This document shows positions 1 to 64,000 of a stretch of DNA of 64,000 bases, piece by piece. The DNA comes from a virus. Lineage: Duplodnaviria > Caudoviricetes. Numbering within the stretch: position 1 is the stretch's first letter; each line of letters starts with the position of its first letter. The DNA lies in IMG/VR virus record IMGVR_UViG_3300032030_000015, positions 64,001 through 128,000 of that record, one strand, 5' to 3'. Below the pieces are notes generated by a model. The model worked only from the letters and a program-made list of their open reading frames with translations. It made no database searches and was not told the origin of the DNA. The translations under genes were made by a program, and so were the position numbers.

Positions 1-16
1 AAAAACGATTACGACT

Positions 17-364
17 ATGACTACAGAGAAATTCAACGAAATGGTGAAAGCCTTTTTTAAGGCAGTGAAGGAGAAGACGATCCTGATTATCATCGACTCT
101 GCATCGAAGAACGAGAAGGCGGTGTTCTCCATCGTGTCGTTCAAGGATAAGAACAATCCGTCTTGCGGTTATATAGACTACGGAAACATGCTTGAGGAAC
201 TTGGTTTCAAGAACTACCGAGGTGAGGACAGTCTGTTTGTGACCTACTGCGCCGGACGCTTCAGCCTCTTTATCCTCGACAACATCGTGGAGAAGATGAA
301 GGGACGCGGCATAAGACTTCCGAAAGGATTGTATGAATGGATTCAGTATCAGAACCACATCTAA
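17..364 (+). CDS. hypothetical phage protein
   Basis: 115-aa ORF with A-rich leader ending ACGACT-ATG like neighbouring early genes. Confidence 0.7.
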   Translation: MTTEKFNEMVKAFFKAVKEKTILIIIDSASKNEKAVFSIVSFKDKNNPSCGYIDYGNMLEELGFKNYRGEDSLFVTYCAGRFSLFILDNIVEKMKGRGIRLPKGLYEWIQYQNHI

Positions 365-378
365 AACGAGATACGATT

Positions 379-594
379 ATGGCAAGCTATTACACGAAAG
401 AAACCCTCAAAACGAAGGTGAAGCAGTTGGAGGAAGCAACAGGCTTTCCCATGGAACTTATATCCTGCAATGGCGAGTACGCCATCCAGTTCGTGGACGG
501 CCCCGACTTCGGTTGGGCTGGCTACTACCACACTGTGAAGGAACTTATCATCTATGCCGACGGATTTCTGGCAGGCATGAAGTTTAACAAGTAA
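379..594 (+). CDS. small hypothetical protein (MASYYTKETL...)
   Basis: ATG at 379 after A-rich leader; fills gap before next gene. Confidence 0.65.
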   Translation: MASYYTKETLKTKVKQLEEATGFPMELISCNGEYAIQFVDGPDFGWAGYYHTVKELIIYADGFLAGMKFNK

Positions 595-610
595 TAAAAC
601 GAATTGAGAT

Positions 611-3600
611 ATGAGCAAGTTACAGAGACTAAGAGACAATATCGCGGCGATTGAGTGTGCATTGACCGGCAAGGGCGATGCGGAGGTGCTGGCGAAGTAC
701 ACAGGGTTCGGCGGGATGAACTTCATTCTGAACCACCAGAACCCTGCGTGCTGGTCGAAGAGTGACATGGTGTACTACAAGGACGCGGTGCAGTTGGATA
801 ATCTGCTGCTGAAAGTAAGCGGCGGCGGTGAACAATATCAGGCTTGGAGGGATAGCCTGAAGGCCAGCGTGCTGACGGCGTACTATACACCGAGGGAGTT
901 TGTACATGGAATAGGTAAAGCGCTGTATGGTTTTTACAACGAACACAAGTGCCGTCCTAATTCTTTTCTCGACCCTGCGGCTGGTATGGGTGTATTTATT
1001 CAGTGGTTGGGCGGTGCTGCTTCGGTGACAGGTGGCCGTGTAGTGGCATACGAGAAAGACCTACTGACAGGATTAATGTTAAGTCGCAGGAATATCTTCA
1101 GAAATAAGGATATCCGCATTGCTGGCTTCGAGACTATCCCTGCCGAGGAGATGGGGAAGTACGACCTCGTGGCTACGAATGTGCCGTTTGGGGATATCGC
1201 CGTGTTTGATCCGGAGTATAGCAGGAGCAAGAGTGCTGTAAGGAGGGAGGCGGCGAAGATGATTCACCGCTACTATGTGCTGAAGGGGCTGGACTGTCTG
1301 AGGGACGGGGGTATCGAGGCGTATATCATCACGTCGAACTACCTGAACAGGGACGGGGAGCAGTTGGCAGAGGCACTGAAGCAGGCGCGGCTCATCGGGG
1401 CTTACCGGTTGGCGAACAATCTGTTTAAGGAGAGCGGCACGGAGGTGGGCACTGACCTATTAGTGCTGCAGAAGGACTCGCGGAAGGAGGGGCTGACGGC
1501 TGAAGAGTCGTGGCTGCTGACGATGTATGAGGACTCGGGGTGCCCCACCAATATGTACTTCGATATGAAGCCGGAGCATGTGATTGCGACGAACTGGACG
1601 GTGGACACGGATGCGTATGGGAAGAGGGCGCTGGTGTATCACCACAGAGACGGGGTGGCTGGTATCAGCAAGCAGATGGGGGAGGTGCTGAGCAAGGACC
1701 TCGCGGAGAACTTTGATGCAGGGCTGTATCAGGACGGAGAGACCAGCCGGAGCGCTCGGCCCCAAAGGGACGCTTGCTACCAACGGGACGCAAGAACCGG
1801 CGGGCACGGTGGCAAGCAGGAGCGCAAGGAGGAGAGGATGACTATTAAGGAGAGTGTTTTGCGAGAGCTTTGCTTCGACTATCAGATGTTGTACAAGAAG
1901 GAAGCGGAAGAGATGACTGAGCAGCCAGAACTCCGAAAGGAGATAAACCGCCTCTATGACGGCTTTGTTGAAAAATGGGGCCCGCTGAACAAGCCGGAGA
2001 ACGTGAAGTTCATAAAGGCTATCAAAGGCTTTGACAATATCGTAGAACTGCTGACGCTGGAGAGTCCTGATCCGAACGGTGGCGGTTATCAGAAGGCCGA
2101 CATCTTCAATCATCCAGTATCATTCGCTACCGACAGCGAGCCGGTGGTGATGACGGCGCAGGAGGCGCTGGCGCGGAGCCTGAACCGATGGGGCAGGCCG
2201 GAGGTGACGGAGATGTGCATGATGAGCGGCATGAGCGAGGAGGAACTGCTGAAGGCGCTGGAGGGGGAGATTTATTTCAACCCTATCAGCGGGGAGTGGG
2301 AAATCAAGGCGCGGTTCGTATCTGGCAACGTCGTGGAGAAACTGGATATTATCCATGAGCGCTGCACCACGGAAGAGGAGAGCGACCCGCTGGTAATAGC
2401 CAGCATCAGGGCTCTCGAAGACGCTATCCCGACACCCATCCCCTTCGAGGACCTGGACTTCAACCTCGGTGAGCGGTGGATGGACTGTCAGGTGTATGCG
2501 GACTTTGCGAGTGAGTTCTTCTCGATGCCCGAGGATGCTACGAAGAGTTCGTACTGGTCGGGCAGGGTAGAGGTGACCGTTAAGTATAATGCGCTGTTGG
2601 ATGAGTTTGCGGCGAGTGCATCGAGCAGGAACGAGAAGATATGGAGCCAGTACAGCATCAGCAGCGAGGCTACGAAGTCGTTGGACGGCATCGAACTGCT
2701 GGTGCATGCGCTGAAGAACACCTGTCCGAAGATGATGAAGTATCAGCGCGACGCTCAGGGCCGCTGCATGTATAACGAAAAGGGCGAGCACCTGAAGACG
2801 GAGGATCCGGAGAAGACGCAGATGGCAAACGCCAAGATTGAGGAGATTCGCCAGGGCTTCCAGGACTGGCTCGTCAAGCAGCCGAAGGAGTGGAAGGACG
2901 AGATAACGGCTATCTATAACCGAAAGTTCAACTGCTTCGTGAAGCCGCAGTACGACGGCTCTCATCAGACGTTCCCCGGTGTGGACTGGGCGGGGCTGGA
3001 AGCGAAGTACGGCATTCCGCAGCCGCAGTACGACGCCAAGGGTAAGAAACTGAGCGGCGGGCTGTACAAGAGTCAGGAGGACTGCGTGTGGATGCTGGTT
3101 CAGAATGGCGGCGGCATCTGCGACCACGAAGTTGGAAGCGGTAAGACGTTGATTATGTGCGTCGCTGCCCATGAGATGAAGCGCCTGGGGCTGGTACACA
3201 AGCCGATGATTATCGGACTGAAGGCGAACGTCGGCGCCATCGCCGAGACGTACCGCACGGCCTATCCGCAGGCCAAGGTGCTGTACGCCGGCGAGGCCGA
3301 CTATAAGGGCGAGGCAGGGCGCGTGAACTTCCTGAACCGGGCCAAGAACAACGACTGGGACTGCGTGATTATGTCGCACGACTCGTTCGGACGCATTCCG
3401 CAGAGCGACGAGATACAGCGCGACATCCTGCGTGATGAGGTGCAGCAGATAGACGAAGCCATCAAGATTACCAAGGAGTGGAAAGAGTGGCGGGTGTCGG
3501 GCAAGATGCTGAAGGGCCTGGAGAAGCGCAAGCAGAACATGCAGGCGAAGATTGAGGCGCTGCAGGACAGCATCAGGACGAGGACCGACGACGTGGTGGA

Positions 3601-5683
3601 CTTCCGCATGATGGGCATCGACCACATCTTCGTCGACGAGAGCCACATGTTCAAGAACCTGGGCTTCAGTACCCGTCACGACCGTGTGGCAGGGCTGGGC
3701 AACTCGGAGGGAAGCAAGCGGGCGTTCAACCTGCTCATGGCCATCCGCACCATCCAGCAGCGCACGGGCCGCGACCTCGGGGCGACGTTCCTCAGCGGTA
3801 CCACGGTGACGAACTCGCTGACGGAACTCTATTCGCTGTTCCGCTACTTACGTCCGCAGGCTCTGAAGAAGCAGGGCATCACGTGTTTCGATGCCTGGGC
3901 CGCCATCTTCACGAAGAAGTCGAGCGAGTATGAGTTCTCGATAACCAACCAGATTATCCTGAAGGAGCGCTTCCGGTATTTTATAAAAGTGCCGGAACTT
4001 GCGATGTTCTATAACGAGATAACCGACTTCCGCACGGCAGAAGACGTGGGCATCGACCGCCCGAAGAAGCACACGATGCTCTTGAACCTGAAGCCGACGC
4101 CCGACCAGGAGCGGTATATCAAGGTGCTGATGGAGTTTGCCAAGACGGGAGACTTCAAGCTCATCGGTATGCCGAACCCGACCGACCAGCAGCAGAAGGC
4201 CAAGATGCTATACGCCACCGACAAGGCCAGAAAGATGTCGTTGGATATGCGGCTCATCGACGAAGCGTACAGCGACCACCCGAACTCGAAGGCCTCGCAG
4301 TGCGCCAAGAACATCAAGGCGTACTACGATTTGTACAGCGAGCAGAAGGGTGTGCAGCTGGTCTTTTCTGATCTGAGTGCCTACGACCCCAAGAAATGGA
4401 ACATCTACTCGGAGATCAAGCGGCACCTCGTGGAGGACTACGGCATCCCGGCGAAGGAAATCCGGTTTATCCAGGAGTGCAAGTGCGAGTCGAAGAAGAA
4501 CGCGCTGATAGCCGCCGTGAACCGTGGCGAGGTGCGGGTGCTGTTCGGCTCTACCCAGATGCTCGGCACCGGCGTCAACGCCCAGCAGCGAGTCGTCGCC
4601 GTGCATCACCTCGACACACCGTGGCGACCCTCCGACCTCGAACAGCGCGACGGCCGTGCCATCAGAAAGGGCAACGAGGTGGCCAAGCAGTATGCCGGCA
4701 ACCAGGTGGATATCATTATCTACGCCGTGGAGCGGTCGCTCGACTCGTATAAGTTCAACCTGCTCCATTGCAAGCAGACGTTCATCAATCAGTTGAAGCG
4801 CGGACAGTTGAGCATCCGAACGCTCGACGAGGGCGTGATGGATGAGAAGACCGGCGCCAACTTCGCAGAATTTATGGCCGTCTTATCAGGTAATACCGAC
4901 CTGTTGGAGCGTGCCAAACTGGAGAAGAAGATTGCCGGGCTGGAGGCCGAGAAGAAAACCTTCGCCAGAGAGAAGGCCGACTATGAGCAGAAGCGCGAAC
5001 GGCTCGTGAAGGACTGCGAGGCGCTGGAGAGGAATATCGAGAGCGTCAACGAGGACAGCGAGCGGTTCTTTGCCGAGAGGGGCAAGGCAGGAGCGCTTGT
5101 ATCTACTGGCGAGTATATCCACAAGATTGAGATTGACGGGTTTGAGCCTCGTGAGCAACATGAGAACGGCAGTTATTCTATACTGACAGCCGAGAACAAC
5201 CCCGACGCCTTCAACAAGGCCATCGGCACCGAACTATTGCGCATCGCCGACACCGCCCGCACCGACGGCAAGCACGTCACCATCGGCAGCGTCTATGGCT
5301 TCCCCATCTCGGTGAAGACCACCTCGACCACCGTCATCCTCGACGGCAAGCAACTGACGGACTATACGAATCAGTTCTACGTCAGCGGACAGCGGCTCAT
5401 CTACATCGTCAACCGCTCGGGCCGCCTGAACCGCTCGTCGGCCACCGCCTCGGCCCTGCTGCCCCTGCAGACCATGCAGCGCCTGCCCGACATGGCCGGC
5501 TCGTGGCAGCAGCAACTCTCGGAGAACCGCCAGCGCATCGACCAGCTCACCGCCATCATCGCCAACGACTGGCCCAAGGAAGACGCGCTGAAGAAACTCC
5601 GCGCCGACCTCGCCATGCTCGACCGCCGTATCAACAAGTCCATCCACAGCGACGAGCAGCAACAGATGAAGCAGGCGGCGTAG
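611..5683 (+). CDS. DarB-like N6-DNA methyltransferase / SNF2-type helicase fusion (putative anti-restriction protein)
   Basis: 1690 aa; MTase motif I DPAAGMG and motif IV NVPF; helicase Walker A HEVGSGKT, DESH box, SGT motif III, QRDGRAIR motif VI. Confidence 0.88.
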   Translation: MSKLQRLRDNIAAIECALTGKGDAEVLAKYTGFGGMNFILNHQNPACWSKSDMVYYKDAVQLDNLLLKVSGGGEQYQAWRDSLKASVLTAYYTPREFVHGIGKALYGFYNEHKCRPNSFLDPAAGMGVFIQWLGGAASVTGGRVVAYEKDLLTGLMLSRRNIFRNKDIRIAGFETIPAEEMGKYDLVATNVPFGDIAVFDPEYSRSKSAVRREAAKMIHRYYVLKGLDCLRDGGIEAYIITSNYLNRDGEQLAEALKQARLIGAYRLANNLFKESGTEVGTDLLVLQKDSRKEGLTAEESWLLTMYEDSGCPTNMYFDMKPEHVIATNWTVDTDAYGKRALVYHHRDGVAGISKQMGEVLSKDLAENFDAGLYQDGETSRSARPQRDACYQRDARTGGHGGKQERKEERMTIKESVLRELCFDYQMLYKKEAEEMTEQPELRKEINRLYDGFVEKWGPLNKPENVKFIKAIKGFDNIVELLTLESPDPNGGGYQKADIFNHPVSFATDSEPVVMTAQEALARSLNRWGRPEVTEMCMMSGMSEEELLKALEGEIYFNPISGEWEIKARFVSGNVVEKLDIIHERCTTEEESDPLVIASIRALEDAIPTPIPFEDLDFNLGERWMDCQVYADFASEFFSMPEDATKSSYWSGRVEVTVKYNALLDEFAASASSRNEKIWSQYSISSEATKSLDGIELLVHALKNTCPKMMKYQRDAQGRCMYNEKGEHLKTEDPEKTQMANAKIEEIRQGFQDWLVKQPKEWKDEITAIYNRKFNCFVKPQYDGSHQTFPGVDWAGLEAKYGIPQPQYDAKGKKLSGGLYKSQEDCVWMLVQNGGGICDHEVGSGKTLIMCVAAHEMKRLGLVHKPMIIGLKANVGAIAETYRTAYPQAKVLYAGEADYKGEAGRVNFLNRAKNNDWDCVIMSHDSFGRIPQSDEIQRDILRDEVQQIDEAIKITKEWKEWRVSGKMLKGLEKRKQNMQAKIEALQDSIRTRTDDVVDFRMMGIDHIFVDESHMFKNLGFSTRHDRVAGLGNSEGSKRAFNLLMAIRTIQQRTGRDLGATFLSGTTVTNSLTELYSLFRYLRPQALKKQGITCFDAWAAIFTKKSSEYEFSITNQIILKERFRYFIKVPELAMFYNEITDFRTAEDVGIDRPKKHTMLLNLKPTPDQERYIKVLMEFAKTGDFKLIGMPNPTDQQQKAKMLYATDKARKMSLDMRLIDEAYSDHPNSKASQCAKNIKAYYDLYSEQKGVQLVFSDLSAYDPKKWNIYSEIKRHLVEDYGIPAKEIRFIQECKCESKKNALIAAVNRGEVRVLFGSTQMLGTGVNAQQRVVAVHHLDTPWRPSDLEQRDGRAIRKGNEVAKQYAGNQVDIIIYAVERSLDSYKFNLLHCKQTFINQLKRGQLSIRTLDEGVMDEKTGANFAEFMAVLSGNTDLLERAKLEKKIAGLEAEKKTFAREKADYEQKRERLVKDCEALERNIESVNEDSERFFAERGKAGALVSTGEYIHKIEIDGFEPREQHENGSYSILTAENNPDAFNKAIGTELLRIADTARTDGKHVTIGSVYGFPISVKTTSTTVILDGKQLTDYTNQFYVSGQRLIYIVNRSGRLNRSSATASALLPLQTMQRLPDMAGSWQQQLSENRQRIDQLTAIIANDWPKEDALKKLRADLAMLDRRINKSIHSDEQQQMKQAA

Positions 5684-5693
5684 AACCCTCTCT

Positions 5694-5766
5694 AAAAACC
5701 GACCCTCGGTCGGCTTGTCACACCGTCCCTCGCTCGGTCAATCACATCGACCGAGGGTCGGTTTTT
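5694..5766. terminator. 19-bp perfect inverted repeat, likely terminator hairpin
   Basis: AAAAACCGACCCTCGGTCG (5694-5712) / CGACCGAGGGTCGGTTTTT (5748-5766) right after the helicase stop. Confidence 0.65.
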
Positions 5767-5804
5767 TAACCCCGATTATTCACCCAATTAAAACAGCAAG
5801 CAAT

Positions 5805-6314
5805 ATGAAGACAATCGACAATCAGATTAACGAACTGAAGCAGGTAGCCAAGGCGCATGGGTTGGAGATTCGCTTCCGCAATCACAAGACCGACCAGGGC
5901 GACTTCTGCATCTTCATCTACGACAGACAGAACTTCCGACAGAGTTATGCCGTGGGTTACGACGGCGACTGGAAAGGCAAGAGCGTCAGTTTCGACAAGT
6001 GCCTGAAGTCCGCCTACAACTGGATTGAGCACCGAGACAAGCGTTTCATCTTCCGCGATGGACGCTGGCAGTACGGACACTTCCACTTCATCGTCTGGAA
6101 GGACGGCGACGGCAGCGACCGTGAACATTATCTGACCATCGGCGATGCTGACAAGGCAGCCGCCGAGTATATGAAACAAGGCTATTGCGTGGTGTGCTAC
6201 GACCAGGAACCGACGGGCAAGAGCCGACTGGCGAAAGTCTACGGCGATTACGAACGTCACACCAACGACTATGTGAGAAACCAAATCAAGAAACAACAGC
6301 CGGCTATGGCATAA
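5805..6314 (+). CDS. hypothetical phage protein
   Basis: ORF; start taken at MKTIDNQ after A-rich leader. Confidence 0.7.
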   Translation: MKTIDNQINELKQVAKAHGLEIRFRNHKTDQGDFCIFIYDRQNFRQSYAVGYDGDWKGKSVSFDKCLKSAYNWIEHRDKRFIFRDGRWQYGHFHFIVWKDGDGSDREHYLTIGDADKAAAEYMKQGYCVVCYDQEPTGKSRLAKVYGDYERHTNDYVRNQIKKQQPAMA

Positions 6315-6327
6315 CAACAATACGACT

Positions 6328-6501
6328 ATGCAAGTAAGAATCAAGTACAAATCAGCCGCAGACGCTGAGAATGCCGCAAGCAAACTCCCTGTTGCCTGCA
6401 AGTGGAGAATCGTAAAAGGCTATACGACCGACGCATATCTGGAAGTCCCTGAATCCTACGAGGACTATGTGATGAGATACCTGAACCCAAAAGACATTTG
6501 A
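6328..6501 (+). CDS. small hypothetical protein (57 aa, MQVRIKYKS...)
   Basis: Read manually; leader TACGACT-ATG; tightly packed with neighbours. Confidence 0.6.
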   Translation: MQVRIKYKSAADAENAASKLPVACKWRIVKGYTTDAYLEVPESYEDYVMRYLNPKDI

Positions 6502-6505
6502 GACT

Positions 6506-6691
6506 ATGGCACGACTCGATTACGACATCGACAACTTCAGCGGCACGCAAGGACGCGGCACCCGATACGACATCCTGAGCGACGGCGACGTCATCTACCA
6601 CGACATCCCCGAAGAATCCGTCGACCGCCTCTGTGCAGAAATGGAGCGCAAGCCCTACCTCTATGGCAACATCGAAGTGAAGGCGCTCTGA
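6506..6691 (+). CDS. small hypothetical protein
   Basis: 61-aa ORF directly after the previous stop. Confidence 0.6.
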   Translation: MARLDYDIDNFSGTQGRGTRYDILSDGDVIYHDIPEESVDRLCAEMERKPYLYGNIEVKAL

Positions 6692-6703
6692 CCCCCCTCT
6701 CGA

Positions 6704-6870
6704 AACTGGTATATATACCAACTGCCAACTGGTATATATATCAATCGACAACTGGTATATCATATCAGTTTCAAACTGGTATATCATATCAATTCCAAAC
6801 CGCTTCCCGAACCGTTTTCCAATCGGTTGCCCAACCGACTGCCAATCGCTTCGGGAACCGATTCCAAACC
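6704..6870. repeat. tandem AACTGGTATAT repeats (x4) followed by degenerate ~12-bp repeats
   Basis: Copies at 6704, 6727, 6750, 6774 (23/23/24-bp spacing), then CCAAYCG-like units to ~6870; intergenic. Confidence 0.8.
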
Positions 6871-6904
6871 CGACAATTATTCACCCAATTAAAACATTAC
6901 GACA

Positions 6905-7486
6905 ATGACGACAACTGCAAACTACATGATCAAGGCCGTGGTAGGCGGCGAGACCTACCTGTTCCAGTACGAACACTGTTACGACGCATGGGCTGCGCTG
7001 GAGCAGTTCTGGCACGAGGACTACCCCGAGACCATCGCCAGCCTGCCCGACTGTGGCACCTTCCCCATCGACATCCTCTCTATGCTCGAAGGCAAGGTCA
7101 TCGCCACCATGCCCGTAACGTTCAACGCCTGCCTCTTCGACCACTTCTTCGACAAAGGCTGGAGCGCATCGAGCCAAGAGCCCGGCCAGCGCTACACCCT
7201 CGACCAGTTCGCCAAGGACATCGCGAGGGAGCCGGACACCGCCAGGGACATCATCGCCCTGTGGAGCGACTGGTGCATGGACTACGACGACGAGAACCGC
7301 TGGCTCGACTACTTGGTGAAGCACCCCAAGGGACACTGCAACCGCCAGCACCTGCAAGACAAGTGGGACCACTGCTACGAGAAGTACGGCAACAAGGCCG
7401 CCATGCAGATGTTCTGGCGCGAACTCGACCGCAAGAACCGCGACATCCTCACCGAGTACATCACCACGCAGTGGCGGAAGAAATGA
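6905..7486 (+). CDS. hypothetical phage protein
   Basis: 193-aa ORF with conserved leader. Confidence 0.75.
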   Translation: MTTTANYMIKAVVGGETYLFQYEHCYDAWAALEQFWHEDYPETIASLPDCGTFPIDILSMLEGKVIATMPVTFNACLFDHFFDKGWSASSQEPGQRYTLDQFAKDIAREPDTARDIIALWSDWCMDYDDENRWLDYLVKHPKGHCNRQHLQDKWDHCYEKYGNKAAMQMFWRELDRKNRDILTEYITTQWRKK

Positions 7487-7513
7487 ATAATAATCCTATA
7501 AACAGAAACAAGC

Positions 7514-7660
7514 ATGGAATTGACAGTTTACGTCCTCAGTTACAACGCCGGAGTTCTTGGCGTGTACAAGAGTAAAAAGAAAGCGCTTCAGGAGAAATCC
7601 GAATACGAGCGCTATGACTATAAAGGCGTGAAAGTAGAAGAGTTTCACGTCTATGAGTAA
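7514..7660 (+). CDS. small hypothetical protein (48 aa, MELTVYVLSY...)
   Basis: Read manually; leader CCTATAAACAGAAACAAGC-ATG. Confidence 0.6.
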   Translation: MELTVYVLSYNAGVLGVYKSKKKALQEKSEYERYDYKGVKVEEFHVYE

Positions 7661-7693
7661 CCCGAGTTTAACCCCCTATAAACAGAAACAAGC

Positions 7694-7759
7694 ATGATAG
7701 AAAATTGGATCCTTTTATTCCTCTTCTGGGCCTGCGTCATCAAGTCGGCCCTGAAATAG
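7694..7759 (+). CDS. 21-aa hydrophobic peptide MIENWILLFLFWACVIKSALK
   Basis: Same 22-nt leader as the 7514 ORF; single-TM-like sequence. Confidence 0.45.
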   Translation: MIENWILLFLFWACVIKSALK

Positions 7760-7783
7760 TATTAACATCAAAACATTACGACT

Positions 7784-8086
7784 ATGACAACAAAGACAAC
7801 CATCTGCATGTCGCCCGATGTGACAAGGACGTCCATCGACGAGCGCAATATCTATGACGGCCATCACGACATTCTGTTCCACTACCGCCACAAAGACAGG
7901 CTGGTGGCCATCACCTCTGCGTCAGGCTATCCGAGCAGAAACGAATACGACCGTATAGGAACACTCCGGCCACCTCACGCCGGAACATTCAGCAACGGCA
8001 AGCGCTCCGCATATTTCGCAAGCCTTGACGAAATGGATGCCTACATTATGAGCGAGATAGAGAACGGGTTGACACCCTATGAGTAA
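7784..8086 (+). CDS. hypothetical phage protein
   Basis: 100-aa ORF with repeated leader. Confidence 0.7.
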   Translation: MTTKTTICMSPDVTRTSIDERNIYDGHHDILFHYRHKDRLVAITSASGYPSRNEYDRIGTLRPPHAGTFSNGKRSAYFASLDEMDAYIMSEIENGLTPYE

Positions 8087-8105
8087 ACATCAAAACATTA
8101 CGACT

Positions 8106-8561
8106 ATGAAGATTCAAACTATTGTGAGCGACATCACTCACGACGATCTGGTGAACCTCTTCGCCACGGCAACAGAGGGAAGCCCTTTCTTTGATGTCAA
8201 GAAGAGAAAGACCGACTACTACGGCACACCCCTGGAGAACGAGGGCGACTGCCGCGAAGACACATGGGCGAAGGTGCTGCTTGCAGGAAAGCCCGTCTAT
8301 GTGTATGACTACTACGCCGAGGATGCCGACGAGTTCTACGGCGACCTGCCCCACTTATGGCGACCGAAGCACGAGGCCATGCGCTACGAACTGACGCTCG
8401 AAGATATCCGCAAGGGACTGGAACGCGCCCTGTCGAGCCAGTCGGAGGTATCGAAATACGCCCGTGACCTGATGGACGAAGACGACATCATCAACTTCGA
8501 CCTCACCGAGGCCGAGAGCCTGCTGCAGTACATCGTATTCGGAGAAGTGATTTATGGATAA
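8106..8561 (+). CDS. hypothetical phage protein
   Basis: Start at MKIQTIV after the same 24-nt leader as the 7784 gene. Confidence 0.75.
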   Translation: MKIQTIVSDITHDDLVNLFATATEGSPFFDVKKRKTDYYGTPLENEGDCREDTWAKVLLAGKPVYVYDYYAEDADEFYGDLPHLWRPKHEAMRYELTLEDIRKGLERALSSQSEVSKYARDLMDEDDIINFDLTEAESLLQYIVFGEVIYG

Positions 8562-8577
8562 AAACAAGTGACGACCT

Positions 8578-8931
8578 ATGAACAACTACGGATTCAAACC
8601 CACCATTCAAGACCTGAGCGGAAAGACGTTCGGACTATGGACGGTGGTGAAGATGGCCGGGCGCAACAAGAAGCGCGAGGCCCAGTGGCTCTGTCGCTGC
8701 CAGTGCGGCACGGAGCGAGTGATTTCCACCTACGACCTGAAGCACGGCAGGACTCACGGCTGCATCAGGTGTGCTCACGAAGAAGGCAGGGCAGGGAACC
8801 ATACCCAGTTCAATGCCGCTTCCAGTCTCGACAAAGTAATGACCTCCGTGGAAAGGCTCTGCGTCCACGGCATTCCTCTCCACGACGTACTGGTAAGACT
8901 TCAGGAAGAACGAGACAAACTGACGCCATGA
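8578..8931 (+). CDS. protein with the Cys-containing N-terminal DNA-binding module seen in phage HNH/AP2 proteins
   Basis: DLSGKTFGLWTV...WLCRCQCG...L..G.T.GC pattern; no nuclease domain visible. Confidence 0.6.
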   Translation: MNNYGFKPTIQDLSGKTFGLWTVVKMAGRNKKREAQWLCRCQCGTERVISTYDLKHGRTHGCIRCAHEEGRAGNHTQFNAASSLDKVMTSVERLCVHGIPLHDVLVRLQEERDKLTP

Positions 8932-9083
8932 ACTACCCAGCCTACATCGACCCCGACATGCGCCAGCTGCTCGACGCCCTCGGCACCATCATCGTGCCGC
9001 GTCGGGCAGGCCGCCGGGCCGTGTGGCGCGAGAACCCGCACAGCCCCTACTACTCACCAGGCCGCTACAAGCGAGTGGCCTGA
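8928..9083 (+). CDS. small hypothetical protein (MNYPAYIDPD...)
   Basis: ATGA overlap with the previous stop. Confidence 0.5.
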   Translation: MNYPAYIDPDMRQLLDALGTIIVPRRAGRRAVWRENPHSPYYSPGRYKRVA

Positions 9084-9133
9084 CTATTCTGCAACTTTTT
9101 CCGGAATCATGCTGCAATCTCCGAAAAAAGCAT

Positions 9134-9141
9134 TACCTTTG
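9134..9141 (+). promoter_or_regulatory. Bacteroidota housekeeping promoter -7 element
   Basis: TACCTTTG matches TAnnTTTG, about 65 bp before the 9206 ATG. Confidence 0.65.
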
Positions 9142-9205
9142 CAGCAGCTACAACGAAACATTCACATTTAAGACCCCGGACTGATCGGTTAAACAGTTAG
9201 ACAAT

Positions 9206-9937
9206 ATGGCAAACGTATTTTGTATTACCTATTGCGGCCCGGCCCGCAACGGGAACACCTACACACCCTACAAGGCAATAGCCCACACGGCTGACGAAGC
9301 TATTGCAGTCATCAACACCTGGCAGACATACGGCGGCAAGCGCGACTACGCATCGCCCATCATGGTAAACGCCACGACGGAGCAGAAGATACGCGACCTG
9401 TTCCGCGACGGCTTCGGCAACTATCCCAGCGGACAGCCCCGTACCTACGTCGGGCTGCGCACCACTGGCTGCGGCGCATGGGAGATAGGTTTCCATCCCG
9501 CACTGGCTGACACTATCGAGGAGCATGAGCGTATCTACAACGAACAGCGCGAGGCAGCCAAGGCAGAGCGCAAACGACTGGCAGAAGCAGCCATACAGAG
9601 CAGACTTGCCGAACTGAATGAGCAGCGCAAGGGCTGGTATCATGCGGAGCTGACCGTCAGAGCAATGGTGTTTGCACAGCGCGGCAACGACTACATGACC
9701 GACCTGACCTTCTCAAGCAACGTCATCGCCGACAGCGGAGCAGATGCCTATGACAAAGCCCTGAAGCATGTGATGGACCACCCAGAGGAACTGACACATC
9801 GCGGCAACATGGCCACCCTCCATGCGTGGCCCGACATGACATCGCACGACTTCGACTTCACCTTCCTCGGTGTCAAGACCGACGAAGGCTACTCTCTCGA
9901 CAAGTGGAACGAATGGAAAGAGAAAGGAGAAATCTGA
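9206..9937 (+). CDS. hypothetical phage protein
   Basis: 243-aa ORF with its own promoter. Confidence 0.75.
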   Translation: MANVFCITYCGPARNGNTYTPYKAIAHTADEAIAVINTWQTYGGKRDYASPIMVNATTEQKIRDLFRDGFGNYPSGQPRTYVGLRTTGCGAWEIGFHPALADTIEEHERIYNEQREAAKAERKRLAEAAIQSRLAELNEQRKGWYHAELTVRAMVFAQRGNDYMTDLTFSSNVIADSGADAYDKALKHVMDHPEELTHRGNMATLHAWPDMTSHDFDFTFLGVKTDEGYSLDKWNEWKEKGEI

Positions 9938-9943
9938 CCGCAT

Positions 9944-10099
9944 ATGACTGAAGGAGTATATGCCATGACCCTCCGCGCCCCCAGCGGCGAGGAGCGCAAG
10001 ACCCTTGCCTGGCTGCCCAACGAAGCGGTGCGCCAGGACTTCTACCAGAAGGCCCGCAAGCGTGGCCTCGAAGTGATTGAGAATAACGAAAACGAATAA
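9944..10099 (+). CDS. small hypothetical protein (51 aa, MTEGVYAMTL...)
   Basis: Read manually; fills gap between genes. Confidence 0.55.
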   Translation: MTEGVYAMTLRAPSGEERKTLAWLPNEAVRQDFYQKARKRGLEVIENNENE

Positions 10100-10118
10100 T
10101 AATTAAAACGAAACGAGT

Positions 10119-10460
10119 ATGGAAATTACATTATGGGCAGTAACATTCTGCGACTATGACCACAGTGGACCCAATCCAAAGCGTCAGTTAGATGCGTACA
10201 CACGATTATTCACGGACGAAAAGGAGGCACGAGAAGCCTACGAAGGCAGTAAGTCATTCCTCGTGGAGATGGCTGGCGAGCCGGAGCGACACGACGGGCG
10301 TTTCCCCGGAGAGAAGTTCGTGGTCGAGACCTCAGAAGAAACGGAATACCAGGACCGATGTGGTTTCGATGAGAAAGAAAGAACCGTGTTCTGGGTGAGA
10401 CGAGTGACCGACCGCCCCGAAGCCTTGTATAAGGGCGATGTGTCGCTATCCCGTTTCTAA
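10119..10460 (+). CDS. hypothetical protein
   Basis: 113-aa ORF. Confidence 0.65.
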   Translation: MEITLWAVTFCDYDHSGPNPKRQLDAYTRLFTDEKEAREAYEGSKSFLVEMAGEPERHDGRFPGEKFVVETSEETEYQDRCGFDEKERTVFWVRRVTDRPEALYKGDVSLSRF

Positions 10461-10502
10461 GCCCTTGTGCCCTGCGCCTCTCCGCAGGATTCCATTTACC
10501 AG

Positions 10503-10530
10503 GCCGCCCCACACCGGGGCGGCATTTCTT
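10503..10530 (+). terminator. intrinsic terminator
   Basis: GCCGCCCC-acacc-GGGGCGGC followed by ATTTCTT. Confidence 0.55.
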
Positions 10531-10569
10531 ATCCCCATTATTTATCCCCCCCCTAAAACAAAACGAACA

Positions 10570-11472
10570 ATGAAGAAGTATTTCTTTTTCGCAGCCGTGG
10601 CCCTCATGCTGGCCGCCTGCAGCAGTGACAACGACATGCTCACAGAGAGCGCAGTACAGAACCCCGAACCCACGCAGGTGACGCTGACCTTCAGCCCATA
10701 CCAGATGGAGGCGATGACCAGGGCCACTGTGCCCGACGGTTCTCCGTCGGGTGTGCGCCGGGCTGCCACCCGCTCCGCCACCGCCATCAGCACCCTCGTC
10801 ACCCGCCTTGACGTGTGGCTCACCGACGGCACCACCGTGCAGGACATCCACCAGGCCTCCAGCGACGACAGCTTCGGACAGCTCAGCATCACACTCGACA
10901 AGCGCAAGACCTACACCCTGACCGCCGTGGCCCACAAGTGCTCGGCAGCGGTCACCCTTGCCGACGGCATAGTGTCCTTCCCCGACACGAAGGTGCTGCA
11001 GACGTTCTTCTACCAGCAGACCTTCACCCCCGCCGAAGTCACCACCCTCTCGTGCGAGATGCAGCGCATCGTCGGCCAGTTCAAACTGCAGACTACCGAC
11101 GCCGTTCCCGACGAAGTGGCGAAGGTTATCGTCAGCACACCCCAGGCCCCGACGCAGTGGAGCACTACCGCCATCGCCGGCATCACCCCGCAGGACTATG
11201 CCGTCACCTTCTCCCCCGTCAACCGCAACGCCGAGACCGGCACCGCCGCCTTCACCATCTACGTCATTGGCTCTGACGAGGAGCACACGCGCACCATCAC
11301 CGTCACCGCCTACGACTCGGAGGATAACGTCATCCAGCAGCGCACCTTCGCCGACGTCCCCATGAAGAACGGCTACCGCACCACCTACTCCGGCCAGTTC
11401 TTCACCGACCAGCCCTTCACCGCCTCGTTTACTGTAAACGACTGGAACGACTACGACACCGTGGAGTTTTAA
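10570..11472 (+). CDS. FimB/Mfa2-like (type V pilin-like) lipoprotein
   Basis: Signal peptide II MKKYFFFAAVALMLAA-C; TRA/TRS motif; C-terminal VPMKNGYRTTYSGQFF. Confidence 0.7.
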   Translation: MKKYFFFAAVALMLAACSSDNDMLTESAVQNPEPTQVTLTFSPYQMEAMTRATVPDGSPSGVRRAATRSATAISTLVTRLDVWLTDGTTVQDIHQASSDDSFGQLSITLDKRKTYTLTAVAHKCSAAVTLADGIVSFPDTKVLQTFFYQQTFTPAEVTTLSCEMQRIVGQFKLQTTDAVPDEVAKVIVSTPQAPTQWSTTAIAGITPQDYAVTFSPVNRNAETGTAAFTIYVIGSDEEHTRTITVTAYDSEDNVIQQRTFADVPMKNGYRTTYSGQFFTDQPFTASFTVNDWNDYDTVEF

Positions 11473-11606
11473 GTGAAAAGTGAACATTAAACGCCAAACA
11501 ACAATGAAAAAGAAATGATTATCCGCAATTGTACCACCAAATAATCATCAATAAAGGCTGACGAACACCGCCAGCCTTCTTTGCATTTATAAAATAGTAC
11601 GACGCA

Positions 11607-11831
11607 TCACGCGCCCTTCAGAGTGAACTCACTGAGTTCGACTGCAAAGGTACGCAATTTTTCGTTAATACGTGCAATGTTCTTCGGACTTATTTTCTTG
11701 ATGCCCGCTTTGTATTGCAGCATCTGGCTCTCGCTCATGTCGCAGATGCGGGCCAGTGCCCGGGCCGATATGTAGGGTGAAAGCGCTTCCAGCAGTTCCC
11801 CCAGATTATTGAATTGCTTATTATCTTCCAT
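11607..11831 (-). CDS. small HTH protein (Xre/antitoxin-like)
   Basis: ISARALARICDMSESQMLQYKAG helix-turn-helix pattern. Confidence 0.6.
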   Translation of the reverse strand: MEDNKQFNNLGELLEALSPYISARALARICDMSESQMLQYKAGIKKISPKNIARINEKLRTFAVELSEFTLKGA

Positions 11832-11942
11832 ATACTGTTGCCCTTGTTTGGGTTGTTTGAATTACTTATCTTACGAAAAAAAACATGAAAGAGAAAGTGA
11901 CATGGACTGAGAGCATTATTGTTGCCCTTATCTTTTTGGTAT

Positions 11943-12419
11943 TCATAGGCTGGCCAATAGAGTACTTATTACTTCGCATAGCCAATTGGTTGCTTTTGTG
12001 AGCAACGGGAGGAAGTAGCGTCCGAATAATCCAAAGAGACCACCGACAAGTCCAGCTGCAATCACGAGAATTGTCTTGGATTCTTTCAAGACTGTGAGGA
12101 ACTTGGCTAATACGTCCAGACGTTTCAGCGTTATGTCAAGCTGTTCTCCTTTCTTGATTTTCTTCAGGTACTTCTCAAACCCTATTCTCTGTGCTGCTTC
12201 GCCATCAGGAGTAAGATGTAGTTCGGCTCCCTCCCTACGAATTAAGCGATAGTCCTTTATGAGCGAATCACGAACATGGAGATAATCGCATTCAAAATCA
12301 ATATCTTCAGTATTTCCATCATAGGCATACCACTGAACATTTCCATCGCGCTCATAATTGTTATTGTCAACAAGATATTGTAGTATCTTGATGGCAATCT
12401 GTGTCTGTCTCTCTGTCAT
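11943..12419 (-). CDS. hypothetical protein with C-terminal TM segment
   Basis: 158-aa ORF; hydrophobic ILVIAAGLVGGLFGLFG. Confidence 0.65.
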   Translation of the reverse strand: MTERQTQIAIKILQYLVDNNNYERDGNVQWYAYDGNTEDIDFECDYLHVRDSLIKDYRLIRREGAELHLTPDGEAAQRIGFEKYLKKIKKGEQLDITLKRLDVLAKFLTVLKESKTILVIAAGLVGGLFGLFGRYFLPLLTKATNWLCEVISTLLASL

Positions 12420-12440
12420 ACATTATGATTTTGTTTCTTT

Positions 12441-13505
12441 TCACATCATCACAGTCCATTCCGGGTAAAAGGTATCATCATAATTCCTTGATGTGATAAT
12501 CTCAGGAATTTCTTTCACGTGCGGAAATTCATTCACAAGTTCATCCCGCATCTTTTTCAGTAAGGTACTACCAAGAATATCGGAGTTCTTTCCGCGCAAG
12601 GCTTTCTCGTACCAATCGACAAGATTCTTTTCCGTGACAATACTCTGTATTCTGCTCTTCCATCCAATCTGGCTTAACAATGCAAGTATTACGCTTGCTT
12701 CTGCTTCCTGACATACAATAACAATCCTGTCACTTGAAATTTCAGACACTATCGACTCTGCCTTTTGTACATCCAGTGTCAGATGTTTAATCTGTATTGC
12801 CGGGCCCCAGTTTGAATACATATCCAATCCTTTATCGGCTGCATTTGCAACACCGACCCTATATATTTTTGCTTTCTGTTTCGATTTACGGATATTTACA
12901 TCAATTCCCATTATCATTTTTGCGAAGTCCAAAAACTCAGAAAGGATTCCCAGTTTGTCCACATCAACAGAAACTTCTACCTGCAACCCCAGTTTCTCCA
13001 CCAACGTGGAGAAGAGAGCATAAACTATCACTTCATAAACTTTGTCCATGCTATGCCTTAGCCCGTTCTCCTTGAGAAACGTGTCTAATAGATACTCTAT
13101 ATCGAAATCCTCCGTCGTGGCAGCATTACAATAGTGAAGTATCTTGTTTAGGAGTATTTGGTTGTGTAGAAATTGCCCGTAAATATATGCTTCGACTGCT
13201 CCATTTGTACGACGGTTTTCTTTGCCAAGCAATTTGATATATTGCTGCGGCATTTGCTTTAGGAACAAACCGTCTTGGTAGTCGTTGCTGCTTGAACTCT
13301 TTGCATTGAGCAAAGCCATTGTAACTTCGTTCCTCCAGTGCTTACTGGCTATTCTGTACGATTCCAAGTTGTTCAAGTCTGCATCGCCGACAACCCTGTC
13401 ATGGTACAGGACTTCTGCTATTTGTATAGGCTTATACCAGTACGTCCTCGACTTCTTTATGATAGAATCCAATGCGTCCTTTGCTTGCCTAAGCTGTTCG
13501 TTCAT
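12441..13505 (-). CDS. HaeII-family type II restriction endonuclease
   Basis: N-terminus AKDALDSIIKKSR..YKPIQIAEVLY resembles HaeII; ADKGLDMYSNWGPAIQIKH PD-(D/E)xK-like core; next to a C5-MTase. Confidence 0.8.
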   Translation of the reverse strand: MNEQLRQAKDALDSIIKKSRTYWYKPIQIAEVLYHDRVVGDADLNNLESYRIASKHWRNEVTMALLNAKSSSSNDYQDGLFLKQMPQQYIKLLGKENRRTNGAVEAYIYGQFLHNQILLNKILHYCNAATTEDFDIEYLLDTFLKENGLRHSMDKVYEVIVYALFSTLVEKLGLQVEVSVDVDKLGILSEFLDFAKMIMGIDVNIRKSKQKAKIYRVGVANAADKGLDMYSNWGPAIQIKHLTLDVQKAESIVSEISSDRIVIVCQEAEASVILALLSQIGWKSRIQSIVTEKNLVDWYEKALRGKNSDILGSTLLKKMRDELVNEFPHVKEIPEIITSRNYDDTFYPEWTVMM

Positions 13506-14451
13506 TTGTTTGAATTTTATGAGTTTCGTAATTTTTCAGTGCTGCTATCATTTGGTTTGCCACCGCCTTTATAACCGGAACGGCCACCGAGTTTCCCGTC
13601 TGGTGCCTGATTTTCCCATAAGGAACTACTACCTTGAAATCTTCAGGGAATCCTTGGAAACGTAGAAGTTCTCGCTCCGTCGGTCTTCTCTCGTCATTGA
13701 TTAGAATGTAATTAGCTGATGCCCCAGCCCTTAGACATGACGAATATGGGTGTGGGGTTACAGAACCGGCCTTGTTCTCGTGAGAAATGTATGGCTTCGG
13801 ATAGTTTGGATCTTTCAGTCTCATAAGTCTGGACTCCCTGATGGCAGTCCGTACATAATACTTATCATCAACATCCTTCTCTAAAACATCTTCCAGCCTT
13901 TGCCTTTTGCATTTCGGTAACGGTTCTGGAAAACTGAACAGCACATCATCAATAAATCCCACAATAATAATCCTCTCTCTCTTCTGTGGAACTCCATAAT
14001 CAAGAGCGTTAAGAACTTTAGAATACACATTATAACCTAAAGCGGAAAGATGACTGAGTATAATCTTAAACGTGTTGCCATTATCGTGTGCGGTAAGGTT
14101 CCTTACATTCTCGAGCATGAATGCTTTGGGCTTTTTATCCCTCAGTATTCGCTCTATGTCAAAGAAGAGAGTGCCACAAGTTTCATTTTCAAACCCTTCT
14201 CTCTTACCAATAATAGAGAATGCCTGACATGGAAATCCGCCCAGGAGTATGTCGAAATCAGGTATATCCTTAGTGCTTATTTTGGTAATATCCCCTGCTG
14301 GGTGTTCACCAAAGTTTGCTTCGTATGTTTTGCAAGCATCTTCATCAAACTCCGACGAGAATACGCAATGACCGCCAGCCGACTCAAAGCCAAGCCGGAT
14401 GCCACCTATACCAGCAAACAAATCTATGAAGCTAAAATTATTCCAATCCAT
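13489..14451 (-). CDS. DNA cytosine-5 methyltransferase (cognate of the HaeII-like REase)
   Basis: DLFAGIGG, GFPCQAFS, ENV, QKRER and GNSV motifs; start MDWNNF 1 nt after the transposase stop. Confidence 0.93.
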   Translation of the reverse strand: MDWNNFSFIDLFAGIGGIRLGFESAGGHCVFSSEFDEDACKTYEANFGEHPAGDITKISTKDIPDFDILLGGFPCQAFSIIGKREGFENETCGTLFFDIERILRDKKPKAFMLENVRNLTAHDNGNTFKIILSHLSALGYNVYSKVLNALDYGVPQKRERIIIVGFIDDVLFSFPEPLPKCKRQRLEDVLEKDVDDKYYVRTAIRESRLMRLKDPNYPKPYISHENKAGSVTPHPYSSCLRAGASANYILINDERRPTERELLRFQGFPEDFKVVVPYGKIRHQTGNSVAVPVIKAVANQMIAALKNYETHKIQTNERTA

Positions 14452-14452
14452 T

Positions 14453-15403
14453 TTATGCTGCTTTCCTATATGTTCTATGTTCAAAATCCGTGCGGTAGGA
14501 TGCCGCTATCATTACAAGCCGCTCAAACAAGTCCTCGCCGAAGTAGCGGCGATTAAACTTGTAGCAGAACTCGTTCAGATACTCTTGCAGGAACTCCGGC
14601 TTTACACCGTGGTACATGTCGGCCAGCAGTGTCTTGGAGTTGCTGATGGCAATGTGTACCCATGGGAGCACCTTGCCTATGTCCTTCGGGTCTATGACCT
14701 GCGACTTGTGCTCCGTGAACATATCTTTGAAGTGAATGTACGAGCGATGGTCGTCAGTGGTCAGACTGCTGTCCTTTTCTATCGACTTGGCTGCAACGGC
14801 ATCTATCGTCTTTGCTTTCTCATCAGGTATCACAATCATCTTAATATGCTTTACCGACTTTGGCTTCATTCCTTTCTTTGTTTCCACGTCCACTGGCGTG
14901 CTCTCTGCAATCACCATCACTTTAGACTTGCGTTGACTGCCAACGCCAGCTTTCAGTTTCTCATCCTTCTTCTCTTCTGGTATCTCTGTAGAGAAAAAGC
15001 CCTCGTCCAGTTCGATACAGCCTTTCAGTGTGTACTTGTCGTCACGCTTGCCCATCACTGAACGCAGCTTGTGCATCAGCTCCCATACGGGTTGATAGCG
15101 GTTGTGTCCCAACTGACGCTGTAACTCTGCGGCCGATATGCTTTTCTTTGTGGCTGTCAGCAGGTGCATGGCTATGAACCAATAGCGGAACGGCAACTTT
15201 GAGCCGTGCATCACCGTGCCACTCCTGAGCGTAGTCCTATGGCGGCAGTGCTTGCACTGATACTGCTGCTTGCTCTCCAGCCACACTACATCGTGAGAGC
15301 AACAATGTTGGCACGTCACGCCTTCCTTGTCTCTCATTTCCTTAAACTTGCGACGGCAGGCCGCTTCGTCGGGAAAATACTTGTTGAACTCGAAAATCTT
15401 CAT
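14453..15403 (-). CDS. IS1595-family transposase
   Basis: N-terminal zinc ribbon (CQHC...CKHC), HTH, ELDE, TDD and YLNEFCYKFNRR motifs. Confidence 0.95.
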   Translation of the reverse strand: MKIFEFNKYFPDEAACRRKFKEMRDKEGVTCQHCCSHDVVWLESKQQYQCKHCRHRTTLRSGTVMHGSKLPFRYWFIAMHLLTATKKSISAAELQRQLGHNRYQPVWELMHKLRSVMGKRDDKYTLKGCIELDEGFFSTEIPEEKKDEKLKAGVGSQRKSKVMVIAESTPVDVETKKGMKPKSVKHIKMIVIPDEKAKTIDAVAAKSIEKDSSLTTDDHRSYIHFKDMFTEHKSQVIDPKDIGKVLPWVHIAISNSKTLLADMYHGVKPEFLQEYLNEFCYKFNRRYFGEDLFERLVMIAASYRTDFEHRTYRKAA

Positions 15404-15429
15404 GTTACTACTATTTTATAAATGCACTG

Positions 15430-15437
15430 CAAAGGTA
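15430..15437 (-). promoter_or_regulatory. -7 promoter element for the transposase-RM operon
   Basis: TACCTTTG on the minus strand, 27 bp upstream of the transposase ATG. Confidence 0.65.
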
Positions 15438-15556
15438 ATCATTTTGATTGTAACTACCAAATCTTTTACCTATTATTTTTTATAAGATACAAAAATAATC
15501 GGGCTGTCCAGTGCGGATGCCCGAAAATTTTGGTGGTACAATTGCGGATAATCATA

Positions 15557-16480
15557 AAAAAGAATCTTTGTTCCGTATGCTGCGTCATCGTCGCAGCCAT
15601 CATGCTCGCCGCCTGCGAAAAGCCCATTCTCGACAGCGAGGACATCACACCAACTGGCAACGTAACTCTGACGTTCACCGCCACCAACAGCGACGCCAGC
15701 ACCCGCGCCGCCCCTGTTCCCGCTGGTTCTCCGGCGTGTGTGACAAGAGCCGCCACCACGAACCTCGCCCTGTACTTCCAGAAGCTCAACGTCATGCTGT
15801 TCGACGCCTGGGGCGAGAAGGCATTCAGCACCGTCAAGACCCAGACTGCCGACGACAGCGGCTTCGGCTCGCTGACCTGCCAACTGCAGGAAGGTACCTA
15901 CACCGTCGTTGCCGTGGGTCACAGCAGCATCAAAAGCGCCACCATCAAGTCGCCACAGATGGTGCAGTTTACAGCTTCGGATGGTGAAAAGCTCACCGAT
16001 ACCTTCTGCTACTGCGGCGAGATAGAGGTGGGCAACGAGGAACTGCAGCACACCTTCCAGATGCAGCGCGTCGCGGCCATGGTGCAGTTTAAGCTAACCG
16101 ACACGGAGGTGCCCGAATCGTTCACGAAGATGGTCATCGCCTACACTGGCGGCTCGGCCAACTTCAACCCCACCACCAGCGAGGGCACGACGAAGAGCAC
16201 CCAGAGCGAGAACCGTCAGCGCAGCGACACCTCGACCTACCAGGTCTTTACGTTCCCCTACATGGCCGACGTCGGCACCCTGAAGATGACCCTCACTGCC
16301 TACGACGCCGACGGTAACACCCTGCGCCAGCGCGTCTTCGAGAGCGTTCCCGTTACCCGCAACCGCATCACCACCTACACCGGCCAGTTCTTCGACGGTA
16401 CCGAGGGTAACTTCGCCCAGTCCACCTTCGGCTTCAGCGTCAATGGCGAGTGGAGCGGGGAGGATAACTACGACTTCTGA
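15557..16480 (+). pseudogene. second FimB/Mfa2-like lipoprotein, start codon separated by the transposon (original ATG at 11504)
   Basis: Removing the element and one TSD gives ATG AAA AAG AAT CTT TGT = MKKNLC...MLAA-C; paralog of the 10570 gene. Confidence 0.8.
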
Positions 16481-16520
16481 CCATTTTCGTGACCTCACGA
16501 AAATGATACAACACACCAAA

Positions 16521-16560
16521 CGGACCAACGGCACAAGCACCGTTGGTCCGCTTTTCTTTT
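16521..16560 (+). terminator. intrinsic terminator between convergent operons
   Basis: CGGACCAACGG...CCGTTGGTCCG followed by CTTTTCTTTT. Confidence 0.7.
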
Positions 16561-16584
16561 CCTTTGCTTGAAAATCCCTTTTGA

Positions 16585-17364
16585 TTATCCCTTCATCCAC
16601 TTCAGCGCCTGCCACGTGTTCCACGACGAGCGCAGGGCATCGTAGAGCGCGTCGTGCGCCTCGCTGCCTGCGGCGTAGCGGTCGGGTAGGGGAGGGAAGA
16701 GTTTGTACACGTCGTAGCTGCCTGCGAGTATCTGCTTGGGCAGAAGCGTACACGGAACGACACTGCCGTCTGGCATAATCTCAACATCGGTCACTGCCTT
16801 GCCGCTCTTGATCAATTGCTCGTTTCTCTCCTTAATCTCTCGCATCCGCTTTATCAGCGCCGCCTCCAGTATCAACGTGCGGCAGTCGCGCAGTTGGGTG
16901 TGGGCGATGACGTCCTGCTCCATGTCGTAGCCGTTGCGGCGGCAGAGGTTGCGCAGGATGCCCTGGTCGGTGTCGCCCTGGCTCCACAGGCAGATACTGT
17001 CCAGCCCAAGCTGCTCCTTGGCGCGTTCCAAGTAGCCCACAATCTCCACCGTCACCTCGTCCACGGGCTGGGCCAGCCCGTCGCATACGGCCCGTTTCGC
17101 CTCTTGACTCTGCTTCGTCCACCACTCGACGGTCTCCGGGTCGAAGTCGTAGCCCTCGACCACGCAGGAGCGCAGGTCCACATACAGCTCCAGCGACTCC
17201 GGCCACTTGCTGGTCTGCTCCTCGGTCAGTGTGCCGTCCTCGTCCATCACGAAAGGGTCTTCCTTGGCGTCTCTATTCCATGGCACGATGGCCACCATCA
17301 TCGGCGCGGCGTTCGCCGTCAGCCCGACGGTCTCAAAGTCAATCGTAAAATCCAAGTGTTTCAT
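16585..17364 (-). CDS. DEDDh 3'-5' exonuclease (phage RNase T/ExoVIII-like)
   Basis: IDFET, WSQG..D, RDCRT and HDALYDA motifs. Confidence 0.85.
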   Translation of the reverse strand: MKHLDFTIDFETVGLTANAAPMMVAIVPWNRDAKEDPFVMDEDGTLTEEQTSKWPESLELYVDLRSCVVEGYDFDPETVEWWTKQSQEAKRAVCDGLAQPVDEVTVEIVGYLERAKEQLGLDSICLWSQGDTDQGILRNLCRRNGYDMEQDVIAHTQLRDCRTLILEAALIKRMREIKERNEQLIKSGKAVTDVEIMPDGSVVPCTLLPKQILAGSYDVYKLFPPLPDRYAAGSEAHDALYDALRSSWNTWQALKWMKG

Positions 17365-17377
17365 TGTCGCTGTCCCT

Positions 17378-17533
17378 TTAGTCCATGATAATGTTCTTTC
17401 TTCTCAGGATTTCTCGCACCGTCTGGGCATCTACCCCTGCGATGCTTGCGATGTTGGCCACTTGCCAGCCGTTCTTCTGCAGGTCGAGCACGTACTGCTC
17501 CGTGGTCCTGCCTCCGTGTAGTCTCTTTGTCAT
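17378..17533 (-). CDS. small HTH-like protein (51 aa, MTKRLHGG...)
   Basis: Read manually: GWQVANIASIAGVDAQTVREILRR; better than the listed 68-aa frame. Confidence 0.55.
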   Translation of the reverse strand: MTKRLHGGRTTEQYVLDLQKNGWQVANIASIAGVDAQTVREILRRKNIIMD

Positions 17534-17563
17534 AATACCTTAATCGTTTGTTTAATTCTATAA

Positions 17564-17866
17564 TCATTGCTGCTTAACTTGAAATCGTCTTGTGATGCGG
17601 CCCTTGGTGAGGTCGTAGACGGAGAGTTCCATCTCCACGCGGTCGCCCACCATGACGCGGATGTGGTTCTGTCGCATCTTGCCGCTGATGGTGGCCAGGA
17701 TGGTGACGCCGTTGTCCAGCTCCACGTGGTAGTTGTCGTAGCCCAGCGCCTCGGTTATCTCGCCCTGTGCGGTCAGTATGTCGGTGCGCTGGCGTCGGCT
17801 GTAGCCGCCGTTCATCTTCACGGCGGGCTTCATCTCTGCGTATCTTCTCTGCTTATGTCTTGCCAT
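17564..17866 (-). CDS. infA: translation initiation factor IF-1 with basic N-terminal extension
   Basis: GEITEAL...VELDNG..ILATISGKMRQNHIRVMVGDRVEMELSVYDLTKGRITRR is the IF-1 signature. Confidence 0.9.
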   Translation of the reverse strand: MARHKQRRYAEMKPAVKMNGGYSRRQRTDILTAQGEITEALGYDNYHVELDNGVTILATISGKMRQNHIRVMVGDRVEMELSVYDLTKGRITRRFQVKQQ

Positions 17867-17881
17867 TACCTTTATATATAT

Positions 17882-18073
17882 TTAGAGTGAGAATTTCTTG
17901 TGCTTGGTGACCACGACGGGCTCGTGCAGTTCCCAGCCCTTCTGGAAGAGGAAGGCGGCGATGTCGCGCTCCGACAGGTGGCCACGGTCGATGAGCTGCT
18001 GGAGGATGTCCTGCGGCTTGCGGCCAGAGAGGGGGATGCCAGTGGTTTCAGGTTTCAGGTTGGCAGGTTTCAT
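17882..18073 (-). CDS. hypothetical protein
   Basis: 63-aa ORF, ATGA-coupled to the upstream gene. Confidence 0.55.
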   Translation of the reverse strand: MKPANLKPETTGIPLSGRKPQDILQQLIDRGHLSERDIAAFLFQKGWELHEPVVVTKHKKFSL

Positions 18074-19642
18074 GTTGCCAGCCTTGGCCTTCTGCTTTGG
18101 TTCAGGCGTGGGGGCACAGAACTGGCGCCACTCTCACCTGTGGTCGGGGTCTGCCCGTCGCCTGTATGGTTATCGTCGATGTCTGCAAACTCTATCAGCG
18201 GCATGTCGTTGGTGTCGGTGGATGGGGTAGGGGCCTCTTCCATAAGATCGTCGGTCTCCTCGATGTCGGGCGCGCTGCCGCTCTTCACGGCTGCCTCGCG
18301 CTGTGCCACGATGACGGCATACTCCTCGCGGGTCCGCACCTGCTTCACCTCGACGTTCACGATGTCCGCCGTGTGCGCCAGGTTCTTCGTGACATGCAGG
18401 TAGTAGTTGTCGCCGATGCGAAGCTCGAATCGCTCGGCAATCTGTCGGCAGATGCTGGACGAGCACACCTGCAGCAGGTCGCTCGTGCGGCTCGTGGCAC
18501 GGGTGACGTTCGAGCCCTCGGCATTGTTGAACACCAGGAACTGACAGCCCTTGCGGTCGGCGTAGATGTAGCACTTCGTCAGCCCTGCCCGTCGCACGAT
18601 GTCAGACAGCACGGCATTGAGCGTGATGCGCTTCTCCGTCGTCTTGTAGTGCAGCGTTGCGTCGTGCTCGCCTAACCTCGGGGCCGTCGGGATTTCGGTC
18701 GTGTTTTCGGTCGTGTCGACGGTCGTAGGCTCGGCGGTTGCAGATGCTGCCTTGCGCTGCTCGTCGGCCTGACGCTCTGCTTCCTTCTTGCGTCGTACTT
18801 TCTTCATCGAGAGCCTTCTTCTCCTGTTCCAGCCGCTGCACCTCGGCCTCGCGCTCGGCTATTTCAATCTCCAGCCGACGCTGTTCCTCCTCTTTCCGCT
18901 GTGCCTCCTCGGCAGCGGCCAGCAGCTCCGTCTGACAGGTCTTGCAATACTCCTGCAGACCGTCATCGGATGTGTCGCTGGCATAAAACTCCGAGCGGAG
19001 TTTGCGCTTGCCGCAGTGGCCGCACACCTTTGTGGTCTTATTCAGGTTTGCCTGTCCCTCGGCTATCTGCTGGCGGGCGGTCTCGTAGCGGGCGTTCGTA
19101 ATTTCCTTGCCCGTCGGCTCTGCTATAGGCTCCTGTGCCGACAGCCGCTCCAGCTTCGCCTGCTTCTCGGCAATCTCCTTCTCCAACTGCTTGATGGCTT
19201 TGGCCTGCTTCTCGGCCTCCTTCTCAGCCTTCTCGCGCTCCTTCTTCTCCTTGTCCCACTTGCCGCCCTCGCACTCACGGCAGTGCTTGTGCAGCGCGCC
19301 ATTCGACTTCGTGGCAAAGGCCGTCCTGGGCAGCACCCGCTGGCAGTGGGGACAGTACACCTGCGCCTCGTCGGCAGTCAGTATGCCCGTGTTGCGGAAC
19401 TCGGTCAGCTTCGCCTGCCACTTCTGGTCGATATCCTTCCAGTACTTGAAGCCGAAGATGGTATTGCCCGCACCCGTGAAGTCGAAGGCCGACAGTATCA
19501 CGTCCTCTGCCGCCACCTCGTCGAGGTAGGTGTCGAGGTCGCGCTTGTCGAACCGGTGCGAGCGGTACAGGTACTCGAAGTTGTTCATCACACCCTTTCC
19601 CTGCATGAACTTCGTAAACAGCGTCGTCTCGTCGTAGGTCAT
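18070..19642 (-). CDS. Zn-finger/coiled-coil protein, apparently split by a +1 frameshift near 18800
   Basis: Two CxxC...CxxC modules; ORFs 18602-19642 and 18070-18807 join as ...ALDEE-VRRKKEAERQ if one A is removed. Confidence 0.6.
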
Positions 19643-19647
19643 ATTTC

Positions 19648-20372
19648 TTAGTCTTTATGGTCTTTCTTCTCCTGCCGTGCCTCGATGCGATCCACCTTGC
19701 GGCGGTAGGTAGCGCAGCGCTCCTTCATGTATTCCCACAGGCGGTCTGATTCGTCCATCCACATCTGGGCGTGCCAGTCCTTTGAGTGGCTCAGGTTGTC
19801 GCCCGTCAGCTTCTGAGCCAGTTCGCGGGCGGCCTCTATCTCCTTGAACTTCTCCAGTTTGATGCCGATGTTGTTGCGCTGCAGCAGTTCGTTGATGTCG
19901 GCCACGGTGAAGTCTATCATGTCCATTACGAACGACAGCCCCGCCAGCAGTTCCTGCCAGTGGTCGTACTCGCGGCGGTCCTTCTGCCTGAGCAGGTTGC
20001 TGATGCCACGGATGCTCTTGCGCTTCTCCATCTCCAGCATCCACAGGCGGTCAACTTCCTGGTTCTCCATGTGGCGCATCTTCGTCTGTACAAGGTTGAT
20101 TTTCACGAAGTCATGCCGACGGTCCAGCCGCAGAAACTCGTCCTGCAGCTTCTTGTATTCCCTGTTGCCGTTCATCAGGTTCATCTTCGCCTGACGCTGT
20201 ATGGCTTCCGCGTCGATGCCGTACTCAATCGGCTCCACCTCTTGTCCTGTCTCTTTGTTGATCATACTCACGTTCTCCTTGTTGTTTACGAATACCACAC
20301 GTCCGTCGGGGTGGTGGTCACTGTCTCGTTGTTCTGTTCGTTGGCTTGCGCCTTAATTTCTTGTTCGTTCAT
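19648..20372 (-). CDS. hypothetical helical protein (possible frameshift near 20308)
   Basis: 216-aa ORF 19648-20298; upstream 28-aa ORF from ATG 20372 joins it if CCCC were C5. Confidence 0.6.
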
Positions 20373-20391
20373 AATTTATCGCCTTTATACT

Positions 20392-20904
20392 CTATTTATC
20401 ATAACAGTGATTATCGTAAATTTCTTCAGTCGTGGATTCCTTGCCGTCGTCGGCAGCTTTCTGCTCGCGCTCACGCATCTTGCGGCGGATGTCCTTGTCC
20501 TGTTGGCGCCGTCGGCGTTCCTCGACGATGTGGTTGTAGAACTCCATGTCGGGTGGCGGTTCCTGCTTGGCCATCCTGACCAGTTCGCGGGCGGCCTTGC
20601 GCTGCTCGTCGGTCAGCTCGCCTCCGAACATGTTGCCTGCCGAGCCTTTGCCCGACGCTTTGTTGCCGGACGTTCCATTGCCGGATGAACTGCTGCTGTC
20701 AGACGAGCCGAGCATCAACGTCAGGCGGCGCTTGCGCTCGGCCATGCGCTCCGCCCACTGCTTCACCTTCTCCAGTTCCTTCTTGCAGGCCTTCCAGTAG
20801 GCATGCCGGCCTGCATTGCGGCTCGCTCCCCGGTATATCCACACCACCTTGCCAGTCAGGCACGACCGCTTGATGATGGTCACCAGTTTCCTGTGCTTGG
20901 TCAT
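20392..20904 (-). CDS. basic hypothetical protein
   Basis: 170-aa ORF, ATGA-coupled to the primase gene. Confidence 0.65.
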   Translation of the reverse strand: MTKHRKLVTIIKRSCLTGKVVWIYRGASRNAGRHAYWKACKKELEKVKQWAERMAERKRRLTLMLGSSDSSSSSGNGTSGNKASGKGSAGNMFGGELTDEQRKAARELVRMAKQEPPPDMEFYNHIVEERRRRQQDKDIRRKMREREQKAADDGKESTTEEIYDNHCYDK

Positions 20905-23900
20905 TGCTCACCTCCTTCCTCCGGATCTTTCTCCGGTGCTGCCTGCACATACCCCTCCTCATACTCCTTGCCGGCGGTATAGGGCTTGGTGGGCACGCCG
21001 CCGGGACGGTTGCGGTAGAAGTAATGCACGAAGGTGTGCTGGGCAGAGAGTTCGCGGGGCACGCGCTCGCCGGTCGATACCTCGTGGCGGTACTTGTTCT
21101 TCTCCATGCGCTCCACGGGCTTGCCCTGCTGGTCGAGCACGGTGAGCCAGGCACGGGTCTGGCGCCCGCCGCGACGACGGTACGACGCCGTGTTCAGCAC
21201 CACGTCGGGATCCATCACGATGCCCATGCGGTTCAGGCAGGGTTTGAGATACTTCGCTATGCGCTTCTTCGCCTTCTCGATGGTGTCCCAGGTGACGCCC
21301 TCGCCCTCTGCGTCCAATAATGATATCGCCATCTCCTGCGGCGGTATCGGCTGTCCGATGTGAGGGTTGTCGGGCGTGTCCTCGAAGTACTGCACCAGCC
21401 AGTCGGTCAGCCCCGAGTCCTTAGTCATGGCGTAGAGTTCGCGGCGCAGGCTACGGCTCTCCGTCGGCGGCAGGATAGTCTCGTTGGGGTGCTGCAGGTA
21501 GAACTGCGCCATCGCCAGCAGCATGTTCTGCAGCTCGTTCAGCAGGTGTGCCGGCAGGTTACGCGCCACCTCTGCCACGCCGTACTTCTCCAGGAAGTCG
21601 TCCTTCGGGGCATGGTCGAGCCATCGCCCGTCGTCGGTGGCGGCGTGGTAGTAGTCCGAGGTGAAGCAGGGATAGATGCGCCCCTTGGTGGAGCCTGCCG
21701 AGCGGTCGAAGGGCTTGTTCGAGGTGATGAACACCTTGGGCACCTCGTCGCCGGTCAGCGTGACGGGCTGGTGATACAGCGTCTTGCACACCAGTTTCGT
21801 GCCGATGTTGTACAGGTCCTCGACGTTGAAGTTGTCGGGCATCTCGTCCATGCAGACCAGCGTGTGCAGGTGGGCTATGACGTAGCCGAACAGCACCTCC
21901 ATCGAGATGTTCTTCATCGACTTGCCCGCGATGTTGGCCGACGAGGGCCTGACGGTGGCCATCATGTCGATGTGTATGCTTTTTCCGTTGCGTCCGCTGG
22001 CCTTCTGCTCGTCGGTCACGCTGTAGTCGGTCATGTGGACGGTCAGCTGCCGTGCCAGGCTGCGGTGCCGGGTGATGCTGTAGCCGATGGCGTGGCAGTG
22101 GTTGATGAAGTGCATGTCCTGCATCTGCCGCTCGATGGCCGTCAGCTTCTCGCCGAACGACTCCTTCTCCCAGAAGATGCGGCACGTGTTGTACTCGAAC
22201 TGGAAGTGCATCGGCATCTCCTCCAGGGGCTTGTCCATGACGAGCCGGAACTTCCACAGTTCCTCCCACTGCTTCCACCGCAGGTTCTCGGCGGCACGCA
22301 TGGCGGGCGTGGTGCATTGCTTCGATATCTCCTCGTGGCGCTTCCGCTCGGTCTCGTACTTCGGGTTGACGACGATGCGCCACGGCTGCTGCTGCACATG
22401 GAACTCGCCCGGCATGATGGCTTCCTCGTTGGTCACCCACGGCAGCCGGTCGTAGGGCACCTCGCGGATCTCGTCCTTCGTCACGCGGACGGCGGTGTTT
22501 TGGAAGAAGAAGTGGTCGAAGTCCTCGCCCCACGAGTGCTCGTTGATGGGTGCCGGCGGCATGGTGTTCATCGTCCGGGCATCGAGTCCCTTGCCGGTGA
22601 AGATGGTGTTCACCAAATTGGCCTTGAACTGCGACGGGTCGTCCCTGCGCTCGTCCTGGTCGGCATACTCTGCATCGTTGCCGAAGTGGGCGTCTATCCA
22701 GTCGAGCATCGACGTGCGGCAGACCGACTCCAGCTGGTTGCCCGTGCGGCTCGTGTCGAGATAGCGATAGGTATTATTGTGCGAGAGCTGATAGAACGCC
22801 CGCTGGCCGCGCTCGTCCTGATGGCAGCGGATGCCCTTCGCGTCGAGGAACTGCAGCAGGTTCGCCACGCTCAGCACGTAGCGCACGTTGTGCTCCTTCT
22901 CGTCCTTGTCGTTCTTCTTCGACGTGTGTTTGTCAATCCAGAACTGCATCGTCAGCGCGTTCTTCAGCATCCGCATCAGTGCCTCCGAGGGGTTCGCCTT
23001 CCGCAAGTCCGGCGCAAACAGTTTCTGTATCTGCGAGAAGTGCGTCACGAAGTCCGTCACGTCCTTGTAGGGCTTCGCCTTGGTTTCCACCTCCCCCATC
23101 TCCTTCGGCAACCGTACCCAATGCACCCTGGCATTCTCCAGAGCGATGCTGGCACTGCAGGCCTGACCCGTTGCGTCGATGTCGTAGCATACATATATAT
23201 CTACCGCCACCTGAGCCATCCGCATCAGCAGCACACGCAGCCATTCCTCGACCACGCCGTCCTTGATGCCCGCCAACTCATTGTGCAGCCACAGCACATG
23301 AGCGTCCGTCGCCGCCCACATCTGCATCGCATCGCGAGGCCCTGAGCACAGCACCAGCCGCTTCATCTTCGCCTTCACGGGGTTCTTGTCGCTGTCGCGC
23401 TCTGTCACCACGAGCGGGTGCCGCCTGTCCTTCAGCGCGTCGGCAAACCACGGAGCGGCTGCCGCTTCTCCGGCTGCGGTCCTGTGCTCGGCGGTTCTGC
23501 CGCCGATGGCTTCCATCGCCGCCATCGCCACATGGTCGCCGTACAGCCGTGTGGCCACGTCGCCCTTCTTATACCACGCCCATTTCGTCGTCTTGCTTCT
23601 CGGCTCGTATTTCTTCGTGCCCCATTCATACGGCATCGCGAATATCGGGTACGTCAGCCTGTCGTGAATCTCCAGCGAGCACTTGCCGCCCTGCTTGGCT
23701 TTTACAGGCGAGGTGATGAACACATCGACTGGGTACGTCTGGAACTCCCGCTCGATCGTCTCGCCCCACTCCTGGGCAGTCTTGGCCTCTCCCCTGCCCC
23801 GCCAGAACTCGCGGTCGATTGAGCAGCGGTACAGCGGCACCGGCTTCCCGTCGCCCTCACTGTGCTCGGCGGTTTTGCCGCCGAGGTCGGGCTCTTTATA

Positions 23901-24398
23901 CATCACCACCTGCTCGCCGTCCTCACCTGCCTTGGTCGCGTTCTTCACCGTGAAGCCCAGCGCTCTCAGATGATATATCGTCCACTTCGTCACGGTGAAC
24001 TCACACTCCTGCGGGTCTATCGCCTTCGTCCGTTCCTCCGGACTCGTCGGCGCCACGTCCTTCACCTCCACGTCGTGCTCGTCCACCAGCCGCTGGCACA
24101 CCTTCTGCATCTGCTCCGTCGTCAGGTTGCTCCAGTCGTAGCCCATCAGCGCCGCCTGCAGCGCCACGGCCCCGTAGCCCTTCTTGTCGCACCCGAAGCA
24201 TCCCCAGCCCGGCGCATCGTGTCCGTCGCCCGCCTTCTGCTCCACGCTGAACGACGGCTTGTGGTCGGGATGTCCTCCCAACGGACAACGATACACCGCC
24301 CGGCCGCTCCTCGGCAGGTTCTCCGGCTCATATCCATTCGCCCGCATCACTTCCACGAGCGAAATGTTCCTCAGTATCTGTAGGCTCTCTTCAGTCAC
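20901..24398 (-). CDS. DNA primase-helicase (CHC2 Zn finger, TOPRIM-like, P-loop NTPase)
   Basis: CPLGGHPDHKPSF...CFGC; CSGPRDAM and YDID toprim-like motifs; SGRNGKS Walker A; CMDE Walker B; ITSN. Confidence 0.8.
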   Translation of the reverse strand: MTEESLQILRNISLVEVMRANGYEPENLPRSGRAVYRCPLGGHPDHKPSFSVEQKAGDGHDAPGWGCFGCDKKGYGAVALQAALMGYDWSNLTTEQMQKVCQRLVDEHDVEVKDVAPTSPEERTKAIDPQECEFTVTKWTIYHLRALGFTVKNATKAGEDGEQVVMYKEPDLGGKTAEHSEGDGKPVPLYRCSIDREFWRGRGEAKTAQEWGETIEREFQTYPVDVFITSPVKAKQGGKCSLEIHDRLTYPIFAMPYEWGTKKYEPRSKTTKWAWYKKGDVATRLYGDHVAMAAMEAIGGRTAEHRTAAGEAAAAPWFADALKDRRHPLVVTERDSDKNPVKAKMKRLVLCSGPRDAMQMWAATDAHVLWLHNELAGIKDGVVEEWLRVLLMRMAQVAVDIYVCYDIDATGQACSASIALENARVHWVRLPKEMGEVETKAKPYKDVTDFVTHFSQIQKLFAPDLRKANPSEALMRMLKNALTMQFWIDKHTSKKNDKDEKEHNVRYVLSVANLLQFLDAKGIRCHQDERGQRAFYQLSHNNTYRYLDTSRTGNQLESVCRTSMLDWIDAHFGNDAEYADQDERRDDPSQFKANLVNTIFTGKGLDARTMNTMPPAPINEHSWGEDFDHFFFQNTAVRVTKDEIREVPYDRLPWVTNEEAIMPGEFHVQQQPWRIVVNPKYETERKRHEEISKQCTTPAMRAAENLRWKQWEELWKFRLVMDKPLEEMPMHFQFEYNTCRIFWEKESFGEKLTAIERQMQDMHFINHCHAIGYSITRHRSLARQLTVHMTDYSVTDEQKASGRNGKSIHIDMMATVRPSSANIAGKSMKNISMEVLFGYVIAHLHTLVCMDEMPDNFNVEDLYNIGTKLVCKTLYHQPVTLTGDEVPKVFITSNKPFDRSAGSTKGRIYPCFTSDYYHAATDDGRWLDHAPKDDFLEKYGVAEVARNLPAHLLNELQNMLLAMAQFYLQHPNETILPPTESRSLRRELYAMTKDSGLTDWLVQYFEDTPDNPHIGQPIPPQEMAISLLDAEGEGVTWDTIEKAKKRIAKYLKPCLNRMGIVMDPDVVLNTASYRRRGGRQTRAWLTVLDQQGKPVERMEKNKYRHEVSTGERVPRELSAQHTFVHYFYRNRPGGVPTKPYTAGKEYEEGYVQAAPEKDPEEGGEQ

Positions 24399-24422
24399 GA
24401 ATTTTGTTCTTAGTAGTAGGGA

Positions 24423-25511
24423 CTATTTCGCCCCGATTGTAAATACGACGCGGCGGCTGAGTTCGCCCTCGAAGCCACGGCGGTCCAGTTCCTCCATCAG
24501 TTCCTCGTCGGTGAATGTGCTGAACGGTTCGGGTGTGAACGTCTCACTGACGGGCTGCTGCTCGGTGACCGTCGATGGTGTTGGGTCGTCGGTGACGGCG
24601 ACCTGCACTGCTGCCGACGGCTTGACTACCGTCTTCTTTGCTCTCGGCTTCGGCTGCTGCTGAGCGTCCTGCTTCTGCTTCAGACGGTCGGCGAAGGTGC
24701 TGACGTCATCGGGATATTGCCAGTAGAAGCCGCCAGCCTTCTGCAGCCGCTTGATGGCACGGTCGAGATTCTTCACTCCTACTGTACGGCATCCTTCTGT
24801 GCAGCTGTCGTAAGTCTTCACTACCTGCAGCGTCTCGGGGTCTATCTGGCAAATCTGCCGTGGCTGCTTGCCACTTGGCTTCTTCTCTTTCTCCATATTC
24901 GTTTCGTTGTTTTCGGGTTTGTCGTTCATGATGCGGGCCGACTGTTTCATCAGCGCGTCGGCCACCTGCTTCTTGTCGTCGTAGTCGATGCCCTTCAGCG
25001 GGTCGGCATCGTTGTCAGGGGTAGCCGTCGGCTCTCCGGTTGCCGTGGCTTTGTTGTCCTCGTCCGCCATCGCCCGTCGTGGCAGTGCGGTCACGGGGTC
25101 GATATCGAGGTCGGTCTCTTCCTCGTCCGTCGGCTCTTCAGGCTCAGGCATCGGCATTCCCTGCTGTGAGGCCATGATGCGCTGGCGCTCCTTCTCCAGC
25201 TCGTCGGCTGGCAGGTGGATGAGCCGCGTCACGTCCTCAGTCTTGAAGTCGGGCTTGGGGTTGTACTTCGGCTCGGCGAAGTTGGCCCATGTCAGCACGT
25301 GTATCATCACCGAGGCTGACTTCACCTTGTCGCTCTCCACCACGCGGGTCTCGGCCAGCGCCAGTGCCAGCACGTCCTTCGTGTACCACGAGCACGGCTT
25401 GTTCGTGGGCAGCGTGAACCACGCCCTGCGGAATGCGTCGCGGGTCTTCACGTAGAGCTGCCGGTTCTGCTCCTGCTGGCTCCATCCGTCGTATGCTTGT
25501 CGTAAGTTCAT
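24423..25511 (-). CDS. hypothetical protein with NUMOD1-like DNA-binding motif
   Basis: ICQIDPETLQVVKTYDSCTE...AGGFYWQY; start uncertain (25511 or 25544). Confidence 0.6.
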   Translation of the reverse strand: MNLRQAYDGWSQQEQNRQLYVKTRDAFRRAWFTLPTNKPCSWYTKDVLALALAETRVVESDKVKSASVMIHVLTWANFAEPKYNPKPDFKTEDVTRLIHLPADELEKERQRIMASQQGMPMPEPEEPTDEEETDLDIDPVTALPRRAMADEDNKATATGEPTATPDNDADPLKGIDYDDKKQVADALMKQSARIMNDKPENNETNMEKEKKPSGKQPRQICQIDPETLQVVKTYDSCTEGCRTVGVKNLDRAIKRLQKAGGFYWQYPDDVSTFADRLKQKQDAQQQPKPRAKKTVVKPSAAVQVAVTDDPTPSTVTEQQPVSETFTPEPFSTFTDEELMEELDRRGFEGELSRRVVFTIGAK

Positions 25512-25540
25512 ATCTTCTCTTATATATAATTTTTTGATTG

Positions 25541-26053
25541 TCATTCATCCAACTCCAGCGGATAGCCCTCCTCGAAGTCCTCGTCGTCAGGGTCGGCATC
25601 CCGATTGTAGTCATCGCCCTGCTGCCGTCTGTTCCTGCGCCTTGCGGCGTCGCGGTCGCGCTGCTTCCAGTCGAGCGTGCAGCCCACGTTCCAGAAGTGG
25701 CGATGCGTCTTCTTCGACGGCTCCCAGCGCACGAAGCCGCGTGTGCCGTGCAGCGTCATCTGCTCCTCGGTGTCGCTGATGCCCTGGTCGCGGATGGCAG
25801 GGCACATGAACCCCAGCACACCCATGTCCACCGAGAAGCCGTACTGCACGCGGTTCAGGATTTCGTCGGCAAACTGCTCGAAGACGACCGCCGCCATGCG
25901 CGGGTCAAGCAGCGTCCGCCGCCCTACGCGCTCGGCTATGTAGGCCAGGTCTACCGTGTCCAGCGTCTGCACGCGGAACGTCCAGCCCATCTTCCCCGTC
26001 TTCGGGTTGCGGATGCGCACCTTATGCACTGGTATGTCGTTCTTCCTTGACAT
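25541..26053 (-). CDS. HU/IHF-like DNA-binding protein (Bacteroidota long type)
   Basis: NPKTG arm; VDLAYIAERV...GFSVDMGVLGFMCP pattern. Confidence 0.6.
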   Translation of the reverse strand: MSRKNDIPVHKVRIRNPKTGKMGWTFRVQTLDTVDLAYIAERVGRRTLLDPRMAAVVFEQFADEILNRVQYGFSVDMGVLGFMCPAIRDQGISDTEEQMTLHGTRGFVRWEPSKKTHRHFWNVGCTLDWKQRDRDAARRRNRRQQGDDYNRDADPDDEDFEEGYPLELDE

Positions 26054-26059
26054 CGTTTG

Positions 26060-26305
26060 TCTGTTCCTTATATCGTTTACCTTCCGGTTCCTTATGTCGT
26101 TTGCCTGCCTGACCCCGTATCGTCCGTCAGTCGGCCTCTCGTATCGTTCGTTTATCGTCCCCCGGTGCTGTTTGCTTTCGCTCCCCGTGGCGTTTGCCTG
26201 CCGAACCCTCGCTTCGGTCGCCTAACACTTGCCCGTCATGGCTCACTTACTCGCCCGTCAGAGGTCAGCCGTTCGACCGTCGTGGGTCAGCCACTCGCCC
26301 GTCAA
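26060..26305. repeat. degenerate ~22-23-bp periodic repeats upstream of the HU-like gene
   Basis: TTCCTTATRTCGTTTRCC x2, periodic CGTTT/CGTATCG units, ACTYGCCCGTCA x3. Confidence 0.55.
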
Positions 26306-26336
26306 ATTCCGGCTTTCAATAGTGCGGAGCATCTTC

Positions 26337-27560
26337 TCATTTCGGCAACTTGTGCCTGAGCGCCTTCCAGTCGGGCTTCTCGGGCGTCTTCGCCTTGAAG
26401 TTGTAGATGGGCTTGATGACGTCGATGACGTCCACCGTCGGGCCGATCTGCTCGACGATTTCCTGCATGGGCTTGTACACCATGGGGCTCTCGTCGATGG
26501 TCTCGGCGCAGACGCTGGTAGAGTAGATGCCGTCCATCGTGCGCTCGAAGTCCTCCAGGCTGATGCTCTGCTGGGCCTGCTTGCGCGACATGAGGCGGCC
26601 TGCGCCGTGGGGTGCGGAGTAGAGCCAGTCGATGTTTCCCTTGCCTCGGCAGAGCAGCGAGCCGTCGCGCATGTTCATCGGGATGATGAGCCGCTCGCCG
26701 TTGAGCGCCCTCACGGCCCCCTTGCGCAGGATGCGGTGCTTGATGTCGATGTAGTTGTGGATGGTCGTGAAGTTGTAGGGGCTCGGGAACATCCACCCCA
26801 TCGCGTCGCAGATAATCCTGGCCATCGTGTGGCGGTTGTCCTCGGCATAGAGCTGGCACAACTGCATGTCCTTGAGGTAGTGCTCGGCATCCATGCCCTC
26901 GATGAAGGCCAGGTCTTTCGGCACCCGCTTAGCCTTCTGCTTCGCCTCGCGGATGGTGTCTGCTATCTCCTTCTGTCGGCCCTCAGCCTTCAGCCGGGCT
27001 ATAATCTCCTTCTCGTCGTAACCCAGCCCACGGCACAGATATTCCTCTGCCCGCCGCTGCCAGTATTCGCAGACGCGCTTGCCGAGATTACGGCTGCCTG
27101 AGTGGATGACCAGGTACTTCGTGCCGTCGCTGCCCTCGTCCACCTCGATGAAGTGGTTGCCGCCGCCCAGCGTTCCGATGCTGCGCTGCGCCAAGTCTTC
27201 GTCGATGGCCTCGCGGCAATAGAGGCGGTCCAGAAACGGCACGTCCGTCACCGGCTTCTCGTGGACGTTGAAGCCGCTGGGAATCTCGTTGTTCACCACG
27301 CGGTCGAGTTCTTCGAGGTTGATGTCCGTCTTCCCGAGGTTCACCACCAGCATGCCGCAGCCGATGTCCACGCCAACCGTGTTCGGCACGATGCGGTCTT
27401 TTAGCGCAATCACCGTCCCGATGGTGCAGCCCGCCCCGGCGTGGCAGTCGGGCATAATCCTCACGGTGCAATCCTTGTAGGCATCGCACTCGCTCATTTC
27501 CTTAATCTGCCTCTCCGCCGTCTCCTCCAGCGTGGCAGCGTAAATCTTCAGTTTCTCCAT
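26337..27560 (-). CDS. rtcB: RtcB RNA ligase (2',3'-cyclic phosphate to 5'-OH)
   Basis: MPDCHAG, VGVDIGCG, GTLGGGNHFIE, HSGSR, HNY, RKGA, SAPHGAGR and DESP..YK motifs; start MEKLKIYA. Confidence 0.95.
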   Translation of the reverse strand: MEKLKIYAATLEETAERQIKEMSECDAYKDCTVRIMPDCHAGAGCTIGTVIALKDRIVPNTVGVDIGCGMLVVNLGKTDINLEELDRVVNNEIPSGFNVHEKPVTDVPFLDRLYCREAIDEDLAQRSIGTLGGGNHFIEVDEGSDGTKYLVIHSGSRNLGKRVCEYWQRRAEEYLCRGLGYDEKEIIARLKAEGRQKEIADTIREAKQKAKRVPKDLAFIEGMDAEHYLKDMQLCQLYAEDNRHTMARIICDAMGWMFPSPYNFTTIHNYIDIKHRILRKGAVRALNGERLIIPMNMRDGSLLCRGKGNIDWLYSAPHGAGRLMSRKQAQQSISLEDFERTMDGIYSTSVCAETIDESPMVYKPMQEIVEQIGPTVDVIDVIKPIYNFKAKTPEKPDWKALRHKLPK

Positions 27561-27767
27561 ATTGTATGTTGTTAAAAGAGACACAGGCCCGGCGGCGTCG
27601 GATGATGTCAGCGACAAGGACGATAGCCAGAGCAAGAACCGATGCCACACTCAGCAAGAGCAAGGTCATTTCCGGCGGGCGACGGCCCGCAGGCCCCGAG
27701 GGGAGAGTGTCGTGCGGCATCGTCAGCGTTTGTTGGTTTTGATTAAGTAAATCCGCGAAAGGGATTC

Positions 27768-27824
27768 GTGTCTACCAATTCCACCACTTGACCACTGGGG
27801 CCAAGACAGGACTCGAACCTGCAC
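27768..27824 (-). ncRNA. permuted tRNA-like domain 2
   Basis: T-arm GCAGG-UUCGAGU-CCUGU; acceptor CUUGGCC-ccagu-GGUCAAG; UG; D-arm GUG-GAAUUGGUAGA-CAC. Confidence 0.8.
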
Positions 27825-27830
27825 ACTGTC

Positions 27831-27914
27831 ATCAAACGTTCTAACCAGCTGAACTACTTGTGTAAGCACCACAAGGTGGGAGTCGAACCCACGACCTTCT
27901 GAATGTCGTTTGAT
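27831..27914 (-). ncRNA. permuted tRNA-like domain 1
   Basis: Closing stem AUCAAAC/GUUUGAU; T-arm GUGGG-UUCGACU-CCCAC; acceptor CUUGUG-gugcuua-CACAAG; UA; D-arm GUUC-AGCUGGUUA-GAAC. Confidence 0.82.
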
Positions 27915-28043
27915 ACTTGCCAATAGCCCGTAAATGTTGGCACGTGCTACAGAACAAGACCACCTTCCGCTGCCGGTGCGCCGCAGTTTCGCAGTAGATA
28001 CCTTCAGTCTGCGGCTACCTGTGTCTCAATATGTCATAGAACT

Positions 28044-29207
28044 CTATTTCCCCAGCCCGTTCACCCGCTCGTAAACGTCGCGCAGTTCGTTGGGGATGAT
28101 GATGCCCAGGGCGGCTATGCGCTTCGACTCGGCCAGCTTCCACGCTTCGAGGTCGGCGGTCAGCTGCTGGTGGCGCTCCTTCTCGGCGGCGGCCCAGGCG
28201 TTGTACTCGGCCTGCAGCTCGCTGTGCTTGCGGCGCTCCTCCAGGATGTAGTTGTTCAGCTTGTCGCGCAGCACCGACATCTCGCGGTTGAAGTCCTCCG
28301 TGGCCTTCTGCCATTCGGCAGCCTTCGCCTGCTTGTCGGCCTCGATGGTGCGGTCGCGCTCGGCCAGCATGCCGTTCAGCTCGGCCTGCAGGGCGCGGTG
28401 CTCGGCAGCCAGGCGGAAGAACATGCCATCGACGTACTCCTGCGACACCGAGGGCGTGAACTCAATCATCATCGTCTGCGTCCCCTCGCCTGTGGTGCCC
28501 ACGGGGTTGGCGATGACGTGGCGCAAGTTCCTGCGCTCAGTGGCCAGCTTGCCGTCGTCGTGGATGAACTTGCCGATGACGGCAGCCTTCGCCTCCAGGA
28601 GCAACATGCGGTTGCGGTCCTTCACCGACAGCGTGGCCATGTACTCGTCCTCGGTCATCGCCGCCTTCTGCTTCACCTCGGCAGGCATCTTCAGGCCAGC
28701 CTTCAAGCAGAACAGCTGTATCTGATTGTACCCGAAAGCCACCATCGGATTCAGCGACTTCTTCACGTCGGGGAACTTGCCGTCGATGTCGGGCACCTCA
28801 TAGCCGCGCTCCTTCATCCACGTGTCGATGTTCGTGTCTACCTTCGGCACCTCCGCGCCGCCCAGCACCTCCTTGCAGTACGTCGCCAGCGTCGTCTGCT
28901 TCACCTCCGCCAGCAGCCGCTCGCGGGCCTTGATGGCCTCGCGCAGCCATGCTATCAGCGCATGCGCCTCGCCGATGTACGCCAGGCTGTCATACGTCTT
29001 GTCCAGCTGCTCCGCCGTGTTGCCCACCTTGCTCTGCTTCGGCTCGCCGCCGCTCAGCAGGCACACCTTCGTGCCGTAGAAACTCACCCCCGACAGCTCG
29101 TCGGCCAGGTTCTTCACACTCTCCTTCGCCATGTTCGCCACATGGTTCGCGCTCGTCGAGGTCAGTCCAGCCTCGCCAAAATAAATGTAGTCTGATTTCA
29201 TATTCAC
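28044..29207 (-). CDS. coiled-coil protein of unknown function, upstream of the ncRNA and rtcB
   Basis: 387 aa; N-terminal YFGEAGLTSTSANHVANMAKE; long Ala/Glu-rich heptads. Confidence 0.8.
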   Translation of the reverse strand: MNMKSDYIYFGEAGLTSTSANHVANMAKESVKNLADELSGVSFYGTKVCLLSGGEPKQSKVGNTAEQLDKTYDSLAYIGEAHALIAWLREAIKARERLLAEVKQTTLATYCKEVLGGAEVPKVDTNIDTWMKERGYEVPDIDGKFPDVKKSLNPMVAFGYNQIQLFCLKAGLKMPAEVKQKAAMTEDEYMATLSVKDRNRMLLLEAKAAVIGKFIHDDGKLATERRNLRHVIANPVGTTGEGTQTMMIEFTPSVSQEYVDGMFFRLAAEHRALQAELNGMLAERDRTIEADKQAKAAEWQKATEDFNREMSVLRDKLNNYILEERRKHSELQAEYNAWAAAEKERHQQLTADLEAWKLAESKRIAALGIIIPNELRDVYERVNGLGK

Positions 29208-29235
29208 CTATTTATTTCTAATTACACTATCTGTC

Positions 29236-29545
29236 TCATCCCAGCAGCAGCCGCAGGGCGAACTTCGCGTTTCCGGCGTCGCCTATGCGCAGCACCTCGT
29301 CGTACACCCGTTCCAGGCTTCGGGGATTCACGTTCTTGAACTTGTTCATCTCCGGCACGGTCAGCCTGTGCCCGGCCACCGTCGCAATCTTGAACAGCAT
29401 CGCCGTGCGGCTCAGTCCGTTGCCCCGAAAAACGGGGCGAGCCTGCTTCTGCTCGGCATAGCCGGTGCCAGCACCGCTCTGCTCTCGCTTGCCCGCAGCC
29501 TTGCCGCTGAACCTCGTCGGGGGGGGGTAATTTCGTCGTTCTCAT
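29236..29545 (-). CDS. small protein interrupted by a C9 tract (frameshifted)
   Basis: With C8 reads MRTTKLPPPTRFSG...MLFKIATVAGHRLTVPEMNKFKNVNPRSLERVYDEVLRIGD...LLLG*. Confidence 0.6.
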
Positions 29546-29573
29546 AATCGTGTAGCTTTTATTGTTTCACCGC

Positions 29574-30041
29574 TTAATCATTCAGACATTTCAGAATAGA
29601 ATTAAGCAAATCCATGAATGTTCTTTTATGCACTGTGGTAGCCATGTGCTGACGCTCGGCCTCAGACAGCATTCCCTCAATTTTTCTCTTGGCGTTTTCC
29701 TGCCGCTTCTGCAGCATCTCAATCTCCTGGGCATACGTCGCGATGCGCTTGTCGCAGTCCTGGCGCGTCTGCTCCATGCGCTCGCGGAACGCCCTGCCCT
29801 GCTCCTCCAGCTCCGCATCCTTGTCACGGATGCGCTCACGCAGGTTCTCCACCAGCTGCTGCTGGCTGGCTGCACTCTTCTTGGCAGTCTCCCACTTCTC
29901 CAGGGCACTGTAGTACATCTCGTTCAGCCCGCGCACATTCTCGCCGGCCTTCTCCAGCTTCTCCTTCAAGTCCGCCACCTCCTCGGCAAACGGATTGCGG
30001 CCACGGATGACCAACACCAGGTTCTTGAAATATTGCTTCAT
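29574..30041 (-). CDS. coiled-coil hypothetical protein
   Basis: 155-aa ORF. Confidence 0.7.
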   Translation of the reverse strand: MKQYFKNLVLVIRGRNPFAEEVADLKEKLEKAGENVRGLNEMYYSALEKWETAKKSAASQQQLVENLRERIRDKDAELEEQGRAFRERMEQTRQDCDKRIATYAQEIEMLQKRQENAKRKIEGMLSEAERQHMATTVHKRTFMDLLNSILKCLND

Positions 30042-30053
30042 AGTCCGCCGCGA

Positions 30054-30272
30054 TTATTTGTTACGGGTAATCCTGACCTTGACCGACGTGCTGCCGTCCA
30101 CCGTCCGCTCCGAGCGCGGCACCTTGTTCACCGTGAACTCCATGTCGTGGTCCTTCATCGACGTGGCCTGCACGCGCACCGACTTCAGCTTCCGCCTGTC
30201 GGCCAGCGTGAAGGTGCGGCTCTGCCCCACCCGCATCCTGTTGAAATCCTCAACTGTAACTGTCTCTCGCAT
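30054..30272 (-). CDS. small basic protein, first gene of the early leftward operon (Cro-position)
   Basis: 72-aa ORF divergent from the repressor-like gene. Confidence 0.6.
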   Translation of the reverse strand: MRETVTVEDFNRMRVGQSRTFTLADRRKLKSVRVQATSMKDHDMEFTVNKVPRSERTVDGSTSVKVRITRNK

Positions 30273-30328
30273 TTCTTTAATATTCTTAATTCTTCGTTAC
30301 GTTTCACCCAAAAGCGGGAGAAAAGCCT

Positions 30329-30470
30329 TACCTTTGCATCTGCTACAATGACAACAGGCGACGCAACGCTTTCCGCTGAAAGGCGCTCTTCAAGCGTCCG
30401 CAGGCTCTATCTGTCCGCTATGCCCGGCATTAACTAATTAATTAATTAACACGTCGGGAGTGCAAAGATA
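30329..30470. promoter_or_regulatory. face-to-face promoters of the immunity switch
   Basis: TACCTTTG (+, 30329-30336) pointing to the repressor and TATCTTTG (-, 30463-30470) pointing to the early operon. Confidence 0.6.
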
Positions 30471-30552
30471 AGAAATAATGTTGTAACGCCGTAATGTTGC
30501 GTAAATAATTTAAGAGATTTTTAGATTTTAGTTATAACAAAACATCAACATT

Positions 30553-31149
30553 ATGGAAGAAAAGAAGAAAGAACAGACCAGACTGGCACGTGTGTTACGC
30601 CATCTCCGGATGCAGGGAAAAATCAGTAGTGACAAGGACTTTGCCGACAAGGTAGGCACGACTGCAACCACCGTTTCGCGCAATAAGAACAGCGGCAACC
30701 CGTTCGACGAGAAAATCATGCGCGGCGTCTACAAGGCGTTCGGCGACATCATCAACATCGACTACTTGCGTGGCGAGAGCGACATCATGCTGGTGAAGGA
30801 CTTGCCGTCCGGCAAGGATGCGAATGCCAATCCGCAGGAAACAACCCCGCTACATCCCGATTGCAACGGCTTGATAAGCGTCGCCCTCGCCGCCAAGGAT
30901 GAAGTCATTGACACCCTGAAGCGCCAACTTGCCGGCACGATTGCCGCCAAGGACGAGACCATCGCCGTCCAGAAGTGCGAGCTGGCCGCCAAGGACGAGA
31001 TTATTGCCACAAAGGATGCCCTTATCAAGAACCTCCAGCAGACAGTCTCCTCTCTCCGAGCCGACCTGTCGATGGAAAAAGGGCTCTCGACTGGTACTTC
31101 CCTGTCGGCACCTGCTGACACAAATCCGCGTCCTCGTAAGAACGTGTAG
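30553..31149 (+). CDS. CI-like Xre HTH repressor with coiled-coil C-terminus
   Basis: SDKDFADKVGTTATTVSR HTH, INIDYLRGE; repeated AAKDE(V/T/I)I heptads. Confidence 0.72.
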   Translation: MEEKKKEQTRLARVLRHLRMQGKISSDKDFADKVGTTATTVSRNKNSGNPFDEKIMRGVYKAFGDIINIDYLRGESDIMLVKDLPSGKDANANPQETTPLHPDCNGLISVALAAKDEVIDTLKRQLAGTIAAKDETIAVQKCELAAKDEIIATKDALIKNLQQTVSSLRADLSMEKGLSTGTSLSAPADTNPRPRKNV

Positions 31150-31236
31150 TCCACACCGTAAAGCGAAGTCAGCATCCAGTCACATCCGGCAGGATGCAGT
31201 CCTCGCGTGCGCGTACAATATATAGTGTGTAGGCGG

Positions 31237-32304
31237 CTACCCCTCTAATGCCAACGTCACGGTGAAGTCCACGTGCGGCATCTGCTGCTTCGTCTTGTCG
31301 TAGATGCTGATGCTTTTCTTCGCCGGCTCCACGATGACGGGTACGTAGGCGGCGGTCGTCTGCCCCGGTCCCTTGTACTTCATCCAGTGTCTTTTCCGCT
31401 TGCCGCCCAGGAACTCCATCGCCCACCATTCTGCCCACTCACGGGTGACATAGCCAGAGGACATCTGCCACGAGCGGCGGACGTCAGTGCCGATGGCCAT
31501 CAGCGAGCGCGACGGGCGGAACGTCGGGCGCTCCACACGGCTGTACTGCTTCATGTCTACGTCTATCTGCATCGCCTCCTTTGTCATGCCGCTGCACGTC
31601 TCGATGGCTCCCCGACGGTTCAGGAAGAGGAAGTCCACGTACTCCTGACTGTCGCGCAGCACCATCGGCGCATGTGCCGACTGACTGTCCTCACCCGCCG
31701 TTGCCGTCGCAGGATAGAACACGCTCCGGGTACCGTCGTTGCTCACGTCCACCCACGACGTGATGCTGCTCTTCCCCACCCTCTCCGGCGACTCCGTTGG
31801 CTTGGTCGAAGCGTCGCCGTAGCGCAGGTTCTCATGCTCGCGGTACGACACGTCGGCATCGGCATTCGTTGGTATGATGCTCCGCTCCCACTCCGTGAAG
31901 CTGCCGAGGGCGCACTGGCCGCCTGTAAAGGTTCCGATGCTGGTCCGGGTGAACTCGCCGTCGGTGCTGTCGAGATACTCCGTGAATACCTCTATCGAGT
32001 ACGATCGGTAACGGCGGCTGACTGATGTCGTGCCGTTGGCCGCCGTCACCTCCGCCGAGAAGTCATAGTCGGCCCATATCGCCATGAGCGCCGACTTGAT
32101 ATCAAACGTGACCGTGGTCTGTCCGCCCGTGTCCTCATGGAACTCACCCACCTTCCTGCCGTTATAGTACACATACACGCGGACAATGGTAAAAGGGCTG
32201 GTGACTGGCTCGCCCCACTCCAGTCCGCTGATAGTAATCACCACCGGCGAACCGGCAAAGTACGTATGTCCGCTACCGAACATCCCTGAAATCGTTACTG
32301 CCAT
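31237..32304 (-). CDS. putative virion structural (tail-associated) protein
   Basis: 355 aa, beta-rich; preceded by the late promoter motif. Confidence 0.6.
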   Translation of the reverse strand: MAVTISGMFGSGHTYFAGSPVVITISGLEWGEPVTSPFTIVRVYVYYNGRKVGEFHEDTGGQTTVTFDIKSALMAIWADYDFSAEVTAANGTTSVSRRYRSYSIEVFTEYLDSTDGEFTRTSIGTFTGGQCALGSFTEWERSIIPTNADADVSYREHENLRYGDASTKPTESPERVGKSSITSWVDVSNDGTRSVFYPATATAGEDSQSAHAPMVLRDSQEYVDFLFLNRRGAIETCSGMTKEAMQIDVDMKQYSRVERPTFRPSRSLMAIGTDVRRSWQMSSGYVTREWAEWWAMEFLGGKRKRHWMKYKGPGQTTAAYVPVIVEPAKKSISIYDKTKQQMPHVDFTVTLALEG

Positions 32305-32319
32305 ATCGCTTTTTTGTCA

Positions 32320-32355
32320 GCAAGATACCGCGCTGAGGGCAGAAAATCAAGGGCA
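32320..32355 (-). promoter_or_regulatory. phage late promoter motif copy 1
   Basis: TGCCCTTGATT-N17-TATCTTGC. Confidence 0.75.
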
Positions 32356-32429
32356 GACGAGTGCGAGAAAAGAGCGCAACACAATAAATCGCCACACAAT
32401 TCCGTTATAACATAAAAGCTACAACAAAC

Positions 32430-33425
32430 ATGAAAACAAAAACATTCCTTTCCGCAAGCCGCCTGGCAGTGCTGATGCTTGTATGTGTGTTTACGTTCGG
32501 TTTTGCAGGCTGTGGTGGTGATGACGACGAACCAACAGGACAACCGAAAGAAAAGTCTATTGACGAGTTGCTGTCCAATGAGACAACCCCAATAGATTTT
32601 AAGTTTAGCGAATATTTATATGACTGGGATCAGTTTATTTTGTTTGATTATGCGGGAAACAACTATGTCGGTACAGACACTATTGTCAGAGGATCCCGAT
32701 ATACGCTTGACCTACGACAAGGTAAGCATAGCTTGTTATGGATTTTTGGTTTAGATAATAACGATTATCTTAATCAGTATTGGAAAAACGCTGATGATAT
32801 GTTTTATGCGGGTGTCCACTACAATCCGGAGAATAAATCATTTTCAGTATATGACAAATACGCAAGTCCTGGAAAGGTTAAATACTGCGAAAAGGAATTG
32901 GAGATAACGCCATATTTGATGGCAGCACAACAGATAGAGTTCACTAACTATGTTGCCGGAAGCGTACAAATTATAGTTACTGATATACCAAAAGGGACAG
33001 CAATGCCAGAATGGATTGAAGATGCTCACGGCTGGGATTGGGTGAAGATTGGTAAAGTGACAGGCATACCATCCATCAAAACAGTTTTCTTGAAGAACAA
33101 TGACTATAGGTTGCAGGAGAAAGTTTCTGTAGATATGTTTCTTCAAGTTGACACGGAACACAGATGGAGTAATCAGCGCGACGAGAGTGCCCGCGATGAA
33201 GGGTTGGAGATAAATTCGCTATATTCCACAACACTCTGCCCTCTCAGTGGTCTTGACAACATTCAATTAGGTGTTGATGTCTGGGACGTTAATGGGAATC
33301 TCCTTCCGACCAATTCATTGCCAACTTTTAATATGCGACGTGGCTACGTCACAACGTTGCGCGGCCCTCTTTTCTCCGGTTCGACATCCGACTGGACGGT
33401 TAAGATGGAACCGTATGACAATTAA
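32430..33425 (+). CDS. third FimB/Mfa2-like lipoprotein (low-GC moron)
   Basis: Lipobox FAG-C; C-terminal FNMRRGYVTTLRGPLF; opposite strand to flanking tail genes. Confidence 0.65.
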   Translation: MKTKTFLSASRLAVLMLVCVFTFGFAGCGGDDDEPTGQPKEKSIDELLSNETTPIDFKFSEYLYDWDQFILFDYAGNNYVGTDTIVRGSRYTLDLRQGKHSLLWIFGLDNNDYLNQYWKNADDMFYAGVHYNPENKSFSVYDKYASPGKVKYCEKELEITPYLMAAQQIEFTNYVAGSVQIIVTDIPKGTAMPEWIEDAHGWDWVKIGKVTGIPSIKTVFLKNNDYRLQEKVSVDMFLQVDTEHRWSNQRDESARDEGLEINSLYSTTLCPLSGLDNIQLGVDVWDVNGNLLPTNSLPTFNMRRGYVTTLRGPLFSGSTSDWTVKMEPYDN

Positions 33426-33427
33426 TG

Positions 33428-36400
33428 TCAGATGTACATCATCTGCATCGTCACGTTGCCCAGCCCCGTCTCGTTGCTGATGTCGTACTCCATCTCGTTG
33501 ATGAATCCCGTCACGTCGCCCACCGTCGCCCTCACCGTGTCGTCGATGCTGAGCAGCTGCGCCAGCTCCATGCGCACCGGCAGGTTGACGATGCGGGCAT
33601 TGCGCACCCAGTAGCTATACTCCTTGTAGAACTGGTCGCACAAGCCACGACCCTGCAGGTTCTTGTTGGTGATTTCTAGATAGCGGCGGTTGCTGTTGCT
33701 CTCCGGTTGTTTTGGATTGAAGTACGGATTGGGCTTCTCCGCACGCAGTTTCAGCGAGAAGCGACCGTATCTGGAATCTTCACCATCGTTATTCAGATAT
33801 AGAGCCTCCGTCGAGCCGCCGTAGGCAATACGGCAGAGGGACATAAGTGTGCTTGCACGCGACGCATTGCCGTCCAGTTCTATTATTAGATTCCGTAACC
33901 CGTTATATCCTTCAGCGTCTGCTGCCATAATGTCTGCAATGGATTTTCCCTGCAGGCTGTTTAAGTAGACATAGAAATCCCTCCACGACACTTGACCACT
34001 ATTGCTGTAGCTTGTAGCGAACAACGCATGATGATACTTGCCGTCATCGCTGCTGAATACAAGTTCTCCGTATGCGTAGGTGAGATAGCCTTTACTGTTG
34101 TCGTAGAATGGCGCATGGCTGTTTGGCCACAGTTCAACCAACTTTGCTATTGCCTGTGCTGGAGTAGATATGATTGTTGCTGATGATATGCCAGGCTGAT
34201 TGCCGTTATAGTCCCACTCGTTCCCATAATTGTCGCAGGTGTCGGGATGTGCCGTCACGCTACTGCCAGCCATAATATCCCATGTATCATTCTTCTCTCC
34301 GTCGTCGGGGTCAGCCGTGTAGTTTACGTAGGCGTCGCTGCCGCTGCCGCGCATGATGCCGAGCGTCAGGCCCCAGTCCTTCGTTTCAATAGGAGATATG
34401 CCATCGTCGTTCGGCTCAAAGTTGTCCTGCAGGTACAGGCGGTAGCCCTCGTTGATATGGCCGGCAATGTGCAAGTCGGTAACCTGGCATTTGGCGACGT
34501 GATAGGTCCAGTCCATAAAACCTTCGTAATCAATCTTGTAAGTAAACGACAACTCCGTACTTAATCCTGTCCTTTCTGCATACATATCAGAAGTGATGGC
34601 AAATGAACCTGGCTGCACGACACTGTCGTTTACCATTTTTTTGCCAGAACCACTGGGGCCATGTAGTTCATACAGTTTCTCAACGCTATATACCGCATCG
34701 GAATCATCATAATCTTTTCCGTCTTGCAAATCCGGCCTGCGCGGACGCATCGTTTCGTCCACGAACAGCGCGAACCGCTGATTCTTCGTTCTGTTCTCGC
34801 CACGCTGATTCTCGTAGTTCACGTCGTTCATGATGGCTGGCGTAAATCCCACGTTGACGGTCTTGATGGTCTCGTCCTCGCCGGTGCAGTCTCCGTCTTC
34901 CGCGTCCATGAAGTCGGCACATCCGAATAGCGACGGATGCAGCTCGTCATAGCGCTTGGCATCCTTGTCCACCTTGATGACGTAGGCATCGCCAGTCCAG
35001 TTGTCCACATAGCAGGTTTTGTCGAAGGCCGATACCTTATCCAACAGGTCTTCATACTTCGCATCAAGGTTCCAGTGTGAGTAGTCATGCTTGTCGCTGT
35101 CGTCCACAAAGTACGGCTTCTTGTGTGGCAGTTTGTCGGCAAAACCCTTGTAGTAGAAGTGCGTGTCCTCGCTTTCGCCGTAGGTCATGCGGAAGCCGCG
35201 TATCGAGTTCTCAGTCTTCGTCGGCTCGCCCACGATATCGCACTGAATAGTCTGCACCTCTGTACTACGGAAGATGTTCCTCAGCAGTACGATGCGCACC
35301 CGCTTGTAGTCTTCGCTGAACAGCAGGCGCACGCCGAAGCCACTCTCCAGTGCGCTAACCACCTCGCTGATGTCCACATTGGGAAAACACTCGCTGGTGG
35401 CGATGGCGTCGTGCAGGAAGATGTTCTTTGCAATACCTTTGTTCTGCCCGTTAATGCCGTCGTAATAAGCCCTGACGGCCTCGCTCATGCCAGCTATCTC
35501 TTTCACCTTAATATCTATACGCTCTATCTCCGGTATCTGGCTTGTCACATCGACGTCGTGCGTATAGTCAAAACCACTGATTGTAGTTGTCACCGTCTCA
35601 TACCACCGTCCAGCCGTGAATCCCTTGCACTCCAGTCCGCAGTCCTCAATCTTGGTAATCTTCTTCAGACCGTCGTATCGCTTGGTTGGTTTGTCGTTAC
35701 CGTACTTTTCGTCCTTCAAGTCGCCAAAATACTCCGCAACAAGGTTGCCGTCACTGCCAAACTGATACTTGCCCAGCGACCAGTCGTACTCTTGCGGATT
35801 GCGCAGCTTCTTCACTTCCTTGTATGCACAGTTGGTGTTCACGAAGAACAGCCGTCGCAGGTCCTCCACGTCCATCATCTGGTTCTCTTCCACGTAGATG
35901 CCCAGGTGCTTCATCAGCGCCCTCACCCAGTAGATGACAAAGAAGTTAGGTGCAGAGTTCACGCGGTTGGCGGGCATCACCTCGTAGCCGCGCTGTGCTG
36001 TCGGCTCACTGCTATAGTCATCGTAGGTCGTCTTGGTGCCGTTCTCTTCCCTCGTAACGGTGTACCCTGATTTCTGATAACACAGTGCCACGTTGCAGTA
36101 GGGGTGTGCGTCGTCATACGGATAGTCGGTGTTCAGACAGTCTATCTCCTCGTCATCTTCGCCCGTCTTCAGATTGTCAAACTTACCCTTTGGAAATACC
36201 ATGCGCGGATATTGCTGTACGGAGTTGCCTTCATCCTCACCGTCGTACATGAAAAAAGTCAGCTGCGGGTCTTCGTCGCCGACAATCGTCGGATGAACTT
36301 CGTGAGTTATGACGGTAGGATCAGATATGTCTCTGCCAGACATTGCCTTAGTCTTGAACTTGGCCGACGCCTCCAGTTTCACATTGACGCACGTCCACCT

Positions 36401-36829
36401 CTTTCTCCATAGCGCCACACCAAACCTGACATCCCCCATCATCGGCACCTGGTTGGCCTTGGCCCCCTCAATCATCTCCTCGAACGTTTTCTGCCCGCTC
36501 TCGAAGGTCACGTCCACGTTGCCGTCCCCGTCCACGTCCACCTCGTCGGCCAGCCGCAGGTAGCCCAGGTAGAGCGGCAGGCCCTCGGCCCAGATGCGGG
36601 CCTTGCGCTTGTTCATCTGCTCGTGCAGTCGCGAGCCGTGGATGTCACCCGCCGTGCCGAACAGGTGTGCGTTGGCAGGGATGTTCAGCGTGAACTCCTG
36701 CGAGAATACTGCGCCGCTGCCGAATATCTGCGACGTGCGGCGGATGTGGATGACGGTGTTCGGTGGCAGCGTGGCGAACTGCGAGCCGCTGCCTGTGAGG
36801 TCGAATACTTCTAATGCTAAGTGTTCCAT
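33428..36829 (-). CDS. large tail/baseplate-associated structural protein
   Basis: 1133 aa; N-terminal FSQEFTLNIPAN...GYLRL pattern typical of Bacteroidota siphovirus tail proteins. Confidence 0.6.
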   Translation of the reverse strand: MEHLALEVFDLTGSGSQFATLPPNTVIHIRRTSQIFGSGAVFSQEFTLNIPANAHLFGTAGDIHGSRLHEQMNKRKARIWAEGLPLYLGYLRLADEVDVDGDGNVDVTFESGQKTFEEMIEGAKANQVPMMGDVRFGVALWRKRWTCVNVKLEASAKFKTKAMSGRDISDPTVITHEVHPTIVGDEDPQLTFFMYDGEDEGNSVQQYPRMVFPKGKFDNLKTGEDDEEIDCLNTDYPYDDAHPYCNVALCYQKSGYTVTREENGTKTTYDDYSSEPTAQRGYEVMPANRVNSAPNFFVIYWVRALMKHLGIYVEENQMMDVEDLRRLFFVNTNCAYKEVKKLRNPQEYDWSLGKYQFGSDGNLVAEYFGDLKDEKYGNDKPTKRYDGLKKITKIEDCGLECKGFTAGRWYETVTTTISGFDYTHDVDVTSQIPEIERIDIKVKEIAGMSEAVRAYYDGINGQNKGIAKNIFLHDAIATSECFPNVDISEVVSALESGFGVRLLFSEDYKRVRIVLLRNIFRSTEVQTIQCDIVGEPTKTENSIRGFRMTYGESEDTHFYYKGFADKLPHKKPYFVDDSDKHDYSHWNLDAKYEDLLDKVSAFDKTCYVDNWTGDAYVIKVDKDAKRYDELHPSLFGCADFMDAEDGDCTGEDETIKTVNVGFTPAIMNDVNYENQRGENRTKNQRFALFVDETMRPRRPDLQDGKDYDDSDAVYSVEKLYELHGPSGSGKKMVNDSVVQPGSFAITSDMYAERTGLSTELSFTYKIDYEGFMDWTYHVAKCQVTDLHIAGHINEGYRLYLQDNFEPNDDGISPIETKDWGLTLGIMRGSGSDAYVNYTADPDDGEKNDTWDIMAGSSVTAHPDTCDNYGNEWDYNGNQPGISSATIISTPAQAIAKLVELWPNSHAPFYDNSKGYLTYAYGELVFSSDDGKYHHALFATSYSNSGQVSWRDFYVYLNSLQGKSIADIMAADAEGYNGLRNLIIELDGNASRASTLMSLCRIAYGGSTEALYLNNDGEDSRYGRFSLKLRAEKPNPYFNPKQPESNSNRRYLEITNKNLQGRGLCDQFYKEYSYWVRNARIVNLPVRMELAQLLSIDDTVRATVGDVTGFINEMEYDISNETGLGNVTMQMMYI

Positions 36830-36849
36830 AAGGGATAATTGTTTTTACC

Positions 36850-36929
36850 CCATAATACGGTGCGGCGTAATGAAAATCAAGGGCAAAACACCCTGCCCTT
36901 GATTTCTTTTTCTCCGATTTGTATATTGC
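36850..36929. promoter_or_regulatory. back-to-back late promoters (copies 2 and 3)
   Basis: Minus 36850-36885 TGCCCTTGATT-N17-TATTATGG; plus 36894-36929 TGCCCTTGATT-N17-TATATTGC. Confidence 0.75.
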
Positions 36930-36941
36930 GCAAAAAAAGAT

Positions 36942-39900
36942 ATGGCCCGTACATCACCCGTTCACTACATAGCCCCCAGTGCAATAAGCATCACGCCCAA
37001 CGCCAACGGCTCTCACCGAGACTTGGCAGTATACGTCGCCAAGGGTGCAAAGATAAAAGTCCTCTGCCCAAGGGCTGGCATTGGCTATGTGAAGAATGAA
37101 TATCAGGAGTGGACGCTTAGCGGGCGCAACCGCAGGCTGGCCGATACTACAGGAACAGTACCATATACCATCTATGCACGACTGAAAAAGACGGGCGACA
37201 AGACTGGCTATCTTGTGTTTGTCCCAAAGTCTGAGAATGGGACGGACAAATACCAGTATCTCACGCTGGCCGACAATGCCATAAACGGAATCACTTCCAT
37301 AGATGGCGCCACCACGAGTTATTTCGACTGGTACATACGTCTTGGCGACGTTTCGGCGGCAGAGAACGGCCAGCGCACCGTCACGCTCGACACCGGCATA
37401 CTGGGCACCGACCAGTACAACGAGAAGTGGGCGCTGAATCCCGACTTGCTGCCGCTGCGCATAGAGCTGGGCTGCACCATCGACGACGAAGACGCAGGCC
37501 CGACGCCATATGTCTACTGGGGGCAGCAGCTCGTGCTCACCGCTACCCTTACCGAAGGATGGACGGGTACCGACATCAAGCGCTTCGACCACTGGGAAAT
37601 TACGAGGGATTCCGGCGACAGCGATGCCGACAATGCGTGGAACCATCCAACAGGTGCAGGCAGCTATCGCGGACTGACCGACGGGCAAATCACCCTGACG
37701 CATGCCCGTGGCGTGGGCGATGACTTCAACGGCGCCGTTGCAGCAACCTTTACCGTGGTGGCAATGGGACATCCGGAGGAGGGTTCCGAATCGCAGGACC
37801 TTGTTGCTCTGAAGACTGCCGTCATCAATATCCATGCCGAGACGGTGGAGCGGTACGAGCTGGCCATGACAGCCAACATCGTGGGCTACAACCCCATGAC
37901 TCAGGCCTACGATCCTGACAGCATCACGCTCCGCATCCGCGCCACCGACCAGCGCGGCGACGTGTTCGAGATGACCAAGGGGCAGATTGACAATGCCGGG
38001 CTTGAAGTACAGTATGCAGCCGTCGGCTCTTCCGGATGGCGGACACTTGACTTCACGGGTGCAAGCGACGTCGTGGGCACGGCAACGCTCATTACCGCCA
38101 CCGCCTTTGCCGCCCAGCAGAGCATCAACGTGCGACTGGTACGTATCATAGATACCGACGGAGGCAGCTCCGAGACAGAGCTGACGCAGCAGACCATCGC
38201 CTTCGTCCGCGACGGCGAGGACTCGAAGGTGCGCGAGTGGATTTTCTACCGCAGTACCAAAGCTATCACCTTCGGCACCGTGCAGAACCCCTACCCTGCC
38301 GACGTTACCGGTGGCGAGGTGAACCCATCCGCCATCGCAGACGGCAGCGACAGCGACAAAAATCAGGACGGCTGGGTGCCCGAGGGGTGGACTGACGAGC
38401 GCCTCGGTGCTGACGACACCTACCGCTATGAGTATAGTTCCTACCGCGACTACGTTCGTGGCGGCGACTCATCGTCCTCTGGCGACGTCGGCGGATGGGG
38501 ACCTTTCTCCGAGCCTCGCGTGCAGAGTCACTGGGGTGCCGACGGCAAGACCTCCGTCCGAATAGACCTCGACAACCCACACGAGGACTTCCTCTACTCC
38601 GACGACTCTGACAACACACATGGCGGTAGGGTCTCTGATCCCGTGACAACACAGGCACGCCTCTATGACGGCGGCGAACTGGTGAACACAGGCGTGACAT
38701 GGAGCATCGACCCCTCGCTCTCCTACGGCGTCGTCCTCAGCGACGGCCAGAGTCCCTACTTCGCATGGCTTGACAACAGCACGCCTGGCCTGCTGCATGT
38801 GGAGGGCATCTACGCACAGTCCTCCTTTGTCACCGTGAAGGCCGTCTACGGCGACAACACCTACTATGCGAAGTTCACCGCCAACATGTGCCGCCAAGAC
38901 AAGTACTCGCTGGTGCTGACGCCCAACGCCGTAGCCTACAATTCGGCGACCTATGCCACGCAGGTCGTCGCCGTAGCCGTGACACGCCTCGATATCGGCG
39001 GCGCGAAGAGCGACGTCGTCTTCGCCTCCGGCGGCGATGATTTCTACAACCCTGTGAAAATCAGCTCCACGTCGGGATGCGGCCTTCTGCGTCTGTTTGT
39101 CACCTACAGGAAGAAGTCCGGCGACAACGTGTCGCAGGTCACCGAGCAAATCCTCTCCGAGACATTCAGCATAACGGCAGGCGCCGACAACGTCGCCGAC
39201 CTCAATGACGACATCTACTTCGAGCTGCGCAAGTATGCCAGCGCGGATGCCGCCAACAGCAGTACATACAAGATCATGGACTACGACACCGTGCCCATTA
39301 CGAAGGCCGAGAACGGCGACCCTGCTATCGTCTATACCCTTATTCCAAGTTTAAGCTCTGTCCATCGTGATAGCGACCATATCCCAAGCGTTGACTCCAT
39401 CAGCTTCAAGGTATCGAAGACCGTCGGCGGCACGACTTCCGAGATTGGCAATTGGAATACGGAAGGTCTGACACTATACCACAATATCGGTGACAGTGAT
39501 GTTAATGATGGTACTGTCAGCGGAGCGACTAAGACTTTAACGGGTATACAGAATGGCCTTTACTACGAGAATGACTCCGTAGAATGGATATTGAAAAAAG
39601 GCAGCTCTGTTGTTGACCGCAAGGTTGTCGGTACTGTCGATGACGGTAGTCCGGGAGATGCAGGTCTTGACGCATGGACGCTCGCCGTCTCGCCGCAGGC
39701 CGTCATCATCACCCAGTCGAAGGACGACCCCACCGACTTCGGACTCTCAGCCTCGAACCCCCGAGTCATCGCCGTCACGGCACGGTGCGGCAACCATCCA
39801 GCCACCGTCATCCTGTCCAGCGTCGGCGCCAGCATCCCCTCGGGAGTGACGCTGGTACGGCAGGACAACACCGCACGCATAACGGCCATCAGCACCTACG

Positions 39901-41768
39901 GCGACAGCTACCCGCAGCGTTTCGACATCCAGCTCCAGGGGTCGGCAATCTACGGCTCGCGGTCCTACAGCTTCACGCTGACCGTGCCCGTCGCCGTCAA
40001 CCTCATGGGAACCATCAAGACTACCATCCAGGGCGACGTCGAGACCACAGTGGCCAGCCGCGTGACGTCGGAGATTGACAGCCGCGGACTCCTTACCGCC
40101 ACGCAGGCCGAGGCTACCTACATACGCTCGGCTGACCTGAACGTCAGCGAGCTCCGCGAGGAGGTCGACGGCGCAGTCTCCGCAGTCAGCCGCGTAGAGC
40201 AGACGGCAACGCAGCTGCAGAGCCGCGTCACAGACAGCGAGGGCAACATAGGAAAGCTGCAGATACAGGCACGAAACATCTTCCTCGGACTGATGGACGG
40301 TAGCTACCAGATGCTGCCCAACCCCGGATTCCTCGCCACGGACATCGCCAAGTGGAGCTACAGTGCGACGTACTGGAGCTTCACAACCTCCGGATCCATA
40401 CGCTACGCCAGCTCAGTGCGTAAGTACACTGGCTATAACAACAACGTCGGAATACTCAAGCTCGCCACGCCCGTCATAATGACCGGAGGCAGGTGGTACA
40501 CGCTGGGCTTCGACCTCTCGCTGGCCAGCGCAGCATCATCCACACCGATATTCACGGGCACCGTCACCATTGCCGGACAGTCCGCCTCAAACCCCACACA
40601 ACTGCTGGCAATGCCGATGAAAGGCGGCGAAGAATACAACATTAACGTAAGAGGTTTTATACTTTCCGGAGGCGGCTACCTCACCGTGGGCATCTACAGC
40701 TCCGGCGGAAGCACACCTCTTGCGGCAACGACGTTCAATTCCACCGACGGTTCAATACGCACCATCACGCTGACGGCACCGGCGGACGGAACGTACTACG
40801 TCAAAGGCTACGGAGCGGGACAAGTGACCCTGGTCACGGCGGACAAGGGAACGCTGCGCCTGAACATAACCCACGCAAACGGTTTTACAGGCAACATCTA
40901 CGTCAACGGCAAGCCGGAGAAACGCACTGCGACCGATTCCTACGACTTCTACTTTGCCACCTCCGCCACCAGTTACCTGCGGCAGGTCATCACCTTCGAG
41001 TGCGACGACAACTTGGAGGAAACGGCCAACGTGTCGTTCTACAGCCCCATGAACGGACTGCCCATACGCATCATCCGACCGCGGCTGGAGGAGGGCATGG
41101 AGGCACGGGGCTTCGGCAGCGACATCGAAGGTCTCGCACGCACAGGCATCGACATCGAGCGGGGTAAGATTACCGCCGTAGCCGACCAGTTCGAGTGGCA
41201 GAACCGCGACGGCGACCAGATCATGGGGCTCGACGCGGCAGGCAACGCCGAGTTCGCAGGCATAGTACGCTCGAAAGGCATTTACCACAGCATCGGGTTC
41301 TTCAGTGTCTCTAACGGCACCACGGCCTACAACTGGACGTACCAGGACGGCTATGTACGCACCGAACGCAACTATCTGACACCAGAAGAATACTCCGACG
41401 AGTACGAGGAAGGACACGGCTACGTCTCCGCATGTATTTACGTCGGATGCGGACTGCTCGACATCATATACCTGCGATTCGCAATCGCCGACCACTGTCT
41501 CTACATACCCAATCCGCAGGGCAACGAGGGAAAGCAGATCGAGATTTACAAGGGCAACACCACCTATCAGTGGCATATCGGTACAGACCCTAACGTCGCC
41601 AACCATACGTTCTACGACGCTATGTTTAACGGCGGCATAATACAGAGCAACTACATCGTCCTGACGGCTTCAACCATCTACGTCCGGCTGCTGAGCAACG
41701 GCGAACAGTGGTATGTCCTTGAACGGCGAGACAAGTACGGGACGGTAACGACCATCCAGAACATCTGA
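36942..41768 (+). CDS. large tail fibre / host-specificity protein
   Basis: 1608 aa, Thr/Ser/Gly-rich beta domains, coiled segment VSRVEQTATQLQSRV, carbohydrate-binding-like C-terminal part. Confidence 0.7.
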   Translation: MARTSPVHYIAPSAISITPNANGSHRDLAVYVAKGAKIKVLCPRAGIGYVKNEYQEWTLSGRNRRLADTTGTVPYTIYARLKKTGDKTGYLVFVPKSENGTDKYQYLTLADNAINGITSIDGATTSYFDWYIRLGDVSAAENGQRTVTLDTGILGTDQYNEKWALNPDLLPLRIELGCTIDDEDAGPTPYVYWGQQLVLTATLTEGWTGTDIKRFDHWEITRDSGDSDADNAWNHPTGAGSYRGLTDGQITLTHARGVGDDFNGAVAATFTVVAMGHPEEGSESQDLVALKTAVINIHAETVERYELAMTANIVGYNPMTQAYDPDSITLRIRATDQRGDVFEMTKGQIDNAGLEVQYAAVGSSGWRTLDFTGASDVVGTATLITATAFAAQQSINVRLVRIIDTDGGSSETELTQQTIAFVRDGEDSKVREWIFYRSTKAITFGTVQNPYPADVTGGEVNPSAIADGSDSDKNQDGWVPEGWTDERLGADDTYRYEYSSYRDYVRGGDSSSSGDVGGWGPFSEPRVQSHWGADGKTSVRIDLDNPHEDFLYSDDSDNTHGGRVSDPVTTQARLYDGGELVNTGVTWSIDPSLSYGVVLSDGQSPYFAWLDNSTPGLLHVEGIYAQSSFVTVKAVYGDNTYYAKFTANMCRQDKYSLVLTPNAVAYNSATYATQVVAVAVTRLDIGGAKSDVVFASGGDDFYNPVKISSTSGCGLLRLFVTYRKKSGDNVSQVTEQILSETFSITAGADNVADLNDDIYFELRKYASADAANSSTYKIMDYDTVPITKAENGDPAIVYTLIPSLSSVHRDSDHIPSVDSISFKVSKTVGGTTSEIGNWNTEGLTLYHNIGDSDVNDGTVSGATKTLTGIQNGLYYENDSVEWILKKGSSVVDRKVVGTVDDGSPGDAGLDAWTLAVSPQAVIITQSKDDPTDFGLSASNPRVIAVTARCGNHPATVILSSVGASIPSGVTLVRQDNTARITAISTYGDSYPQRFDIQLQGSAIYGSRSYSFTLTVPVAVNLMGTIKTTIQGDVETTVASRVTSEIDSRGLLTATQAEATYIRSADLNVSELREEVDGAVSAVSRVEQTATQLQSRVTDSEGNIGKLQIQARNIFLGLMDGSYQMLPNPGFLATDIAKWSYSATYWSFTTSGSIRYASSVRKYTGYNNNVGILKLATPVIMTGGRWYTLGFDLSLASAASSTPIFTGTVTIAGQSASNPTQLLAMPMKGGEEYNINVRGFILSGGGYLTVGIYSSGGSTPLAATTFNSTDGSIRTITLTAPADGTYYVKGYGAGQVTLVTADKGTLRLNITHANGFTGNIYVNGKPEKRTATDSYDFYFATSATSYLRQVITFECDDNLEETANVSFYSPMNGLPIRIIRPRLEEGMEARGFGSDIEGLARTGIDIERGKITAVADQFEWQNRDGDQIMGLDAAGNAEFAGIVRSKGIYHSIGFFSVSNGTTAYNWTYQDGYVRTERNYLTPEEYSDEYEEGHGYVSACIYVGCGLLDIIYLRFAIADHCLYIPNPQGNEGKQIEIYKGNTTYQWHIGTDPNVANHTFYDAMFNGGIIQSNYIVLTASTIYVRLLSNGEQWYVLERRDKYGTVTTIQNI

Positions 41769-41803
41769 CACACAATATTTAACAACCCAACAGACAACGA
41801 GAT

Positions 41804-42478
41804 ATGATATACCCAGGGACAGACATAAAATGGATGGTGACAGTCGAGATGGACGGCTTCTCGATAGACGAGGACGACATGGAACTGGTCATCAAGAACA
41901 GATACGGGCAGGTGAAGTATTCGTACAAGGCCGAAGATTTCTACACCAACGGCAATGGTATGTGGTTCTTCAACATGCCCAACGCTCGCAGAGGCTCATA
42001 CTTTGCCTTACTGACGTGCTGGCGCGGTGACGAAGACTTCCACGACGGCTATCAGAAGGTGACAGACATCCAGCACTTCGTCGACGTCGGCGTCTGCGGC
42101 TGCGCCAATCACACCTGTCACTGCTGTCAGACCGACGGCATGAAGGTGACGTACACGCGAGTATGGACGGTAAACTTCCAGGACGGCATCTACTTGGCCG
42201 ACAAGGACGGAAATCCGATACGTGATTGCAACGGCGAGCTGATACGCTTTAGCGACCGTGTGCCGGAGCGTAAGGACGTACGCATCGACATGACGGCTGA
42301 GGAGTTCAAGCACTGGATGGACGACCGCGACAAGAACGGTATCATCGACACGCGGAAGGAACTGGAGGACGTTCTCGGCGGTGTTGACGACGACACCGAA
42401 TTGGGGCTGATGACACCGGACGACACCAGAGACATGATGAGCCGAATACTGAACAACAACGAAAATACAGGAGGATAA
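41804..42478 (+). CDS. fibre-module structural protein
   Basis: 224-aa ORF in late operon. Confidence 0.65.
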   Translation: MIYPGTDIKWMVTVEMDGFSIDEDDMELVIKNRYGQVKYSYKAEDFYTNGNGMWFFNMPNARRGSYFALLTCWRGDEDFHDGYQKVTDIQHFVDVGVCGCANHTCHCCQTDGMKVTYTRVWTVNFQDGIYLADKDGNPIRDCNGELIRFSDRVPERKDVRIDMTAEEFKHWMDDRDKNGIIDTRKELEDVLGGVDDDTELGLMTPDDTRDMMSRILNNNENTGG

Positions 42479-42482
42479 AGCT

Positions 42483-42806
42483 ATGCCAAGACCAAGAGAA
42501 GACAAGTCGGTGCGCCTGTCGATGTCGGGCGAGGAGTTCAAGACGCTCATTGAGCGTTTTACGGACAACGGGCGGATAGACACCGTTCCAGAGCTGATGG
42601 AGACCGCTGCGGATATGCCGTCGATTATTAACGAGAAGGTGCAAGACGCTATGGACAATATCAGCACGGCAACGGACGAGGATATTACCGACCTTTTCGG
42701 TGGCGAGCAGGATGAGCAGCAGCCCATCGTCAGCGACGGCGACGGTGACGGAATCGACGATTCGCTGATAGCCGACGATGAAGACATCGAAAGCCTTTAC
42801 AGATGA
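42483..42806 (+). CDS. acidic fibre-module protein
   Basis: Shares V(R)..M(T/S).EEFK...D.NG.IDT motif with the C-terminus of the 41804 protein. Confidence 0.65.
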   Translation: MPRPREDKSVRLSMSGEEFKTLIERFTDNGRIDTVPELMETAADMPSIINEKVQDAMDNISTATDEDITDLFGGEQDEQQPIVSDGDGDGIDDSLIADDEDIESLYR

Positions 42807-42875
42807 TGAAGAGGACGTTAGTCCGAATCAATATAGTTCACTTTATTCATTAACAACACAAACACAAAAGCTATT

Positions 42876-43757
42876 ATGGCACTATCAGACGCTCAGAAAG
42901 CAAAACTTATCAAGTTAGGGCAGTTGGCGAAGTTCAAGGAGCTTGCCGATGCCAAGTATCAGGCCGCTATCAGCGACCTCTCAACCATCCGTAGCGGTGC
43001 TGCCGCAGGTGCAACAGCCTATCAGAAGCCTCAGACAGGTATTCCGTCTACCGACCTTGCACAGGCCGTACAAGACGCTATCACCGCCGCAGGCTCGGCT
43101 CTCCAGCCATCGGACATCGCGGAACTGACCAGTAAGGTGTCCGCTCTCGAAGGACTCATCACTGCCGATGACCCCCGTGGTGCCATTGACAAGTTCAACG
43201 AGATTGTCGCCTTCCTTGACGGCATTGATGCTACCACCCTCGATGGCATCCTCACAACCATCAACAGCAATATCGCTGCTAAGTACACGAAGCCTGACAC
43301 AGGTATTCCCGCAACAGACCTCGCCGACAGCGTACAGGCTTCGCTGGCACTCGCCGACACAGCCATTCAGCAGGCAGATATTGACGGCTTCGCCACGAAG
43401 GTTGACGGTGCTACGGCAGGAAACTTCGCCGGGCTTGACTCTAACGGCAACCTTGTAGACAGCGGTGCAAAGGCTTCGGACTTCCAGCCCGCAGGAAACT
43501 ACAAGACCACGCAGAGCGCCGTCGCTGACCCCACTGCCAACGGGACAGCCGTAGCCTTCATCGACTCTATCTCTCAGAATACCAACGGAGAGGTTAGCGT
43601 CACGAAGAAGACTGTTGTCGGTGCCGTGGCATCATCGGCAGGTGTAGGCGGCAATGCTGGCCTTCTGTCTGCTACCGATAAGGAGAAGATTGACGCTATC
43701 GACTACGCCACCGACGCTGAGGTAGCTGCACTCTTTGCCGAGGAGGAAGGCGAGTAA
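42876..43757 (+). CDS. fibre shaft protein
   Basis: KP.TGIP.TDL...VQ repeats; IDKFNEIVAFL; GNFAGLDSNGNLVDSG. Confidence 0.7.
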   Translation: MALSDAQKAKLIKLGQLAKFKELADAKYQAAISDLSTIRSGAAAGATAYQKPQTGIPSTDLAQAVQDAITAAGSALQPSDIAELTSKVSALEGLITADDPRGAIDKFNEIVAFLDGIDATTLDGILTTINSNIAAKYTKPDTGIPATDLADSVQASLALADTAIQQADIDGFATKVDGATAGNFAGLDSNGNLVDSGAKASDFQPAGNYKTTQSAVADPTANGTAVAFIDSISQNTNGEVSVTKKTVVGAVASSAGVGGNAGLLSATDKEKIDAIDYATDAEVAALFAEEEGE

Positions 43758-43812
43758 ACACGTTCACACGGGAGGGGGAGCAACGTCCCTCTCCCCTTAA
43801 AAGGAAACGGTC

Positions 43813-43956
43813 ATGGACAATTTCAATAATAAGACAGTCACTCTCGGCAACCTTGCCACCTACGACGGCCTTATCCGTCAGTGGGTAGACGGCAGAGTGA
43901 TGACTTCCGAGGACACAGACTCCATGATGCAACGTGTACTCGGAGCGAACGATTAG
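43813..43956 (+). CDS. 47-aa fibre-module mini protein
   Basis: Read manually: MDNFNNKTVTLGNLATYDGLIRQWVDGRVMTSEDTDSMMQRVLGAND. Confidence 0.6.
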   Translation: MDNFNNKTVTLGNLATYDGLIRQWVDGRVMTSEDTDSMMQRVLGAND

Positions 43957-43990
43957 TAAACAATTTTTTAACGTTAAGAAATTACGCATT

Positions 43991-44452
43991 ATGGCAAACA
44001 CACTGAAAGACTTGGCTTCTACAGCCAAACTGGTTTCGCAGACCGCGCTTGAGCAGGCTCTGACCGACCTCAAGAATTACATCGACACGCAGGATGCCGC
44101 AGGCGGCTCGTCGGCACAGCAGGCCATCCAGCAGCTGCAGTCACAGCTCGACACGCTCATCGGTGCGCAGGGCGGTGATGTAGACAAGATTATCAACACC
44201 TTCAACGAGATTAAGGCGTTCCTTGCCGACTACGACGAGGACGACACGCTGAAATCAATTATTGACGCTGCCGAGGCTGCTGCTGCCGCTGCTGCCGCAA
44301 CCGCCGAGCAGAACGCCAAGACGTATGCCGACGGTCTGAACACGACAATGTCCGCTCGCGTGAAGACGCTTGAGGACATCAACGTCATGACGGCACAGGA
44401 GGCACACACCATCTACGAAGGAGTGTTCAACTCTGCAGCGGCAGGAGACTAA
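43991..44452 (+). CDS. fibre-module protein
   Basis: INTFNEIKAFL motif shared with the 42876 protein. Confidence 0.7.
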   Translation: MANTLKDLASTAKLVSQTALEQALTDLKNYIDTQDAAGGSSAQQAIQQLQSQLDTLIGAQGGDVDKIINTFNEIKAFLADYDEDDTLKSIIDAAEAAAAAAAATAEQNAKTYADGLNTTMSARVKTLEDINVMTAQEAHTIYEGVFNSAAAGD

Positions 44453-44464
44453 AGGAGGGAGACG

Positions 44465-44632
44465 ATGGGACAGTATGACAATCATCTTGTTAACGGTGAA
44501 GCACTGACGCAGGTGTTGGTGGACATTCACACCGACCAGCAGCGACAGGACGCGGCCACGAAGACCGTAGCTGACGCACTGCCGACGGCACTTGATGTCG
44601 TCGAAATCTCCAAGTTATGGAACAGAACTTAA
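44465..44632 (+). CDS. 55-aa fibre-module mini protein
   Basis: Read manually: MGQYDNHLVNGEALTQVLVDIH...ALDVVEISKLWNRT. Confidence 0.6.
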   Translation: MGQYDNHLVNGEALTQVLVDIHTDQQRQDAATKTVADALPTALDVVEISKLWNRT

Positions 44633-44661
44633 TAACAACAATTAAAAAAAACATTACGATT

Positions 44662-45867
44662 ATGGGAAAATTTCTTGACCAGTCAGGTGTGGCTCACCTG
44701 ATTTCACTCATCAAGGCTGCCTTCGTGGCCAAAGAGAATGGCAAAGGTCTGTCTACAAACGACTATGATGCCGTCGCGAAGGGTAAGGTTGATGCCATCC
44801 CGGCAAACCCCAAGTACACGGACACTACCTACACGTCAAAGTCTGCCGCCGACGGTGGCACCGAGGTGTCGCTCGTCACCACGGGCGAGAAGTACTCATG
44901 GAACAACAAGGGCTCGTACTCGAAGCCGTCGGGAGGCATCCCTGCCTCCGACCTCTCTGCGGCTGTACAAACTTCTCTCGGCAAAGCTGATACGGCTCTC
45001 CAGCAGCATCAGGATGTCTCCGGAAAGGCTGACAAGTCGGCCACCGTCTCGAACGTGGCATGGGATGGCACGAACAAGAAGCTGACGAAGACCATCAACG
45101 GAACTTCGTCGGATGTCGTCAGCGCCGACACCATCAAGGCTGCCCTCTCGCTCGACAAGGGCGACGTAGGTCTCGGCAGCGTCACCAACGACGCGCAGGT
45201 AAAGCGCTCGGAGATGGGTGTCGCTAACGGTGTGGCCACGCTCGACGGCGAGGGCAAGGTGCCCAGCTCACAGCTGCCGGGCTACGTCGATGACGTCGAG
45301 GAGTACGCCACGCAGAGCGCGTTCCCAGCAACGGGCGAGACGGGGAAAATCTACGTCGACAAGGCCACGAACAAGACCTACCGCTGGGGCGGAACGACCT
45401 ACGTCGAAATATCGTCGTCCGACATCACGGGCATCAAGGTGGGTTCTTCCGGAACGACCATCACCCCGTCTGGCGGCGTCATCACCATCCCTGCATACGA
45501 GACAGGCGCACAGGTGAACACCGTCATCAGCGTCGCAGGAAAGACGGGGGCCGTCACTCTCGACAAGTCTGACGTAGGTCTCGGCAACGTAGGCAACTTC
45601 AAGGCCGTCTCTACCGCCGCCTCGCAGGGACTGACTGCCACAGAGAAGAGCAACGCCCGAACGAACATCGGCGCAGGGACGTCGTCGTTCAGCGGGTCGT
45701 ACAACGATCTGTCGAACAAACCGACCATCCCCACGAAGGTCAGCGACCTGACCAACGACTCGGGATTCACCGCCGTCACCAAGGCTACTGTCACTGGATG
45801 GGGCTTCGTCGAGGCTACGGCACTGACAGACGCGGAAATCGACGAGCTGTGGAATGCCGTCGCATAG
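44662..45867 (+). CDS. head/tail fibre protein
   Basis: GKGLSTNDY, NGVATLDGEGKVPSSQLP, SVAGKTGAVTL, SGSYNDLSNKPTIP and VSDLTNDSGF fibre motifs. Confidence 0.8.
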   Translation: MGKFLDQSGVAHLISLIKAAFVAKENGKGLSTNDYDAVAKGKVDAIPANPKYTDTTYTSKSAADGGTEVSLVTTGEKYSWNNKGSYSKPSGGIPASDLSAAVQTSLGKADTALQQHQDVSGKADKSATVSNVAWDGTNKKLTKTINGTSSDVVSADTIKAALSLDKGDVGLGSVTNDAQVKRSEMGVANGVATLDGEGKVPSSQLPGYVDDVEEYATQSAFPATGETGKIYVDKATNKTYRWGGTTYVEISSSDITGIKVGSSGTTITPSGGVITIPAYETGAQVNTVISVAGKTGAVTLDKSDVGLGNVGNFKAVSTAASQGLTATEKSNARTNIGAGTSSFSGSYNDLSNKPTIPTKVSDLTNDSGFTAVTKATVTGWGFVEATALTDAEIDELWNAVA

Positions 45868-45944
45868 CGAACAGAAGTCTCCGGCGGATGTCACCGCAGC
45901 CATCCGCCGGAGTTTACTGAAACCTTTAACGAATAACATCAGAC

Positions 45945-46328
45945 ATGGAGAAATTCTTAGACTCCGCTGGCCTGAGCCAGCTCATAGCAAACATAAAGCG
46001 CGGAACGCCCGTGGCCGTCGTCAGCGGCACCACACCCACGCAGCAGCTCGCACCGAACATGCACTACTCCTTCGGCGAGGTCACAGCACTCACCGTGACA
46101 CTCGGAAGCCCAGTGACGGCAACGCAGGACAACGTCACGAAGTACTACCCCTCGGAGTACACCTTCGAGTTTGACAGCGGCTCTACGGCAACAACGCTCT
46201 CGCTGCCTGCATCCATAGTGTGGCAGGACGGCACGGAACCCGTGATTGCCGCAGGTAAGCACTACGAGATAAGCATCAAGTACGATGCTGCCAACCAGAC
46301 CTACTACGGACTGTGGGCGGAATGGTAA
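45945..46328 (+). CDS. fibre-associated protein
   Basis: KFLDSAGL N-terminus; EYTFEFDSGSTATTLSLP..IVW. Confidence 0.7.
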   Translation: MEKFLDSAGLSQLIANIKRGTPVAVVSGTTPTQQLAPNMHYSFGEVTALTVTLGSPVTATQDNVTKYYPSEYTFEFDSGSTATTLSLPASIVWQDGTEPVIAAGKHYEISIKYDAANQTYYGLWAEW

Positions 46329-46347
46329 CAACTAATCACGCTGCGAT

Positions 46348-47526
46348 ATGAAAGAGAGAAGAAGAGTCATGATGGGCATTGGCGTGAAAGAGCCATACAC
46401 AAGGCTGTTGTTCCTTGAGACGACGGGAACGCAGTATATAGACACTGGTTACAGGCCCAACAACAAGACCCGTATATATGCGAGGATGCAGACCACCGAG
46501 AGCACTCCCTACGGAAGGCTCTTCGGCTGTGTAAGCGGAAGCAACTACAACAGTTCTCCTGCCGTCGTACTGGACTGGGAAAACAATTACAACGGCACGC
46601 TCCATGTCATGTGGGGCAATGTGAGCGGATGGACGAACCTTCAGAGCATCACTGGAGACTACGGCATCCATACCTACGAAATCAACAGGGGTGTAGTGTC
46701 TTATGACGGCACGCAGGTGCATGACTTCGAGGACAGCGACACTTGGCAGACCACCGTGAACATGGCCATATTCGACTACTTCAAATCGACGGGTATCAGC
46801 GGTGGCGACGAGCGCATGATAGGCCGCGTATATGAGTTCAAGATATGGGAGGACGATGTGCCAGTGAGGGATTTCGTTCCCGTGCTGGTTGACGGCGTGG
46901 CATATCTGTACGACAAGGTGACGAAGCAGCTCTACGGCAATGCTGGCACTGGTGTGTTCCGCTACGCAATCAGCGAAAGTAATCTCATCAGGACAGAATA
47001 TATTGAGACCGACGGCGCGCAGGCGATAAACACCAGCATCGTTCCCAAGGACAACGGGGAGTACTCTATAGACTGTTTGTTAACCACCGTAGAAAACGAC
47101 ACTCCCGAAGCTATGGTGACAACGTATAGCTATACCTATTATGTTAGGTTGCGATTCGAGTTTAGTTACAGGTGGAGCTGGGTTAGAGCAGGTTTCCTTG
47201 ACCAAGGCTCAGGTGAAGTTAGTATCAATACAAGAACAAGGCATCTGTATACCATTGACAAAAAAGGCTTATACATTGACGGAAACCAGTCGAAAGGGTG
47301 GTCTTCGTCACGTTCCTTCGAGACTGGCTACAACGAGAAAATCTCCATCATAAAAAACACTTTCATCGGACGGATATACGGAGCGCAGATAAAGGAAGGC
47401 GGTGTACTCGTCCTTGACCTCATCCCTGGCCGCATCGGTACTGTGGGCTGTATGTACGACCGTGTCAGCGGACGTGTCTACCCTAACGACGGCACGGGCG
47501 ACTTCAGGGTAGGGCCAGACGTATAA
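46348..47526 (+). CDS. putative receptor-binding protein with two tandem lectin-like repeats
   Basis: Duplicated ETTGTQYIDTG.../ETDGAQAINTS... each ending YD(K/R)V...Y.N.GTG.F. Confidence 0.65.
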   Translation: MKERRRVMMGIGVKEPYTRLLFLETTGTQYIDTGYRPNNKTRIYARMQTTESTPYGRLFGCVSGSNYNSSPAVVLDWENNYNGTLHVMWGNVSGWTNLQSITGDYGIHTYEINRGVVSYDGTQVHDFEDSDTWQTTVNMAIFDYFKSTGISGGDERMIGRVYEFKIWEDDVPVRDFVPVLVDGVAYLYDKVTKQLYGNAGTGVFRYAISESNLIRTEYIETDGAQAINTSIVPKDNGEYSIDCLLTTVENDTPEAMVTTYSYTYYVRLRFEFSYRWSWVRAGFLDQGSGEVSINTRTRHLYTIDKKGLYIDGNQSKGWSSSRSFETGYNEKISIIKNTFIGRIYGAQIKEGGVLVLDLIPGRIGTVGCMYDRVSGRVYPNDGTGDFRVGPDV

Positions 47527-47556
47527 ACAAATAGGATAAAAAAAAGAACAACGGCA

Positions 47557-48078
47557 ATGACAAAGAAACAATGGATTGACGGCGACGGGAACTTGTGGAA
47601 CGGCAGTTCGGTCGTCATAGGAGAGACAAGAGTGATTAACCCCACGGACGAGCAGATGCTTGAGGCAGGCTACACGGAGTACACAGCACCAGAGCCGACA
47701 GACGCTCAGCGGCTCGGACAGGCACGGCAGAAGAAACTCGCGGAACTGTCGGCCTACGACCAGAGCGACGCAGTGGACGGCTTCTCCATCGGCGGCGTGA
47801 CCATGTGGCTCACCGTCAGTGAACGGCAGCAGATAGCCACTCAGATAGCTGCCAGCGAGGCTGTAGGCCGCACAGAGATGACCCGCTGGTTTGGTGGTCA
47901 TGCCTTCACCTTCCCCCTCGCCACATGGCAGCAGATGCTCGTGGCACTCGAAGTCTATGCTGGCGACGCACTGAACGTCACCGAACAGCATCGGGCAGCC
48001 ATCAGCGCACTCGGCACGGCAGCAGAGGTCGAAGGCTACGACTTCACCATAGGCTATCCCGATAAGCTCGCCTTCTGA
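47557..48078 (+). CDS. DUF4376-like tail fibre assembly protein
   Basis: KLAELSAYDQSDAVDGF...MWL...LEVYA...VTEQH...YDFTIGYP. Confidence 0.7.
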   Translation: MTKKQWIDGDGNLWNGSSVVIGETRVINPTDEQMLEAGYTEYTAPEPTDAQRLGQARQKKLAELSAYDQSDAVDGFSIGGVTMWLTVSERQQIATQIAASEAVGRTEMTRWFGGHAFTFPLATWQQMLVALEVYAGDALNVTEQHRAAISALGTAAEVEGYDFTIGYPDKLAF

Positions 48079-48099
48079 TTAACCCAAAACAGAAAAAGC

Positions 48100-48615
48100 A
48101 TGATGACAACAACAATGACGATAATTTCAATGGTGCTGGCTGCACTTGGTGTGGGCTATGCCTCGTGGCGGCAGGGTGAGTTGCCGCGTTCGGTGTCGGC
48201 GATGGTCTATATGTTGCCGATTGGTAAGAAATATGTGTGGTCGGTGTGGCTACTTGCAGTGACGGCATTGCTGACGCCGCGTCTGCTGGAGTCGTTGCCC
48301 GACGCTTGGTCGTTCCTTGGTTTCCTGACGGTGGTGTCGATGGCTTTCTGTGCCTTGATGCCGCTAACGGACAATGACACGGAGCGATGGCATGACCTAC
48401 TCGGAGTAGCGGCAGGTGTGTTGAGCCAGGTCTGCGTGCTATTCATTCAGCCATGGTGTCTGCTGGTATGGACACTGATGGCGGTACTGAGTCTGCTTGT
48501 ACTGACTTGTGACAAGCCGTGGTTCACTTGGCTGCTGACGAGACTGGAAGGCAGCGGCGTGCTGCTGCTTGAAATTTTGGCTGCTATTGCGCTGTATATA
48601 GCGATATTAATTTAG
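48100..48615 (+). CDS. multi-pass membrane protein
   Basis: 5-6 hydrophobic segments. Confidence 0.7.
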   Translation: MMTTTMTIISMVLAALGVGYASWRQGELPRSVSAMVYMLPIGKKYVWSVWLLAVTALLTPRLLESLPDAWSFLGFLTVVSMAFCALMPLTDNDTERWHDLLGVAAGVLSQVCVLFIQPWCLLVWTLMAVLSLLVLTCDKPWFTWLLTRLEGSGVLLLEILAAIALYIAILI

Positions 48616-48647
48616 AAAACCTCGTTCCTTAAAAAAGTCATGAGACA

Positions 48648-48791
48648 AAAAATAGGCCTCCTGGCTTAAAATACCTCTCACAGCATTTTTACACGGCATC
48701 CCTGCCACTCCACCAGGAGACCTAATGGTTTTTCCTTCGGAGTGGCAGGGATGCTTGCGTGTATATATGTCTGTGAGAGGCCACAAAGGTA
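48648..48791 (-). ncRNA. candidate small hairpin ncRNA with its own promoter and terminator
   Basis: -7 box TACCTTTG at 48784-48791 (-); long IR GCATCCCTGCCACTCC/GGAGTGGCAGGGATGC and CCTCTCACAG/CTGTGAGAGG; ends GAGGCC-TATTTTTT. Confidence 0.5.
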
Positions 48792-48815
48792 ATAACATTT
48801 TTAATTATATAAACA

Positions 48816-49043
48816 ATGAAACGGATAGAATTAGTGAAATTTAACGCGGGATTATTTCAAAACATGAAATCGGCGGGTGTGCGCATGGAGGACAGCGACT
48901 ACATCGCCATCTACGACGACTTTATGGCTATGTCTGCTGAGAACATGAAGAAAACGGCCATTATGGAAATCCTTGCCGAGCGTTATCATCTAACGTCTCG
49001 CCATATCCACAACATCCTGAAACGGCTCAACGAAGAAGTGTAA
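48816..49043 (+). CDS. small HTH (Mor-like) regulator
   Basis: LAERYHLTSRHIHNILKR C-terminal HTH. Confidence 0.55.
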   Translation: MKRIELVKFNAGLFQNMKSAGVRMEDSDYIAIYDDFMAMSAENMKKTAIMEILAERYHLTSRHIHNILKRLNEEV

Positions 49044-49117
49044 CCGCATACAGCTCAACGTCTTGAAACGCCCACTTCACCACATGAACAGCCGCCTTCA
49101 CCCTCTTTGTCCCGTAA

Positions 49118-49151
49118 GTTGCGATATTATCGCAACAATACTCTATCTTTG
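49118..49151 (+). promoter_or_regulatory. palindromic operator + -7 promoter of the Cys-rich cassette
   Basis: GTTGCGATA-T-TATCGCAAC (49118-49136) then TATCTTTG (49144-49151). Confidence 0.7.
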
Positions 49152-49221
49152 CCCGTGGATTTCAGCAGTGATTTCCACATAGTTCACTTTATTTATTCAC
49201 CAACACAAAAACCAAAACATT

Positions 49222-49773
49222 ATGGCACTCGAAATGAATGACCTGATGGCCCTGAAATCAATGGGCAACGGGGGTGGCATGACTCCCTACGAGCAGTACA
49301 TGGTTGGCTACAAGCAGTCGAAGCGCCCCAGCGGCGTGGCGATTGCAGGACTGACCGTCGGTTCAGTAGCTGCTGCAGCAGCTGTAACAGCATGGATCTT
49401 CGGCGGCACCTACGCCAACGCGAAGTCGAAGGAGGCCAAGGAGGCCGCACATTCAGCAAAGGAGGTGGCTATGGCCTACTATGCTGGAGTTGACAAGCGA
49501 CTCGACAACATCGGTGCGCTGCTGGAGAGCGAGGTGAACCGTCGCATCCAGGGTGACATCAACATCACCCAGTCGGTCAGCGACACCATCAGCGGACAGC
49601 AGAGCACGTCACAGTCCACCAGCGTCGAGAACTCGGCAATGGCTACGGCCTACAACCAGATCATCTCCGACCGTCTGACTGGCCGCTCCAGCCTCGATGC
49701 TCAGCCCGTCTGCATCTACTCGGCTCCCAAGCCCTGTGGCTGTCCAGGCTGCGGTTGTGGCTGCCAAGGCTAA
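49222..49773 (+). CDS. hypothetical protein with TM segment and Cys-rich tail
   Basis: Ends PCGCPGCGCGCQG. Confidence 0.75.
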   Translation: MALEMNDLMALKSMGNGGGMTPYEQYMVGYKQSKRPSGVAIAGLTVGSVAAAAAVTAWIFGGTYANAKSKEAKEAAHSAKEVAMAYYAGVDKRLDNIGALLESEVNRRIQGDINITQSVSDTISGQQSTSQSTSVENSAMATAYNQIISDRLTGRSSLDAQPVCIYSAPKPCGCPGCGCGCQG

Positions 49774-49839
49774 CAACGGCTTTTGAGTGTTGGCGGCGGT
49801 TTTGCCGTCGCCTTCACTCTCTAACTTAATCACGGCAAT

Positions 49840-50232
49840 ATGATATGGAACAAACGAAAACGACAGGAAGAGATGCTGAACCAGATACGATTGATAAATC
49901 CGACGAGCAAGATGTCTATCTCGCAGCAGTGCCTGCTGATTGCGAAGGGCGACATTGACGAAGCAAAGAAGCTGCGCGACTACTTCGCCGACGTGATGAC
50001 CGATTTGCCAACGGTGGATCAGCCAGACCAGACGTGGGTGGACAACACGAAGAACGCACTGAACGGCATCCTCTCCTGGGGAGGCGAGCACCAGCAGGGC
50101 TTGCTGCAGATATATGAAATCGTGCGAGGTATGACGGGCAACCGCCTGCCGCCATTGTCACTCACCGGCATGGCAGCCGAGACCACAGAGGCACCCGCCG
50201 CCGCGCTGCCGCCTATCAACGAAGATGTTTAG
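49840..50232 (+). CDS. hypothetical protein
   Basis: 130-aa ORF. Confidence 0.7.
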   Translation: MIWNKRKRQEEMLNQIRLINPTSKMSISQQCLLIAKGDIDEAKKLRDYFADVMTDLPTVDQPDQTWVDNTKNALNGILSWGGEHQQGLLQIYEIVRGMTGNRLPPLSLTGMAAETTEAPAAALPPINEDV

Positions 50233-50278
50233 TATGCTGCTATGTCATAGCAGCCCAAAGAATTAAAATCACGGCAAT

Positions 50279-50500
50279 ATGGAACAGACACAGAAACAAC
50301 TCAGGCCATTCCGCATATCCTTCGAGCTTTACGCCCACGACGAGCAGGAGGCCGAGGAAGCACGCATGGCCATCGTGGCCTTCATCGGCCAGCACGCAAA
50401 GGCAGGTCGCGCAGTGACCGGGCGCAAGGTAGCCCAGGCTGTCAGCCGCTGGGATCAGAACCCAATCGTTAAGAACCAAGTTATCAATTACTTTAAATAG
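50279..50500 (+). CDS. hypothetical protein
   Basis: 73-aa ORF; leader AATCACGGCAAT-ATG shared with the 49840 gene. Confidence 0.65.
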   Translation: MEQTQKQLRPFRISFELYAHDEQEAEEARMAIVAFIGQHAKAGRAVTGRKVAQAVSRWDQNPIVKNQVINYFK

Positions 50501-50508
50501 AAACAATC

Positions 50509-50817
50509 ATGGCAGAAAAGAATCAAACCACCGCAGGCGTTGCAGCCGAACCCGGAGCCACGCCACAACCGCAGACACAGCAGGCCCGTCCTTGTCCGAA
50601 GGACTGTCGCCGATGCTCGATGGCGCAGCAAATCTGCTGCTCGTCGATGATGTCATTCCAGATGTTCGAGGTAATGAACAATGTCATCACCCGTCTCGAC
50701 CTCCAGTCGCAGCGCATCTATGAACTGGAGCAGCGCCTCACGGCCATCCAGAGCGCCGAGGCAGAACTGGCTGCACCGGCACCCATCCAGGGCGACCTGT
50801 TCGACAGTCAGGAATAA
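50509..50817 (+). CDS. Cys-motif coiled-coil protein
   Basis: CPKDCRRC...CC then heptads. Confidence 0.65.
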   Translation: MAEKNQTTAGVAAEPGATPQPQTQQARPCPKDCRRCSMAQQICCSSMMSFQMFEVMNNVITRLDLQSQRIYELEQRLTAIQSAEAELAAPAPIQGDLFDSQE

Positions 50818-50894
50818 TAGGCAACCAATAGCGCAGAGTGGGGCTGGCGCAGAAAGTAGGGCCCCGAGACAATCAAACACAAAAACAAAACATT

Positions 50895-51368
50895 ATGGCT
50901 TGCAAATGTAACTGCATGATCAAGAACGGCTCCGACGTGAAGGACTTCCTCCTCTCGTCACAGGCCGCTGGGGTGTACGCACTGGGGCTGACCCACTACA
51001 CCTGTATGAATCAGAAGATGGCGCTGAGCGACCCCTCGCGGCCAGTCATCGCCAATCTTAGTATCGAACCCGTCGGCACACCTGTCGACCTGGGGAACGG
51101 CATCTATTGTCAGGAGTTCCTGCTGAAGGGTACCGTGACCTACTGCCCCTGCGGCTCGTGCCGTCCGGAGACGGAGTATGTCACGCTTCAGGACTGCCTC
51201 ACCACGACGTCGGCCACCACGCCGCAACTCACGCTGGGCGAGGTCAACGCATCGCCGAAACCCATCACGTACTACCTGAACAACGGCTGTGGCTGCTGTC
51301 GTGCGACGAAGCCCTGCACCAACCAGATTGCCATCACGACATCCGTCGAGGTCACCGCCGGTGCGTGA
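50895..51368 (+). CDS. Cys-rich hypothetical protein
   Basis: Start MACKCNC; many Cys residues. Confidence 0.7.
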   Translation: MACKCNCMIKNGSDVKDFLLSSQAAGVYALGLTHYTCMNQKMALSDPSRPVIANLSIEPVGTPVDLGNGIYCQEFLLKGTVTYCPCGSCRPETEYVTLQDCLTTTSATTPQLTLGEVNASPKPITYYLNNGCGCCRATKPCTNQIAITTSVEVTAGA

Positions 51369-51407
51369 ACTTAGCCAGACGTGAGTGACCAAGAAAAGTG
51401 ACTAACT

Positions 51408-51767
51408 ATGGACTGGACGGATATCGCCTGCATCGTGTTCGCCTGTACGACGGCCAACCACTTGGGGCTCGTCGGCGCAGTCGTCGGTGTGTTCTTCAAG
51501 AAGCGCCGCTCGCTGCCCGTCGTCAGTTGCCCGAGGTGCCTGACGTGGTGGACGACGATGGCCTACGGAGCAATCCTGGCGGCCACCGACCGCTACGGGT
51601 GTGACCTGTCGGACGTGATACGCTGGCTGGCGATATCCTTCCTCGCAAGTTACCTTGCCCTCTGGCTTGAACTCGCCGAGGGCGGCATCGACAAACTTTA
51701 CGATTACATCTATGGCAAGATTTATCCAACAGCAGATACCGCCGACACCCACAAGGAGCGTTCCTGA
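51408..51767 (+). CDS. membrane protein with CPRCLTWW motif
   Basis: Hydrophobic segments flanking CxxC. Confidence 0.65.
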   Translation: MDWTDIACIVFACTTANHLGLVGAVVGVFFKKRRSLPVVSCPRCLTWWTTMAYGAILAATDRYGCDLSDVIRWLAISFLASYLALWLELAEGGIDKLYDYIYGKIYPTADTADTHKERS

Positions 51768-51984
51768 AGCGCCCTGCCCGTCGTGCGGCAATCCCGTTCA
51801 GCCTGTCGCTGTGTCACAGCGACCACCCGAGACAGCGGACAAAAAGCCGTCAAAGACCGATATCCACAGGAATCCTACAAAGGATGCGAGTAAGCGAGAG
51901 CAGAGTGAAACCGGTTTCGACTCTGCCGAGCGTGAGCATGCTCAACCAAAGGTTAAATCAACAACTAAATCGAAGAAGAAATGA
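51712..51984 (+). CDS. hypothetical protein (CPSC motif)
   Basis: ATG 51712; overlaps neighbours. Confidence 0.4.
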   Translation: MARFIQQQIPPTPTRSVPEAPCPSCGNPVQPVAVSQRPPETADKKPSKTDIHRNPTKDASKREQSETGFDSAEREHAQPKVKSTTKSKKK

Positions 51985-52466
51985 CAACACAAGAACTGAA
52001 AGAGAAATACTACGAGCTATACGACTACATGGCTCAAAGTAAGGATCCGAAGAACATGAAAGCCTTCGGTCATGTAATGAATGAGATGATGGAGTGGCTT
52101 GCCGCCAACAAGCCCGAGGCTGCCCAGGCATGGGTGGAGAAGCTGGAGGCCATCAAGTGGAAGAACTACCTCACGCCGTCCGAGGCCGACAAGATCGTTG
52201 CCGCCATGACACCACCTGCACCGTGGACTCGCGACCAGTGGAAGAACGCCATGGAGAAGAGCGGCTTCGAGCTGGAGGAATGGCCCTGCTACAACCGCTG
52301 TGCCCTCTACGTGACGATGAACATGATCATGTCCGACTCGTCCACAACGCTCACCAAGTATGCTGGCGACGGCAACATGATGTTCGAGTTCGTCCATGCC
52401 CTGGCGCTCGACAAACTGAAGGACGCCGACAAGCGCTTCGATATTCGCCACTACTTCAATCTGTAG
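51981..52466 (+). CDS. hypothetical phage protein
   Basis: 161 aa; YNRCALYVTMNMIMSD...LKDAD...YF. Confidence 0.75.
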   Translation: MTTQELKEKYYELYDYMAQSKDPKNMKAFGHVMNEMMEWLAANKPEAAQAWVEKLEAIKWKNYLTPSEADKIVAAMTPPAPWTRDQWKNAMEKSGFELEEWPCYNRCALYVTMNMIMSDSSTTLTKYAGDGNMMFEFVHALALDKLKDADKRFDIRHYFNL

Positions 52467-52469
52467 GCA

Positions 52470-52733
52470 TTGGACGTTGACGGCTACTTGCGCAGGCAGT
52501 TGTTGGAGCGCATCTACGACAAGATGTCCGACGACGAGAAGCGGATCTTCATCCAGCTTACCATGCAGAACAAGAGCCACACGGAAATCATGTCCGCCCT
52601 TCAGCAGCAGTCGGCGCAGATCCGGGACCTGCGCAAGCACCAGCAGACCTTCGGAGAAGACTTTGCGTCAAACGTACTTGGCAATGCCGCCTACGATGCG
52701 TTGCTATACATAGCCCGCCGTCTGTTCAAGTAA
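52470..52733 (+). CDS. hypothetical protein
   Basis: 87-aa ORF. Confidence 0.55.
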   Translation: MDVDGYLRRQLLERIYDKMSDDEKRIFIQLTMQNKSHTEIMSALQQQSAQIRDLRKHQQTFGEDFASNVLGNAAYDALLYIARRLFK

Positions 52734-52804
52734 TCGCCCGTCGAGTATGCTGCCGTGTCACGGCAGCCCCTTATCAAAACAACCATCATTCGCCGTGATT
52801 GGTT

Positions 52805-52838
52805 GTGGGGTGCAGATACCAAAAGGTCTGCACCCCAC
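52805..52838. terminator. hairpin between convergent operons
   Basis: GTGGGGTGCAGA...TCTGCACCCCAC then T-rich run. Confidence 0.65.
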
Positions 52839-52863
52839 TCTTGTTTTGTCCGTAGCGAAGCCG

Positions 52864-53370
52864 CTACGCCGTAATCAACTGAATCCCCATCAGGTTCTCG
52901 ATCTTGAATGAGACGCTGGTCTTGGCGCCGTCGCGGCTGACCTCACAGGTGTAGGTGTCCTCGGTGGCGGCGACGAAGGCCCGCTGTCCGCCCCTGAAGG
53001 TGAGCAGCAGGTGGCTCGGCGTGCGCTCCAGGCGGAGCAGATAGTCAAGCACTGTCTCGCCACGGCTGTCCGCCGTCAGGTCGCGGTCGTCGGCCTCGCA
53101 CGATACGCTGACCGTGTGCTTGCGCCCTGCCACCGAGTCGCCCTCGCTGTCCTTCGCCTTGCCGCTCAGGCGCTTGATGGGCACGAGCCGTCCGCCAGTG
53201 ACGGCGGGCTGCAGGCCGATGGCGACGGCGTTGGTGAGCGTCGGCGACAGTGAGGCGCTGGCGATGGACGGCTTCAGTTGCCAGGCAGCCGTGCCCGGCG
53301 AGAAGTCCGTGACGGGAATGGCGGTCACGGCCAGCAGGTCGTCCAATTCGTACTCCTTACAATTCAGCAT
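52864..53370 (-). CDS. putative virion structural protein
   Basis: 168-aa ORF in head/tail operon. Confidence 0.65.
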   Translation of the reverse strand: MLNCKEYELDDLLAVTAIPVTDFSPGTAAWQLKPSIASASLSPTLTNAVAIGLQPAVTGGRLVPIKRLSGKAKDSEGDSVAGRKHTVSVSCEADDRDLTADSRGETVLDYLLRLERTPSHLLLTFRGGQRAFVAATEDTYTCEVSRDGAKTSVSFKIENLMGIQLITA

Positions 53371-53373
53371 AGC

Positions 53374-53985
53374 CTATTCCTCCTGACTCTTTTCCTCAGC
53401 CTCGGGCGATGCCGGAGCCGATAGGGGGTCACTAACAGCCTTCTTTGCCGTCGCCCTGCTCTTCGCAACGGGGCGCGTCAACTTACTATACTGCTTCCAC
53501 AGCGCATCGACCTCCTCCTGCACGGTGGACACGTCGCAGGTGAAGTTCTGTCCGTAGCGCAGGTTCAGCGGGCCTGTGATGGCGATGTCGGGCAGCAGCA
53601 GGGCGGTGTCGTCCTGCGCCTTGTCGACAAGCGTCAAGCGGTCGCCGAAGGGATTCTCCTTCAGCCACTCCGACACCATGGGCGACTGTTCCGGCGACAG
53701 GTCGGCGATGATGGTCAGGCGGGAGATGGTGTCCAGTTTGTCCTTGCCGTTCTTATGCGGCCACTGCTGGCGCATCCAGCGGCTGATGATTTCTGCGGCC
53801 TGGTCGGGCAGTGCCGGGGCTGCAATCAGCATCTCCGTCTCTGTATAGCGTGTCAGCAGGGCGGGCAGCAGTTCGGTCAGCGACAGGTCGCCGAAGCCCT
53901 GGAACTGTGTTTTGCCGCCGTCTTTGATGGAATCGCGCAGTTCGAGCAGTTGCCGAGGTGCGCAGCATGGTTGTATTATTCTCAT
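53374..53985 (-). CDS. hypothetical late protein
   Basis: 203-aa ORF. Confidence 0.65.
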   Translation of the reverse strand: MRIIQPCCAPRQLLELRDSIKDGGKTQFQGFGDLSLTELLPALLTRYTETEMLIAAPALPDQAAEIISRWMRQQWPHKNGKDKLDTISRLTIIADLSPEQSPMVSEWLKENPFGDRLTLVDKAQDDTALLLPDIAITGPLNLRYGQNFTCDVSTVQEEVDALWKQYSKLTRPVAKSRATAKKAVSDPLSAPASPEAEEKSQEE

Positions 53986-54080
53986 TTCTCTATGTGTTTA
54001 AGTGTCTAACTGAAACGAGGCCCAGGCCCGGTGATGTGGGTCTGAGCCTCGCTGATATGAAAAGTTTACCTTTGGGAAGG

Positions 54081-54647
54081 TTAGCTCTCTACCTCCTCGG
54101 CGATGTCGCCGTAGTACTTAACCACGTCGTAAACCTGGAAGTTGCAGACGAAGTTGAAGGTTGTGCCGTGATCGTCATTACGATTTTGGCCGCTGGTGTT
54201 GGCGCGGTTGAACGTTACGTCGCCCGTTGGGTTGCCAACGACCTTCCACTCCTTCAGGGAAGCGTTGTCCACTTTCTTGGTCTTGCCAGTTGGGAAGAAC
54301 ACGAGGTAGCCACCGCCCATGTTCGAGAGACGGCGACCCAGTACGGCCATGTCGTCCTCGTTCTTGTCAACGAGACCAGTGCCGGTTACGGCGTTGGCAG
54401 CACCCTCGCCGTTATCCTCACTCGATACCTGACCCGTCTGGTTCTTGAAGGCAATCTTCCAGCCCTTCAGCGTGGCGTTCTCACCTCCGGCAGGAGTAAT
54501 GTTGTACTGATTCTTCTCATCGTTGATCTCGATGGAAGTGATGTGGTCAGAGTCGAGGGGAACAATCATGCAATAGTTGCTGGTTCCGCCAGGGTTCTCC
54601 GTGCAGTCATTAGTCTGCTTAACGTGCTTGAAATTGCAAAGTCCCAT
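54081..54647 (-). CDS. putative major tail tube protein
   Basis: 188 aa beta-rich, N-terminal C.ENPGG; directly after the capsid gene. Confidence 0.5.
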   Translation of the reverse strand: MGLCNFKHVKQTNDCTENPGGTSNYCMIVPLDSDHITSIEINDEKNQYNITPAGGENATLKGWKIAFKNQTGQVSSEDNGEGAANAVTGTGLVDKNEDDMAVLGRRLSNMGGGYLVFFPTGKTKKVDNASLKEWKVVGNPTGDVTFNRANTSGQNRNDDHGTTFNFVCNFQVYDVVKYYGDIAEEVES

Positions 54648-54822
54648 AATCTAATCTTGTGTTTGTGTTGTTATTACTGTGTTGCTTTTGTATTGGTTTG
54701 AGCCCTTTGGCTTATGCCGCATTCCCGTTTGACGGGAAAGCTCAAATGTGTTGGTTGAGAGGAAATCAGAGGGCGGCGGCATGACGGCGATGGATCACGC
54801 CGCCGCTCACCTCCGATAGCGT

Positions 54823-56241
54823 TTAGCCCTTCGTGTAGTAGGTCTTGCCAGACTCTACCTCGGTGTCCTCAGTCAGAGAATACACGTCGCCGTTCTTCTC
54901 GTACCAGCCCTGCTGAGCGGGGTTGCCCGTCGGGTTGGCTACGGCTGTGTAGGTGGGAGTCTCCTCCTCCTCAGCTGCCTCGGCCTTGAACACGCCTGCC
55001 ACGTTCACTACGCCACCGGGGAAGGTGAAGTTGAACGGGTTGGCCTGGCTGATGATGTGTCCGCCCTTGCTCCAGCCTGCGAAGACGAAGCCGCTCTTAG
55101 GAGTAGCCGTCAGGGTGATGATGTCACCGTCGGCATAGAGGTCCTTCTGGCCGCTGGTGATGGCGACGGTACCCTTGCTGGTGTCGGCGCTCGTAGCGGT
55201 GAAGATCTCGGCGATGTACTGGCCGGGAGTCCAGTCGTAGCTGTTCACGGCGTCGTTACATGCGAACACCTCGGGGCTGTACTCGCGGATGCGGGTAGTG
55301 GCGGCGGCGTTGATCTGGTAGCCGATGATGGTCAGGTCCTCGTTGGTCTGGCCGATGCGTACCTGTGCCGTTCCCTCGCGGGTGTCACAAATAAATTCGA
55401 GGTTTCCTTCGATCGAGGCTATCAGCTGGCCTCCTACGCCCATACCGGCGCTGGTCTTCAGCACGATGTTAGGCATCTCGGCAAACTTCCAGCCTGCCTG
55501 CAGCACGGTGGGAGCAATCTGAGGATAGGTCAGCATGTAACCCTTCACGGCCTTGCGGCAGAACTCGTCGCTGGCGTAGATGTAGGTGGTCTGCTCGGGC
55601 TTCTTCATGGCGGGGTGCAGCTTCGTGTAGAAGTTCACCAGCAGGTCGTACACCTGGTCGGCCTCCAGACCGGTGATGTCGCCAGTCATAATCAGGTTGC
55701 GGTTGGCAACCGAGATGGTGCCGTCGGTGCGGGCCTTGGCAATGAGGGTGTAGATACCGTCGAACAGCGAGAGGCCCAGTTTCACCTGGTTCTCGGGAGT
55801 GTCCTCCAGGTCGCGGTTGTCCTTGTTGCCGAACCACACGTTGAAGCGGACGTCCTCTGCGGCGCGACCGGCAACCTCCTTCATGTTGTTCTGCGACATC
55901 TCGCTCTCGCCGGAGCCGTCAACCACGTTGTACGGACCCTTCTCGCGGTAGCGCTCGATAGAGTCTTCCGACTTGATGTAGTAGGGTTCCACCTTGGCAG
56001 GGTTCTCCAGGATCTTGGCGAGCTGCGAAGGTTTCACATTGCCCACACGGTAGGGGCGTGCTACGAGGCCCTTGCGGTTGAAGATACGGCACACGTCGAT
56101 ATTCTCGACATTGGTCGTCACCTTGAAACCGAGGTCTCCGAACATAGAATCGTCAAGCAGATAAGCCTTGGCGACCAGCTCCTCGTGAATCTGTTCCTTC
56201 ACGTGCTGGATTTCGTTGATGCTAAGTGCATAAGGTCCCAT
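54823..56241 (-). CDS. major capsid protein with C-terminal Ig/InlB-B-repeat-like domain
   Basis: Follows protease/scaffold gene; FDGIYTLI; TLTATPKSGFVFAGW appended domain; own late promoter. Confidence 0.7.
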   Translation of the reverse strand: MGPYALSINEIQHVKEQIHEELVAKAYLLDDSMFGDLGFKVTTNVENIDVCRIFNRKGLVARPYRVGNVKPSQLAKILENPAKVEPYYIKSEDSIERYREKGPYNVVDGSGESEMSQNNMKEVAGRAAEDVRFNVWFGNKDNRDLEDTPENQVKLGLSLFDGIYTLIAKARTDGTISVANRNLIMTGDITGLEADQVYDLLVNFYTKLHPAMKKPEQTTYIYASDEFCRKAVKGYMLTYPQIAPTVLQAGWKFAEMPNIVLKTSAGMGVGGQLIASIEGNLEFICDTREGTAQVRIGQTNEDLTIIGYQINAAATTRIREYSPEVFACNDAVNSYDWTPGQYIAEIFTATSADTSKGTVAITSGQKDLYADGDIITLTATPKSGFVFAGWSKGGHIISQANPFNFTFPGGVVNVAGVFKAEAAEEEETPTYTAVANPTGNPAQQGWYEKNGDVYSLTEDTEVESGKTYYTKG

Positions 56242-56289
56242 AATCTTGTTGCTTTTGTGTTGGTTTATAAAATGTTTGTGTTGTTGTCT

Positions 56290-56325
56290 GCAATTTACGC
56301 AGTGGCGTTCAGGAAATCAAGGGCA
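56290..56325 (-). promoter_or_regulatory. late promoter motif copy 4
   Basis: TGCCCTTGATT-N17-TAAATTGC. Confidence 0.78.
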
Positions 56326-56326
56326 G

Positions 56327-56396
56327 CCTGAGCCGAGCGAAGAATCACGAGCTTGCTCGATGGTTGTTCCGAGGCGATGGCTGCACTCGGCGAAGC
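56327..56396. mobile_element. MITE/REP-like palindromic insertion
   Basis: Flanked by CAAGGGCAG direct repeats (56318-56326, 56397-56405); internal GCCGAG/CTCGGC and CGAGC-TT-GCTCG palindromes. Confidence 0.5.
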
Positions 56397-56407
56397 CAAG
56401 GGCAGTG

Positions 56408-58363
56408 TTACTTACCCTCCGTTGCCACCTCGCGGCAGTGCTCGTAGGTCATGTTCTCGCGGGTGATGCGCTTCTGCTTCTGCTTCGGAGCCTCGCCCGT
56501 GCCATTGTCCTGGGGGATGCCGGCGGCGGCGTCGGTCATCGGGGCTGGCTTGCCGGCGAGTTCCTTCACCTCGGCCTTCAGGTCGCTGACCTGCTTCTTC
56601 AGCTGGTCGATGAGTGCGTCCTTCTCCTCGATGCTCTTGTCGCGGGCAGCGATGGCGGCGTCGCGCTCGGCAATCGTGCCGTTGGCGGTCTCGATGTCCT
56701 TACGTGCCTGGTCGATGTCGGCCTGCAACTGCTCGGCAGTATTCTTCTGACCGTCCAGCGACTCCTTCAGGTCGGCAATCTCCTTGTCCTTGTCGGCAAT
56801 CATCTGCTCGGCGTTATGCAACGTCTCCTGAATCTTGTCGATGTCGGCCTCGGCGTTCTCGATGGTCTCCTGAGAGGCAGGCTCCTGGGCTGGCTCGGCA
56901 GCAGGCTCCTGAGCGCTTTCGTCCGAAGGCTCGGCGTTCTCGATGGTCTCCTGAGAGGCAGGCTGCTCTTCCTCGGTAGCGGGTGCTTCCTCGGCAGGCT
57001 TCTCTTCCTCTTCGGCGGGCTTCTCTTCCTCCTGTGCAGGCGCTTCCTCGGCGGGAGCCTCGGTGCCCTCCTGTGCAGGGGCTTCTTCACTGGCAGCTGG
57101 AGCTTCGGTTGCTGGTGCTTCCTCGGCGGCTGCTTCTGCGGCAGGCTGTTCTACCTGCTCGGCGGCTTGCTGCTCCTCGGCAGCTTCAGCGGCCTTCTTC
57201 TCTTCTTCTGTCATATTTTCCTTATTTTGGGGGTTTGCTACTTCTACTGTTTCAGGGCCGAAGAATCCCGGCACCTCCTTGGTAACATGTCCGTCATCGA
57301 CCATTCTCAGGTCGCCACGGCTTGTGGCGATGGCAGCCTTCTGCTGCTCAGTCAGCTTGGCCATCTCCTCGGGCTCCTCGCCCTCTGGCTTCTCCTCCGG
57401 TTCCTCCTTCGGCTCGGCGGTCACCAGTCGTGCTGCTGTCAGCGTCTCGTTAGCGAGTTCAAACACGCACTCGATGGCGCGGTTCATGTCGCCTATCTCA
57501 TCGACCAGAGCAGGGATAACCTCCTGCGCCTCGAACACCTTGCCCGTCAGCATGTCGGCGGTAACGAGCGGACGGTTCTCGCGCACCTCGTTATGGAACT
57601 CCTCGGTGTCCTTGTCGAGCTCAGCCTGCAGTTTCTCGTATTCTCCTGCGGCGGCCTCACGGTACCAGTCGTTCTTCTCGGGGCAGTCCTTGCCGACAAG
57701 TTCCACATAGCGGTAGCCGTCCTGGTCCACAGTGTCGTGGGCGACAGCCCAGAAAGCAGCCATCGTGCCGATACAGCCGAACTCATCCTTGGGATTCATC
57801 ACGATTACACGGTCGCAACGGCAGGCAAGGTTCACGCCGCTGGAGCAACACATGCCGTCCACGAAAGCCACGGTGGGCTTGCCCTTCTCGCGGCAGTCGG
57901 CAATCATCATCTCGTAGTCGTTACGACAGGAAGCCTGACCGCCAGGGGTGTTGATAAGGAACAGGTGTCCCACCACCTGCGGGATGGTATTGGCATACAT
58001 CACCTGGTCGCGGAAGTCCTTCGTGCCATACGAGCAGCCGTCGCCGTCGCGGGTCACGGGGCCGTCAACCACGACCACGTTGATGATCTCGTCGTCCTCC
58101 TGCAGTTCCTCGTCGTTCCAATACAGATGGCGCTCAATGCGGTGGATGTCGCCTACGTACAGCTTATCCTCGAAGTTGGCGCCAACGGTCTTGCCGTCCT
58201 TCTGGTAGCCCTTCTTCGACAGGAAGTAGCCGTGCTGCTTCTCGATGTCGTTGGGCAGATGCAGTTCGATGGCGTTCTTCAGCGCGTCGGCATACGTCTG
58301 TGCCAGGTCTGGGCGGAAGTCCCACACCTTATTGTGCATGATGTTTAATAATCCGATGTTCAT
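56408..58363 (-). CDS. S49-family prohead protease fused to acidic coiled-coil scaffold
   Basis: INTPGG, DGMCCSSG and GCIG S49 motifs; Glu/Ala/Pro-rich linker and heptads. Confidence 0.85.
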   Translation of the reverse strand: MNIGLLNIMHNKVWDFRPDLAQTYADALKNAIELHLPNDIEKQHGYFLSKKGYQKDGKTVGANFEDKLYVGDIHRIERHLYWNDEELQEDDEIINVVVVDGPVTRDGDGCSYGTKDFRDQVMYANTIPQVVGHLFLINTPGGQASCRNDYEMMIADCREKGKPTVAFVDGMCCSSGVNLACRCDRVIVMNPKDEFGCIGTMAAFWAVAHDTVDQDGYRYVELVGKDCPEKNDWYREAAAGEYEKLQAELDKDTEEFHNEVRENRPLVTADMLTGKVFEAQEVIPALVDEIGDMNRAIECVFELANETLTAARLVTAEPKEEPEEKPEGEEPEEMAKLTEQQKAAIATSRGDLRMVDDGHVTKEVPGFFGPETVEVANPQNKENMTEEEKKAAEAAEEQQAAEQVEQPAAEAAAEEAPATEAPAASEEAPAQEGTEAPAEEAPAQEEEKPAEEEEKPAEEAPATEEEQPASQETIENAEPSDESAQEPAAEPAQEPASQETIENAEADIDKIQETLHNAEQMIADKDKEIADLKESLDGQKNTAEQLQADIDQARKDIETANGTIAERDAAIAARDKSIEEKDALIDQLKKQVSDLKAEVKELAGKPAPMTDAAAGIPQDNGTGEAPKQKQKRITRENMTYEHCREVATEGK

Positions 58364-58391
58364 ATCTCTTCGTTTTTGTGTCTGTCTGTCC

Positions 58392-58427
58392 GCAATATAC
58401 GTAGCGGTGTTTCGGAAATCAAGGGCA
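58392..58427 (-). promoter_or_regulatory. late promoter motif copy 5
   Basis: TGCCCTTGATT-N17-TATATTGC. Confidence 0.78.
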
Positions 58428-58483
58428 GAGTGTGCAAGCACCTGATGGCGGCAGCAAATTCTTCACTCTTCACTCTTCACTTT

Positions 58484-59788
58484 TCACTTTCGTTCTGGCG
58501 TCCTGTGCGTAGCCGGGAATCCCGTAAACAGTTTGCGGCTGTTCTGTTCGCACTGCTGTCGGCAGCGGCGGCGCTGTGCCGCCTCGGCATTGGCTGCGTC
58601 CTGCTCGGCCTGCTGCTCGGCGGCCTTCACCTTTTTATATATGGGGCTGTCCACGGCTGCGTCGCCCAGCGCCTCCAGGTTCTCCTCGATGTACTCGCAC
58701 GCCATCGCCATCGCCTGCTGTGCGTCGGTCATCGAGTCGCGCCTTGCCAGTTTCTCCTCCTTCTGGAAGATGGCGGACGAACTGCGCGAACTGCTGCCCG
58801 CCAGCGACGTCGTGTGCGTGATGGTCGTCCGTCGGCTCTCCACGTAGAAGGCCAGCGCCGTCCTCAGCATCGAGAGCAGTTCAACCCCCTCCGTCTCCCC
58901 GATGGGAGAGGTTGTGGTTTGTTGAGAGTCCGTGGTGTCGGTGCCCTCCCCCTCGGGGGAGTCAGGAGAGGGGTTTCCCTCGTTGGCGTAGTCGATCACC
59001 GCCTTCAGCAGTTTCGCCCCTACCCTCGGCTTCAGATACGTATTCTGACAATAGCGTATGTCGTGAACCAAATCCACGAAAGTCATCCGGTCAATCTTGG
59101 TCCCGAGAAATTCCTTCAGCACCCTCGCCGTCTGGAAGAGCAGATCCTTGTGCAGGTAGAAGGCGTCCGCCTCCTGCCACTTCTCCGTGAACAGCCTGTC
59201 GCCCTTCGCGTCCGCTTCCAGGAATAGCAGCAGGTCGTCGATGGCGCGGCCCGCACTCATGTAGGCATCCTTCGTCGCCCGCTCCTTGTCCTTCTCGTCG
59301 GCAGGCTCGTATCCGTCGGCTGATATCTTGTTCATGCCGCCGCCTTCGTTGAACGAAACGGTCAGCAGCCCCGCCTTGTGCGAGAGCATCTTATAAAACT
59401 CTATCCTCTGGCAGATGCGCAGCAGCCGGATGGTCTTCAGGTCCTCCTTCGGCACGTCCACTTCCTCCTCGGGCATCGGCACACAGCCGCACGCCGCCGG
59501 CAGCACGCCCTGCTGTATCGCGTCCATCCTCTCGGTCACGTCGGCGTAGGGCAGTCCGGGGTCCTCCTTCGCCTTGCCTGTCGGCTTGATGGTCGTGGCG
59601 GTGATGTCTATGTAGGTCTCCCTCAGCCGCTCGTACTCCTGGCAGAGGTGCTCGTACAGCGCCGTGCCTAATAGCGGCTCCAGCGCCCCCCGTTCCTCCT
59701 CCTCCAGATAAGGTAGCAGTTCCGTCGGCTTGCTCCACCGCGAGGTAGGCATCACACTCACAATCTCGTTTTCTGTCCTTATAAACAT
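58484..59788 (-). CDS. DUF6712-like phage protein (putative head-tail connector)
   Basis: PYLEEEE...LEPLLG.ALY; duplicated YLKPRVG.KL. Confidence 0.55.
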   Translation of the reverse strand: MFIRTENEIVSVMPTSRWSKPTELLPYLEEEERGALEPLLGTALYEHLCQEYERLRETYIDITATTIKPTGKAKEDPGLPYADVTERMDAIQQGVLPAACGCVPMPEEEVDVPKEDLKTIRLLRICQRIEFYKMLSHKAGLLTVSFNEGGGMNKISADGYEPADEKDKERATKDAYMSAGRAIDDLLLFLEADAKGDRLFTEKWQEADAFYLHKDLLFQTARVLKEFLGTKIDRMTFVDLVHDIRYCQNTYLKPRVGAKLLKAVIDYANEGNPSPDSPEGEGTDTTDSQQTTTSPIGETEGVELLSMLRTALAFYVESRRTTITHTTSLAGSSSRSSSAIFQKEEKLARRDSMTDAQQAMAMACEYIEENLEALGDAAVDSPIYKKVKAAEQQAEQDAANAEAAQRRRCRQQCEQNSRKLFTGFPATHRTPERK

Positions 59789-59809
59789 ATTCGTCGTTGT
59801 TTCTTGTCT

Positions 59810-59845
59810 GCAATTTACATTTCCGCTTTCGCGGAATCAAGGGCA
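59810..59845 (-). promoter_or_regulatory. late promoter motif copy 6
   Basis: TGCCCTTGATT-N17-TAAATTGC. Confidence 0.78.
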
Positions 59846-59900
59846 GTGCGAGGCGATGGCCAATGTCAGTCCTGTAATCCTTGCGGTTTTGCCGCAAGGA

Positions 59901-62900
59901 TTACAGGTACTTCACCCCATGTCTTTTCGCCTCCTTCTGATACTTGTTCACCATGTTGGGTATGCCCTCCGGCCCCGTCCATATATTCTGTGCCACGATG
60001 GGCTTGTTGAGCCTTTCGAGCAGGGCCTCCTGCACGGCGGTGTTCCTGTCGAGCGAATCCTGCATGGCGGTGAGGTCGTCGAAGCCATCGGCTCCCTCCA
60101 TGCCGCTGCCGCTGATATCCTCGAAGTCATTGATATTACCCTCGGCGAAGGCACGCACTCCCCTACCCCTGCGGGTGGAGAATCCGCTGACGCGACCGCC
60201 GTTGTAGAGTGTCTGGATGGCCTGCCAGATGCCGGTGTCGTCAGTCTGCATCAGGCGGGTAGTGTGGGCGTCGATGATGGCCTCGCGGCCCTTCTCGCCT
60301 ACGAGGTGGAACTCGGGACCGTTGGTGATGTGCGTCTTGGCGTCCTTACCCATGTAGCGGGCGCGGTAGGTCTTGCCGTCGGCCCCGTCCACGTTGTACT
60401 GTCGCCCCGGCGTCAGCGAAGCCGGATCCGTAAACTCGTTCACGTTACCCTCGGCGTATGTCAGCATACCCGTAGCCAGTCGGCCGGCACCGACGCTGGC
60501 GCCGGTTACCTGTGCAATCTGGCTCTTGCTCTTGGCAATCTTCGACACGGCCAAGCCCATCAGACCGCCCAGCAAGCCTGTGAACAGCGCATACACGGGA
60601 ATGGCATACCAGCCCAACTGCGACCACAGTTTGCCCAGTACCGATGCAGAGTTGACGGCAGCCTCGCCGGTCATCGTCGAGAAGTCCACCGTCAGCATCG
60701 AGATAGCCGACTGTCCTGCCGCCTGCACAGCCATCATCTCGAACTTCTGCGTGGTCGAGAGGTTGTCGTTGCTCATCGTCTGATAGGCGATGCCGTACAT
60801 GTTGGCGGCGGCGGTCATCTTGGCGAAGGTGGCCTGCGTGCTTGCCTGCATCTTCTTGTTGGCATCGTCCTGGCCTTTCTTTAGCGCAGCCATATTGTCG
60901 AGCATCTTCTGCGTGGCGATGTCGCTCTGCTCCTGCCAGAACAGCATCGGATTGTCGCCCATACCCTCGATAAACTCCTGTGCCTGGTCGGGGGTAAGTC
61001 CTGACTCGATGCCAGCCGTTGCGCCTGCACCCGAAGCGCTGCCGTCGGTCGTGCCGCCGAGGTCGATATTGTCGAGCGCGTTTCCTGCCTTGGCTCCGGC
61101 TATCGCACCGCTCAGTCCCATCAGTGCCTCGGTGTTCTGCAGTGTGGCATCCGTGTTGGCATCCAGCGAAGCGTTTTGGAACATGGCATTCAGCCAGTCT
61201 GTTATCTGGTCGCTCATCTTCTGATTGATGTCATCCATCAACTTGCGCCATGCCTCGGCCTGGGCGTTCTGCTGCTCTATCTCATGCTCGCGCTCCAGTG
61301 CCTGGCGCTCGTCCAGGTATTCGTAGTGGGCGGTGGCGTCGCTGGTGCCGGCATTGTCGATGACGACGTAGGTCCCTGCGCCGGGGCCGCCCTTGCCGGT
61401 CAAGTCGAGTTTCGCCCGTTCGTTATAGTACTCCGCATCGCCGGCGTGGCTTGCCTCGAAGACGCCCTGGATGGAACTTGTCAGCAGGTCGGCCCACTCG
61501 CGCAACTCCTTATAGAGCCGTGCCTCAGACTCTTCCGTCTTGGCGATGATATCTTCCTGCAGTTTCAGTTCGTCGGTCTGCTCCTTGCGGGTGGCAAGGT
61601 TCAGCGCCATTTCGGCGTTCTGTGCCTGCATCCTCAGCTGACGGGCTTTCTCCGCGTCCGACTCCATCTCCGCCTCGCGTCGCAGCATATCTATCTTCTC
61701 CTTACCTATCTTATGCACCAGACTGTACTGATACTGCTGCATGGCCAGTTGCACCTTCAGCTGCTGGATGGCGAGCTTATCGGCGACGCGCTCGCTGGCT
61801 ACTCCTGCGCCGATGAGCGAGTTGGCTCTGCTCACGCGCCCCTCCTGAATGCCCAGCGCACCGATGGCCTGCTCGAAGGCGTCCTTGATGGTGGTCTTGC
61901 CGTCGCCGCCGGGCAGCAGTATGTTGCTCCACATGATGTCGGCCTGCTTCTTCAGTTCCGACGCCTCCTTCTTGATGGCATCCTGCACCTTCTCGAACAC
62001 GCGGTACACCTGGTGCATCAGCCTCTGCTGCGTCTGCGCGTCGCCGTCGATGGCGTCGGCCCACGCCTGCCAGCCGCGCTTTGCCATCTCACCCATCAGC
62101 TGCTCCCACGTCAGGCTGTAGCCCTTGGTCGACTGCTCCAGGATGAACATCGTGCGCTCTATCTCCTTCTCCATGGTGCGCTCCTCCTCCTTCTCGATGT
62201 CGGTCAGCAGCGCGTCCATCGTACCCAGGTTCTTGCGCAGTTCCTCGGTGATGCCCGCGTAGGGGTTCTCCTTGTTCACGATGGCCGTGATGTCCTTCAT
62301 GTGCTGCCCGATGGCGTTGCGCTGGCGCAGGAAACTCCTTTCGGCACCCAGTTCTATGTCGCCGTAGATGCGGTCCATGGCGGCCTTGTTCTTCTTGCCT
62401 GTCTCCTCGATGAGATGGTTTGTCTGTGCGATGTCGGCCTTGATGTAGGCGGTGGTCTCGCCCGTGCGCTCCGATATGATGCGGAAGATTTCGTCCTGTT
62501 CCTGCTGTACCACCTCGCCGCGACGCTTCGAGTACAGCAGTTGCAGTTCGGCGCGACGCTGCTGCCACTCGGCATCGTTGGCCAGCGTGCGGTTGCGTGC
62601 CTCTGCCTCGCTTATCTCCTGGTCGTTCTGTGCCTCCTGAATCTTCGCCTTCCGCTCGGTGTAGTAGGCGTCCAGTTCGTCCAGATAGTATTTCATCTCG
62701 TCATTTACCACGCGGCCCACACGCTTCCTCACCTTCTCCGGGTCCATCCAGTCGCCGGTGTTTGTCAGGTGCTTGGCGTGCAGCGCATCCTGTATCTTCA
62801 GGCGCTCCGTGTTATACCACTCTATGGCCTGCTCGGTGGTCTTGATGTTCTTGCGCACGGCATCCTTGATGAACCTTGCGTCCTCCGAGAGCACCGCCTG

Positions 62901-64000
62901 CACGTCGGCACCGTTGGCCAGTGCCTTCACGCGCTCCAGCATCTCCTTGCGGCGGGCCACCAGGTCGTTGCCGTTCCACTCCTTGTAGGGCGAGGTCACT
63001 TTGTTGTAGTCGCCGTAGGGATTCTTCCCTCCGCCGCCACCGCCGCCGCCGTTGCCTGACGAATAGTAAGAGCCCGCCTCCTTTACCAAAGCATCGCGCT
63101 GATCCTTGATGCCGTCGATGCGAGCCTGAGCGTCCTTTACGAAATTCTCGTAGGCTTCCTTCTCCTTGTCATTACTCAGGTCGTAGTAGTTTGGTGCGGC
63201 TGCAATCATGCCCTCCAGCGTGTCGGCCTGCTTCAACAGAGTGGCAGCCGCTTTCTTGCGGGCCTCTCCGGTCGCTGCCGCATACTTACCCTCCAGATCC
63301 ACATAGGTCTTCTCCGATTCCCGATATTGCTCTTTCAGTTCCTTCTGCGTATGCTTGCGGTCAACGGATGCTTCTACGTCAAACTGCATCTCAGTATCCT
63401 TTACCTTCTTCTGAACATCCAGGTATTCCTTCCTGTAGTCCATCACAAGGTTGCGAAGATAGGCACCATAGGCCGTGACCTTCTTCTTGCCGTTGCTCGT
63501 TGTCTCGTAGATGCTAAGACCCGCATCTGAAAGAACCTGCTCCACCTGCTGGGCGGTCAGTTTCTCGCCCTGTGCCATCGTGGTAATCTCGCGCAACAGT
63601 TCCGTACTGGCCTCCGTGTCGGTAGTCCACACCTCCTTGTTGCCGACCTTCACCTTCTTGCGCTTGGAAATGCCCAGCGCCTGGCTCAGTTCGCCGTACT
63701 TCTTGTCGCGCCCTTCGCCGTAGTTCTCTTCGATACGCCCCAGCGCAGCCTCCTTGCGCTTCAGCGTGATGGTCTCGCGCAGTTTGGCGTTAATCAGTTC
63801 GCGGGCGTTGGCCAGTTCGTTGGCCGACGATATCTCCGAAAGCATGAAGCCGAGATACTTACCATATATCTTATTGATGTTTTCAATGCTTGACTTGTGG
63901 GCATCGCTGGCTTTGCGCACGTCGTCCTCGGCCTTCTTCAAGTCCTCTTCGGCCTTTGCCAGCCGGTCGGCGCTTTCCTTCGATCCGTCCATCTGCTTCT
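59901..64000 (-). CDS. tail tape measure protein (5' end outside window)
   Basis: >1360 aa helical Ala/Glu-rich ORF, TM-like segment, C-terminal LVGEKGREAII motif; frame open at window edge. Confidence 0.8.
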   Translation of the reverse strand, partial: KQMDGSKESADRLAKAEEDLKKAEDDVRKASDAHKSSIENINKIYGKYLGFMLSEISSANELANARELINAKLRETITLKRKEAALGRIEENYGEGRDKKYGELSQALGISKRKKVKVGNKEVWTTDTEASTELLREITTMAQGEKLTAQQVEQVLSDAGLSIYETTSNGKKKVTAYGAYLRNLVMDYRKEYLDVQKKVKDTEMQFDVEASVDRKHTQKELKEQYRESEKTYVDLEGKYAAATGEARKKAAATLLKQADTLEGMIAAAPNYYDLSNDKEKEAYENFVKDAQARIDGIKDQRDALVKEAGSYYSSGNGGGGGGGGKNPYGDYNKVTSPYKEWNGNDLVARRKEMLERVKALANGADVQAVLSEDARFIKDAVRKNIKTTEQAIEWYNTERLKIQDALHAKHLTNTGDWMDPEKVRKRVGRVVNDEMKYYLDELDAYYTERKAKIQEAQNDQEISEAEARNRTLANDAEWQQRRAELQLLYSKRRGEVVQQEQDEIFRIISERTGETTAYIKADIAQTNHLIEETGKKNKAAMDRIYGDIELGAERSFLRQRNAIGQHMKDITAIVNKENPYAGITEELRKNLGTMDALLTDIEKEEERTMEKEIERTMFILEQSTKGYSLTWEQLMGEMAKRGWQAWADAIDGDAQTQQRLMHQVYRVFEKVQDAIKKEASELKKQADIMWSNILLPGGDGKTTIKDAFEQAIGALGIQEGRVSRANSLIGAGVASERVADKLAIQQLKVQLAMQQYQYSLVHKIGKEKIDMLRREAEMESDAEKARQLRMQAQNAEMALNLATRKEQTDELKLQEDIIAKTEESEARLYKELREWADLLTSSIQGVFEASHAGDAEYYNERAKLDLTGKGGPGAGTYVVIDNAGTSDATAHYEYLDERQALEREHEIEQQNAQAEAWRKLMDDINQKMSDQITDWLNAMFQNASLDANTDATLQNTEALMGLSGAIAGAKAGNALDNIDLGGTTDGSASGAGATAGIESGLTPDQAQEFIEGMGDNPMLFWQEQSDIATQKMLDNMAALKKGQDDANKKMQASTQATFAKMTAAANMYGIAYQTMSNDNLSTTQKFEMMAVQAAGQSAISMLTVDFSTMTGEAAVNSASVLGKLWSQLGWYAIPVYALFTGLLGGLMGLAVSKIAKSKSQIAQVTGASVGAGRLATGMLTYAEGNVNEFTDPASLTPGRQYNVDGADGKTYRARYMGKDAKTHITNGPEFHLVGEKGREAIIDAHTTRLMQTDDTGIWQAIQTLYNGGRVSGFSTRRGRGVRAFAEGNINDFEDISGSGMEGADGFDDLTAMQDSLDRNTAVQEALLERLNKPIVAQNIWTGPEGIPNMVNKYQKEAKRHGVKYL

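What the first reader, a model, noticed from the sequence alone, without database searches (positions are those of the whole stretch)
26337..29207. Candidate new phage RNA-repair / tRNA-decoy system: coiled-coil protein + ~450-nt ncRNA with tandem permuted tRNA mimics + RtcB, with no Ro60 nearby
Seen: the gap between a 387-aa coiled-coil gene and rtcB is bracketed by a perfect 10-bp inverted repeat (GAGACACAGG at 28027-28018 on minus, CCTGTGTCTC at 27587-27578), enclosing about 450 nt. Inside are two modules in the order T-arm, loop-closed acceptor stem, U8-R9, D-arm, i.e. circularly permuted tRNAs with no anticodon loop and no CCA end (27831-27914, 27768-27824). Extra hairpins are CCGCAG/CUGCGG, UGCCAA/UUGGCA and AAUCC/GGAUU. 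Known: this permuted topology is that of bacterial YrlA Y RNAs, which normally sit beside Ro60/TROVE and often RtcB and carry one tRNA-like domain; RtcB reseals tRNAs cut by anticodon nucleases. Inference: here the domains are doubled inside one larger RNA and the neighbouring gene is an unrelated helical protein. This suggests an RNP that decoys tRNA-elbow-binding defence nucleases or scaffolds RtcB.
Basis: partly seen in the sequence, partly recalled or inferred. Interest (0 to 1): 0.93.

Follow-up and report, generated by a model that had tools for sequence, protein, structure and literature searches.

The report
New phage RNA with partner protein
The gap holds a real, highly folded 450-nt RNA with two built-in tRNA look-alikes; it belongs to an undescribed RNA family that always follows the gene of one undescribed helical protein in gut and rumen Bacteroidales phages and some of their host bacteria, while the RtcB ligase next to it is only a chance neighbour.

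Summary

Across 12 related RNAs, 85 base pairs in 14 helices are 94% paired, against 35-44% in slid controls. 48 pairs show compensatory changes.

- The RNA is tied to the 387-aa protein. Both occur together in more than 150 distinct phage and Bacteroidales loci. Searching from the RNA side also always finds the protein directly upstream.
- rtcB is not part of the unit. None of 194 other loci has it nearby. The 145-kb phage has no Ro60/TROVE and no RtcA gene.

The conserved core is a closing helix, a hairpin with an ACUGA/GAAA internal loop, and two single-stranded runs of NUNUYG hexamers. Most relatives have no tRNA-like module and one clade has one. The window's clade has two, and their order is swapped in some relatives. 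Module B has YrlA topology but scores 36 bits against a cut-off of 69. Module A keeps a whole anticodon arm.

Neither RNA nor protein matches Rfam, Pfam, PHROGs, PADLOC, NCBIfam or any solved fold.

Most likely this is a new ribonucleoprotein with plug-in tRNA mimics; its function is unknown. This scan already met the same pair on other DNA (e1-5768294, e1-4184541).

The parts
28044..29207 (-). Gene of the 387-aa partner protein: helical, with a long coiled-coil hairpin. Invariant motifs include G-L-T-S-T-S-A-N-H, A-W-L-R-E-A-I-K and I-x-I-P-N.
   Evidence: ORF, translation. More than 573 homologues, none with a Pfam domain. Alignment A1. AF2 model at pLDDT 80. No hit in Pfam, PHROGs, PADLOC, NCBIfam or PDB.
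27578..28027 (-). The structured RNA, about 450 nt, followed by a U run at 27577-27574.
   Evidence: Conserved after the protein gene in all relatives. Covariation. Not in Rfam 15.
28017..28027 (-). P1, 5' strand of the closing helix. It pairs with 27578-27588.
   Evidence: 10 pairs, 5 with compensatory changes. Also covaries in the small-RNA class.
27980..28015 (-). P2 hairpin with the conserved asymmetric internal loop ACUGA / GAAA and a small apical hairpin (P2a).
   Evidence: all 7 P2 pairs and both P2a pairs covary across 22 distant relatives.
27967..27976 (-). P3, 5' strand of a long-range helix. It pairs with 27589-27598.
   Evidence: 8 pairs, 5 compensatory.
27918..27942 (-). Clade-specific hairpin UGCCAA/UUGGCA.
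   Evidence: Present only in the window and L001-type relatives. No covariation support.
27833..27901 (-). tRNA-like module B. It is a tRNA permuted at the anticodon loop, reading positions 39-76, a closing loop, then 1-31. This is the YrlA topology.
   Evidence: Rfam YrlA 36.3 bits, model positions 23-89 of 114. Helices 5-8. Coordinates.
27749..27822 (-). tRNA-like module A: T arm, closed acceptor, class-II-type D arm and a full anticodon arm with a 7-nt loop CUUUCGC.
   Evidence: Helices 9-12, with 6 of 8 anticodon-stem pairs compensatory. Weak YrlA (15.8 bits) and tRNA 5'-half (18.8 bits) matches.
27640..27722 (-). P5 helix (27722-27713 with 27649-27640). It encloses hairpin P6 (27689-27676) and hexamer block 1 (27666-27653).
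   Evidence: P5 has 10 pairs, 6 compensatory; P6 has 5 pairs. Coordinates.
27609..27638 (-). Hexamer block 2: five NUNUYG units, predicted single-stranded.
   Evidence: This is the family-wide hallmark, absent from antisense and coding controls.
26337..27560 (-). rtcB (RNA 3'-phosphate/5'-OH ligase). It is the downstream neighbour and not part of the conserved unit.
   Evidence: PF01139 7e-62 and phrog_1075 9e-130. Absent from all 194 related loci.

Best explanation
The gap encodes one member of an undescribed family of structured RNAs. The family is always encoded directly after the gene of an equally undescribed helical protein, here the 387-aa ORF.

Shown:
- The two genes form a conserved two-part unit in Bacteroidales phages. 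The unit also occurs patchily in Bacteroidales chromosomes.
- The RNA core consists of a closing helix made by the two ends (P1/P3), a hairpin with an ACUGA/GAAA internal loop (P2), helix P5, and two unpaired runs of NUNUYG hexamers (2, then 4-6 units).
- The window's clade has inserted two self-contained, circularly permuted tRNA-like modules into the variable linker of this core.

Inferred:
- The protein binds the RNA core, with the hexamer runs and the P2 loop as the likeliest sites, to form a ribonucleoprotein.
- The tRNA-like modules display tRNA elbows and one anticodon arm. They may act as competitive decoys for enzymes that recognise tRNA, such as anticodon nucleases. Alternatively they may act as adaptors that recruit such enzymes, as proposed for YrlA in the Ro60 particle.
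- RtcB is a fellow traveller in this one phage. It fits a tRNA-damage theme but is not a component.
For: Linkage:
- The RNA follows the protein gene in L001-L003 although the next gene differs.
- An HMM of the 3' domain hits within 700 nt downstream, on the same strand, in 133 of 189 protein loci. It hits nowhere else in about 1.5 Mb.
- By eye, the loci the HMM missed that were inspected carry divergent versions of the RNA.
- A search starting from the RNA found 20 true RNAs. 19 had the protein directly upstream and 1 was cut by the contig end.

Structure:
- 94% paired, 48 of 85 pairs compensatory, 0 of 500 shuffles as high.
- P1 and P2 covary across the distant small class.
- 76 G-U against 15 A-C cells, so the fold is strand-specific.

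Modularity:
- Relatives carry 0, 1 or 2 modules.
- Module order is swapped in L005, L013, L022, L023 and L029.
- The two-module clade is also the clade whose protein carries a 57-aa and a 36-aa insertion.

tRNA theme:
- 47 of 165 distinct loci have a tRNA gene within 1.5 kb.
- rtcB follows the RNA here, and an RNA ligase gene (PF09414) lies two called genes after it in L034.
- Some bacterial copies sit beside a divergent WYL/WCX regulator.
- Hughes et al. [quoted passage not shown]
Against: - There is no direct evidence that the protein binds RNA. Its fold matches nothing informative.
- No transcript data were available, so the RNA ends and its stability are inferred.
- The tight spacing (16 nt here, 10 nt or less in many relatives) fits a 3'-UTR element as well as a free RNA.
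- Most family members lack tRNA mimics, so a decoy role cannot be the core function.
- The one-module clade (L080) has no protein insertion, which weakens the co-insertion argument.
- Sub-threshold YrlA matches are not specific. They ring in 13 of 14 control genomes.
Confidence: 0.55

Rival explanations
1. The RNA works on its own, as a self-assembling or catalytic large RNA in the manner of ROOL or GOLLD. The upstream protein gene is linked only through co-transcription or regulation.
For: The RNA is large, ornate, phage-borne and often sits in tRNA islands, like ROOL and GOLLD (bioRxiv 10.1101/2024.12.08.627333 listed). The protein shows no recognisable RNA-binding domain.
Against: The linkage is reciprocal and near-absolute across very divergent sequences and across both phages and chromosomes. 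That is unusual for mere co-transcription. There is no Rfam match to ROOL or GOLLD.
Confidence: 0.17
2. The RNA is a cis-acting 3'-UTR element of the protein's mRNA, for stability, processing or autoregulation. It is not a separate trans-acting RNA.
For: The RNA starts 16 nt after the stop codon here and 10 nt or less after it in many relatives, leaving no room for a promoter. A U run follows P1 in the relatives inspected, like a terminator.
Against: A 250-450 nt core with 14 covarying helices, plug-in tRNA mimics and hexamer arrays is far more than known bacterial 3'-UTR elements need. In several loci a tRNA gene starts 3 nt after P1, which would release a discrete RNA through RNase P.
Confidence: 0.15
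3. The protein, the RNA and RtcB together form a dedicated RNA-repair system.
For: rtcB starts 17 nt after the RNA on the same strand. An RNA ligase gene lies two called genes after the RNA in L034.
Against: 0 of 194 related loci have rtcB nearby. rtcB is 120-220 kb away in three host genomes that carry the pair. The phage has no RtcA and no Ro60.
Confidence: 0.08
4. The 3' third of the RNA encodes a small hydrophobic peptide (ORF 27502-27720, with an internal ATG at 27669), which would make this a dual-function RNA or simply a small gene.
For: An open frame reads through the hexamer region as a membrane-helix-like peptide followed by four Arg. An ATG sits at the same place in several relatives.
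Against: The phase between hexamer block 1 and block 2 is 0 modulo 3 in only 8 of 64 distinct loci. The least conserved hexamer position would be a second codon position, and the would-be third positions are conserved. Close relatives have stops or no start in that frame. The end of the ORF is conserved as nucleotides that pair in P1/P3, whatever the frame.
Confidence: 0.04
5. The tRNA-like parts are decaying remnants of tandem tRNA genes, or two ordinary YrlA genes.
For: Rfam's tRNA model scores 30.8 bits across the D arm of module B plus the T arm of module A. ARAGORN-95 nt 'tRNAs' across the modules in the swapped-order loci.
Against: Each acceptor 5' strand covaries with the 3' strand upstream of it, not downstream (helices 7 and 10). 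L003 has no complementarity in the normal tRNA order. ARAGORN finds no tRNA in the window. YrlA scores are 36.3 and 15.8 bits against a cut-off of 69, with no Ro-binding stem and no TROVE gene.
Confidence: 0.02

Closest known systems
YrlA bacterial Y RNA with Ro60/Rsr (Rfam RF02553; Chen et al. 2014, PMC4201824; rsr-yrlBA-rtcBA operon, Hughes et al. 2020, PMC7790460)
   Same: Module B has the same permuted tRNA topology: T arm, loop-closed acceptor, D arm, and a short stem in place of the anticodon stem. The RNA ends pair into a long stem. The RNA is encoded beside its presumed protein partner. In this one phage it also lies beside rtcB.
   Different: The RNA is 450 nt, not 80-130 nt. The Ro-binding stem is missing and the score is half the gathering cut-off. 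The partner is an unrelated helical protein, and the genome has no TROVE gene. There are two modules, one with a full anticodon arm. The core RNA (P2 loop, hexamer runs) has no counterpart in Y RNAs, and most family members have no tRNA mimic at all.
ROOL and GOLLD large ornate RNAs of phages and prophages
   Same: They are large, heavily structured, phage-borne RNAs, frequently next to tRNA genes, with unknown function.
   Different: There is no sequence or structure match in Rfam. ROOL and GOLLD have no dedicated protein gene. This RNA is strictly paired with one.
Type III toxin-antitoxin pairs (ToxIN): a protein gene plus an adjacent repeat RNA that binds it
   Same: It is a two-part unit of one protein gene and one adjacent non-coding RNA with short tandem repeats. 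It is carried by both phages and bacteria and is patchy in distribution.
   Different: Here the RNA lies downstream, the repeats are 6 nt rather than about 36 nt and sit inside a large fold, and the protein shows no endoribonuclease fold or motif.
Phage tRNA-repair and tRNA-supply strategies against anticodon nucleases (T4 Pnkp/Rnl1 against PrrC; phage tRNA islands)
   Same: The tRNA-centred context is shared: tRNA mimics, frequent neighbouring tRNA genes, and an RNA ligase next door in this phage.
   Different: Those systems repair or replace tRNAs with enzymes or real tRNAs. Here the tRNA-like parts cannot be charged, because the acceptor ends are closed, and they sit inside a larger RNA.

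Membership tests
YrlA / bacterial Y RNA (RF02553) | Scores at or above the Rfam gathering cut-off (69 bits) over the whole model | tested here: not met
   36.3 bits over model positions 23-89 of 114 for module B, and 15.8 bits for module A. Relatives score 29-34 bits.
YrlA / bacterial Y RNA (RF02553) | tRNA-like domain: T arm, loop-closed acceptor stem, D arm, closed by a stem at the anticodon-stem position | tested here: met
   Helices 5-8 (module B) and 9-11 (module A) are 89-97% paired with compensatory changes. T-loop and D-loop GG signature bases are present.
YrlA / bacterial Y RNA (RF02553) | Long stem formed by the RNA ends that carries the Ro60 binding site | tested here: not met
   Model positions 1-22 and 90-114 are unmatched in the window. 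The window's end helix P1/P3 belongs to a different, family-specific core.
YrlA / bacterial Y RNA (RF02553) | Encoded beside a Ro60/TROVE gene | tested here: not met
   No PF05731 match at E<=1 in the complete 145,001-bp genome. Positive controls were found.
tRNA | Free 5' and 3' acceptor ends in the normal order, recognised by tRNA finders | tested here: not met
   ARAGORN finds none in the window. The Rfam tRNA hit of 30.8 bits is a chimera of two modules. The acceptor strands are joined by loops and covary in the permuted order.
Ro60/TROVE protein (as identity of the 387-aa partner) | TROVE domain, meaning a HEAT-repeat ring plus a vWA domain | tested here: inconclusive
   No Pfam hit. Fold searches list only generic helical hairpins, with Z below 7 and no Ro60 among the rows. 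The model is a helix/beta-hairpin core with a coiled coil.
RtcB RNA ligase (downstream gene) | PF01139 domain over the cut-off | tested here: met
   7.1e-62, 210 bits. phrog_1075 at 9e-130.
rsr-yrlA-rtcBA type RNA-repair operon | Conserved co-occurrence of the RNA and its protein with rtcB (and rtcA) | tested here: not met
   0 of 194 related loci have rtcB. rtcB is 120-220 kb away in 3 host genomes. The phage has no RtcA.
New protein-RNA pair (this scan: e1-5768294) | Protein with the G-L-T-S-T-S-A-N-H and A-W-L-R-E-A-I-K motifs, followed on the same strand by an RNA with an end helix, the P2 ACUGA/GAAA hairpin and NUNUYG hexamer runs | tested here: met

The most novel reading that the evidence does not exclude
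This is a new class of ribonucleoprotein shared by Bacteroidales phages and their hosts. Copies of a helical coiled-coil protein load onto hexamer repeats of a scaffold RNA. Interchangeable tRNA-mimic cartridges, with 0, 1 or 2 modules and variable 'anticodons', tune the particle to titrate or recruit tRNA-targeting nucleases in phage-host conflict.
Probability: 0.25. Interest if true: 0.9.

Novelty: categorically new. Interest (0 to 1): 0.8.

Why it matters
If the pair is a ribonucleoprotein, it adds a new RNA-protein machine to phage biology. It is widespread in gut and rumen Bacteroidales viruses, with more than 570 protein relatives, and it was missed by every protein and RNA family library searched.

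It also shows tRNA mimicry of the Y RNA kind working without Ro60, as a movable cartridge inside a larger RNA. That makes the long-open question of what bacterial tRNA-like Y RNA domains are for testable in a second, independent system.

The hexamer arrays and the conserved ACUGA/GAAA loop give concrete handles for binding and structural studies. The WYL-regulated bacterial copies hint at a stress or defence role.

Tried and rejected
- **Known RNA families:** Rfam 15 in gathering and E-value modes, on the window and on six relatives including the small class, gave only sub-threshold YrlA and tRNA hits.
- **Ordinary tRNAs:** rejected.
- **Small-peptide gene:** rejected on frame and position statistics.
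- **RtcB as a component:** rejected.
- **Protein identity:** Pfam, PHROGs, PADLOC, NCBIfam, a PDB sequence profile, Foldseek PDB and VIA-align wide were all uninformative. BFVD gave one uncharacterised phage protein. The ESM Atlas gave only a hypothetical Bacteroidota cluster.
- **Sigma-70 promoter and terminator scan:** nothing useful.
- **Longest 5'/3' helix statistic on the small class:** not discriminating, 8.9 against 7.1 bp in shuffles.
- **RNAalifold on the divergent MAFFT alignment A3:** recovered only P2, so P1 had to be supplied by hand.
- **Protein residue changes in the clade with CUAUCA hexamers:** no clear co-variation.
- **INPHARED phages:** only two distant protein hits, so the family is not in well-studied phages.
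- **Literature searches:** no description found. The 10,006-candidate catalogue PMC10690425 may contain the RNA unnamed, but this was not verified.
Full report
**Observation**

It encloses 450 nt between a 387-aa ORF (28044-29207) and rtcB (26337-27560; PF01139 7e-62).

ARAGORN finds no tRNA in the window. Rfam gives only two things. One is a sub-threshold YrlA match to the first module (36.3 bits, cut-off 69, model positions 23-89 of 114). The other is a 30.8-bit tRNA match that is a chimera of the D arm of one module and the T arm of the next.

The window is part of a complete 145,001-bp virus record with terminal repeats. That genome has no TROVE/Ro60 gene, no RtcA gene, and no other YrlA-like match.

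**The RNA goes with the protein, not with rtcB**

Relatives of the 387-aa protein were fetched from three sources:
- viral contigs;
- metagenomes;
- one genome per prokaryotic species.

In every readable case a related RNA follows the protein gene on the same strand. The gene after the RNA varies: a methylase, a radical-SAM-like gene, HU-HIG, tRNAs, and an RNA ligase two genes on in L034.

A profile of the RNA's 3' domain hits within 700 nt downstream of the protein gene in 133 of 189 loci. It hits nowhere else in about 1.5 Mb. The missed loci that I inspected by eye are visibly divergent versions.

I then started from the RNA side. A loose DNA pattern gave 120 places in viral contigs. 20 of these were true RNAs by the profile. 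19 had the protein directly upstream, 1 was cut by the contig end, and none lacked the protein.

By contrast, tblastn with the window's RtcB found no rtcB in any of the 194 loci. In three Muribaculaceae genomes that carry the pair, rtcB is 120-220 kb away.

**The fold is real**

Twelve distinct window-type RNAs were aligned as A2. They give an RNAalifold consensus of 87 pairs, 45 of them compensatory.

For my 85-pair, 14-helix structure:
- 94.0% of cells are paired, against 34.9-43.6% when partners are slid;
- 48 pairs change on both sides;
- 0 of 500 shuffles reach the observed values.

G-U cells outnumber A-C cells 76 to 15, so the structure belongs to the gene-sense transcript and not to DNA or the other strand. 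The single-sequence fold reproduces P1, P2, P3 and P5, with z = -1.95.

**Anatomy in the window** (coordinates)

- P1 and P3 are formed by the two ends.
- P2 is a hairpin with an ACUGA/GAAA internal loop.
- A clade-specific hairpin follows.
- Module B is a tRNA permuted at the anticodon loop. It has a 4-5 bp closing stem, an AGGUC variable loop, a T arm, a closed acceptor, UA and a D arm.
- Module A has a T arm, a closed acceptor, UG, a class-II-type D arm and a complete anticodon arm.
- P5 encloses hairpin P6 and a first run of two hexamers.
- After P5 come GG and a second run of five hexamers, then the 3' strands of P3 and P1 and a U run.

The homologues instead support the adjacent 4-5 bp stem, with compensatory changes at 3 of 4 pairs.

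**The tRNA mimics are cartridges**

- The modules are autonomous. In L005, L013, L022, L023 and L029 their order is reversed, and each keeps its own stems.
- The acceptor loops vary from 3 nt to an inserted hairpin and carry no CCA.
- The anticodon-like loop of module A always has 7 nt, with U at the position of U33 and a purine at 37. Its 'anticodon' differs between relatives: UUC, UUG, GCU, GCG, GCA, AUG and UUU.
- Across about 165 distinct loci, about 18 have two modules and about 13 (the L080 clade) have one. The rest have none.
- The two-module clade is the clade whose protein is about 385 aa rather than about 293 aa, through a 57-aa insertion and a 36-aa coiled-coil extension. The one-module clade has the short protein.

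**The core**

The small RNAs of 240-330 nt share these features:
- P1 and P2 with the same internal loop;
- the long-range end helix;
- a small hairpin followed by GGAGG-like bases;
- the two hexamer runs.

On 22 distant small RNAs, P1, P2 and P2a are 82% paired against 27-43% slid, and 14 of 15 pairs are compensatory.

Strict hexamer runs of three or more occur in 99 of 164 downstream sense segments. They occur in 0 of 164 antisense segments, 0 of 163 coding segments and 6 of 152 segments further downstream.

- The phase between the two runs is 0 modulo 3 in only 8 of 64 distinct loci.
- The least conserved hexamer position would be a second codon position.
- Close relatives carry stops or lack starts in that frame.

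**The protein**

More than 573 relatives were found, none with a Pfam domain. Motifs are invariant across 25-96% identity. The AF2 model has two helix/beta-hairpin/long-helix units and a long coiled-coil hairpin, at pLDDT 80.

Pfam, PHROGs, PADLOC, NCBIfam, a PDB sequence profile, Foldseek and VIA-align give nothing specific. BFVD gives one uncharacterised phage protein.

**Distribution**

- The hosts named in genome records are almost all Bacteroidales: Muribaculaceae, Prevotella and Bacteroides. Some are complete chromosomes.
- The protein is found in 8 of 121 Muribaculaceae species genomes, so it is a patchy accessory gene.
- In L158 a divergent WYL/WCX regulator sits immediately upstream. 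Similar regulators lie beside about 7 of the 80 bacterial loci.
- 47 of 165 distinct loci have a tRNA gene within 1.5 kb, sometimes starting 3 nt after P1.

**Comparison and mechanism**

The nearest known thing is the Ro60-YrlA particle (PMC4201824). Module B has YrlA's topology, and the ends of the RNA pair into a stem. However, every other defining feature of YrlA fails here: score, Ro-binding stem, size and a TROVE neighbour. The core RNA and the protein have no known relatives.

I therefore read the locus as a new two-gene ribonucleoprotein unit whose core function does not depend on tRNA mimicry. tRNA-like cartridges were added in some lineages.

Three steps are inferred and not shown:
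- that the protein binds the RNA;
- that the hexamer runs or the P2 loop are the binding sites;
- that the cartridges act as decoys or adaptors for tRNA-recognising enzymes.

The third idea was already raised for YrlA (PMC7790460).

RtcB next door fits a tRNA-damage theme but is specific to this phage. The rivals are an RNA that works alone, a 3'-UTR element, a three-part repair operon, a peptide gene, and tRNA debris. They are weighed in their own sections.

**Novelty and earlier notes**

Nothing in Rfam 15 or in the searched literature describes this RNA or this protein. A catalogue of 10,006 unnamed viral RNA candidates (PMC10690425) might include it, but I could not check.

This scan met the same pair twice before on other DNA, as e1-5768294 and e1-4184541. 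My results agree with the first. They agree only partly with the second: the WYL regulator is confirmed, but I found no link to rtcB in my sample.

Noticed in passing
L034:4592-4676 and L020:1754-1836: Directly after the RNA lies an 83-85 nt tRNA-like gene. ARAGORN calls it tRNA-Tyr, and Rfam's tRNA-Sec model scores 34.4 bits against a cut-off of 47. In L034 an RNA ligase gene (PF09414) lies just beyond it, after one 50-codon ORF. This is the only other locus with an RNA-ligase neighbour.
   Followed up: partly
L005:6301-6392, L013:4296-4390, L023:397-491: In relatives with swapped module order, ARAGORN reports 92-95 nt 'tRNA-Gln/Lys' genes. These are artefacts that bridge the D and anticodon arms of one module and the T arm of the next. 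Automatic annotation will mislabel these RNAs.
   Followed up: yes
window 28028-28043 (-) and the same place in L001, L002, L005, L013, L034, L115-L117: A conserved motif, CTCTTTGA(C/A)(A/T)TATTG, lies just upstream of P1 in the 385-aa class. It resembles the Bacteroidetes -7 promoter box (TAnnTTTG) at the right distance for a start at P1. It is degenerate in the window itself (TTCTATGA).
   Followed up: no
L158:3878-4930 (-), also L148, L151, L157, L181, L192: A WYL/WCX-domain regulator is divergently transcribed from the bacterial copies of the protein-RNA pair. This suggests stress- or nucleic-acid-induced expression.
   Followed up: partly
L158:5001-5885 (G001:C1:2461558-2462442): The chromosomal copy of the protein gene in a complete Muribaculaceae genome carries one in-frame TGA. 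It may be a pseudogene, a sequencing error or a recoding site.
   Followed up: no
L080, L082-L090, L110, L113, L180: One clade has replaced the NUNUYG hexamers by CUAUCA-type hexamers at the same places. It carries a single tRNA-like module. The periodicity is kept while the sequence changes.
   Followed up: partly
window 25541-26053 (-): An HU-HIG domain protein (PF18291, 3.8e-05, below the cut-off) lies two genes downstream. A similar gene recurs near the pair in L011 and in the contig of P0020.
   Followed up: no
L142:~2074-2157: About 400 nt after the protein gene there is a run of 14 units with 6-nt periodicity (a 12-nt unit, TCGTCAAAGTCG). It is different from the RNA's hexamers and is probably a coding repeat on the other strand.
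   Followed up: no
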